A DNA stretch of 61,840 bases, filler included, from Stramenopiles sp. TOSAG23-3 (taxonomy: Eukaryota): the NCBI GenBank assembly GCA_900128585.1. It is 13 parts of 13 records of this genome, joined end to end, with 100 filler letters (N's around TTAATTAATTAA, not from the genome) between each part and the next. Parts side by side here need not be neighbours in the genome. Positions count along the whole stretch, not along the records: positions 47,690 to 52,343 come from LT643745.1; 12 more parts are not named here. The stretch is one strand, 5' to 3'. Position 1 is the stretch's first letter, and every line of letters begins with the position of its first letter. The position numbers and the translations under genes were made by a program. The notes under the pieces are model-generated. The model did no database searches. It saw only the letters and a program-made list of their open reading frames with translations, and was not told the origin of the DNA. Shown here one piece after another: positions 1-61,840 of this stretch.

Positions 1-1005
1 TATAATATACTCTAATATACCTGTATTATTATTATTGTGTGGAATACTTTTTTTGACTATACTTCCCATACCAGGTCACACCACCGGGGAAAATGCTTTC
101 AGCTTGTTGTTGGAATAATAATAATAATCGAAATAATGAACGTGACGAGACGTGACCCATTTTAGAATAATTAAAGGTATACATAAAATCCACTCAATAT
201 TTTAACTTATATTAAATGAATGTAATATAATTAATACATAAATAAATAAAACGAATACATCCTTAATTTTAAGACAGTCAGCGCATTTTGGAAACGCTTC
301 CTTTCTTCAAGTTGTTTTTTATTTATAATTAAATAAATAGGAAAGAATAAATCCATTTAAATATACAAGTATTGTATAGTATATAAGTACATAGGGTATA
401 TTATTCAATAACAAATATTAAAACTATATATTAGAACTATATAATAAAGGATATAGATGAAACGAAACCAACTCTGAAATCATACTTGTATGTTCAATTA
501 TTGTATTCTTTATTGTCACCACAACAATTTTTTTTTCATCCTTCCGGAATGTTCCGAAGAAAAACAAAAAGAATAAAGAATATTCGAGAACTCAAATGTT
601 CTGTGCTCTACGAGGCAACGAGGTAATCCTCATAATAAATACCCTAATATCTAACTCTATCTTTAGAAGATTAGTTATTTGTAATGGTCGGACTGTGTGA
701 CCTTGAAAAGTAAATATAAAAAAAAAAAATATTATTCTAATAATTTTTTTAAATTATTTTTTAGATACAGAGTGTCTACCGGTTTTAATACGGGTACCGT
801 ACGTACGGCACGAACACAATCTGTTTATACAAAGAAAAACATAACATGTTTTTTTGATTGAGATAGCAATAAGTGTGTATAAATAAATTAAACCAATCGT
901 TGAATTAATAAATAGTATAAAGTTATTCCGTTTATTCAGGGTGGTGTGTGTTAGTGTGTGTGCGGGGGTGTAGCTGTTTTTTGGTTTCAATAGAGTAGAG
1001 CAATC

Positions 1006-2731
1006 ATGGCGTCGGGAAGTTTCGACGCAACAAACCTTTTATGGAGTGATACGTTTGGCTTGGAGCCTCAATCTCCAGAAAGTCCGAATAGCCAGAAGAT
1101 ACGTTCTATGTCGGAGGGATTTTTGACCGCCCCTTTCATTCCAGTAGGGGGAAATGTGCGCACGTTGAACTTTCAACATTACCAGAAGAATATTTACATG
1201 GACACTGGGCAAATTGGAGCGATATTCACGGGCGCGGAAGCTAGGGCGAACGGCGAGGAAAATAGTCCACATGATGACACGCACGCGAAGTTTAACTGGG
1301 GCATATACATCACCCTGCTAATGTCCACGGTGGGGGGGGGGGATGCTCTCCATCCCGTACGCCTTTAAGCTCGTGGGCGTACCGGTAGGCCTGATTATGC
1401 TGCTGTGCACGGCGTTGGCGATGACGTTTACGGCAGAGCTGCTCCTGGACGTCCATTTGAAGACTGGAAAGATCACGTTCCAAGAATTCGGGTCGATCGC
1501 TTTCGGGCCCGTGTCTGTGCTGTTCTTTGAGTTTATTAAGACCGTCGCGATTTGGGGATGCTGCATTGGCTACATGACTATTATGCTCGGCGTGCTGAAG
1601 GAGCTGCTCCCGGAGCTGGGCTTCAAACAAGGCACCTTTGCGGCCGACAATGTGTTCATGACGTCCTTCATTTTTGGTGTTCTTGTTTTTCCGCTGTGCC
1701 TGATGCAAAACATCAACAGTTTGCGCTACTCCAGCTACGCGGGGGCGTCGTTTTCCGTCTACATTGCCTTTCTCGTGCCGATCGACTTTTTTTCTTCGTC
1801 GAAGGGGTCCGTTACGACCAACTTAAAAGCCGTGTTGCACTGGCCCCGCTCGGCGTACAACGTGCCTGTTGCCCTTGGGATTTTCTTCTTTGCGTATGTG
1901 CTGCATCTGAACGTGGTCCCGCTGTATTACACGATGCGTACCAAAGTCCCAGAAAAAATGAGGACGACGATACGATGTGTTGTTGCAACTGCAACGTTTG
2001 CTTACGCGCTCGTTGGGGTATTTGGGTACGCCCATTTTATGGATCATACCCACGACAACGTGCTGTTCAACTTTCTCCCGCTGGGTGCCTCGTCGTACGT
2101 CATTGCACGGCTGTCGGTCTGTTTCATCGCTGCGACCGCATTCCCGCTAGTATTTTTCCCTCTGCGAAGGACGTTGGAAGAATTGTGCTCGGACTTTATC
2201 TACAGGAAGAAGCGAGTCTTGAAGCTGGGCCCCATTGGTTTTATTATAGAAGTGTTTAGCTTGCTATTTCTGACGTTCTGCATCGCAGTAAGCGTCCCCG
2301 GCATTGGTGTCGTCTTTGGCTTTACAGGTAGTTCAAGCGTCGTCATAATCTGCTTCCTGTTTCCGTCGATGTTGTACCTGAAAATTGGGTCAATGGACAA
2401 CAGAAGTTTGAACGACGCGATGCGAGCCGGCTTCGTTGCAAAGGATGGGACATACAACGTTTCGAAGGCCCGAAGCTACAGCCATTGCAGTAGCAGCAGC
2501 GGCGACCAGAACGATTACATAGACTACGCGACATTTGATGGGTTGTACGACGACGTTGCAAGCGAGTACAACGCCGACGATGCCGCCATGCGCCGTGCAC
2601 GCGTGGGGCTTTCGGGGATTCAGAGAAAGTACGATTGGAAAAAGCACGCATCCATTTTCGTTGGGGTCGTTGGGCTGTTCACGGGGTGCGTCTGCACCTA
2701 CTGTACCATCGCCGGGAAAGCCGTAGAGTAA
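1006..2731 (+). CDS. Amino acid transporter (Aa_trans / SLC38-AAAP family), split by a +1 frameshift in the G-run at 1332-1342
   Basis: ORF 1006-1368 reads ...ITLLMSTVGGG and ORF 1343-2731 starts MLSIPYAFKLVG. Joined, they give the family TM1 motif (GxG.LSIPYAF..xG). About 11 hydrophobic segments follow, with motifs SLRYSS, FFFAYVLH and GVFGY. Confidence 0.9.
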
Positions 2732-3060
2732 AGTAGACCGTGTGTGGCATATTACAAGACGTACGCACATGCTAAATGACTGTTTACTCTCTCACTTTTT
2801 AATATCATATGATATCATTAGTTTTTTTTTCAATTATTCTTATATCTTAAAGTATGATATGCTATGATATCATAGGACTCTCATTTCAAATCAATTACTA
2901 TTTTCAGTTCCAACCTTATATCTTAAATATGTGGGTACGAAGTATTATTATACAGTGTTCTTATAAATCAATATTATAAACAAATTAACATTATATACAA
3001 CAAGTAGGGGGGAAGAGTATCCAATATTCTCCCCCCTTCGCGCGCGGTGTGCGCATTCTT

Positions 3061-4050
3061 CTAAATGATCGGTGCTGCGAAAAGATGAGAAATATATTTA
3101 GTGTTAGATGAAGCTTCAAATGCACAAAGGGGTTTTGAGGAGGAGAAGAAGTTCCTGTACAGAGGTCTGTATGCATCCATCAGACAAATGCCTCGTTTGT
3201 CTCTCATGACATGAACAACTGCTCGCATAACGCGAGCAGCCACTCGTCGGACTCGTCATCTATGTTTGGTCATCATCTGGGTACATACAGCACACGGGGA
3301 GGGCGGTGAGGGGCCAGGCGTGCTGCTGCTTGCAGCGCACTGGCAATGGTTCGTACGAAAAGCTCTTCTTCTTTGCAAGCCGCAATATCTCAGATAAAAA
3401 GATAACTTGTTTGTAGTTTCACGCCTCAAAAAGAGACTCAAAGGTGTCCTAAGATGATAATCCTCATTGAAATTGCGTTCCTGCACAAACCAAACACGTA
3501 GTGGGGGCACACTGAGCGGCCCACAACCAGCATTTTTCAGAAAGTCATAAAAATTGATAACTTGCGATCTCCCCACGGTTTAGTTGGACTGGGGCGGCAA
3601 ATGTTTAATCATTCTTTCATGTTTGCGAATAAATAAAGCCCCGCCAAAACAAGGAAAAGTGTTCCATCAAAGGAGAGCAAGAAGTTGTGTGTGTGTGCGG
3701 AGAAAAAACATCTAGGAGTTGGACAGTCATAAGGTCTCCAAAGTAGGTTTGCGCTCATTGTCAATAACTCGCACAATGTAGATAAATATGTATAATCATA
3801 CCGAACCAACGACTTGACGCTTTCTGCAAGATGAGAAAAGAAAGAGACGGTGTGTGTGTGGGGGGAATACGGGGAGTGGGCACGAACGTCTCGCGATCGT
3901 TTCCTATACTTACACGTTTACAAGCACCAAGACCCGTATGGGGCCAATGGCATATGGTACGCTGGAGGGAAGGCATGCTTCCCCCGACCAACAGGACGAC
4001 GACTCTCGGGCCGACCTTTGTTATTCGTCGTCCTACATACTTCCTGTTTT
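3061..4050 (-). other. Possible multi-exon gene or decayed pseudogene, product unknown
   Basis: Coding-like GC content with no long ORF. A canonical-looking minus-strand intron at 3824-3913 reads GTAAGT...pyrimidine tract...TTGCAG. ORFs 3256-3576 and 3061-3243 are in the same frame, separated by one TGA. Confidence 0.3.
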
Positions 4051-4562
4051 TTCGTTCAACTTGTGAATATATACAATAAGTCTTCTGGTGTTTTATTGAA
4101 ATGACACGAAGCTACGAGATAAAATGAAGGAATATTCTTCTACTAGTGTATTATAAAAAGCATAAAGCGCTTAGTAAGGGATTCCAGTTGGATACTAGTT
4201 GGTATTTACTTGCTTCTACACCTTCGTACTAACTAACTAATTTCACTTCTTTTTTTGTTTGTGCGGTGGCGCGAAGAGAAGAAAAGAGAAAATAAAAAAA
4301 TAATAATAAATAAGTATAAAGTATTGTATAGTATCATAATGTAATGTCCTATATAATATTGAAGAGGTGATAGGATTTTTCCTGGTTAAACAGTACGAAC
4401 ATTGTACTTAGTTTTCTGTAGTCCTAGTTTAAATTTACCAAGAAGAAGATGAGTATAAATAATAATAAGAAGAAGAAAACAATATATAAATATGAATGAC
4501 AATGGGTGGTGGTGAATGAAGGAAAGGAGAACAAACTAAAATGGATTTAGCATCTTTTAATC

Positions 4563-4687
4563 CTTCTTCTTCTTCTTTCTTTCTTTCTTTCTTTTAATTC
4601 TTCTTCTTTCTTTTTTTAATTCTTCTTCTTTCTTTTAATTCTTCTTCTTTCTTTTAATTCTTCTTCTTTCTTCTTCTTCTTCTTCTT
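4563..4687. repeat. (TTC)n / TTCTTTTAA low-complexity pyrimidine tract at a contig end
   Basis: Seen directly. Similar GAA/GAAA tracts lie at 9569-9720, 19124-19330, 28835-28960, 33244-33321, 40145-40320, 42570-42830 and 52444-52610, mostly at contig ends. Confidence 0.9.
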
Positions 4688-4787
4688 NNNNNNNNNNNNN
4701 NNNNNNNNNNNNNNNNNNNNNNNNNNNNNNNTTAATTAATTAANNNNNNNNNNNNNNNNNNNNNNNNNNNNNNNNNNNNNNNNNNNN
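4688..4787. other. Artificial contig linker N44-TTAATTAATTAA-N44 (stops in all six frames)
   Basis: Identical 100-nt linkers at 4688, 9469, 14248, 19024, 23796, 28565, 33322, 38079, 42835, 47590, 52344 and 57097. Intervening contig lengths never increase (4681, 4679, 4676, 4672, 4669, 4657, 4657, 4656, 4655, 4654, 4653). Confidence 0.98.
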
Positions 4788-7700
4788 GAAAAGTCGATGA
4801 ATTCCAGGAACGCTTTTGGCCATGGAACGTCGACGGCAAAGCCCAAAGCGGCGTTGATTTGCATGAAACCAAAGAAGATCCTCAGGCGCCCAGAAAATTT
4901 TGAATACGGACCAATCTTGAACCCACCATCGGAGCCCTCAGAGGCGCCAGAGGCCTCCTCGACGACTCCTTCCACGTCAAGTTTTTCCCTGGACTTTCGG
5001 CGCATCTTTGCGATGGCACTCAGAACTGTCAAGGCCGTTCCAATGCGGATGGTCGCTTTCGGTGGTGGCGGGGCCTTTGCACGGTTCAGTAAATACGACA
5101 GTACACCTGAGTACATGATGCAAGCAATAAATATCATCCACCCGGTCCCGGACGTTCCCGTCCCATCTTCGCAAGGAGCGCACACACCTCCCATTTGCAC
5201 ATAGTTTTCAGCGCAGAGGGCACAGACCACGCCGGCGTTCCCTTTTGTGCACTGGTCGTCTGATGTCGTTGCAATTGCAGTACCAGCGCACGCGTCCGGT
5301 ACAGGGCAGGAATAAAAGGTTGGAGAATCCTGTGCAGACCGCCAGTACCCCTTCTGCGAAATGATGGTACCCAACAGTGTATTCACACGGGGGCATAGCC
5401 CGCCTTCCGGGCACGGTTTGCAATAGTCTTCCTTGCCAGTTGGGTCTGTATGATGGTAATAGGTTTGTCGGCACATGCACCCTGTTGCATTAGCGACACC
5501 GGTAGTTCCATTAGTGGTCGTTGACAAGGCGAATTCGGTGCACTTGGTGCACTGTGCCGGGGCAGTGCTCCCCGTAGCCTCGTTGTAAGTGTCAACAGGA
5601 CAAGGTAGGCACCTCGGCTGCCCTTTGACGTTTTGATAGGTGCCTGCGGCGCACGGTTCACAGTACAGATGTCCGCTTGTATCCGCAACCATGGCGGTTC
5701 CCAGGTCACACACTACACAAGTGTCATCGACACGTACCCTGCCTTGGTCGCAGATGCAGTCGCCGATAGAGGTGCTTCCTTCGTCCGTAGCTTTTGAATT
5801 CTCAGGACATTCCGTGTATGCAGTGCTCCCATTTGTGCTTACAAACGTATTACGCGGACACGGTCCGCACATTAAAATGCCAGGCACTGCTTTGAACTTC
5901 CCGGTGGCGCAATTGGTACAAGAGTAGCCTTGGGCCTCTTGGCCCGCCGGACAAGCAATCGGCATGCACTTGATGGTGTCTAAATCGTATTGCCAGGACG
6001 TCCCTGGTGGACAGATGGACGTGTCCGTCCCATCTATGGCAAGAATATCCGTTGGAATTTCCGTGGAAATATTCAAATATGTGTTTGTGTATTGAATCCC
6101 GGCATAAATCTGTGTCTTGGATAAATCGCCCAATTCCGATTTCTTGCAGCAATTTGGGAAAAGCTTCGAACATGCGTTCGGGTCCGAAAAAGGCTCTCTT
6201 GACAAAAGATCTCTGTTTTGAACAATTTTTGCCAATTCTGAACCGTTTACTTTTGCAACGACAGGTTGTTTGTTTTCGCCCCACAGCACGTCATATCCAT
6301 GGACATTTTCTATCCTTGTGTTGCGAAAAACTAACGGCAAGTACACATTAGAGGAGTCACATATATACTCGCCGCTCAGGGTAGAATAGATGTAATCTCT
6401 ACCAAATTGCCACTTTAACATGTCGTTGTAGTGACTGTAGACCAAGGCCTTTGTGTTCATGTTTACGAATTCACAATCGCTAAATGTCAGTGGCGAACCA
6501 CGAGTCACGATGACCGCATGGGTGCTGGATAAGTTTTGGAACGTCACGCCGTGAAATATTACTGGTGCTTGTATTGTGCCTTCCCTCGTGCTCAATATAT
6601 TTATCAGTGACACAGTTGTTGAACTACCATCAAAGACTAACATTTCAATATAAACAGGGGCTGTGCCTGTTCCATAAGCTGTGAGGCAAGGCACTTCATT
6701 CGACGAACAGCGTAACACTGAACGATGGGCCATGTAAGCAGTGCGTGTACGAAACACGACCTTTTGATTCTTCATTACAACGGCCAAGCCCGATACGACA
6801 AACGAACGGTCCGCTTTGACATAGAAGCGAAGGCGATCTATTGAGTTTTTCATCTCGGTTTCTAGATTGTTTGTGCGCCCAAGCGGAATTACTGCGATGC
6901 GGTTTTGATACCATGTATAGCTAGGATCGTAACCAGAAGACCCAGCGAACTGCTCTAAAGGAGCGGTAGAACTGGCCAAATCCATGGCTCCATCGCCGTT
7001 AAAGTCGGCAGCCACTACATAGGAAGCATACTGAGATGTGTCCGAAAGGATCACTTGAGCTCCGAATGTTCCTTTTCCGTCTACGTTTTCATACCAGGCA
7101 ATCTTATGGTCCTGTTCAGAAGCACTGGCGATATCCATATCCCCGTCTCCGTCTAAGTCCGCAACATATACGCTTTGTGGTTTTTCCACACTCGTCGAAA
7201 CGATCCGCTGCGTACCAAATGTACCCTTCCCATCTTTATTCTCGTACCATGCGATGTTGTTGCTGTACGGATAAGCACTTGCCAAGTCAATGTCCCCATC
7301 CCCGTCGATGTCAGCAGCAAAGATACTTCGGCCCCCCTCTGCAAAAATAGACACGTTGGTTTTTGAATCAAATGTCCCATTACCGTCTGTGTTTTCATAC
7401 CACAGAACTTCAGTGTCAGTGCCAACAACCAGGTCTACATCCTTATCCCCGTCTAGGTCGGCAGCAAAAACGCTCACGCCAGGAATGTCGGAAACGGTAT
7501 GCCTTATCGCAAAGGTGCCTTTACCGTCTGTATTTTCGTACCACGCAGTTTCTCCACTGACAAGGTTTTTAAAAGGCGCGATCGGGTTCGAAGAAGTGGC
7601 ACTAATACTAACAAAATCCATGTCTCCGTCCCCGTCGATATCGGCAGCAAAAACGCCCTGGACCGACCCGACCGGTTGTTTGATGTTTGGTTGGTTGATA

Positions 7701-9468
7701 TATTGGGGTTTAAATATCCCGTCGTCGTCAAATTTGTACCATATAACATCTTGGCTGAGTCCAAAAACCAAATCGATATCCCCGTCCCCATCAAAGTCAG
7801 CACCGTGTACACATGTAGTTTCCACGTCAACCCACCCCCCATTCCTTTCAATCATTCCATTTCTTTCGAATGAATGAAAACCAGGAAAACTAAAGACCCT
7901 CATCTTGCCATTAGCGCCACCATGAAACGTCCAATCTCCTGCCCAGTAGGTAGAACCAACAGCCAAATCCGGGTTGCCGTCCCCTTCAATGTCGGTCGCA
8001 AATAAACCATAGCCAACAGAACTACTCTCGATTTGCTGTGGAGTACCAAACTTTAGATCATTTAGAATCACTATTGGAAGTTCATACCATATAATTTTCA
8101 TCGTACTGGTACCGATGGCGAGATCCATATCCCCGTCTCCGTCGAAATCGGCAGCAATTACATTTTTAATGGACATACCAACTTCAGAGTTCGAAGTTGT
8201 GAGCAAGGACAATGGTCCAAACGTTCCCTTTCCGTCTGTATTTTCATACCATCCGATATTGTTTTGCCCCTTAGTACACGCAAAATCAATATCATTATCA
8301 CCGTCAAGGTCCGCAGCGAACACACTTGTTCGGCCGCTTGCTGAAATGATCTGCTCAGTTCCAAAGGTTCCATTTCCATCGGTGTTTTCATACCACGAAG
8401 AATCGCTCATGATATCCGCGTCCCCGTCCCCGTTGAGGTCGACAATTATCACATTGCTGGATCCCTTGTTTGAAACTACCCGTCCTTTGCCGAACGACCC
8501 CTTACCGTTTATGTTCTCGTGCCACAAAACTTTATTGTTTGTACCAATGGCCAAATCGACGTCTCCGTCCCCGTCGATGTCAGCAGCGTGCATGCTCGAG
8601 CCACCGAATGCAGACACATTCATTTGCGCCCAAACGGCCCCTTTGCCGTCAACATTTTCGTACCATGAAGTGCTTTTGTCAGTAGCAATTGCTAAATCTA
8701 TATCATCGTCACCATCAATATCAGCAGCAAATATTACAATATGTTGATTGCCGCCTATGATTTTCGTAACATTATTTTCCGCCCAACTCTTTCCTTTGCC
8801 ATCTTTATTTTCGTACCATACAACCTGACCATAAGTGTACGTACTGACGATATCAATGTCCCCATCTCCGTCTATGTCAGCGGAGATTGGGTCACCCATA
8901 GGCTGGTGTCCAACATACGGATCATTCCATAACCCCGTCCCCGTCAAAACACCACTCCTATGCACAACATGCACTGTCCAAGACGTACCTCTACCGTCTG
9001 TATTTTCATACCATGTAATTCCATTGTCTACCAAATCTGCATCTCCGTCCCCGTCAATGTCGGCAGCGAACGCCCCAGATGCAAACGTATCACTCTCATC
9101 AGAGACTATATGCAAGACAGAACCGCTCATTTCTTTATCATCGCCGCTGGCCATACAATACGATGGACCGCCAGAATTGCCCCGAACTATATCTTCTGCT
9201 TCAACCCCATGCCGGCCAGCAGGGCAATCTTCGCAACCATCAGTACCTGTACTCTCGTATTTTCCCGCCGGGCATAACTCTTCCACGCCCATTCGGCATA
9301 CCGCACCTGCGCGGCATAGGCTACATTCTAATCCTCCTGTAGGAGAATAGTACCCAACGGAGGGGCAATTTACACAAACGTGTGGGCTGGTTTGACCAGT
9401 CTGGTTCCCATATTTTCCAGCAGGGCACAATATTTTTGATGTAACGTTCGGACAGTATGATCCTTTTG
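4788..9468 (-). CDS. Large membrane protein (partial at both ends): Cys-rich GCC2/GCC3-type repeats, 14 FG-GAP/VCBS repeats, more Cys-rich repeats, then TM region
   Basis: 14 copies of D(I/L/F)xGDGDxD, mostly with WYENxDGxGxF linkers. CPAGKY / CAAGTYQ / CPVDTY Cys-rich repeats. GYWR...CP...C motif, then hydrophobic WMIFIACIMYSGVLSYLL and IFFGFMQI...VPWP segments. Confidence 0.85.
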
Positions 9469-10045
9469 NNNNNNNNNNNNNNNNNNNNNNNNNNNNNNNN
9501 NNNNNNNNNNNNTTAATTAATTAANNNNNNNNNNNNNNNNNNNNNNNNNNNNNNNNNNNNNNNNNNNNTCTTTCTTCTTTCTTCTTTCTTCTTTCTTCTT
9601 TCTTCTTTCTTCTTTCTTCTTTCTTCTTTCTTCTTTCTTCTTCTTTTTCTTCTTCTTCTTTCTTCTTCTTTCTTCTTTCTTCTTCTTCTTGTTTCTTGTT
9701 GTTTCTTGTTGCTTCTTTTTTCTTCAGAAATGTCAAAAAAAAAAATAATTAAATAATAGTCAGCCTATTATAACAGCTCTCTCCTCAGCATTGCAGCAGC
9801 ATTGAATTAAATAAAATGTTTTTTTTTTGGTCGTCTATTTTTTACATAAACGGTTGTGTTTAATAAACAAACATTCACATTATTAGATGCAAATACAAAA
9901 AGAACCCCCCCCTCCTTCCCATTTCATTCCTCTCACACCACACCACACCACCACCTTTGTGTTCTTCAACAATTTAAAATCAAGATCATACTTGGTACTT
10001 GGTTGTTCACAGGTATATACATTACTTTGAAAAAGAAGCAAGAAG

Positions 10046-12376
10046 ATGGACTTGAAACAGGTCAGTAGGGGGACACTCTCAGTGTGCCTTTTTGTTGCAG
10101 CAACGCAACTATTGTTGGCCGCCGCTATGGTTCCTATGAACACTCGCTTCCCGTACCTTCTCGCGAACGGAGACTTGGCACCTCCCCACCGAGGAAATTA
10201 TATCGAAGTCATGTCCCGACCGATACGAACAACGTATTCCGAAGTCTTTTGGACACAGCAAGACCCGGTCCCACTACCTGCAGAGTTTGTAAAAAAATAC
10301 GCAGGCCAAACCGTTGGTTTTGTTGGGTACGAAGCGGATGTCGTTCGGATGAACAAAACGTCAGGGAAGTACGCGTCCGTGCCTTGCTACGAACAGTACA
10401 ACCACCACTATGCAGTGTCGCTGTTAGGGAACGAATCTAAAATGGCATTTGTTGGCCGTCAAACCTACTTGGACGAGCGTGACATTATGGCCCACCGGCA
10501 CGCCCCACAGTGGCAGGCACAAACGTTGCCCGGCGCCGACCAGGACAGCACCGTCCCTGTCATGCAAATGTTTGTCGAAGGCAATGGAAACGAGCACCGG
10601 AGAACGTTCAAATGGATGCCGAAAGGTTTCGCCCAATACTTGGAGTCCCCAACGTCTTTCTCGCCCAATTTTATGATGATTAACACAAATAACCCGGACA
10701 CTCCTGACTGGGGAAAGCGTGGGGGGCCCTTGCCAAAAGGCGGGCAGATGCCTGGCTGGATTTCGAAAGGATCCCGGGCACCAGAGAACGCCCGATATTC
10801 TGGCCTGCTGGAATGCCCGTGCACGACTCGCGTCGAGAAGGTTTTCACAGGCCACACCCCACGCACAACAGGCACGTGCCCACCATCGTTGGAGATTGAA
10901 AATGCACAGGAGTGCTTTGATGCCTCGTCCGTAATTTACGGTGGAAGTGGGTTTGAAATCCTTGCAAACAACTCAGTGGCAGACTCGGGGGAGCCTGCCG
11001 GGTGTTTCGTTGTTGGGACGCCCAAAGGGTACGAAGTTTACTACAACAATATGACTGCGTCAAAGGCAATGTGCGGAAGCAAAGCTGGCCGCCCTACTCG
11101 AAGCACTGGCCACGAAAGCATCTCGCTGGGTTCGAATTTCTTCGGCCCCGCGTCACTGTACGTCAACGTGTCGCTGGATCTGAACGAGAAAACAAAGAAC
11201 GCCACAATTACGTTGACAGGGCCATCGGACGATTGGTTCGGGGTTGGGTTTGACGCCAAAAAAATGGCAGACACGCCGTACACAATAGTTGTTTCGCCAT
11301 CGAAGGACGCAAGCAAAGCTACCATCGCCGAGCGCCGTCTGGCAAACCACAACCCGGGGCGAATCCTTTCATCTAATAATTTACACGTTGTTTCTGACGT
11401 GGTCCAGGACAAGATGAGAACGGTAACGCTACAGCGCCCTCTGGTAGGCTCAGATTCCGACCATTACACATTTGACGTCGGAGCATCTGCAGTGAATTTG
11501 ATAGCCGCAGTGGGCAGCAGCCCAACGTTTGCCTATCACGGAAACAGGCGAGGCGGAGACGCTCTAATGCTTGTTGAGGTTGGGGCCCCTATTTGTTTGT
11601 GTGAGAGCGTGCACGAGGGAGGCTCGATTGCTGGGTTACCGTGGACTTCGGACTGCTTCAACCCAAACTTGATGGAGCAAAAGAACCCCAGTTGTGACAT
11701 TCGCACGTACCGAGGTGGAATGACTTGCTGCCACCACCATGTGCACTTGTTGGATGCCGACCAGAGGCTACCGACCAAAGTGGACGAGTTTTTTCTGAAG
11801 TTTCGGTTTTATTACGAAGAGAACCCAATCGTTGTCACGGACCCACAAGCAACGAAGAACGTCTTTTTCATGTTCCGTGAAGTGGAGTTCAACCATGGGG
11901 AATACGATGTGCCCCAGTGCACTCCTGGGAGTGATCCACGGGAGTGTGTGCATACTTTGGTCTCGAATTTTCAAGTCAAAGATACCATCAGCTCCTGCGA
12001 TGGCGATCGGAGCAAGTGGATGTGTGCGCCTTCGTATCCCTCCTTTCCGCAATCCCAAGAAATTGATTTAGTCCATGTCAGCGGTCATTGTCACGCACCG
12101 TCTTGCCTTTCCATGGAACTAATAAATGCCGACACGGGACAATCGATTTGCTTGGTGACACCAATCTACGGAAATGGTGGCGACGAGGTGATGAACGAAG
12201 ACGGTTACATTGTTGGGCTGCCACCCTGTGTGTGGTCGAACGATCCAACCACCGGGCTTGAAAAGCCTCTCCGTTTGAGTTTGGATTCAAATCTGACAGC
12301 GATAAAAAAGTGTAACTCTACAAACTTTCATTACGGGGTAATGGCGCACTGGCAAATGCGCGGGGCGTGGGCATAG
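10046..12376 (+). CDS. Secreted SURNod19 / copper type II monooxygenase-like protein with an internal DOMON domain
   Basis: N-terminal signal peptide. GYEADVV...EQYNHHY resembles the SURNod19 N-terminus. C-terminal GHCHAP and HYGVM motifs. Central ITLTGPSDDWFGVGF..KMAD...AYHG is DOMON-like. Confidence 0.7.
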   Translation: MDLKQVSRGTLSVCLFVAATQLLLAAAMVPMNTRFPYLLANGDLAPPHRGNYIEVMSRPIRTTYSEVFWTQQDPVPLPAEFVKKYAGQTVGFVGYEADVVRMNKTSGKYASVPCYEQYNHHYAVSLLGNESKMAFVGRQTYLDERDIMAHRHAPQWQAQTLPGADQDSTVPVMQMFVEGNGNEHRRTFKWMPKGFAQYLESPTSFSPNFMMINTNNPDTPDWGKRGGPLPKGGQMPGWISKGSRAPENARYSGLLECPCTTRVEKVFTGHTPRTTGTCPPSLEIENAQECFDASSVIYGGSGFEILANNSVADSGEPAGCFVVGTPKGYEVYYNNMTASKAMCGSKAGRPTRSTGHESISLGSNFFGPASLYVNVSLDLNEKTKNATITLTGPSDDWFGVGFDAKKMADTPYTIVVSPSKDASKATIAERRLANHNPGRILSSNNLHVVSDVVQDKMRTVTLQRPLVGSDSDHYTFDVGASAVNLIAAVGSSPTFAYHGNRRGGDALMLVEVGAPICLCESVHEGGSIAGLPWTSDCFNPNLMEQKNPSCDIRTYRGGMTCCHHHVHLLDADQRLPTKVDEFFLKFRFYYEENPIVVTDPQATKNVFFMFREVEFNHGEYDVPQCTPGSDPRECVHTLVSNFQVKDTISSCDGDRSKWMCAPSYPSFPQSQEIDLVHVSGHCHAPSCLSMELINADTGQSICLVTPIYGNGGDEVMNEDGYIVGLPPCVWSNDPTTGLEKPLRLSLDSNLTAIKKCNSTNFHYGVMAHWQMRGAWA

Positions 12377-12416
12377 GGGATAGGGCCAACAAAAAAAATA
12401 AATAATTAATTACAAT

Positions 12417-12474
12417 AATAAAAACAAGAAAATTGGCTGTTATTTAAGTAATAAAAAACCAAAATATATAGTAT
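12417..12474 (+). repeat. Dispersed non-coding repeat, module A (ACAAGAAAATTGGCTGTTATTTAAG)
   Basis: Near-identical copies at 14860-14896, 14977-15015 (reverse), 23686-23738, 56701-56738 and 57019-57057, and a degenerate copy at 59748-59766. Confidence 0.85.
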
Positions 12475-12616
12475 AATAATAATTGGAAAAGAAGAAATGC
12501 TCAGGCAGGACAAGGCAGTAATTTTAGTACTACGCGTATTATATACATTCTCTACTCTAATAATTAATAATTCAGCACCACCAACGTAGTACGATACGAT
12601 ATCCTACCGTTTTTAA

Positions 12617-14176
12617 CTATTTATGAACGACTGACTGGAATACTTCCACCATTTTTTCAAGAAAGGGAAGCTTTATTGATTTTTCTACTTCACATTTCCA
12701 TGTTTCTTCAGAAAGATCATGTAAATCTGTTTTGACAATCACATCATTGCAAAGTGCACGGTACATTTGATCCAAGTTCACTTTGTCCATGGATGCAATT
12801 TTCTTAATGCAGCTACATACGCCTTGTCTGACGATATTGATTCCTTTCTCTCCTACATCATACCCCGTATTTCGAGCAATAAAATCGCGAACACAAAGGA
12901 GCGAGCCATCTTCGTGATTAATCGCGCAGTTTCCTCGTTCTTTAGCATAGGCTAGTAGCTCTGGGATCTGAGCAACAATATGAGAAACCCCAGGTTGAAA
13001 ATGTGCAATTCGAATACAAGATTCTGCCAGTAAATCGCTGATTCCGTACGCTTCTTTCAATTCCTCTTTAAGCCACGCGTTAGCTTCTGGAAGTTTGTCA
13101 ACCTTTGCTGAATTATCTTTTCGGAATCCTAAACAGGCGGAAGCCCAAGCTCTTGCGCTTTTAATATAATTGCGGTACAGCCATGCCGTTTTATTCTGAC
13201 TTTTCAAATTAGCATCGTTTCCCCAAGCAACTTCGTCCTCAATATCATCCTCATACTGGGTTTGAAAAGTAGTCACCACCGAATCAATACCGATAAGCTG
13301 CCCATTTCGTCCTCCTCCACTGCAAAACAATAGATTTTCAGCATTGCCTACATTCCTGTGTAACGCTGGCACGCGATCGTTATTATTTATAAATACATCA
13401 AACGCAATTAATTCTCCGAGTTGGTGAAGCCGCTTGGCTCCCATATCAGTGCCAGGATGCAATTTCATTTCAGCTTTCTTCCTTGCCATTCCTTTCAATG
13501 ATTCTGCATTTTGAACCAGTTCGATTATTGAAATAAACTTTTTTTGTCTCCACGACCATAATTTCATTTGGACATCACAAACGAAATCGTAATTATCAGC
13601 TTGAACCAATTCAGAAAGGTTGCTAAAAATTAACCTCGTCTCTGCCGTCGTTGCGATCCGTTGCTTTGCAACCGGTATGCCCAAATGAACAGCAAGCTGC
13701 TCGGCGAACACTTCTCCGACTGGCTCTCCATCGCCAGCTTTCAAAACAAAACTTCCAGATTTTGTTTTGGCAAACAAGACACCCTTAGAACCGGTAGGAG
13801 ATTGGGCTACGCTGTACAATGTTTCCCACACGGGCAAATTCAAATCCCCAGGTATCCCTTCAAAAATAATTTCCTCAGTCTCTGTACTAACGCCTGAAAA
13901 TTTCTCCTTAAGTTTGCTTTCTCCAGCTTCTGTCAAAAACTCCCTTACGTACTTCGCAAGCAAACTTCGCGACAAACTATCTCCACAAGATTTCAGGTTA
14001 GAATTTTTTACTTTTTTTGAGGTCGTCAATGTTTCTAAGTATGCCCCGTCAACGCCCTGGGAGATAACGCCCTCTGCATATTCGCCGAGATGCTTGTCGT
14101 TTAGAATAGAAGCAACTTGTGTGACGGACAAAGAGGACAAGTAAGATCCCGCTTTTTCTGTCACAATTGACGCCAT
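12617..14176 (-). CDS. SAM-like domain plus actin-fragmin kinase (AFK)-type catalytic domain
   Basis: N-terminal LSVTQVASIL...LGEYAEGVISQGVDGAYL is SAM-like. GSKGVLF, FVLK, EVFAEQLA, LGELIAFDVFINNNDRVP, GNAENLL and GIDS match AFK catalytic motifs. First ATG is at 14176. Confidence 0.75.
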   Translation of the reverse strand: MASIVTEKAGSYLSSLSVTQVASILNDKHLGEYAEGVISQGVDGAYLETLTTSKKVKNSNLKSCGDSLSRSLLAKYVREFLTEAGESKLKEKFSGVSTETEEIIFEGIPGDLNLPVWETLYSVAQSPTGSKGVLFAKTKSGSFVLKAGDGEPVGEVFAEQLAVHLGIPVAKQRIATTAETRLIFSNLSELVQADNYDFVCDVQMKLWSWRQKKFISIIELVQNAESLKGMARKKAEMKLHPGTDMGAKRLHQLGELIAFDVFINNNDRVPALHRNVGNAENLLFCSGGGRNGQLIGIDSVVTTFQTQYEDDIEDEVAWGNDANLKSQNKTAWLYRNYIKSARAWASACLGFRKDNSAKVDKLPEANAWLKEELKEAYGISDLLAESCIRIAHFQPGVSHIVAQIPELLAYAKERGNCAINHEDGSLLCVRDFIARNTGYDVGEKGINIVRQGVCSCIKKIASMDKVNLDQMYRALCNDVIVKTDLHDLSEETWKCEVEKSIKLPFLEKMVEVFQSVVHK

Positions 14177-14347
14177 TGTTTTCAAAAATATATAATATAT
14201 CTACAAGTGTTTTCTTGGTAAAGAATGTCTTTTGTCTTTCAGTTCTTNNNNNNNNNNNNNNNNNNNNNNNNNNNNNNNNNNNNNNNNNNNNTTAATTAAT
14301 TAANNNNNNNNNNNNNNNNNNNNNNNNNNNNNNNNNNNNNNNNNNNN

Positions 14348-14652
14348 AAGGGGTGAGCTCCCCCAAAGTGAATAGTAAAGGAGAGGCGTGCGCCTTTGTC
14401 GCCGTGAAAAAAGAAGCGAAGGCAAAAAAGCAAGTGTCAGACGACGACGGGGAGACCATGATTATAGTGTGCGATGGGTGTGGAATCGATTGCACTGAAA
14501 AATCATGGTACCACGAGAGAACCAAATCAGATTACTGCACAAATTGCCGGGGCAGAAAGAAAACGGTGTTGCAGCGTAATGGCGTCACTGTAGCGGAATC
14601 GAAAGCAAACGGTAGCAGGAAGAGAAAGGACGTGTCAACAAGGCTGGTGTGA
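14348..14652 (+). CDS. 3' fragment of a protein with a ZZ-type zinc-finger-like motif
   Basis: IVCDGCGIDC...WYH...DYCTNC. The frame is open to the contig start. Confidence 0.55.
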
Positions 14653-15328
14653 ATGAAGCAGCGTCAGTAAATGAGGACACCCAGGCTTCTTGCAAAAAGT
14701 TTGCGGGCAGGTGGTATGGTACAGGTACAGAATTTAATTAAACTTCACCTCAATAATCAAGAAATAAACGAATTTGGAATGCCCAATATAACACTTCAGA
14801 ATATTAGACAGTATCTTAAATAACAGCGCGCCATAATGTTATTTTGTTTAAACATATACACTATAAAACAAGAAAAATTGGCTGTTATTTTATAGTTTGG
14901 GGAGGATCTGCAATAGGAGGAGACATTGTTCTTGAGCTGACACCTTCTTTTTTTTCTTTAATTTTAATTTTATCATACTATAAAATAACAACAGCCAATT
15001 TTTCTTGTTTTTATTTTATTAGTGTAATTAAAATTAAAGAAAAAAGGTGTGTTGTATTATATAATTTTGTTTTTTTTTTATTTTGTTTATGATGATGATG
15101 AATGATGATATGATGTAATTTAAAGTAGATAAACTGAATAAATTTTGGTTTTTATGGTATGTCCTGTTGTGGGAAAATTTGACTAGTGTGACGATATATA
15201 TGTTCGAACGAGTAAAAAACATATTTTCGTAAAATATTTTTTTAAGTGTTTGGTGTCGTATAGGGTACTTGATTTGTTTTCCCCAGCTCCATATTCAAAT
15301 TAATCCCTCTGTTTTTGCAAGTGCTCCT

Positions 15329-16108
15329 TTACTCTTCTTCCGCCGGCTCCTCGTACTTGCTTTCATATTTTTCTTGGATAGGTTCGTCCGACTTCTCAGC
15401 TCGAGCAATATCGTTTGGATTAGAAGACGCTTTCTGGTAGTCACCGCCTTGCCATACGAGGTTAACGGCGTCTTCTTCCTCTGCGTCCTCCTTTACAATC
15501 TCAACGTACTCTCCATTTTGCTGGTTCCCGTTTTTGAAGTAGAACAGCCCCTTTCCAAACGGATTGTTGTTTTTGAACTTTCCGTGCCATGAAGTACCGT
15601 CCTTGTGAATCCAGCGCCCTTCTGTCATCGTGCCTTTCTGCCACGAGCCTACTAGCTGGCTATTGTTTGCGCCGAACAAGTACGTTCCTGCGCCATTCTT
15701 TTGTCCATTGGTCCACTGGCCACTGTAAACATCGCCATTTTTATACTTGTAGCTCCCTTCACCTTGTGCAAGATTGTTCGCCCACTGCCCGTAGTAAACG
15801 TCGCCGTTGGGGTAGGACATTTGTCCTGTGCCATGCTTCTTTCCGTTCAAGAACTCGCCCATGTACACGTGAACCGGAGCATCTGTCTTCCCTTCCCCTT
15901 CCTCTTCTTCGTCCTCCGCTTGTGGAGGGGCATAGGTGTACTTTCCTAGTCCGTGGCGTTCTTTCAGGTCGTTGTATTGACCTTCGTACACGTCCCCGTT
16001 TGGGTACGTGACCTTGCATTTTCCTGCACGCGCAAGCCACTCCGTCGTCTCTTGCTCGCCATCCAAGAACTCGTATACGGTCTTGGCTACTTCTTCTTCG
16101 TCCCCCAT
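15329..16108 (-). CDS. RSPH1: MORN-repeat protein, radial spoke head protein 1-like
   Basis: Tandem MORN repeats (YPNGDVYEGQY, HGTGQMSYPNGDVYYGQW, YKNGDVYSGQW), acidic insertions, and size typical of RSPH1. Confidence 0.7.
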   Translation of the reverse strand: MGDEEEVAKTVYEFLDGEQETTEWLARAGKCKVTYPNGDVYEGQYNDLKERHGLGKYTYAPPQAEDEEEEGEGKTDAPVHVYMGEFLNGKKHGTGQMSYPNGDVYYGQWANNLAQGEGSYKYKNGDVYSGQWTNGQKNGAGTYLFGANNSQLVGSWQKGTMTEGRWIHKDGTSWHGKFKNNNPFGKGLFYFKNGNQQNGEYVEIVKEDAEEEDAVNLVWQGGDYQKASSNPNDIARAEKSDEPIQEKYESKYEEPAEEE

Positions 16109-17279
16109 GTTAATGTAAATTGATAGAAAATGTGTATTATTAAACTTAAGTTTGACTACAATGCCTACGCAATGATATGTATCTGATGATAAAATTATTT
16201 GCGTTTCTTCCCTACTTTTCTTTCCTCGCTTTCTTCCTCCCTAAAATTTCGTTAAACCATAAATAACCAAACGAACTCGCTTGTTTCTTCTCTCACAATT
16301 GTAGTAATATATAGATAGGTACACATACTGTGTAAAATGAGATTTTTTTAAATGATTATATTTTTAATAGAATTGTTTTTTTGTAATACTATTCATATGT
16401 AAATATTTACAGACAGTAAGTATAACGAATAATGTCATAAATATAATTAATAAATAAATAATAAAAAATACAAGAACAACACACAATAGATAATAATTAA
16501 AAAAAAAAGAAAGCAACGGTAAAAATGAAAAAGAAAAATATTATTTACCAAGTAGTAGTAAGGTAGTATAATATAAGCTCTTAATAGCAAGCAAAGAAAA
16601 TTACACCTGAAACTGTCGGAGGAATAGAATATTAAAAGTATAGAAGACTATACCGTCGTAAATTATCTACTCGAGCTAGGTAGGGAGGGGGCTAGGGATT
16701 AGATTTTAATAAGGGGCGCAACAACAACAAAAAAAAGGGGCTTTGCTAATCACCTGCTATGAATTAGATAGGCACTAATATTAAGTTAGTATGTATATAG
16801 TCTATTAAGTACGAGGAGTATAAGTTTGTACTTTGAAAGAAAGGATGTACTAGTACTTTCTATGCGGATTCACTTCAGATCCGCCCCTTTTTTTGTTAGA
16901 GGTAGTTAAGTAGTTATATTTGGTAGGATTGGGAATTAAATTACCTATTGGTTAATGATGTGTAACTGTTAAAAACATCATGAGTGACTAAAAGGCTAAA
17001 AGGGCTGTGATCAAGCCCATTTTCACAGAATGTTATTAAAACTTTGCTTTCCTATATACTTTGGTGGTTTTTTATGCATAGATTGCTACCCCAATACTAC
17101 AGGAACACGGAACTCCTGCGATTTTACTCTATATGTGCATTTGAAAATCGGCTCTAGGGATTGCGTTTATATTTTCAGAGGCAGAGAAACTGTGTCAGTC
17201 TGACCCTCCGCCGGCCAATTAGCCGCGAGGCACGCCTGTCATAAATTGAAATATTTAGAACTTCTGGGAAGGGTGTTTT

Positions 17280-18452
17280 TCACTCCCTCCCCTTTTTCTT
17301 CCTCCTCTCCTTCGCTGGGGTTCTACCAATGAGAAGATACGAGGGAATCATAACATGGTTTGGGGGGGTGCTGCTTCCACTGACTTTCCCGTTTATCACA
17401 CTTTTCCTATTAACTAATGGATTTCCAATCGTGCGGCGGACGAAAAAGCGATGTACACGTAGCGTTTCTACGCCCAAAAGGGCAAACGCAGAAAGTACTT
17501 GATCTTTCCAGCAGGCGTTCATTTTCCTCGCTTCTCGATCCTCTCCGTTTCCCGCAGGTGGGAGCGCCACATCGATCTCCGCAACAACAATATAACCCTG
17601 TCCCCTGCAAATTCGAATAAAATTTCTGATCAGCGTTTCGTAATCATGTGCATCAACCCTTCGTAGAGAAAAACTCGACACAATGGCATCATATACCCCG
17701 TCCAGGTCCGCCCCATCCTTAGACGCCAGCGGCAGCGCTTTCACAGACGACCCCACGCTGTTGGCCACGATTCTTTCCCGAAACCTAATTACGTACTCCG
17801 GCACTGCGTCCCCTCCGACGACAGAGGCGGCCCCGAATTTTTCAGTCGACACCACCGCCATCGTACACGCAGTCAGCCCAGTGCCACAGCCAAACTCAAA
17901 AACACGAAACGAACTTTCCCACCACGATTCGTTGAACAAGATGTTCAGAAGCTTTATCAAAAACGAGGCGTTGCTCTCCTCATAGCCCTCTTTCGTGAAG
18001 TCGCTCAACTTCAACAGTGTTGCGCTGTCGTCGCAGCACATAGGGCTGTCGCCCGTTTCTATCGCGCTGCCTCGTGCACCAACTATTAGCGAGTCCGGGA
18101 TTTCTAAAAAGTCGAACACACACTTTAACTGCAACAAATACTTGTTTTCAAAAACGTTTGTGAGCCAACCCTCCAACTTGGCTTGTCGCGACGCTATGAA
18201 CTGCGGGTCCATCCGGCCAAAAACTTTTTTCCCGGGCAGGGGTGGAACTTTCACCGGAGTCTTTGAAGTCTCAAACAGGGGCAACACCTGGCACATTGTG
18301 TGATACAAAGCAGCAAAATCACGGTATCTTCTAAAGACTTGATGAGATACCCCCCCTACAAAGACATTTACTACATACTCGGTGTGATTCTCGACGCGCC
18401 TACTGCCCAAAATATTCGCCGAGACCTCGTTTGTAGAAGGGAACATAGCCAT
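17280..18452 (-). CDS. PX domain fused to a class I SAM-dependent methyltransferase domain
   Basis: HTEYVV...VFRRYRDFAALY...PPLPGKKVFG...FIASRQAKLEGWL is a PX domain. FEFGCGTGL (motif I), GGDAVP and YDAIVSSFSL are methyltransferase motifs. Confidence 0.8.
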   Translation of the reverse strand: MAMFPSTNEVSANILGSRRVENHTEYVVNVFVGGVSHQVFRRYRDFAALYHTMCQVLPLFETSKTPVKVPPLPGKKVFGRMDPQFIASRQAKLEGWLTNVFENKYLLQLKCVFDFLEIPDSLIVGARGSAIETGDSPMCCDDSATLLKLSDFTKEGYEESNASFLIKLLNILFNESWWESSFRVFEFGCGTGLTACTMAVVSTEKFGAASVVGGDAVPEYVIRFRERIVANSVGSSVKALPLASKDGADLDGVYDAIVSSFSLRRVDAHDYETLIRNFIRICRGQGYIVVAEIDVALPPAGNGEDREARKMNACWKDQVLSAFALLGVETLRVHRFFVRRTIGNPLVNRKSVINGKVSGSSTPPNHVMIPSYLLIGRTPAKERRKKKGRE

Positions 18453-19638
18453 GGTCCACAGGAAAGGAAGAGGAGGAGGAGACCACCGTGGCTCCTTTAA
18501 AACTTCGCCTTCAAACTCTTGTTTTTTATTATTCGAAATAAGTATTCGCCCGGTGTCTCACTAGTGGAAAACTAAGGTAAGCTTTAAAATAAATTTCGTT
18601 TTGACTTTTTGTCAATAGTTCGTAGTAAAAACACCACACCTTCGAATCTTAATTTAATGACATGGTCGGTGGTGTTAATATTATAGTATTATATATTATT
18701 TATATATTTATTTATTACTTTTTTTTTGAAATCGATCATGCTAGACCGACTAAACAACGCTCTCTTTATACCAGGTAGTTGTGGGAAGTATAAGTTAGAA
18801 GATGCAATACATTAGACTATTAATAATTATAATTAAACAGATAGGAGGTATCTGGTATTTAATACTTTGTAGTGCCTCTTTATTGGACAATGCATCCTCC
18901 ATAGTCCGCATCGCATGGTGCGGTCAAAAAAGGTCTTTTTTGGTACGTACTACCGTACTGTAAAAAAGGTTTGAGTACGAAAGAATCGTCTCTCCTACCG
19001 TACGTACGATCATAGTCCTAATANNNNNNNNNNNNNNNNNNNNNNNNNNNNNNNNNNNNNNNNNNNNTTAATTAATTAANNNNNNNNNNNNNNNNNNNNN
19101 NNNNNNNNNNNNNNNNNNNNNNNAGAAGAAGAAGAAGAAGAAGAAGAAGAAGAAGAAGAAGAAGAAGAAGAAGAAGAAGAAGAAGAAGAAGAGGAAGAGG
19201 AAAAAAGAAGAAAAAAGAAGATGATAAAAGAAGAAGAAGAAGAAGAAAGAAGAAAAAAGAAGAAGAGCAATAATAAAATAATAATAAAATAAAATAAAAA
19301 AGAAGAAGAAGGAATGAAAGAAAAAAGAAAGAAAGATGTCTCTAGTACAGATTGATGATCAGATCAATAAGTTATCTACAATAGATACAATCACTAGGCC
19401 AGATGTCACGAGTGATGGATAAAGAAAAAGAAATCGGATATACAGGCGAAATACGCACATGTATTGTTAAAATTGTTTTACGAATTTTATACGTATTAAA
19501 TACCCACTCGGATATTTAGTAAGTATATACGTACGTCTCCATCTCTCGCGCGGAAGGAAAGACCGACTGGATTGGCAAGGAACTTGTTTATATATATATA
19601 TATATATATATTAATTTCTCAACGCGTTTAGTGAAAGC

Positions 19639-20988
19639 ATGTCCGCATTTGGAGGTCAAGGTTTTGGGGGCGGGGGGAATGCCTTCGGTGGTGGAGGAGG
19701 GGGTGGGAACTCGTTTGGGGGAGGGGGCGGTCAGCGGAAGAAAAACAACCGCGGTAGAGGAGGTGGGAGTCGGGGACGGGGACGGGGGCGCGGGCGCGGG
19801 CGCGGAGGCAAGAACAGCAACCGGGGAGGGTTCAACAACAACCGGGGGGGGTTCAACAACAACGGCTTTGGGGGAGGGAATAATAACGGGTTCGGCGGCA
19901 ACAGCAACGGGTTCGGAGGCAACAACAGGGGCCGCGGGGGGGGGCGCGGGGGAGGCCGTGGGGGGCGTGGAGGAGGCCGCGGGGGACAAGGGGGGCAGAA
20001 AAAGAAAACTATGCCCGCGTGCTTCAAGCAACTCCCGCAGACCCCGGCGTCAAAAGCAGCCGTGAGGGCAGTGGTATTTAGTGGGGGAAAGGTGTTCACG
20101 GCCGGGGCCGACAACACCATAAAAATATGGGAGTTCCAGCAAAACAACATGAAACCTGTGCACTCGGTCACGGCCCCAGGCGACGTCTGGTGCATGGATG
20201 TGTGCCAAGGGGTCTTCCTGTTCGCAGGGTGCCAGACGAGCGAGGGCGGCCTGGTCAAGGCCTGGAACATGACGTCCGGGCAAGAGTACGAACTGCGTTT
20301 GAACCCCCAAACGCCCAGCCACCTGGAACGGGTGTACGCCCTTGCGGCGAATGCGACCTCCGGGATACTGTTTTCCGGCGGGGGGCGCGTGAACATCGAC
20401 GAGGGCTCCGACCCCGTGATCCGGGTGTGGAGCCTGGACGGGAACGCCTTCAAGTGCGTGTCGGAAATGAAAGGGCACCGCGCGGGCATAAAAGTACTAA
20501 AATTCATTGCAAACGACCAGCTGCTCGTGTCCGGGTCTTTTGACGGGTGCATTGGGGTCTGGAACGCATCGAATGGGCAGATGATCGGGTCGATCACCCA
20601 AGCCCACCAGTACCAGATGTACGCCATTACCAGCGCGACGGTGTCCGGGAGCGAGTACGTCTTCACCGCAGGGAACGGGTCCAATATTAACGTCTACCAG
20701 CTCCAGCAGGACGGGTCGTTGCAGCAAGCCATGGTCCACAGCACGAAAATGCCGAAGGGGGGATCGATATTCTCCATGACGGTCGTGGCGGACAAGGCCG
20801 GGGTCCCACATTTAATTTGTGGCCAAAATTCTGGGCACGTGATGGTGATGTCCCTACCGAATATGGAAGGGAAAGGGCTCTGGCGCCCGCACCAGGCTGA
20901 AGTGAATTGCATGGCGTCGTGGCCAGAAAACCACGCTTTCTTTCTGGCCTCCTTCGACAACCGGTTTAGTTGCTACTACTACAAATGA
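19639..20988 (+). CDS. Gly/Arg (RGG)-rich N-terminus plus WD40 beta-propeller
   Basis: About 120 aa of RGG/GGF/NNN low complexity, then WD repeats FTAGADNTIKIW, GHRAGIKVL...VSGSFDGCIGVW and LASFDN. Confidence 0.85.
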   Translation: MSAFGGQGFGGGGNAFGGGGGGGNSFGGGGGQRKKNNRGRGGGSRGRGRGRGRGRGGKNSNRGGFNNNRGGFNNNGFGGGNNNGFGGNSNGFGGNNRGRGGGRGGGRGGRGGGRGGQGGQKKKTMPACFKQLPQTPASKAAVRAVVFSGGKVFTAGADNTIKIWEFQQNNMKPVHSVTAPGDVWCMDVCQGVFLFAGCQTSEGGLVKAWNMTSGQEYELRLNPQTPSHLERVYALAANATSGILFSGGGRVNIDEGSDPVIRVWSLDGNAFKCVSEMKGHRAGIKVLKFIANDQLLVSGSFDGCIGVWNASNGQMIGSITQAHQYQMYAITSATVSGSEYVFTAGNGSNINVYQLQQDGSLQQAMVHSTKMPKGGSIFSMTVVADKAGVPHLICGQNSGHVMVMSLPNMEGKGLWRPHQAEVNCMASWPENHAFFLASFDNRFSCYYYK

Positions 20989-21012
20989 GCCCGGTTGGGC
21001 TGCCGCGGGGGG

Positions 21013-21260
21013 NNNNNNNNNNNNNNNNNNNNNNNNNNNNNNNNNNNNNNNNNNNNNNNNNNNNNNNNNNNNNNNNNNNNNNNNNNNNNNNNNNNNNNNN
21101 NNNNNNNNNNNNNNNNNNNNNNNNNNNNNNNNNNNNNNNNNNNNNNNNNNNNNNNNNNNNNNNNNNNNNNNNNNNNNNNNNNNNNNNNNNNNNNNNNNNN
21201 NNNNNNNNNNNNNNNNNNNNNNNNNNNNNNNNNNNNNNNNNNNNNNNNNNNNNNNNNNNN
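21013..21260. other. Internal scaffold gap (N-run with no linker)
   Basis: N-run following a G-run, lacking TTAATTAATTAA. Confidence 0.9.
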
Positions 21261-21261
21261 N

Positions 21262-21301
21262 AATCAAATACTACTTCAAATCCAACCCTAATCCTATCTC
21301 G
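21262..21301 (+). repeat. Dispersed non-coding repeat, module B (TACTTCAAATCCAACCCTAATCCTATCTCG)
   Basis: The 30 nt at 21272-21301 are identical to 23766-23795. Degenerate copies near 2876-2925, 57071-57085 and 638-658. Confidence 0.75.
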
Positions 21302-21417
21302 ATTTTTTAATTTGATTTTTTATAATTTCGTTTCGTCGTTCATACAAGTTTAATATGCGAAAAATAATAAACAAAAACAAAAAAAGTAATATGTTTTTTT
21401 AGACCCCTTCCACTCAC

Positions 21418-23103
21418 TCACCAGCTCCTTTCTCTCTGTTTTTTTGCCCGAAGCTTTTGCTGTTCTACCGCCTTCATCTTTGCAAGCATCTCGTTGTTTT
21501 CTTTGACCTGCTGTTCTGCCCATTTCTTCTTATCCTCGTATCCTTGTATGTGAAGTCGGTGGGCCATCTTCCAGGACTCCTCCTTCCGTTTCAAATCATG
21601 TTGGGGGAGCCAGTATCGAATTTCTTTCATTCCTCCCCATTTGACGGCGGTGTACAGCTCACGATAGCGCGGCTGCAGCAGAAGAATTGGGGCAAAATTG
21701 TCCCATGCTGGAAATTGGGGGTCGATTAGGTTCACCAAGCTTTCGCGCTCTCTGGATGTCAGTCCGTCGTCGCCCAAGAGCCCTTCTTCTTTGGCGCGAA
21801 GCCGTTTCTTTTTCCTGCGTTCGATCTCTTCGGGCTTCAGAATGGTCGTGTCTTGCAGTTCGCCGAGGTGGCGCGTGCTTGTCCTAACGCTCGACCGTCG
21901 CTTTGCAATGCTCTTCCCCAACTGGCTAGAGAAGAGGCATACCCGTTCGTCGTCGGGTCGGCTCGCCCACCATTCCGTCGTTCGCGGCTCAACTCGCGAC
22001 AAAGCCTCCGCCATGGCGGCGTCCCCGCACACGTGCTTCCAAACGCGCGATATGGACATCTCGTCGTCCACGCCCACGTACCCTATAATTCTAAACGCCC
22101 CCCGCTTTCCGACCCCTATTGGCAAGCAGTACGGCATGAGCTCCATTTCCTTTCTCCCCGGAAAATTGATAATATCCTGTTTTTCTGCGACGTCTTCAAG
22201 GACTTTGATGAGTCGTCTACGATGGTGCACTGGCATCTCAATCATGGACAAAAGCTCTGCCTTTTTGGACTTTGTCAGGCCATGGAAGGCGCGGCCGCCG
22301 ATCTTCGCGTCTTTTACCCGCTTGCAGTAGTCATGGACGTTGTCCTCCATCCCGTTCAACTCTTCGCTCGTTGCAAGGAACAGCGCGACCTCCTCGGCGC
22401 TCCACAAGGAGTAATGCTTCAACAGTCGCTTCCCCTCTTCACCAAGCAACGGCTCGAAAGGCCCGGACCATATTTCTTTCCGCATCCAAGGCGGGAAAGA
22501 CGTTCTATCGCGACCCTTCGCGCCCAGTGTCGGGGCGCGTTTGTACGCCGCATCGTCTTCAAGCAGCTTAGCCTTCCGATCCTCTTCCTCTTCGCCCAGG
22601 ATCCCCCCTTCCATCTCTTGAACGCCAACGTTCCAGCGCCGTGCCGCCTCGGCAATGATCTCTAGCGTCTTCCAGTGCTTCCTTTCGTTTGCGTAGTACA
22701 CAGCAGTTCGGTTCTCCTCGTCCTTGAGAAGCGGGTTGGCCCCGTGGCGAAGCAAGACCTTGGCCTTTTCTTCGTTTCCGTTCATCGCCGCCCAGTGTAG
22801 GGGTGTGCGCTTCGCCTTGTCCACCGCATCCAACGTCGAAATGGCCCCACAACGCAGCAGCATGGCCGTCGTCTCGCCGTCTTTTGCGTAGTGAAGAGGC
22901 GTTTCCTTTCGTATGTTGCGTCGGTTGGCATCCGTCCGCGATAACGTCACCATCATGATCTTGTCAGTGTCCCCTTGCCTTGCAGCCTCCCAGATTGTCG
23001 TTGGTATCGCGCGCCAATCCTGTCCAATCTCGAGCTGGGTCATCCGAAAGCCACGCTCTTCCATTGTCGCCGTCATGTCATCCTCATCGTACGACATGAC
23101 CAC
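21418..23103 (-). CDS. Ankyrin-repeat protein with a SAM-like domain
   Basis: ETPLHYA and RTPLHWAAMNGNEEKAKVLLRHGANP are ankyrin repeats. WSAEEVALFL...KIGGRAF...HHRRRLIK is SAM-like. Confidence 0.8.
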   Translation of the reverse strand: MVMSYDEDDMTATMEERGFRMTQLEIGQDWRAIPTTIWEAARQGDTDKIMMVTLSRTDANRRNIRKETPLHYAKDGETTAMLLRCGAISTLDAVDKAKRTPLHWAAMNGNEEKAKVLLRHGANPLLKDEENRTAVYYANERKHWKTLEIIAEAARRWNVGVQEMEGGILGEEEEDRKAKLLEDDAAYKRAPTLGAKGRDRTSFPPWMRKEIWSGPFEPLLGEEGKRLLKHYSLWSAEEVALFLATSEELNGMEDNVHDYCKRVKDAKIGGRAFHGLTKSKKAELLSMIEMPVHHRRRLIKVLEDVAEKQDIINFPGRKEMELMPYCLPIGVGKRGAFRIIGYVGVDDEMSISRVWKHVCGDAAMAEALSRVEPRTTEWWASRPDDERVCLFSSQLGKSIAKRRSSVRTSTRHLGELQDTTILKPEEIERRKKKRLRAKEEGLLGDDGLTSRERESLVNLIDPQFPAWDNFAPILLLQPRYRELYTAVKWGGMKEIRYWLPQHDLKRKEESWKMAHRLHIQGYEDKKKWAEQQVKENNEMLAKMKAVEQQKLRAKKQRERSW

Positions 23104-23966
23104 ACAGCTCCACCCTCTTAAAAATTAGCAAAGGAAACACGTACGAACGAATGCACCCAAAAGAGGCAATGGTCTATTAGTTCATGTGTGGTTTTAAATG
23201 AAAGACTTTCTTCCAACACTCGTGTAGAATGAACTTCTTTTCAATTTATAAAGAGTTGTTCATGTGTCTTCATGGTATCATTTCTCAATTAAGTTCAATG
23301 AGCATGCATATTAGTAGTTGTTGGTTTAAGTTGTTTTTATATATATAAAAAAACGTTTTCTATATTTTATATATTATTTTGTTGTTATTTATATATAATA
23401 ATATATTTTTATTAATAAAAAAAAGGAGTTGTTTATTAATTACATTCATGATGTGTGATGATGTAATTTAAAAAAAGTATAAGTGAAAAAAACAACCGTT
23501 ATATTTATTAATACAAATTCTTTTATATAAAAAAAAAAGAAGGTAAGAAAAGTTTTAGAAAAGACGAAATTAGTGTGTAGTAGTATGCATAATTTCCAAT
23601 AATATATTATTTACCAAAAAGAAGCGGGATATTTTTTTATTTTTTTTATTAAAAAATTTCATTTTGTTTTTTATTATTATTATTAAATAAAACAAGAAAA
23701 TTGGCTGTTATTTAAGAAAAAACCAAAATATATAGTATGTTTTAAGACTCTCATTTTAAATCCAATACTTCAAATCCAACCCTAATCCTATCTCGNNNNN
23801 NNNNNNNNNNNNNNNNNNNNNNNNNNNNNNNNNNNNNNNTTAATTAATTAANNNNNNNNNNNNNNNNNNNNNNNNNNNNNNNNNNNNNNNNNNNNGCTTG
23901 ACCCCGCTTCGACCATCGCCTCCTTTGCTCCCTTTCCCTCAGCCGCAAGGTTTTCTCTCTCTTCGA

Positions 23967-24806
23967 TCAACTCGTCCAGTCCTTGATGAAAGAGTGCAGG
24001 GCTCTTGTGCCATGAATAATCTGGACCCCACTACCGCCCTCTTGGCCACTGTGCTTTGCAATCCACAGGGGCAACTCCCCCGAACGCGAGCTGATAATTT
24101 CTTCTACCCCCTCAGCCCCTAGCGCTTCAACATCTTTCATCGACCATGCCTTGGGGAGGAAAACTTCGCCCCCGACGGCCCTCAGGTTAGCCCGAAGGGC
24201 GGCCTTGTTGCCGATCCGTTGCGTCCCAAACCGATCTAAAACATTGATAGACTTCACGGATGCCGCCATTCGGCCGTCGTCGAAGAGAAACACGTCGGCG
24301 TCAAAAACGTAAACGTACGGCTCGAGTTCTCCGGATTCTGTAGATTCTGTGCACTCGACAAGCCCAAAGTCGTCCACCAAAATGTGCCGGATCAAATCGA
24401 ACTCAATGCTGTACTCGTTTCTTTTTGTCCGGGCTATTCGAAATAGCGAGCGGCCGTGGCTGGTCGTGCTGCCATTGCAAAACAGTGCATTGCCCAGGCG
24501 CTGGCCTATCGACGGCGCGCACACGGGCGACATGATATTCATTCTAGTGCAGAATTCACGCGCCGTCTGGAAGTAGTCGCTCCCATGCGTTGCATTGATG
24601 ACATGATAGGCCCCATCAACTATGACCGTGACCGGCACCGATGTCGTGATTGGTACCGAAACGGCGCCTCCTCCCACCTCTCCTGCAGACCATTGGCATC
24701 CATTCCCCAGCTGACATTCCCCATACCGCAGTAGCAAGTCATTGTCGGCCAACCCTATGCCTACTTGCCAAAACCAACACCACATTACGAAAACCCTCAT
24801 TCCCAT
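23967..24806 (-). CDS. Tubulin-tyrosine-ligase (TTL/ATP-grasp)-like protein with N-terminal signal-like peptide; 3' end cut off by an inverted-duplication junction
   Basis: IGNKAALRANL...FLPKAW...WIAKHSGQEGGSGVQII matches the N-terminal half of TTL domains. The stop lies inside the 79-bp segment copied from 28486-28564. Confidence 0.6.
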   Translation of the reverse strand: MGMRVFVMWCWFWQVGIGLADNDLLLRYGECQLGNGCQWSAGEVGGGAVSVPITTSVPVTVIVDGAYHVINATHGSDYFQTAREFCTRMNIMSPVCAPSIGQRLGNALFCNGSTTSHGRSLFRIARTKRNEYSIEFDLIRHILVDDFGLVECTESTESGELEPYVYVFDADVFLFDDGRMAASVKSINVLDRFGTQRIGNKAALRANLRAVGGEVFLPKAWSMKDVEALGAEGVEEIISSRSGELPLWIAKHSGQEGGSGVQIIHGTRALHSFIKDWTS

Positions 24807-25518
24807 TTCTGGCGCGGTACTAGTAGAAAATATACGAATATGTAACAGCGATAGAAAGGCAAACTATCGAATTCGAACAAAAAAATAAAGAACGTCGTAA
24901 AAAATTTACATTTACACTTTGTTTTCAGAACGAAATCATAGATGCGCATCCATAAACTGTCGTTAATTATATATATTTCCATTGTTAAAATTCAATGCCC
25001 CTGAATCAATCGAATTTCAATATATAGCCTAGCCTAAATCTACACATTTAATTTTAACTACTACTATTATAAATAGTCGTCTAATATCAGATATCATCAT
25101 ATAAATCAGGACAACTAAGTTCTTATTAATTTAAGAAAAAAAAAGACACCGCCGTAATAATAGTTATTAATATAATCACAGCAGGTATTATTATTAATTA
25201 GAGCTAAAAATATTATCCGTTTTTTTATTTTATAATATTTATTACACCCAACACAAATTCCATATTAATAGTATCTTCTCATCTTATTAATAATCACATC
25301 ATCATGTGTGTGTGTGAAAAAAATAAATAAATAATATATATCATCATATTTTTTTTATATAATTGTCTAATTTGAATGCACAGTTTGATATTTTGATGCA
25401 TTGAATAAAATGGAATGGAATTTTTCATATGATCGTCACCGTCATTTATTTTGTTGGTTTGGTTTTATAGATAAATATTCCCCCCCCCCCCCCTGTTTCT
25501 TCCGAGGAGAGGAGAACT

Positions 25519-28500
25519 ATGGCAAAGCGCCATGCTGCGATAATTGGAGATACGCTGTTGAATTTAGACCACAAATCCCTCTCGGTTTTGAAACGGGAGT
25601 TTGATAAGAAAACGAGGGAGAACGCGAGGGCCGACAGAGTGAGGAAGGGGTCCAAGGACAAGAACGTGTCGGGTCTGACCTGTGATGAATTTGTATCGAT
25701 CATTCTGCAGCAAACGTTTGCGAAGAAGTACAAAAAGGAAAGAATCGTTGCCGCCCTCATGTTCTTCTTCAAGCAAGTGGACATTGACAGCGATGGCTTC
25801 ATGACCTGGGCCGAGTTTGTAAACAACTGCATCGAGTCGTCGAACGCAAGCACGATGGACGAAAAGCGGCAAACGTCCAACTCGTTCAAGTACACAGAGA
25901 CGCAGATTAAGTACACAAAGGACAAGCTTATCCTTCGCGATAGTATGTACAAGACGTCGCAGGCAAAGTGGGTTGATGCAGTGCAGCGGGTATTTGTGCT
26001 TGAAGTAGGCAGTAACACGGTCGCAGTCCTGCACAAAGATTTGACCATAGACTACATAATAGAGGTCTTGCACCCGGATGCGTACACAGAGAAGGATGCG
26101 CGGGAAAGGCACGACAGAGCGTTGCGAAACGAAAGCCAGGAGGCTGGACAACCTCCGAGGCAAATACTGGCGTTCGAAGTGCTACAGATCCACGACCAAG
26201 GCTCGAGGCCGAACCTCTCCTTTATCACCGCGGGCACCCATCCAAAGGCAGCCACGACCTACATTGCGCTCGCAACGCAAACGGGCACGATCGCATTTTT
26301 TGATATTACCCGTGCATCGAAATCCATGGGGCAGAATAGAGTAGACCCGGTGTACGCCAAGGAGTTGGAGCTGTCCTTCGTTGCGGTCTCCTTAGCGTTT
26401 GTAAAGATTTCCTCTGCCCTGATTGCTGTCCCCCAAAGCATCGATTCGATGCACACACCCCATGGCATTTTTGTGCATCTGAAACAGAAAGCTCTCATTT
26501 TTGGGCGCAAATTTAAGATGAAGGGTCACAAGGGAAAGGTGACCACGCTCTTTCACCACGGTGGCCAGTTCCCAGTGGTCACGACATCCATGGATGGGAA
26601 AATATACTTTTGGTACTCGAACGAGCCGAAAAAGGTCTCGTTCTATAGAAAATGTCACAAACGAGGAATATTGACGGCCACCCCGTGCAATAATTCTACC
26701 TTTGCTACTGCCGGGTTCGAGGGCGTCATACAAATCTGGAACTATTTGGCCACCAGCAAAACCCCTCTATTTGTGCTGCAAGGTGGGCACCAAAAGCATT
26801 TGATTTGCAAGCTGTGCTCCCCGTCAAACAACAACTTGCTCTCTGTCGATGATGGGGGCACCTTTGTCCGCTGGAACCTTTCCGAGAAGCTCGTGGTGTC
26901 CCCTATCATGCAAACGTTTCGCTCGACGGCAAAAATTAGGGAACAGGTGGAGGCCATCGCGCCCCTGGCGTTGGATCAGAGCGCCTTCGGGGCCGAGGGG
27001 CAACACCCCAACTTAGAAGAAGGGTTGGCCCTTCCTTTCATGGTTGTCACCGACCGACGGCTTCGCGTCTTTAACCCCGCGCCGAGTTGGAAGCGCGACA
27101 TATGCCGCCCCACGGCAATTGTGTACAACCCTTCGTTTAGTGAATTCGTCATGGCCGCCGATTTTGGACTCCTGGTGGTCTGCGCAGAGACGGGGAAATT
27201 GAACAGGGACTTCAATTACAAGACCATCAAAAAGCCCATTTGCAACCTCTCGTTCGACTCAGCCTTCCACCGCCTTGTCATAGCGGACCAGTCGGGAACA
27301 ATAACCATCGTGAACTACTTAAATGGTGTGGTTCAGCGAACGAACGCAAAGTGCCATCGCCAGAACAACATCAGTGCGTTGAAGTACGTCAACGAGGACA
27401 AGCTCATCATTACATCGTCCTGGGACCGTAGCATATGCATTTGGGAGGACGGAAAGTCCTCGGCCCAGACGATCGGGCTTGTTCGAAAACTAGAAAACAC
27501 GGACAAGAACGATATCACCTGCCTCTCCTTTTCGTACCACCTGTCTATCCTCGCATGCGGTACTGCGGGCGGCGACATCATCGTGCTCGATTACCAAACG
27601 CTGACCAGGAAAACCGTATTCGATTTTTCCCTGCAGTCCGACACGGAAAAGTGCGAAATAACGAGTGTCGGGATTCTTGCGCCGTATCCCATCGTTGTTT
27701 CAACGGATAGTGTGGGAAACGTGAACATTTGGAACATGGAAAGCCGCAGGAGTAACTCAAAGGAGGCGCTTGTGACTTCGTTCCCGCATACACCGATTGC
27801 TGGCGTACAGGCCTCCGTGATCTCTTCCACGATTTTACACATACCGGCAACCACGGACTCTAGAAACAAAATGCTCCTCTTTGCCGGCGACGAGTTCGGC
27901 TGCACGTCGTGTTGGGACCTTAAGCCCGTGCTGGAGTACGACGGGGTTGCACCGGTGCGGGAGAGCCCAAGTATGTTGGAAAATTTTAACCCTCGCCGAC
28001 GCCTATTTCAGGGGGGGGGCAAAGAAGAAGCGAAAAGCTCGTAAGGGAAAGGATGATATTAAGAAAAACGTGCACTTGTTCAATGGAAAAACAAGCAAGG
28101 GCAAGGAGAGGCGAATTCGTCGAACGAACAGCATGCCCGTTAAACTACCAGGAGCAAAATCGAGTTCCAGGCGGCGCCTGACCACGCTGATTTCCGAAAA
28201 GCGGAACAACTACCACAACCGGCCCAGGAGGCCCATCACGTGGACTGGTCACCGAACGCCGGTCGTGCTGCTGGAACCCGTCTATGAACCGAACAGCCCT
28301 TACCCATTCGCGGTGGTGTCCGCCGCATTGGACGGTAGCCATAGGCTTTGGAGCCATGCGGGGAAAGCCATCGGATCGCTCCCGTTTACAAATCGAGACA
28401 TGAGCGAAAACACGGCTACCTGGGGGTACCCGATAGACCGCAAGAAACAGTATGAAGAGGAGATGAAGGACGCCGCGGGAGTGATCGAGTTGATCGAAGA

Positions 28501-28564
28501 GAGAGAAAACCTTGCGGCTGAGGGAAAGGGAGCAAAGGAGGCGATGGTCGAAGCGGGGTCAAGC
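25519..28564 (+). CDS. EF-hand plus WD40 repeat protein (WDR49/EFCAB8-like), +1 frameshift at the G-run 28011-28019, 3' partial
   Basis: FKQVDIDSDGFMTWAEF is an EF-hand. Multiple WD repeats (TTSMDGKIYFW, TSSWDRSICIW). A further WD repeat (WTGH...SAALDGSHRLW) continues in the +1 frame. Confidence 0.75.
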
Positions 28565-29230
28565 NNNNNNNNNNNNNNNNNNNNNNNNNNNNNNNNNNNN
28601 NNNNNNNNTTAATTAATTAANNNNNNNNNNNNNNNNNNNNNNNNNNNNNNNNNNNNNNNNNNNNATAATAAAGCCATTGTAGATATAGGGATTTAGATGA
28701 TTTATTAGAAATTATATTAATTATAACTAAATAGAATGAAAAATGTGATAAAGTATTCTTAATGTATATACACATAGCATAGATAATAAGTTATAGATAT
28801 ATATCCTTAAGTTTAGGTGGATTCTTTTGTCACAAGAAAGGAAAGAAAGAAAGAAGAAAGAAAGAAAGAAGAAAGAAAGAAGAAGAAAGAAAGAAAGAAG
28901 AAGAAGAAAAAGTTTTCAAAGAAGAAGAAACAAAAAAGAAGAAGAAGAAGAAGAAAAAGGCAAACTCCACACCACTGTACAATAATATAATATTGGTATA
29001 TCAAAAAAACAGGTAGGAAGGAATTGTAGTACACAAAAAAAGATTTCCATTTCCATTTCCATTTCCTCCCTCCCCTTCCCTCCCCCCCCACTTTTTTTTT
29101 TCTTCTTCTTCTTCTTCATATATTTTCTTTCATAGTGAAGCGTGCAATTTTCTGGACCTATTTTTTTTTATTTTGTTTGATTCCTTCGTTCGTTCGTGGG
29201 AATAATAGTAAAGAGACGAACACAGCAAAC

Positions 29231-31627
29231 ATGTCAGCCCCGGGTGCTTTGTTCTACTATGACGAGCAGGCCACGGCACTGCGTGCACGGCTGCTCCGGC
29301 TTGGGGGGAAAAAGGCGCTGTTTTCGACGGTGAAAAAGTTCCAGCCCCCGAAACAAAAGGGCAAGGAGAACGGGAAGGGAAAGGCTGCCGCGCAGTCTAA
29401 GAAGAAGGGGGGTGCGCCCGCCGCTGCCCCCGCCGCCGTCAAGCCGTCGAAAGGGGAGGCACAGATATTTCCAGTAAAGAAGGCCTCCGGCACGTCTGCG
29501 TTCACGGGCAAGCAGTTGGATTTCAAGAAGTTTTACCTCTCCACGGCGATCAACTACGCCAACGGCGCCCCCCACCTTGGCCACGCGTACGAGGCCATCA
29601 CGAGCGACATCATCTCGCGGTACCACCGCGTGGTCGGACGGGACGTGTTCTTTCTGACGGGGGCGGACGAGCACGGCCAGAAGGTTGCGACGAACGCTGC
29701 GAAGTTGGGAAAGGCGCCGATCGAGGTGTGCGACATGTACGTGGATGGGTTCAAAAAACTGAACGCTCGGTGCAACATTAGCAACGACGGGTACGTTCGC
29801 ACCACGTCGGAGCGGCACAAGCTGAACGCGACGAAGCTGTGGCAGAAGTGCGAGGCGAACGGGGACATTTACTTGGACACGTACGAGGGGTGGTACAACA
29901 TCCGCGAAGAGAAGTTTGTGCCCGAGAACGAAGCGAAAATGAACGACTACAAGGATACGGACGGGAAGCCTTTGACAAAGGTCAAGGAGGAGTCCTACTT
30001 TTTCCGCATGGGAAAGTACCAGAAACAACTCATAGAGCACTACGAGAACAACCCGGAGTTCGTCCTGCCGCTGTCCCGGCGGAACGAAATGTTGGCGAGG
30101 TTGAAGAAGGACGAGCTGCGCGATTTGTCCGCCTCGAGGACGACGTTCGACTGGGGGGTCCCCATCCCCAACGACCCGAGCAAGAAGCACGTCATGTACG
30201 TTTGGTTCGACGCGCTGTCCAACTACTTGACCGGCGTCGACGCCCTGCTGGACGACGAGAGCGCCCTGAAAAGGTTCTGGCCGTGCAACTGCCACATCAT
30301 TGGAAAAGACATTCTGTGGTTCCACTCGGTGATCTGGCCCACGATGCTCATGTCGGCGGGCGTGGCGCTGCCCAAGACGATCTGCGCCCACGGCTTCGTC
30401 AACGCGGCGGACGGGAGGAAGATGAGCAAGAGCTGGAACAACGTCATCGACCCGCACGCCTGCCTGGATGTCGTGTCGCCGGACACCTTTCGGTACTACC
30501 TGATCCGCGAGACGCCGTACGGGTCGGACATGGCCTTCTCCGACAAGGCCATGAAGGTCCTCCACAACGCGGACTTGGCAGATTCCCTCGGAAACCTGTT
30601 CTCGCGGGCCGTGAACTTGTGCAAACGTTACTGCAACGGGGCAATCCCCTCCGTGGACTGCGAGGGTGCGTTCGACGTCGCCGCCACCATCCAGGGCGCA
30701 GAGAAGCACATGACGACATACCAGCTGAACAAGATGGCAGAGACGTACATATCCGCCGTGCACCTCGTCAACAAGTACTTGACCGACAGGGAGCCGTGGA
30801 AGATCAAGAACGACGACACGAAGCGCGCCCAGATCGTGCGGACCATCCTCGAGTCGTGCTACTACTTTGCCCACTTCTTCTTGCCCATGTGCCCGGAGGC
30901 GACGGGAAAAATGTTCAAGGCGATGAACGTGGAGCGGAGCAGCCTGCAGGAGATGTCCCTCGGGTTCGACAACCTGGCGCCTGGGACCACCATCGACGAC
31001 GCCGGGGTCCTCTTCCCAAAGTTTGTCACCGAAAAGGAGAACGCGGCGGCCATGGCCGCCGCCAAGAAGAAGAAGAAGGGCTCGGGGAACAAGGGCGGCA
31101 AAGCGAAGAAGGGAAAGCCGGCCGACCCGAACCAGAGCCTCTTTACACAGGTCGACATTCGCGTAGGCCAGATCACCAAGGTTTGGGAGCACGAGAACAG
31201 CGACAAGCTCTTCTGCGAGGAAATTGACATTGGCGAAGGCAAGCCGAGGCAGGTCGCCAGCGGCCTCCGCCAATACTACAAACTCGACGATTTGCAGGAT
31301 AGAAAAGTCCTCGTCGTGTGCAACCTGAAGAAGGCCCGGCTCGCAGGGTTTGACTCCGAGGGAATGGTCCTGTGCGGGTCAAAGGACGGGAAGACAGAGT
31401 TCGTGAACCCCCCTGCCGACGCAAAGGTGGGCGAGAACGTAACCATCGAGGGCTTGACGGGGGAGCCTGTCGGGTCCAACCAAATGAAGAAGCGAAAAAT
31501 TTGGGGCAAAGTGCAGCCAGACTTGAAAACCAACGGGGACAAGGTAGCGTGCTGGAAAGGCCAGGCCATCAAGACTTCGGCGGGCCCTTGCACCGTCGAC
31601 AGCGTCGTGGGTGCCGAGATCAAGTAA
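29231..31627 (+). CDS. MARS: Methionyl-tRNA synthetase with a C-terminal EMAPII-like tRNA-binding domain
   Basis: STAINYANGAPHLGHAYE (HIGH), GADEHGQK, YVWFDAL, IGKDILWFH and KMSKS. C-terminal DIRVGQI...RQVASGL...SEGMVLC is an OB fold. ATG at 29231. Confidence 0.97.
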   Translation: MSAPGALFYYDEQATALRARLLRLGGKKALFSTVKKFQPPKQKGKENGKGKAAAQSKKKGGAPAAAPAAVKPSKGEAQIFPVKKASGTSAFTGKQLDFKKFYLSTAINYANGAPHLGHAYEAITSDIISRYHRVVGRDVFFLTGADEHGQKVATNAAKLGKAPIEVCDMYVDGFKKLNARCNISNDGYVRTTSERHKLNATKLWQKCEANGDIYLDTYEGWYNIREEKFVPENEAKMNDYKDTDGKPLTKVKEESYFFRMGKYQKQLIEHYENNPEFVLPLSRRNEMLARLKKDELRDLSASRTTFDWGVPIPNDPSKKHVMYVWFDALSNYLTGVDALLDDESALKRFWPCNCHIIGKDILWFHSVIWPTMLMSAGVALPKTICAHGFVNAADGRKMSKSWNNVIDPHACLDVVSPDTFRYYLIRETPYGSDMAFSDKAMKVLHNADLADSLGNLFSRAVNLCKRYCNGAIPSVDCEGAFDVAATIQGAEKHMTTYQLNKMAETYISAVHLVNKYLTDREPWKIKNDDTKRAQIVRTILESCYYFAHFFLPMCPEATGKMFKAMNVERSSLQEMSLGFDNLAPGTTIDDAGVLFPKFVTEKENAAAMAAAKKKKKGSGNKGGKAKKGKPADPNQSLFTQVDIRVGQITKVWEHENSDKLFCEEIDIGEGKPRQVASGLRQYYKLDDLQDRKVLVVCNLKKARLAGFDSEGMVLCGSKDGKTEFVNPPADAKVGENVTIEGLTGEPVGSNQMKKRKIWGKVQPDLKTNGDKVACWKGQAIKTSAGPCTVDSVVGAEIK

Positions 31628-31716
31628 AAGGAGGTAAGTTTAAAAAGGTATAAGAATTTTTAAAAGAGTAAAATACACACACAATTTATTGTTTTGTGCG
31701 CGGGCACACCCCTCCC

Positions 31717-32661
31717 TCACTGCGCCGCAGCCGCAGCGCGCTCTTGGCGAAGGATAAGAAGGTAGTAGTTCCTGCTGGTCGCCCAGACCAAGACCGAGAG
31801 GCAGGCACGCAGGAAAAAGTCCATGCCAAACACAAGGGAATCCGCCTCCTCCTGCTTTGGATCCTCGGAGCCGGCGGAGGACGTATAGTGCACAGCAGCG
31901 AAGATGAGCGTTTCCGCGCTTGCCAAAAATATGCAGCAAAGGCAGCCCCGGTAGAACCTCCCTGCGGTGAGGGAGTGCGGCTCCCGGGAGGCCTTCAAGC
32001 CCATGATGCAAACGATGGCCCCAACAATGTGGAGGAGGCACCCCATCAAGAACATGGGCAAGAACAATTCCGGTTTGTCCTTAAATTCGCTGTACGCCAA
32101 CTGCTTGTCGAGTTTTTCCAGCCCAAAAATGTACGGCAGCTCGTCCAGCAAGACCAGGGTAAAGTAGAAGAGCCCAGTGATAGAAATCAGCCGCACACGG
32201 GCTTGCCAAAGGGGTGGGACGAACGGGTAGCGGCGCCCCCGTTGAAAGCTGGGGAGGGAGGCCTCGTCCCCAGTCGCGCCGACGTCGGCCCGAGCAGGCT
32301 CGCTGCTCCTCGCCTGCACGGCTTCGGCTTGCTCCTTGGAGAGCGGAAACAAATGTACAATGGTCTGGTCCTGGACGCTGTGGCTTGCCAGCGTCGCGCT
32401 GCCGTCGCTTAGTATTCTCCCCGCATGGACTAACCGTTGGCACGGGACGGTGAACTGGTTCTCTGACGCCTGCTCGATCAGCTCTTTCAGCTTCAGTACT
32501 GTGCACGATTCGGCGTCCCCAACGTCAACATTCAAGGTCTTGTCGTTGGGAAGTTTCACACGGACCACCAACGAGCTCTGACCGTCCGGGGACACCTCTG
32601 CTGCCCCCACCTCCCCGGAGGCTTCAATCTGGTCCAACTTTGAGTAACCGCTACTGGCCAT
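31717..32661 (-). CDS. Ubiquitin-like domain plus multi-pass membrane protein
   Basis: VRVKLPND...TVLKLKELI...QRLVHAGRILSDGSATLASHSVQDQTIVHL is a UBL domain, followed by about four hydrophobic helices. Likely ATG at 32661. Confidence 0.8.
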   Translation of the reverse strand: MASSGYSKLDQIEASGEVGAAEVSPDGQSSLVVRVKLPNDKTLNVDVGDAESCTVLKLKELIEQASENQFTVPCQRLVHAGRILSDGSATLASHSVQDQTIVHLFPLSKEQAEAVQARSSEPARADVGATGDEASLPSFQRGRRYPFVPPLWQARVRLISITGLFYFTLVLLDELPYIFGLEKLDKQLAYSEFKDKPELFLPMFLMGCLLHIVGAIVCIMGLKASREPHSLTAGRFYRGCLCCIFLASAETLIFAAVHYTSSAGSEDPKQEEADSLVFGMDFFLRACLSVLVWATSRNYYLLILRQERAAAAAQ

Positions 32662-33249
32662 ATGTGTGATTGTTCTGTCAAGGAAGTAATTGCGTCGTCG
32701 TTTGATACTCGAAACAAAACAAAACGATCGTGTCTTTCTACCAAGCCTAACAGCGCAAAAGAATAAAAAACAGAACATTCTCTACTACATATATATAACG
32801 CGACAAAGACAAAACAAATGCGAGTTGAATTGATTGAGACGTTTCTCTTCAATGAGAAGAAGAAGAAGAAGGAAAAAAGAAGAAGAAGAAAATGTTTTTA
32901 TAAAGAAATAAAAAAGGTTTAATTTCGGTGAATATATGAAATACACCCAAATATAAATATTCCACCCAATAAATAATTATATTAGAATACATATATTATG
33001 TAATTGTAATAATACGTATGATAGGGATGAAAGAAGAAAGAATTAAGAAGACTCGAATATTAATTTGTAGTTATATTATAAAATGCCTATATTTATTATA
33101 TGAATCAATTAAACGATTTATTAGAAATAATCTATTGTAATCTTATTTAGGATTTGCAATATTTGTAATATTTATATAGAATTAAAGACTATATTTATAT
33201 TGTACTTGAATATAATTATGTACTATATAATATATATTTTTTAAAGAAA

Positions 33250-33321
<72 letters not shown>

Positions 33322-33602
33322 NNNNNNNNNNNNNNNNNNNNNNNNNNNNNNNNNNNNNNNNNNNNTTAATTAATTAANNNNNNNNNNNNNNNNNNNNNNN
33401 NNNNNNNNNNNNNNNNNNNNNAACCCCCGAGAGTAAAAAATAAAATTTAACATACGAATAATATGTAATTCTTTAAGAATAAAAAATTGAAAATATTTTT
33501 ATAAAAGCGCTCGCCTTTCTCATTTAGTATTTGACAAAAAGGTCACCCCGGAGCAAACAAAGGTAAAGACACATAAAGTTTTTTAATATTTGCTGGCACT
33601 CT

Positions 33603-45900: not shown

Positions 45901-47589
45901 AGGTGATGTTTTGGCGCGGCACCGCCGTTCCGAGACTGATGCTTCTCCGCAAAGTTCAGGATTTCTTGGTGCATTGTTGGGACGGCACTGTACCATGTTG
46001 GCGGGGGCGACTGCCGAAGTGCGTCGAAGAAGCCCGCACCGTCTGTGAAGCCTGTTGTCGCATAGACGGAAGCGCCAGATAGCGCTGTAACGAGCACGTT
46101 GACAGAAATTCCATGAATATGAAACAGCGGCATAATGTTGATGCAGACATCGTCAGGCGTTAGGCCGAGCGTCGACATTATGCACAGCCCGCCAGTGCTG
46201 ATGTTGCCGTGCGTCAGCGGCACAACTTTGGGCTTGTTCGTGGTTCCGCTGGTGTGAAGCACCAGAGCAACATCTTCGCGCTTGGGCCACACTCGCCCGG
46301 TGCTCAGCGGCAAAAGTTGCTTGGAGCCCTTCCGCCATTGCAAAGTGAACAGCCCGACATCATCCACGGAGGGGAACATCTCTATGATCGGCAAATTGCC
46401 GCAGGATGCCGCCACGGTCAGAATGTCGTCGCTGTCGGGCAAACCCGCAAACACCACCACAGCCGTGGCCGGAAGGTCCACAAACTCGAATTTCAGCGCG
46501 GCCCGCGTCAGTTTTGTGCTGAGGGGTGCATAGGTGCATTGAAGCGACATTCCCATAAAGCAGACCGCGGCCTCAGGCCCGTTGGGGATGACAACACAGA
46601 GTCGGTCGCCCTGCCCAATGCCAAAGTCGTGGAGATTGAGGTCTTCGCCGATGAACGACTTGAGCCGAGCATAGTCGAGCGGTCGGCGCCTGCTATTAAC
46701 CTCCCTCAAGAAAACCCGGTCGGTGTCAGGCAAGAGGTCGTAATGCGATTGCCAAGTTTGCTTCCATGCTTCATGCGCAGTCAGCTGATCCGACGGCACC
46801 GCCAACACTTTTGGCACTTTTCCCAGCGTATCGCCATCAGCGGCCCGGCCCTCGATGCCCTGTGGCACGGTCTCGCGCCGAGCCAGGTCTACTGCACGCT
46901 TTGTGATGCAGTCAACGACATGTTTGGCGTCCTCGGCAATACCGCACAGAATTGAGGATTTCCACTTGTACATCCAATGTAAGCTCAGGAAGAACAGGCC
47001 TGGATGGTTCGTGGCCGCACCACGTTCCTGGATTGGGTAGCCGCGGGCACCGTACAGATCCGACAAATCAACGAGCGCCTGGTAGTTGAGCTTGTACCCT
47101 GTGCACCAAATGATGGTGGTGATGCCCTCGCCCGTCAGCGACAGCTCCTGAATCGGGTCCGTCTCGCATTTGGGCAGTGGCACGTACGGCTCCAGCTCAA
47201 GGGGCTCCAGGTCCTGCAACTCCGGGTCATCGGCATGCTGCTGCACGTATTGCTCGATTTCCAGCTTCATGCGCATCACATTGGCCTCGATCTTCGTCAT
47301 GTTGAGGGGCAGCTTTGCGCCCTCGAGCTGAAGAATGTCACCGTCCTTCACGGCCATAGCCTTGCCCAGTAGTGTGAGGTCGTGCTTGTTGCAGAGCTCG
47401 CGGAGACGCACGTCGCGCTGCGGGCACTGGCTGGGATTTGGCCCAAACCTGCTGGCCTGCTGGGCTGCTGGCGACAGATCGGCTATCTTGGTGTCGTACT
47501 TGCCGGTCTTGTAGAGCCACCAATTGAAATCCTTGCCTCGTACCCTCCGCGGGACGCGCAGGGAACGTGAGCCGACACAAGCGAACACG
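42935..47589 (-). CDS. Multidomain NRPS (partial at both ends): FMO-like oxidoreductase / adenylation / carrier / heterocyclization (Cy) / adenylation
   Basis: FMO C-half ~46900-47589 (PRRVRGKD..WW, IIWCTGY, PGLFFL). A1 ~45170-46700 (LHTSGTT, YAMTE, TGD, GRFKEIINRGGEKI, PKG.TGK). T ~44810-45010 (LSFDSL). Cy ~43430-44720 (LLPMQLLYWTGR, RHGALR, DLLVADARA, PQLP, PFVFAS, TPQVWID). A2 begins ~43330 (LMHEAIL...TPDATAV...LAGCPYVPI...PPERI). Confidence 0.9.
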
Positions 47590-47963
47590 NNNNNNNNNNN
47601 NNNNNNNNNNNNNNNNNNNNNNNNNNNNNNNNNTTAATTAATTAANNNNNNNNNNNNNNNNNNNNNNNNNNNNNNNNNNNNNNNNNNNNTTGTACTGCTT
47701 TTCTTGATTGGGCATCTTTGCCATCGTAGGAAGGTACCGGTGCACCCAGAGACCATAGCGTGAGAGAGAGAGAGTGTTCCTTGGGAAAATAATTAAAGAT
47801 TAAGGCGAAAGGCGAGGTCACAAGTGACATGAATAAGCTGTACACAGGCGGTCAAAGTCGTGGTTTGGCACAGGCTCCATGCCGGTGCGGAAAGAATCTT
47901 TATGTACTTATTTATAATTTTAATGTGTTAATTTCACGCATGCAACGATTATCCCCCCTTTTT

Positions 47964-48800
47964 TCATCCAAACAAGTCGACCCGTCGCAACTCTCGCAAT
48001 TTCCATTCGAGGCGTTCCTGCTCAGGATTCAGCCCGTCCGTGTCGTCCGCTTCCGCTTTCTCGGCATGTTCGTTCCCCGCCAATTCGCGGGCGTTCTCTT
48101 TCTCCACCCGGGCAGCTTCCCGTGCCACGACCGCATCACGAACCATCTTTCGGCTCTCTTGTGCGCGTTCTTCGTGCGTTCGCGAGGTGGCCCCGGAGCC
48201 TGCAGAAGGGATCGTCGCGGGCCGTTCCGGTTTCCGTTTTTCACGGTCGGATTTTGACAAAAATAGTATTTTCCGCGGTGCCGTTTCGTCCTCCGAGGAG
48301 GACGACGATTCGTCCTCGCTTTCCTCCGACGAGAGCGCTGGCTTGCTTGCTTTGAACGTAGCCGTAGAACGACCCGTGGAAGGGGCGGCTGGGACAGGGG
48401 TACGCTCCGTGTTCGCAACAGAAAGGGCCTGTACATTTACCCGGGTCGAGGGCGGTGCAGCGGTCGACGGTTGGCTGGAAATCCTTGCAATCAGCGCTTT
48501 TCGCTTCGCAATGTGCTCGGCTTCGTCGTCGTCACTCGAACTACTGTCGTCTGAGTTGCTATCCTCCGAACTACTATCATCGCCCGGTGCTATTATTTGG
48601 GCCTGGATGGCCCGTCTCCTTGGTGGAGACTCGGGCGCCGCCGGTGCAGGCACATCTTTATGTACAGTGTCGTGCACGGCCACGGCTACGGCTACGGACG
48701 GGGGCTCCCCCGTTCCTTTCAACGCATTCCCAGTGTTATCTGAAGACGCACCCCGTCCTCCCCCCCATCCTGGCTTTTTCCCTTTACGATACACCGACAT
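47964..48800 (-). CDS. MFAP1: Microfibrillar-associated protein 1 (spliceosomal B-complex factor)-like, apparently C-terminally truncated
   Basis: YRKGKKPGW near the N-terminus, Ser/Glu/Asp tracts, ILFLSKSDR, and DDTDGLNPEQERLEWKLRELRR. The usual C-terminal block (KYYH...TKYTHL) is absent. Confidence 0.7.
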   Translation of the reverse strand: MSVYRKGKKPGWGGGRGASSDNTGNALKGTGEPPSVAVAVAVHDTVHKDVPAPAAPESPPRRRAIQAQIIAPGDDSSSEDSNSDDSSSSDDDEAEHIAKRKALIARISSQPSTAAPPSTRVNVQALSVANTERTPVPAAPSTGRSTATFKASKPALSSEESEDESSSSSEDETAPRKILFLSKSDREKRKPERPATIPSAGSGATSRTHEERAQESRKMVRDAVVAREAARVEKENARELAGNEHAEKAEADDTDGLNPEQERLEWKLRELRRVDLFG

Positions 48801-49886
48801 GGGTATTAGGTCAGTACCTACGTGATCCGAGAGGCGCAGGGCGTAGCTGTTGAAAAGAGGGGGGGCTTTCATCGAAATTATGAAAGACCGTGGCGGACTT
48901 TGGATCGGGAACTGGGACGTACCTGGGAACGGTTTTCCCTGGGCTCCTGGAGGAATAATTCTTTTTTATTATTGTATTATTAGTTGGGTGGACGGACACG
49001 ACAAAGAGGAGAATAAGGATGAGGGTAAAGGTTATGGTTACAAATGTACTTAAAAATAGGGTTATTCAGGGATGAATGGTGTGATGGGTATTTTGGATGC
49101 TATATGATAGTATTAGTGTAATGGAAGCGTTAAATACAATATTCTTCAGTTTTGAGTTCATGATAATGGTATGCTTATGTAATCGTGTATATAATATGGT
49201 TATACCATGATGATAAAATTTAAAATTTGAATTAATAGGTAAATAGTATTGGTGTTGTTGCTATTCCTTGTATTTCACTTTCATCAGTCAAAAAACAAAA
49301 AAAGAAACGTTATAAATAAAGTTGTATTCTATTTATTGTAAATACCTATTATTATATACTGTATTTATAATAAAAATGAACTATTTGAGTTTTAATAAGA
49401 ATACAATTTAAATACAACCTCCCTTCCATCTTCAACAATTATTCCTTTTCCTTTCCTTTCTCTTCCTTCATCTCTATGTTGTGTTCATATAAATAATAAT
49501 AAAAATAATAAAATTGAATCCTTCTTCTTCCTTTCTTCCTTTTCCTTTTCCTCTTCCTTTCTTCCTTTTCCTTTCTTTCTTCCTTTTCCTTTCTTCCCTC
49601 TTTCTTCCCTTTCCTTTCTTCCCTCTTTCTTCCCTTTCCTTTCTTCCCTCTTTCTTCCTTTCACCGCCATCAGCGCCACGTAAAAAACCACACCAGACAC
49701 TTTCAACTACTACTCTTTCTTATTTCTCATTATTATGTATAGGAATAATGGAATGAAAGACGAGAACGAAGACGAATGATAGATGTGGGCAGAAGATTTA
49801 TATATATATTTAAATATAGTTACCCGTTCTGTTCCATTCTCTCTGTTATTTTTGAACCAGCAGTAGCAGCGACAGCAATAGCAGCC

Positions 49887-51260
49887 ATGCCAGCCACACG
49901 ACGTTCGTCCCGACGGTCCTCGTCGAAAGCGACCACCTCGCCGGTGAAAAAGAAGAAAGCTCCGGCGAAGAAGACGACGAAAGCGAAGGCGCGAGCAAAG
50001 ACCCCGGCAAAGAAGAAGAAGAAGAAGGCGAAAGAACCCGCCCCAGAGGCCGACGATGCGCCGAACTTCGTCGTCGACAAGATCCTCGAGGTGCGCAAGA
50101 ACAAACGGAAGAACGAGTACTTGGTGTCCTGGAAAGGGTACCCGGAAAGCGACAACACGTGGGAGCTGGGCATTGACATGAAGAAGGACGGCCATGGCGA
50201 AGCGATCAAGGCCTTCCGTCGAGAGCAAAGGGCACTGAAGGCTTCCCCGGCGCCCGCGAAGGCGGCAACCCCGGTGAAGGCGACCACTCCGGCGAAGGCG
50301 ACGCCCGCGAAGGCGACCACCCCCGCGGCAACGGCCGTCGAGGAGATCGCTGAGGAGGCCGCCGAGTCCCCCAACGCGGGGGTCAACACCCCGGGCTCGT
50401 TTGCCTTCTACTGGGCGGTCATGATCGGCATCATCGTGTCGTACACCCTTATCGAATTACTCCTGGAGAACGCGCACAAGGCCCCCTTGCTGAGCGGGGA
50501 CAACACCAAGTGGGTGTCGTTTTTGGCGGCCGCCAAGCACTGGATCGCAGTCCTGCCCCCGGTCATTAGCGTGGTCGTCCTGGTCTCGCACCCTGGGTCC
50601 ACCGCACCGTTCCCAAAGTACCTCTCCGTGGGGCTTGCGTGGATTGCGACCAACAATTTTCTGAACCACTTTACGGGAATGCTGGGGCCGTCGGACCGCG
50701 CGGACATGGCGGAACACTCGGCCATGCTCCTGACCATCAACAAACTCATCGCCTACCTGTTCCTGTCGAACGGGTTCAACGGCCCGCGAGGGAAGAACCG
50801 CCGGGGTCCCCCGTCGAGCTACGTGTGGGGGGCCGTTTGGTTCTTCCTTCTTGCCTGGGAATTCCTCAACCGCATGGAGCTGGGGCTCTTCTCACCGGAC
50901 ATTCAGTTAGGGATGCAAAACATTGCAGAGCTCCCGGCCAAGTTCATGGCGATCAAGCCACTGACCGCCCAGGGATTGCTCTTCTTGAACGTTTTGGAAG
51001 TCTGCACCCTCTACTACGCTGTATGGCGGGCGTCCGCCTGCATCGGCCACGGCTGCTCCGTGTACTCGCACGATGCCGTTCCCCAGCACGTCGGGGTAGT
51101 TGCCATGCTTTTTCTAGTGTTTGCCAACATGTCCCCGATCTTGCTCGATGGGGTTGAGCATGCGTGGTTCACCAAGTTCCTGCCGATAGTATTGAGGTGG
51201 GTCGGCGGCGCGCTCCTTACGACCGTTGGCCTGTGGGATGCCGAGACGTTTTACGAGTAA
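49887..51260 (+). CDS. Basic N-terminus, chromodomain, PAK(A)T repeats and a ~8-helix membrane domain
   Basis: NFVVDKILEVRKNKRKNEYLVSWKGYPESDNTWE is a chromodomain (50064-50220). About eight hydrophobic segments in the C-terminal ~290 aa. Likely ATG at 49887. Confidence 0.85.
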   Translation: MPATRRSSRRSSSKATTSPVKKKKAPAKKTTKAKARAKTPAKKKKKKAKEPAPEADDAPNFVVDKILEVRKNKRKNEYLVSWKGYPESDNTWELGIDMKKDGHGEAIKAFRREQRALKASPAPAKAATPVKATTPAKATPAKATTPAATAVEEIAEEAAESPNAGVNTPGSFAFYWAVMIGIIVSYTLIELLLENAHKAPLLSGDNTKWVSFLAAAKHWIAVLPPVISVVVLVSHPGSTAPFPKYLSVGLAWIATNNFLNHFTGMLGPSDRADMAEHSAMLLTINKLIAYLFLSNGFNGPRGKNRRGPPSSYVWGAVWFFLLAWEFLNRMELGLFSPDIQLGMQNIAELPAKFMAIKPLTAQGLLFLNVLEVCTLYYAVWRASACIGHGCSVYSHDAVPQHVGVVAMLFLVFANMSPILLDGVEHAWFTKFLPIVLRWVGGALLTTVGLWDAETFYE

Positions 51261-51429
51261 GTAATACGGACAGAGAACAGAGGAGGCACCTCTAGCGGGT
51301 AGGGGATGGCCCGACGCAACCTTTTAAGAGTCACAATAAATTATTTGCGGCAAAAAAATGTAGTAATAAAACTTCTTAGTATTTGTACCCTGCACAAAAG
51401 ACGCTGGGCGGACGTGGGCCTCTCCCATT

Positions 51430-52343
51430 TCAGTAAATGTTCCGCAGCAGAAGGTTCTCTTTCCTCAACTCTTGGTTCTCCTTGGCCAACGTTTCTATTT
51501 TCGAAGCATTGTCGTGCAGCATCGCTTGCATGTCGTTCATTTGCATCTGAAACTGGCGCAAAATTTCTACATGAAGGTCCCGTATGCTCCCTTGCACGCT
51601 CACTTTTACATCGTCCAGCGCTTCCTCCAGCATTTGCTTTATTTCAGACTTTTCCACGCCCGGGGCCGTGGCAAAGGCGTCGGGGGCCGTGGCGCTCGGC
51701 TGCCGGGGCCAAACGGAGGTATCCGGCGACGCTAGCGGCGCAGCATTGCGGGCCTCGCGTCCTGCGTCCTGGCCTCGCGCCCTGGCCTCACGTTCTGCGC
51801 GGGGAGCGGGGAGGCTCGACACGGTTTGCCCCGGACCCCGGGTCCCAACATCCTTCGGCTTGGTGCTGTCTGCCTTCGTTGCTTTCGTCTCAGCTTTGGC
51901 CGGGGCGGGGGCGCGCTTCGGCTCAGGCACCCGTTCCGCCACCGCTTCCTCCACGGCCTTCTTCTTCTGCCGTCGAGTCAGAGCCTCCATCCTTACCTTC
52001 TCCACGCTTTGTGCGGGCGACAGGAGCGCAACGTGCTTCGTGCGCAGCATAGAATTGACTTCCTCCTCCTTCGGCAGGTCGCCCCCGTGGGCCTGCCCCG
52101 CCCCCGCAGCAGGCCCTTCGTCGTTCGCAGGCGTCTTCCTCCGCTGCGGCGTTACCACCCGGCGCGCAGGGGTCGCGGGCTTTCCATGGGGGGGCGGCTC
52201 CTGACGGGCCTGGCGGCTTGGGTTCATCATCGCCGTCGCCGGCTGCGCCTGGATGCAAGATACCTGGACAGGCGCGTGCACGTCCACGTCCGTCAACGGT
52301 ATGGCCCTCGCCCCGCTTCCCATTCGTCGCGTATCGTACACCA
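51430..52343 (-). CDS. NEDD1: NEDD1/GCP-WD C-terminal region (5' partial)
   Basis: C-terminal MLEEALDDVKVSVQGSIRDLHVEILRQFQMQMNDM...ENQELRKEN matches the NEDD1 gamma-tubulin-binding helix. Confidence 0.75.
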
Positions 52344-53313
52344 NNNNNNNNNNNNNNNNNNNNNNNNNNNNNNNNNNNNNNNNNNNNTTAATTAATTAAN
52401 NNNNNNNNNNNNNNNNNNNNNNNNNNNNNNNNNNNNNNNNNNNTTCTTCTTCTTCTTCTTCTTCTTTCTTCTTCTTCTTCTTCTTCTTCTTCTTTCTTCT
52501 TCTTCTTCTTCTTCTTCTTCTTTTCTTCTTCTTCTTCTTCTTTTTTTTCTTTTTTTTCTTCTTCTTCTTCTTCTTCTTCTTCTTCTTCTTCTTCTTCTTC
52601 TTCTTCTTTCTTTTCCCCTAAAAAACTCCTATATAACTTACATAAAGTCTAACAATAATATATATTTCACATAGTTGTTATACATAAAACATAGATAATG
52701 TACTGTATAGTCAACCTGTCCATCGTACTTCGGCCAAAGCCTCCTCATATTTATCCTTGTATCCTTTATTCTAGACTATGATACTACGTAGTCTAGTAAT
52801 AAAGAAGAAGAAGAAAGAATTATTTGAATTTAAATTAAAAATACTATTTTATATAGTAATAGCATTGGTTTACTTAAAGTATTTAATAAATGTACAAACA
52901 CTTTGATTGTATTTTGCTGTTATTGTTTTACTTGGTTATAATTATTGTTTTGTTTTATTATTTAGATGTGATGTTGTTTCAATGTTGTTTCAATGTTGTT
53001 GTTGTAGTAGTAGTAAGTAAAAATAATAATAATTTTATTATTATTATTATAAAAGAAGAAGAAAGAATCAAATACAAAGTAATAATCTCTATAAAAGTTT
53101 AAAATGTAACTGTAGGAAGTATTCAATTAACAAAACTAAGAAGTAAAACAAATCGAAGAATGAATCGGCAAAAGAAAGGTAACATAGGTAGAAAGGGATT
53201 GATTAATTCTAATCAATATCAATTTTTAGAGTTTGGATTTTTGAAACCTTTTGGGGATTGATCGATAGGGATACAGACGTACAGGCTTGAGTTCTGGGGA
53301 CTTTTTTTAGAAT

Positions 53314-56300
53314 ATGCAGCAAGCAGTGTCCACCCCGGCGAAAGCTGCAAGTTTGCCGTTGCCGAAGTCGCGTATTATTGGTGGCCGTTCGGCCCCACGA
53401 ACAAGCTCTTTGACCAAAAGTAGTAGTCGTGCCGTGGCACCAATCTTGCGGCCCTCTAGTAGGGGAAAATCATCCAAGCTTGGGAGTCCAGGCGGACGGG
53501 ATGAGACCCCACAAGAGAGGTTTGCGAAGCGAACAATAGACGGTGCGCAGCACCGGTTTGCGACAAGTTTTCTCCGCTCCCCCACCAAGGCCAACGGCGA
53601 GAACCCCGTCGAGAACGAAGGGGATGTTGTGACAAAATCACTGGATCGGGCCGCGTGGAGGCCTGCAGGCTCGGCAATCAAGGCTTCTCCTTCGACTGCT
53701 GGCGCCCGCGATGACGTCGCCCGCCGTTCCTGGCCGGGCCCCGAGGCGGGCGGGCTCGCTGACGGCAACACCCCGGCGGCGATGATGTCGAGAAAAAGCG
53801 CCGTCCCCAGGAGTGCTGCCAAAGCGCCCCCCTCCGCCGACCGCAAGTTCGCTCGTGAGCAGAGCCAAAAGAATCCAAAATCTCCCGCTTCGAGGTCTAC
53901 CCCGACGAGGGGCACTCCCGCGTCAAAACATTCTAGAACCCCCTTAGGAAGCAGTAGTTCACACAGAAAGCGCGCCGGCCGCCCCTCGCTGCCAGCGACC
54001 ATCAGCCCCGCGAGCCGCCGGAGGCGTGGCACAGATAGCGCACGGAAGGACAAGCTGACCCCCAGCCGTCAAAGCAGGCTGAACGGATCTCCATCCTCCC
54101 GTTCCCAGGGCAGGACCCCCGGCAGAAGCCCGGGGGAAAGCCCCTCGAAGCACGATTCCAACGAGGAAGCGGCGATGGGCGCGGCGCGCTTGGCAGACTT
54201 GTGCGAGGAGGACAAAATGAAAGTTGCGAAATTGATAGAGCAGTTGATGAAGCTTGGGGCAGAGAACGAAATGTCTGCTGCGGAGTTTGGGCAGGAGCGG
54301 AACATGCTGCAGAAAAATTTAGAAGACGCGCAGAAACTATCCACGGATTTCAGGGAGCAGGCAAGCGACGTGGAGCAAAAGTATTCAAAATCGTTGGAGA
54401 TGATAAAAGGGTACCAAAATCGTTTGCGGTCGCTTGCAGAGGAGAGGGAGGAAGCTTTCCAGGAGTCCCGCCGAGCGAAGTTAGAGCAGGAGAATCTTTT
54501 GTCACGGGAAAAGAGAATGGAGGAAGAGCTGCAGGAGGCCCGCAAAATTGCGGAACGCCGGAGAAAAGAGATAGAACGTTTTGCGGAGCTCGAACGGTCC
54601 CAGGCGGCGGAAGCCGACACACTGCGCGCGCAGTTGATCTCTCGCCAGGCGGTGTCGAAAAAAGCGGCTGAGATGGCGGCCTCAAGGTCTCCCACGGGAG
54701 CACAGGGCGCGGGGGATGAGGGCGATTCTTTAATTACCGGACCAGCGTTGCCCAGCGCCGAGCCAGTGCTGCCCAATGCCGAGCCAACGCTGCCCAATGC
54801 CGAGCCAACGCCGCCCAATGCCGAGCCAACGCTGCCCAGCGCCGGCCCCACCGCCAGCCCGCCCCCGGCAGACCGGGTCCTGGAGGAGGGCGAAAGGCCC
54901 TCGGAGACCGAGTTTGACGAGTACACTGAGAACGCCATTCGAACCTTGACCCCGCGGACGAAGGACGCGTTGACCGGCGTGACGAACGAAGTCGTGCAAA
55001 AGCTGGAAGAAGAACTAACCAGCGCCCGCGAAGCCCTGGACCGTTTGCGAATGGAGCAGAGCAAAAACGACTCGGTCTTAAACATGGAATCGTCGGAGGC
55101 AGCCGGCGGGCTCTCGGGCGAAGAAGGCCGGGCGACCAGGAAGCAATTCGGTACTCCCCCGCCCGGGTCGGTCACCGAGCCCAGCGCCGAAGACGCGCAG
55201 CGGCGTGTCAGAATACGCGGTACCCCTGAAATGTGGGACGGAACTACCATGGACGCGATGAACGAGCCGTTCGTCACTCGCGGCTACCCCAACGGGAGGG
55301 GAGAAATACGGTCCTACGACGACAACGACTTCGTGAACCAAACAGAGGCCGACCCCGAAGCAATGTCCCGTGGGTTTATGCCACCCGCCATCCCCTCCCC
55401 GTCCAAATCCATCTCCCCGGTCCGCCCCATTCGACGACGGGGCAAGAAGATGGCCTACAAGCAAGAGGAGGAGAAAGAGGAGGACTTGGACAGCTTGGAA
55501 GAGTTCGAGAGGTACCGCGCGGAGCGAATGCCGGACGAGGGCCGCCCCCCCGCTATTGTCCGAATGTGGGGCCAGTCCCAGACCGGGCACGTGAAACGAA
55601 TCTTGCCTTCGAAGAAGAAAAAAGCTGGAAAAAAGCGAGTGAGCAAAGTCGCGCAGGTCCACAGAAACAAGGCCAAGAAGGAGGCGCCGGTGGTGGCGCT
55701 TGGAAGCTCCTTGACCGAGGATTACTTCAAAAATGAGTCACGCGGCGAAGATTTTTACCAAGCAAGCCTCTTTGACCTTGTCGACGAGATGGAGAGCATA
55801 GACCTTGACAACAGCAGGGCATCGATCGTGGACGGGGATTTCGGCTCCGAGCGGTCCATAATGGAAGGAAAAGAAAATTTGTCCGTGGTTTCAAGCGCGT
55901 CGATGTTTCACGGTACAGGGTACCGCTTGGCGCCCGCACCAGAAGCCGTCAGCCGCAGGAGAAAAGGCAAGAAGCAGGGCAAGCGCCCCTTCGGCAAGAG
56001 CAGGAAAATGAAGCTGGAGGAGCTAGATGCCGATGTGTGGTGGGAAAACGTTGGGTCCAAGATGAACCCGAACAAGAACGTTTCGAAGAAGCGCCCTGTG
56101 AGAATTATGCCCCCGGGGGGCAGGAACGGGGATTACTGGGGAACGTACTCCAATAGGTTCGGCTCAAAACATCCAATACCACAACGGAAGAAGAAGAAGA
56201 AAAAGAAGGCGCCCCAACCCTCCATGGAGGCGCTCCTTGCTCGGCTGAGCCACGAGGCCGTGGACGAGGAGTTCTTGTCATCCAACCTTGCCGACGTAAA

Positions 56301-56679
56301 AGATTCCGACGAAGATGGCAAAACTCTGGAAGAGATTGAACAAGACTTGGGTTTCGACGAAGACGTAGAATTGGAGGAGGACGCAGGTTTGGAAGGAGAT
56401 GGGACTCTGGGCATAAATCTGGACGAGGTCGTTGGCGAAAAGGACATGGAAACCGCTGATGAGGACGAGGCGTTCAACGTTGAAGAGGACGGGGACTACA
56501 ACGTTGAAGAAGACGGGGACTACAACGTTGAAGAAGACGGGGACTACAACGTTGAAGAGGACGGGGACTACAACGTTGAAGAAGACGAGGACTACAACGT
56601 TGAAGAAGACGAGGATTACAACGGCAGTGGTGGAGGCGCAGGGGGCAAATCTGCGGAATGGCGAGTAATGACGCGCTAG
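53314..56679 (+). CDS. Large disordered/coiled-coil protein with a hinderin (KIAA1328)-like motif
   Basis: 1121-aa ORF. RLADLCEEDKMKVAKLIEQL followed by a coiled coil resembles the KIAA1328 conserved block. Confidence 0.65.
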   Translation: MQQAVSTPAKAASLPLPKSRIIGGRSAPRTSSLTKSSSRAVAPILRPSSRGKSSKLGSPGGRDETPQERFAKRTIDGAQHRFATSFLRSPTKANGENPVENEGDVVTKSLDRAAWRPAGSAIKASPSTAGARDDVARRSWPGPEAGGLADGNTPAAMMSRKSAVPRSAAKAPPSADRKFAREQSQKNPKSPASRSTPTRGTPASKHSRTPLGSSSSHRKRAGRPSLPATISPASRRRRGTDSARKDKLTPSRQSRLNGSPSSRSQGRTPGRSPGESPSKHDSNEEAAMGAARLADLCEEDKMKVAKLIEQLMKLGAENEMSAAEFGQERNMLQKNLEDAQKLSTDFREQASDVEQKYSKSLEMIKGYQNRLRSLAEEREEAFQESRRAKLEQENLLSREKRMEEELQEARKIAERRRKEIERFAELERSQAAEADTLRAQLISRQAVSKKAAEMAASRSPTGAQGAGDEGDSLITGPALPSAEPVLPNAEPTLPNAEPTPPNAEPTLPSAGPTASPPPADRVLEEGERPSETEFDEYTENAIRTLTPRTKDALTGVTNEVVQKLEEELTSAREALDRLRMEQSKNDSVLNMESSEAAGGLSGEEGRATRKQFGTPPPGSVTEPSAEDAQRRVRIRGTPEMWDGTTMDAMNEPFVTRGYPNGRGEIRSYDDNDFVNQTEADPEAMSRGFMPPAIPSPSKSISPVRPIRRRGKKMAYKQEEEKEEDLDSLEEFERYRAERMPDEGRPPAIVRMWGQSQTGHVKRILPSKKKKAGKKRVSKVAQVHRNKAKKEAPVVALGSSLTEDYFKNESRGEDFYQASLFDLVDEMESIDLDNSRASIVDGDFGSERSIMEGKENLSVVSSASMFHGTGYRLAPAPEAVSRRRKGKKQGKRPFGKSRKMKLEELDADVWWENVGSKMNPNKNVSKKRPVRIMPPGGRNGDYWGTYSNRFGSKHPIPQRKKKKKKKAPQPSMEALLARLSHEAVDEEFLSSNLADVKDSDEDGKTLEEIEQDLGFDEDVELEEDAGLEGDGTLGINLDEVVGEKDMETADEDEAFNVEEDGDYNVEEDGDYNVEEDGDYNVEEDGDYNVEEDEDYNVEEDEDYNGSGGGAGGKSAEWRVMTR
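54748..54852 (+). repeat. Coding 21-bp tandem repeat x5 (LPNAEPT)
   Basis: CTGCCCAATGCCGAGCCAACG units, seen directly. Confidence 0.9.
56476..56622 (+). repeat. Coding 24-bp tandem repeat x6 (NVEED[G/E]DY)
   Basis: AACGTTGAAGARGACGRGGAYTAC units, seen directly. Confidence 0.92.
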
Positions 56680-57196
56680 AGAGAAGATAGTATCATACAC
56701 ATAAATACAAGAAAATTGGCTGATATTTAAGTAATTAAAATTAAAATGTACACTGCGAACTGAAACCTAGATTTAGACATAATTCTAGGTTTTACTAAAT
56801 CGATATTACCCTTGTCACTTAGTCTTGACTATCATACTAGATAAAAACAAACTAAAACATACTATATAATTTGTTTATATCTAACTATATTTGTTTTTTT
56901 TCATTCTCAGATGTACTCCATTTATGATCTGAATCAGTAGGTGGATTAGCAGTGCTTCCACATGACCCATAATCAACTTCCTCATCCGGTGTCCCACTCA
57001 TAGATGACTCATTTCCATATAAAAACAAGAAAATTGGCTGTTATTTAAGTAATTAAATTTAGCTTCGTCGTACCCTAATCCTAACTTGATTCTGTANNNN
57101 NNNNNNNNNNNNNNNNNNNNNNNNNNNNNNNNNNNNNNNNTTAATTAATTAANNNNNNNNNNNNNNNNNNNNNNNNNNNNNNNNNNNNNNNNNNNN

Positions 57197-59575
57197 GAAG
57201 AAATGCATAAAGAAAACCAGGCCCTTGTGCAGCCGGAGATCCAGAAAGTCACTGACTCGATAGCCTCCCTGAAGGAAGATCTGGCCAGCACCGAGCGTGC
57301 GTACGAGGCCGAGAAGAAGCGCAGGGCCGACATCAGCGCCCGGATCGACCAGGTCCGGGAGGAGCAGGCCGAGCTGGAAGACGAGGAGGCCGAGAAGACC
57401 TCGCTGCTGGCAAAGCTGCAGAACGACCCGGAGCGCATAAGAAAGCAAGCGGCTGTCGTCGAAAAGGCTGTCGTCAACTTGGACGCGGAGCTTCTGCGGT
57501 TGGAGGAGAAGATTAAACAGTGCGACACGGAGTTGGACCACCAGAAGATGAAGCGCAAGGAGGTAGAGGCGGTCTCCAACGATTTGGGAAGAAAGCTGGA
57601 GCTGCACCGCAAAACCATCGAGCAGCGAGAGAAGGAGGTGGACACCGTGCGAAAGACCCTGGACTACGAAAGGCACCAGCACCAAAAGTTATTAGAACAG
57701 AAGGTTGAGCTGGAGCTGAAGGACAAGGAGGCCCGCGAAAACCTGCGCCACGCGATGGAGCAGACCACCATGGCGAACAAGGAGTTCGACTCGCTGAAGC
57801 GAAAGATCAAAAAGAAGCAAGGCATGCTCGACAGCGCCCTTGCCCTGCTCCCTGGCTTAGAGACCCAGCGGCACGACGCCGAAAGCGAGCTGGCGACGTA
57901 CAAGGCGGAGTGCTCAAAGCTGAAGAAGACGCTGAAGGAAATGAAGCAAGAGGTCGACGTCTCAATCGCAACATTCCTCCAGAAGGAAGTGTTGGAGAAG
58001 GACAAGAAGGAGCAGCTGGAGCAGCAGCTCAAGGTCATCAAAGGCTTGGAAGTTCAAATTACGAAATGGGCGGCAGAGGAGCACCGGCAGAACAAGACCA
58101 TCCAAATCCTTAGTGCGCAGCGCGAAATAAAGGCGAGGGAGGCGTCCAAGGCCGCGGCGCTCGAGAAGGAGACGAGGGAAGAAGTGAACGTCAAAGAGTT
58201 GATCATTGTCGATTTAGGAAAAAAATTTAGCGAGACGAACAACCGTTTGAAGGAGTTTAGTGCCCTGTACGACGTTGTGAAGAACGAGCGCAACAAGTAC
58301 GTCAATTTGATCCAGGCCAGCAGCCAGGCGCTCGCAGAGATGAAGGAGAAGATCAAAATACTGCAGAACGAGGTGGAAATTCTTAGAAATGAAAGCTTGG
58401 CAAAGGACCGGGCGTTGCAGAAGGAGCGCTTGTCCCACCAGACAGCGCAGATAGCGCGCGACCAGTTGCGCTTAGACACCAACAAGAACGTCGCGGTGTA
58501 TCGCAAGAAACAGCAAATAGTAGAGCAGCAGATCGTTGAGATCGACAAGCTCAATTCCATCATCAACGGGATGGAAAAGGAAATGTTGAACTTGAAGAAG
58601 GATTACGAACACGCCGTGGAGGCTAGAAACTACACCGGCGTGCAGCTCATCGACCGGAACGACGAGCTTTGCATTTTGTACGAAAAGGCGAACATCCAGG
58701 AGGAAACCCTGAAGCGCGGCGAAATTGGTTTGCGAAAAGTCGAGGAGGAGATTCGCATGGTCAAGCTTCAGGTCGCAGAAGTTCAGCGACAGATCGAGGT
58801 GACCAGGAAGCACATTCCCAACCTCCCAGAGTACGCCGCGCACATTGTAGCGTTGAAAGAACAGTTGAAAAAGGAGGAAGAGGTGACAGATTCCTTGTGT
58901 AGGAATTTAGAGAACCCGGACAACACCGGAAGATGGCGTGCCCTCGGGGGAGAGGATCCGGACGTAGAAACCTTGAACGCGAAGATCCAAGTCTTGGAAG
59001 AGCGCTTGAACGATAAGAAAGAGGCGCTGTTAGAAAAGGAGCTTGTTTTGGAAGAGGTCACTGCCCTCAGTGACAAGCTTCGGGCCCAAGCCTCGGACGG
59101 CCGCGAGGATACACTGAACCTTGCCAAGCGCGTGAACGAGTTCCAGGCCAGGATCAAGGAAGTAACTCGCAAAATGATGGCAACCGTGTCCGAGCTGAGT
59201 ATGTACCAGGCCACGGCGATGAAGCTTCAGCAGACGAAGCACGACCGAGAGATGGAGCTTGAAGATGCCCAATGGCGCCTGGAACAAGGCCAAGCGCCCA
59301 CCGAAGCGGCCGAGCACGCATGGTACAGGAAGGAGAGAGAACGTTTGCGCCGCGCCGAATCTGCAGCATCGCAGAACGGTCCACAACGCATGCAAGACGG
59401 GATGGTCCCCACTGCCGTCGTCCGCACGACCGCGGAGCCTCGTCCAAATGCGTACATTCCAGACGAAATCGGGATCCCCAAACCGTACGGTGCGCTTGCC
59501 CCTTTCAAACCAATGCAACAGGGAGCCTCGATGCGACACATCAGAAAGCCGAAGCCACGGGAGATCGAAATCTAA
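57197..59575 (+). CDS. CCDC146: Coiled-coil domain-containing protein 146 (MBO2), 5' partial
   Basis: LYDVVKNERNKYVNLIQ, GVQLIDRNDELCILYEK, MATVSELSM, and C-terminal TTAEPRPNAYIP...PKPYGALAPFKP...MRHIRKP...EIEI. Confidence 0.92.
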   Translation, partial: EEMHKENQALVQPEIQKVTDSIASLKEDLASTERAYEAEKKRRADISARIDQVREEQAELEDEEAEKTSLLAKLQNDPERIRKQAAVVEKAVVNLDAELLRLEEKIKQCDTELDHQKMKRKEVEAVSNDLGRKLELHRKTIEQREKEVDTVRKTLDYERHQHQKLLEQKVELELKDKEARENLRHAMEQTTMANKEFDSLKRKIKKKQGMLDSALALLPGLETQRHDAESELATYKAECSKLKKTLKEMKQEVDVSIATFLQKEVLEKDKKEQLEQQLKVIKGLEVQITKWAAEEHRQNKTIQILSAQREIKAREASKAAALEKETREEVNVKELIIVDLGKKFSETNNRLKEFSALYDVVKNERNKYVNLIQASSQALAEMKEKIKILQNEVEILRNESLAKDRALQKERLSHQTAQIARDQLRLDTNKNVAVYRKKQQIVEQQIVEIDKLNSIINGMEKEMLNLKKDYEHAVEARNYTGVQLIDRNDELCILYEKANIQEETLKRGEIGLRKVEEEIRMVKLQVAEVQRQIEVTRKHIPNLPEYAAHIVALKEQLKKEEEVTDSLCRNLENPDNTGRWRALGGEDPDVETLNAKIQVLEERLNDKKEALLEKELVLEEVTALSDKLRAQASDGREDTLNLAKRVNEFQARIKEVTRKMMATVSELSMYQATAMKLQQTKHDREMELEDAQWRLEQGQAPTEAAEHAWYRKERERLRRAESAASQNGPQRMQDGMVPTAVVRTTAEPRPNAYIPDEIGIPKPYGALAPFKPMQQGASMRHIRKPKPREIEI

Positions 59576-59802
59576 TAAATACAATAATCATCAACAATAT
59601 AGTAATAAAAACGTTTACTTCTTGCGGCGACAAAACATAAGGGAAAAAAAGCATTTTTTCCTTTCTCGTATTTTCAAAGAGTACCTTATCTAAAAATTAA
59701 AGCGGTACATTACTCTCTGCGTTTTGGTTTATTTTTTCTATGAATTTAAAACAAAAAATTGGCTATGATAGTTATTTATATGAATTTTAAAAGTTATTCA
59801 TA

Positions 59803-60963
59803 TCATTCCTTGCACTGACGTTTTCTCATCAACCGTTCCGTCAACGGCATTGTCAAATACAATTCAGCATCGTCATCAAACGCTAAATCAACGTCGATCG
59901 TTTGGCCGGTGCTGCTGGTGCTGGCGCTGCTCTTCTGTTCCCGTTTGGGTTGACCGCCCTCGCCGCCAGCAGCACTCCCATCATCACGCAGATTTCTTTT
60001 CCTTCTCTTTCTCGCTCGTTGCATGGTTTCACTGCTGCCCTCGTCACGTTCAGTCGTTAAGTCCAACACTGTTTGGGATTTGGAAGTTTTTCTTGACGAT
60101 GCACCAGCAGCAGCACCCTCCGGTGAATCTCTTTTCGCAAAATTAAACGTTACAAGATCACGGACCCAACAGTATACCATCCATTTACAATCGAAGCTGA
60201 ACCCAGCGATATTCACACTGCTCCCAGATTTGTTTCGTTGGGTATACTTTCTGTCCCATGAATCCGCAAACAAAATCTTCGATTCGTTGTACCCAACTGC
60301 GACACGGCAATGTTCGTTCACATTTACAACGACTGGTATGCCATTGTCGATTTGTTTCTCAATGTAAAAGGCTATTTCATAAATATGCTTCATTTTTGCG
60401 TATTGACCCTGCGGAATATTGTATCGCCTTACCATAAAGTCTTCATCGTTCACCCAAAACTTTTCGTTGAAGCATTGCTCCCGCTGGTCTGCGCTTCTCA
60501 AGGGCATGTACACCAGTCCTTTGTGAGATTTTATGATCGGTTTCGATATCATGTCCAGCGCTTCTCCCAGGTCACCGGACGCATCCAAATTACCAATCTG
60601 CATTGGTGGCTTCCAGTATTTTCTCCAGCTTCTTTTGATTTTGGGATAGGGTACCTTCAAAAAGTGTTTGGTGTGGCCGTGAAGCTCAAACGCGTTAAAA
60701 ATGGCCACCATCGAGCACGCACCGTTTTGCCCTTGGTCTATCCCATTGTATTTATGGACATCGATGATAGCGTTTGGGAAGTTGTGAACGATGGATTTTC
60801 GTTCGTGGACCACTCTTGGACTGGATATGTCTTTGTATTCCCCAACTAAATATTTTGCCTCCCCTTCGTGCCCCCTAAAATCACGCAGCTGGGCACGAGG
60901 AACGCGCGTCATTTTGTACTTCTTTGACAACTCTGCTCGTTTCCCTTGGTAAGAATCCATCAT
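59803..60963 (-). CDS. Papain-fold cysteine protease-like protein with a basic/acidic C-terminal tail
   Basis: IDQGQNGACSMVA (oxyanion Gln and catalytic Cys) and HCRVAVGYNESKILFADSW (His...Asp in place of the usual H..VGY...NSW). Confidence 0.7.
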   Translation of the reverse strand: MMDSYQGKRAELSKKYKMTRVPRAQLRDFRGHEGEAKYLVGEYKDISSPRVVHERKSIVHNFPNAIIDVHKYNGIDQGQNGACSMVAIFNAFELHGHTKHFLKVPYPKIKRSWRKYWKPPMQIGNLDASGDLGEALDMISKPIIKSHKGLVYMPLRSADQREQCFNEKFWVNDEDFMVRRYNIPQGQYAKMKHIYEIAFYIEKQIDNGIPVVVNVNEHCRVAVGYNESKILFADSWDRKYTQRNKSGSSVNIAGFSFDCKWMVYCWVRDLVTFNFAKRDSPEGAAAGASSRKTSKSQTVLDLTTERDEGSSETMQRARKRRKRNLRDDGSAAGGEGGQPKREQKSSASTSSTGQTIDVDLAFDDDAELYLTMPLTERLMRKRQCKE

Positions 60964-61840
60964 AACGAACTAGACTGTTACACCCAATATATACAATGTG
61001 TTTGTTGGTAACATTATTATTTTTAATTCCTATTCATAAAATTTGTTCAACGTTATTTTTTAAATTATATACACACAGACATATATATACAAAGAAATAA
61101 TTATTATTATATAGTGGTGAATGAATAATATATTATTATTATTATTATTATTATGTAAAAAATGAAGAATGTGTTTGTGTTGTGTTGTTTGTTTATTGAT
61201 TCATTTCTTCTTCTTCTTTTTTTTTTTATTATTGGTATTTTATTATTATTGGTGGACGTACCGGTACCGGGTGGTAGAGAAAAGAGAGAGAGCTTCTTCT
61301 TCCTTTTTTTTTTTAAATTATTATTGCATAGACACAGCATTAAATGTATTACTCATTTTACTAAAACTATGATATTTTTTTACATCACCACTCTACTCTC
61401 ACCCTCCTCAAAAGATTATTTTTTTATTCTATTATTCTTCTTCACTCAACAAACAGCACAGCATGCAGAACTAAAAACAAAAAACAAAAAACAAAAAATA
61501 AAAAATTTATTATTTATTTTATTATTATTATGATGATGAATGAGCTCACTAAAACTCTTTTGGTAAAAAAAAAAAATTTCAAAATGTTTTTGAATTATTT
61601 ATTAATTTATTGAACATGCCTTTTTGTGTATGTATATAAAATATATGAATAGACATATTTTCACACAACAGTATTTCCTTGGTTCTTCATTGAATGGAAC
61701 TTGTATCTTTCTTTTTGTAGTAGTTCTTTCCTTGTTGGTAATACAATTAAAACAAGTTGTCTGTGTGTGTGTGTGTGTGTTTGTGTACGTACGCGTCCGT
61801 CCGTCCGTCCCTTTGGAAGGTAAGAATGGCATCTATGGCT

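What the first reader, a model, noticed from the sequence alone, without database searches (positions are those of the whole stretch)
49887..51260. Chromodomain fused to a polytopic membrane domain: candidate LBR-analogous heterochromatin anchor
Seen: a Lys/Arg/Ser-rich N-terminus (NLS-like, histone-H1-like), a chromodomain with all three aromatic-cage positions (F in NFVV, W and Y in SWKGY), a linker with S/T-P-x-K CDK-type sites (SPVK, TPAK, TPVK), then about eight hydrophobic helices. Established: such cages bind methyl-lysine (H3K9me/H3K27me). Metazoan LBR tethers heterochromatin with a Tudor + RS region + 8-TM sterol reductase. Inference: an independently evolved inner-nuclear-membrane reader that binds methylated chromatin directly. 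The TM part loosely resembles a degenerate YhhN/TMEM86 fold (weak).
Basis: partly seen in the sequence, partly recalled or inferred. Interest (0 to 1): 0.72.

Follow-up and report, generated by a model that had tools for sequence, protein, structure and literature searches.

The report
Chromodomain fused to orphan membrane domain
A marine protist gene joins a histone-mark-reading chromodomain and a DNA-binding-type basic tail to an eight-helix membrane domain of no known family, so it may pin silent chromatin directly to a membrane, probably the nuclear envelope.

Summary
Window 49887..51260 (+) is one uninterrupted 457-aa ORF. It has a Lys-rich tail, an HP1-type chromodomain (Pfam E 1.6e-13, full aromatic cage F61/W82/Y85), an S/T-P-x-K linker and eight long hydrophobic helices.

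The fusion is not an assembly artefact. Every relative found with an intact N-terminus (7 of 7, 28-68% identical over the full length) has the same chromodomain-plus-membrane layout. One relative is labelled MAST-4, an uncultured marine stramenopile. Twelve RNA runs hold 83-91% of the stretch.

My best reading (about 0.45) is a membrane-embedded methyl-lysine reader that tethers chromatin, analogous to LBR and even more to C. elegans CEC-4. Localisation, topology and ligand are untested, and the positive-inside rule does not support the topology. Read-level transcript evidence could not be obtained.

The parts
49776..49886 (+). In-frame upstream extension; not coding (5' leader)
   Evidence: GC3 is 0.27 against 0.81 in the ORF. 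It is not conserved: the orthologues start at MP(S/A)TR, and the extension of P0002 is unrelated.
49887..50066 (+). Basic Lys/Arg/Ser/Thr/Pro-rich tail (residues 1-60). Resembles an NLS and a histone H1 tail in composition; holds SPVK and TPAK sites
   Evidence: Translation and composition. A basic tail is present in all 7 full-length relatives, but in P0008 it lies after the chromodomain.
50067..50222 (+). HP1-type chromodomain (residues 61-112); aromatic cage F61, W82, Y85
   Evidence: Pfam PF00385 E 1.6e-13. PDB matches HP1alpha, HP1 and Swi6. Cage invariant in 7 of 7. Chromo found in 7 of 8 homologues scanned; the eighth is cut at its 5' end.
50223..50393 (+). Low-complexity linker (residues 113-169): three TP(V/A)K sites, then an acidic patch (EEIAEEAAE) just before the first helix
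   Evidence: Translation and motif count. An acidic cluster before helix 1 can be seen in all seven relatives whose sequence before helix 1 is available, in the sequences.
50394..50471 (+). Helix 1 (residues 170-195), the most hydrophobic; lies outside the 7-helix bundle that aligns to 7TM folds
   Evidence: AlphaFold helix 6-31 of the TM part. Hydropathy core 175-193 scores 1.92. Most VIA rows start at model residue about 47.
50502..50588 (+). Helix 2 (residues 206-234)
50586..50621 (+). Most conserved loop, SHPGSTAPFPKY (residues 234-245), on the same side as the N-terminus
   Evidence: Mean column identity 0.83; 10 of 12 columns invariant in the four closer members.
50607..50684 (+). Helix 3 (residues 241-266), weakly hydrophobic
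50688..50774 (+). Helix 4 (residues 268-296), ending in the conserved NGF motif
50817..50882 (+). Helix 5 (residues 311-332)
50922..50951 (+). Short helix (residues 346-355) in the long, poorly conserved loop 5
50961..51038 (+). Helix 6 (residues 359-384)
51039..51089 (+). Conserved loop CIGHGCSVYSHDAVPQH (residues 385-401), on the N-terminal side. Cys/His pattern in the main clade, lost in P0008 and P0055
   Evidence: Alignments. Mean column identity 0.73.
51069..51143 (+). Helix 7 (residues 395-419)
51162..51254 (+). Helix 8 (residues 426-456)
51258..51260 (+). Stop codon TAA. It overlaps a GTAAGT splice-donor-like string, but the C-termini of the orthologues end at the same place
   Evidence: Sequence. 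The C-terminal ends align.

Best explanation
I read this as an integral membrane protein of the nuclear envelope (inner nuclear membrane, continuous with the ER) of a MAST-4-like marine stramenopile.

Its roughly 170-residue N-terminal part would face the nucleoplasm. There the HP1-type chromodomain would bind a methylated lysine on a histone tail, most likely H3K9me and possibly H3K27me. The adjacent Lys-rich tail would bind DNA non-specifically and supply nuclear-localisation signals.

The eight-helix C-terminal domain would hold the complex in the membrane, so that marked chromatin is pinned directly to the envelope. Phosphorylation of the S/T-P-x-K sites could release chromatin at division.

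**Shown:** one gene, a conserved fusion, a complete aromatic cage, an eight-helix domain of no known family, and presence in RNA libraries.

**Inferred:** the membrane concerned, the orientation, the ligand, the tethering role and the phospho-regulation.
For: **One coding unit**
- The ORF is uninterrupted.
- GC3 is 0.72-0.87 in all four parts, against 0.27 upstream.

**The fusion is conserved**
- Every relative found carries it. The searches were a word-index search (5 hits, all with PF00385), a full HMMER scan of 1.84 billion representatives (5 hits), a profile search (4 hits) and a search with the most distant member.
- Chromo is above the Pfam cut-off in 7 of 8 homologues scanned. The eighth, P0055, sits on a 930-base contig cut at its 5' end.
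- This includes P0008, which is 33% identical over the membrane part (28-29% in the alignments).
- Three independent genomic loci also carry it as one frame.

- The cage residues F61, W82 and Y85 and the NTWE block are invariant in 7 of 7.
- The nearest solved relatives are HP1alpha, HP1 and Swi6.

**The basic tail is not a targeting peptide**
- A basic S/T-P-rich tail always accompanies the chromodomain, but it moves. In P0008 it follows the chromodomain and the N-terminus is acidic.
- This argues for a chromatin, DNA or NLS role.

**The conserved face is on the chromodomain side**
- The three loops on the N-terminal side are more conserved (mean column identity 0.83, 0.57, 0.73) than the four on the other side (0.47, 0.38, 0.42, 0.45).

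**The membrane part shows no family-wide catalytic signature**
- It has no enzyme or transporter family match.
- Its only columns invariant across all 48 rows are L, P, W and F. That fits an anchor or scaffold.

**Precedents exist**
- CEC-4 is an inner-nuclear-membrane chromodomain protein that anchors H3K9me chromatin (passages in PMC4783997 and PMC5788517).
- LBR has a Tudor domain, an RS region and eight membrane segments, and CDK1 phosphorylation releases chromatin (passages in PMC5617974).

**Expression**
- Of 24 runs listed, 20 hold 83-96% of the sampled words. Twelve of those are on record as RNA, poly-A libraries among them, and they span 13 studies.
Against: - No localisation, topology or binding data exist.
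- The positive-inside rule does not support the chromodomain-side-in topology. K+R in the loops on the N-terminal side against the other side is 6/7, 4/7, 3/7, 4/8 and 8/6 in five members. The stretch just before helix 1 is acidic.
- Orientation therefore rests on two things. One is the implausibility of moving a folded, +21-charged, 170-residue domain with no signal peptide across a membrane. The other is the loop conservation.
- Three of the eight helices are only weakly hydrophobic, so the number of spans is not certain.
- The chromodomain has a three-residue insertion relative to HP1alpha in the C-terminal segment, which I recall clamps the histone peptide (alignment). The ligand could therefore differ.
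- Whether this organism makes H3K9me or H3K27me could not be checked, because no genome is held. For stramenopiles in general I saw only a search listing on a diatom (PMC4504042).
Confidence: 0.45

Rival explanations
1. The membrane domain is the working part. It would be a 7TM receptor-, transporter- or enzyme-like module preceded by one extra helix. The chromodomain and basic tail would then be its output or its addressing device. For example, a lumenal or lipid signal sensed in the envelope could change chromatin binding, or chromatin binding could regulate a membrane activity, much as LBR couples a sterol reductase to chromatin.
For: - Foldseek gives probabilities of 0.9-0.98 for class C receptors, although E is 0.13 or worse.
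- The membrane part is as conserved as the chromodomain. Its loops carry conserved His, Cys, Lys and Tyr motifs in the main clade.
- Oomycete stramenopiles are known for GPCRs fused to accessory domains (passages in PMC6033456).
Against: - No sequence family matches at E<=10 in 5 of 5 members.
- P0055 has a sub-threshold 7tm_3 hit (21 bits against a cut-off of 33.5), but the helices are in the wrong register and it has no PDB sequence hit.
- The conserved polar motifs are lost in P0008 and P0055.
- GPCR-bigrams carry catalytic domains at the C-terminus, and the word 'chromo' does not occur in that paper.
Confidence: 0.2
2. It is a membrane-tethered chromatin factor held in reserve. The protein would sit in the ER or another membrane. 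On a signal, the disordered linker would be cut, releasing the chromodomain and basic tail to enter the nucleus, as happens with membrane-bound transcription factors such as SREBP and ATF6 (recalled, not from a call).
For: - A roughly 55-residue low-complexity linker lies between the chromodomain and helix 1.
- NLS-like lysine runs lie in the part that would be released.
- The architecture is conserved.
Against: - No protease site or cleavage motif is conserved in the linker, which is the least alignable part.
- The conserved loops on the same side as the chromodomain are not explained.
- This is pure inference.
Confidence: 0.1
3. The chromodomain is a protein-protein module for a non-histone partner on a cytoplasmic membrane face, as the chromodomains of cpSRP43 bind Alb3 and cpSRP54 motifs. 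The basic tail would bind RNA, the cytoskeleton or acidic lipids, so the protein would have nothing to do with chromatin.
For: - Chromodomains with non-histone ligands exist. I saw the cpSRP43 paper PMC4660199 only as a search listing and the start of its abstract.
- There is a three-residue insertion in the ligand-clamping segment.
- Localisation is unknown.
Against: - The closest relatives by sequence are HP1alpha, HP1 and Swi6, with all three cage residues invariant.
- A cage, an H1-like basic tail and S/T-P-x-K sites together are typical of chromatin proteins (recalled knowledge).
- MAST-4 are heterotrophs (abstract start of PMC13724720), so the plastid cpSRP context does not apply.
Confidence: 0.15
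4. It is an artefact: a chimeric assembly, or two genes read as one.
For: - The window comes from a draft assembly with many N runs.
- The read-laying run failed, so there is no read-level proof of one transcript.
Against: - One open frame with uniform GC3.
- The same fusion occurs in seven divergent relatives and in contigs from many independent data sets. Cluster sizes are 9, 12, 14, 1 and 38.
- Three separate genomic loci carry it.
- Contigs of 1439-1457 bases hold whole 472-476-aa ORFs.
- Twenty runs from 13 studies hold the stretch.
Confidence: 0.03

Closest known systems
[quoted passage not shown]
   Same: - An HP1-type chromodomain without a chromoshadow domain, joined to a C-terminal part that places it at the nuclear envelope.
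- CEC-4 binds H3K9me1/2/3 and anchors heterochromatin directly (passages in PMC4783997 and PMC5788517).
   Different: - The reviews I read describe the CEC-4 C-terminal part only as lacking homology to known chromatin proteins. The word 'transmembrane' does not occur in PMC5788517.
- Here the anchor is an eight-helix polytopic domain.
- CEC-4 is described as worm-specific.
- CEC-4 function is shown; this protein's is not.
Metazoan lamin B receptor (LBR)
   Same: - A nucleoplasmic N-terminal methyl-lysine reader, a basic phosphorylatable region and eight membrane segments.
- It tethers heterochromatin, and CDK1 and SRPK1 phosphorylation releases chromatin (passages in PMC5617974).
   Different: - The LBR reader is a Tudor domain that binds H4K20me2, not a chromodomain.
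- The LBR membrane part is an ERG4/ERG24 sterol reductase. Here neither Tudor nor ERG4/ERG24 matches.
- Any likeness is therefore convergent.
HP1 / Swi6 family
   Same: Closest chromodomain by sequence (E 2e-7 to 1e-6), with a full aromatic cage.
   Different: - No chromoshadow domain or hinge.
- A three-residue insertion before the C-terminal helix.
- Fused to a membrane domain.
7TM bundles (class C GPCR transmembrane domains, microbial rhodopsins, PAQR/alkaline ceramidase)
   Different: - No sequence relation.
- The scores lie within the range the tool warns is common for helical bundles.
- There is an extra N-terminal helix.
- No conserved receptor or hydrolase motifs across the family.

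Membership tests
Chromodomain (Pfam PF00385) | Profile match above the curated cut-off | tested here: met
   50.8 bits against a cut-off of 25.1, E 1.6e-13, profile positions 1-52 of 53. Seven of the 8 homologues scanned score 40.7-49.3 bits.
Chromodomain (Pfam PF00385) | Three aromatic cage residues at the HP1 positions | tested here: met
   F61, W82 and Y85 align to Y/F, W and F/Y of HP1alpha and Drosophila HP1 (alignments). They are invariant in 7 of 7. Which HP1 residues form the cage is recalled knowledge.
Chromodomain (Pfam PF00385) | Binds methyl-lysine peptides | not testable with these tools
   Needs a peptide array or ITC.
HP1 family | Chromoshadow domain C-terminal of the chromodomain | tested here: not met
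   Chromo is the only Pfam family at E<=1.
Lamin B receptor | N-terminal Tudor domain and C-terminal ERG4/ERG24 sterol reductase | tested here: not met
   No such Pfam match at E<=1 for the whole protein, nor at E<=10 for the membrane part in 5 of 5 members.
Lamin B receptor | Inner-nuclear-membrane localisation and heterochromatin tethering | not testable with these tools
   Needs microscopy and genetics.
CEC-4-type perinuclear anchor | HP1-like chromodomain without chromoshadow, plus an envelope-targeting C-terminal part | tested here: inconclusive
   The chromodomain part is met. Localisation is not testable.
   No member matched it in Pfam at E<=10. The window's own membrane part matched no family at all; two other members each had one weak, unrelated hit (TMEM208_SND2 at 0.072, PhoLip_ATPase_C at 0.097).
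   Not among the 50 rows shown by VIA-align or the Foldseek rows. Absence from a list does not exclude it.
Class C GPCR transmembrane domain (Pfam 7tm_3, PF00003) | Profile match above the cut-off | tested here: not met
   Only P0055 matches, with 21 bits against a cut-off of 33.5, no passing stretch, and helices out of register. None of the 5 other members matches at E<=10.
Class C GPCR transmembrane domain (Pfam 7tm_3, PF00003) | Shared 7TM fold | tested here: inconclusive
PAQR / alkaline ceramidase hydrolases | 7TM fold with a conserved His/Asp/Ser metal site | tested here: inconclusive

The most novel reading that the evidence does not exclude
The eight-helix domain is a receptor-like 7TM module, preceded by one extra helix, that resides in the inner nuclear membrane. 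It would sense a lumenal or lipid cue and pass that signal through its conserved nucleoplasmic loops to the attached chromodomain and basic tail. Heterochromatin would then be attached to or released from the envelope on signal. That would make it a 'chromatin-coupled receptor', a direct membrane-to-histone-mark signalling device with no described counterpart.
Probability: 0.1. Interest if true: 0.88.

Novelty: new variant of a known kind. Interest (0 to 1): 0.62.

Why it matters
How heterochromatin is fastened to the nuclear envelope is understood in animals (LBR, lamins, CEC-4) and in yeasts. It is barely understood in the rest of eukaryotic diversity.

This protein carries the histone-mark reader, a DNA-binding-type tail and a polytopic membrane anchor in one chain. 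It would be the simplest tether conceivable. It would also be a third independent invention of the same solution, this time in an abundant group of ocean bacterivores that cannot be cultured.

The prediction can be tested with a short recombinant domain and a GFP fusion in a model host.

The membrane domain is a family with no known relatives, and it was found only in fusion with chromodomains. That makes it a clean case for asking what an orphan membrane fold contributes.

Tried and rejected
**First structure model**
- The first AlphaFold job on the membrane part used an 8-row alignment and was unusable (pLDDT 48.6).
- Its Foldseek hits were meaningless: 14-3-3 proteins at TM about 0.2.
- A 48-row alignment then gave pLDDT 80.4.

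**Searches on the membrane part that found nothing**
- ESM Atlas: no usable hit and no model held.
- Profile of the membrane part against PDB sequences: only four MglA chains at E 0.49-0.8, which is noise.
- P0055 against PDB sequences: nothing at E<=10.

**Internal structure and topology**
- Internal duplication of the membrane part: hhalign of the two halves gave probability 0.1%. Rejected.
- Positive-inside rule as a topology test: undecided to slightly contrary.

**Data that could not be obtained**
- Whole-genome search for paralogues, HP1 or histone methyltransferases: no genome is held.

**Context searches that added nothing**
- Earlier findings of this scan: nothing relevant by sequence, place or words.
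- Taxon label for the window itself: 5 of 10 neighbouring ORFs are in the collection, but none carries an organism name. Only the P0002 cluster has a MAST-4 label.

**Alternative readings rejected**
- Mitochondrial or plastid targeting peptide for the N-terminus: rejected, because P0008 has an acidic N-terminus and its basic tail follows the chromodomain.
- Retrotransposon (chromovirus) origin of the chromodomain: no integrase or other element nearby. The neighbours are an MFAP1-like gene and an unnamed gene.

**Literature**
- Four full-text searches found no paper describing a chromodomain fused to a polytopic membrane domain. Most subscription-journal papers are not in that library, and supplements were closed.
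Full report
**1. What is there**

Window 49887..51260 (+) is a single open reading frame of 457 codons.

The frame stays open upstream to an ATG at 49776. That 111-base extension has GC 0.37 and GC3 0.27, against GC 0.61 and GC3 0.81 for the ORF. It is not shared by orthologues, which all begin MP(S/A)TR or MA at the position of 49887.

The four parts of the ORF have similar GC3, as expected of one coding unit:
- basic tail: 0.72
- chromodomain: 0.85
- linker: 0.87
- membrane part: 0.82

The stop codon overlaps a GTAAGT string that looks like a splice donor. The orthologues end at the same residue, give or take one, so the stop is real.

**2. The soluble part**

Residues 1-169 hold 40 K+R and 19 D+E.

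Pfam finds one family at E<=1. It is Chromo (PF00385), residues 61-112, E 1.6e-13, 50.8 bits against a cut-off of 25.1. The nearest solved sequences are HP1alpha (E 2e-7), Drosophila HP1 (5e-7) and Swi6 (1e-6).

In those alignments F61, W82 and Y85 fall on the three positions I recall as the HP1 aromatic cage. The block E87-x-D89-N-T-W-E93 matches HP1's E-x-E-N-T-W-E.

After W92-E93 the family has a three-residue insertion relative to HP1alpha, with a conserved D-G-H-G. This lies in the segment that, from memory, clamps the histone peptide, so ligand specificity cannot be read off. There is no chromoshadow domain.

Five S/T-P-x-K sites are present. Shuffles give a mean of 0.58, and 1 of 2000 shuffles reached five. 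The six homologues have 1, 4, 1, 3, 4 and 3. The motif is enriched in five of the seven sequences and at chance in two, and its positions are not conserved.

An acidic cluster lies just before the first helix in all seven relatives whose sequence before helix 1 is available (sequences).

**3. The membrane part**

Hydropathy gives eight segments. Three of them (helices 3-5) are weak.

The first AlphaFold run used 8 rows and failed (pLDDT 48.6). A 48-row alignment (A5) gave pLDDT 80.4 and pTM 0.83, with eight long helices and one short helix.

No known family matches by sequence:
- Pfam at E<=10 gives nothing for the window's protein. Two of the five members each have a single weak, unrelated hit.
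- A profile against all PDB sequences gives only noise.
- ESM Atlas gives nothing.

No known fold matches convincingly:
- Foldseek against the PDB has no match at E<=0.001. The best is E 0.13, with TM-scores of 0.3-0.46, mostly GPCRs.
- In most VIA rows helices 2-8 are aligned to the seven helices of the target.

I therefore call the fold "a seven-helix up-down bundle plus one N-terminal helix" and leave homology open.

The two halves are not a duplication (hhalign probability 0.1%).

**4. Relatives**

This is a very small family.
- A full HMMER scan of 1.84 billion cluster representatives with the membrane part found 5 proteins at E<=0.001.
- The word-indexed search of 5.8 billion found 5, including the query.
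- A profile search found 4.
- A search with the most distant member found one more, P0055 (E 3e-3). hhalign confirmed it as a relative (probability 91%, E 1e-6).
- A scan of metagenome contigs found 3 loci, all belonging to clusters already seen.

Every member whose N-terminus is present has the chromodomain in front of the membrane part. Chromo is above the cut-off in 7 of 8 scanned. The eighth, P0055, sits on a 930-base contig cut at its 5' end, so it is uninformative.

The most distant full-length member is P0008. It is 33% identical in the scan, and 28-29% in the alignments. It keeps the cage and the membrane part. Its N-terminus is acidic and its basic S/T-P-rich tail lies after the chromodomain.

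No relative of the membrane part was found without a chromodomain. The length windows of the indexed searches, and the fact that I did not use the 'longer' and 'shorter' options, leave some room.

One member of the 53%-identical cluster is named "Stramenopile-MAST_4" by EukProt. The window also encodes a CFAP58-like flagellar protein, which fits a flagellate.

**5. Is the fusion real and expressed?**

Evidence for a real fusion:
- one frame with uniform codon bias
- conservation of the fusion across 28-68% full-length identity
- three genomic loci with the same single frame
- contigs of 1439-1457 bases that hold whole 472-476-aa ORFs

Of 24 runs listed, 20 hold 83-96% of the sampled words of window 49700-51450. 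Twelve of those 20 are on record as RNA, several are poly-A or oligo-dT libraries, and 13 studies are represented.

I could not lay reads. Continuity of one transcript is therefore inferred, not seen.

**6. Orientation**

With eight spans, both ends lie on the same side.

The three loops on the N-terminal side are the best conserved:
- SHPGSTAPFPKY: 0.83
- FNGPRG...: 0.57
- CIGHGCSVYSHDAVPQ: 0.73

The four loops on the other side score 0.47, 0.38, 0.42 and 0.45. This points to a functional face next to the chromodomain.

Against this, K+R counts in the loops do not favour that side being cytosolic or nucleoplasmic. The counts are 6/7, 4/7, 3/7, 4/8 and 8/6, and the flank before helix 1 is acidic.

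The argument that the N-terminus stays on the cytosolic or nucleoplasmic side is that a folded domain of about 170 residues, net charge +14 to +27 and without a signal peptide is unlikely to be translocated. That is inference from established knowledge, not a test.

**7. Mechanism**

My best reading, at about 0.45, is a membrane-embedded reader of methylated histone lysine that fastens chromatin to the nuclear envelope.
- The basic tail would add DNA affinity and nuclear-import signals.
- The S/T-P-x-K sites would offer cell-cycle release.

Two precedents exist:
[quoted passage not shown] It binds H3K9me1/2/3, anchors heterochromatin, and finds the nuclear rim even in yeast (passages in PMC4783997 and PMC5788517).
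- LBR has a Tudor domain, an RS region and eight membrane segments. CDK1 phosphorylation accompanies release from chromatin (passages in PMC5617974).

The present protein is homologous to neither beyond the chromodomain.

The rivals are:
- The membrane domain is a receptor-, transporter- or enzyme-like module and the chromodomain is its output or address (0.2).
- It is a membrane-tethered chromatin factor released by cleavage (0.1).
- It is a non-chromatin role for the chromodomain (0.15).
- It is an artefact (0.03).

Repressive H3K9 and H3K27 methylation is reported in at least one stramenopile, a diatom. I saw this only as a search listing and the start of an abstract (PMC4504042). Whether MAST-4 has these marks could not be checked.

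**8. Novelty**

Four full-text searches found no description of a chromodomain fused to a polytopic membrane domain. The library lacks most subscription journals, and supplements were closed.

The oomycete "GPCR-bigram" paper lists catalytic accessory domains only, and the word 'chromo' does not occur in it.

I rate this a new variant of a known kind, namely a reader-plus-anchor chromatin tether, built from an orphan membrane family. Interest is 0.62.
- In its favour: the architecture is solid and the idea is cheaply testable.
- Against it: the function is wholly inferred, and the organisms are uncultured.

Noticed in passing
window 4688-57196, pairs of 44-N runs about every 4,760 bases (for example 47590-47633 and 47646-47689; 52344-52387 and 52400-52443), plus 21013-21261: N runs recur at strikingly regular spacing through the whole window. 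This looks like masking or scaffolding by rule rather than biology. None touches the gene studied.
   Followed up: partly
window 49515-49680: A long pyrimidine-rich (TTCC/CTTT-type) low-complexity tract lies about 200-370 bases upstream of the start codon, in a 33% GC intergenic region. This is the tract that made the read-laying run fail.
   Followed up: no
window 42879-47588 (-): A 1569-aa ORF has an NRPS-like adenylation, carrier and condensation domain order (AMP-binding E 1e-60, PP-binding, Condensation E 7e-23). That is unusual for a small heterotrophic flagellate genome.
   Followed up: no
window 47964-48872 (-) and 57203-59575 (+): The neighbours are an MFAP1-like pre-mRNA processing protein and a CFAP58-like flagellar coiled-coil protein. 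Both are ordinary eukaryotic genes and fit a flagellate host.
   Followed up: partly
window 51256-51263: The stop codon TAA lies inside GAGTAAGT, a near-consensus splice donor. Orthologue C-termini end at the same place, so it is probably not used.
   Followed up: yes
P0008 (472 aa) and P0055 (298 aa, 5'-cut contig): A divergent sub-branch of the family has swapped the order of basic tail and chromodomain. It has also lost the Cys/His loop motif (CxGHxC...H) that the main clade keeps.
   Followed up: partly
window 51039-51089 (residues 385-401): A C-x2-H-x-C-x4-H-x5-H pattern sits in a conserved loop on the chromodomain side. It could be a small metal site.
   Followed up: no
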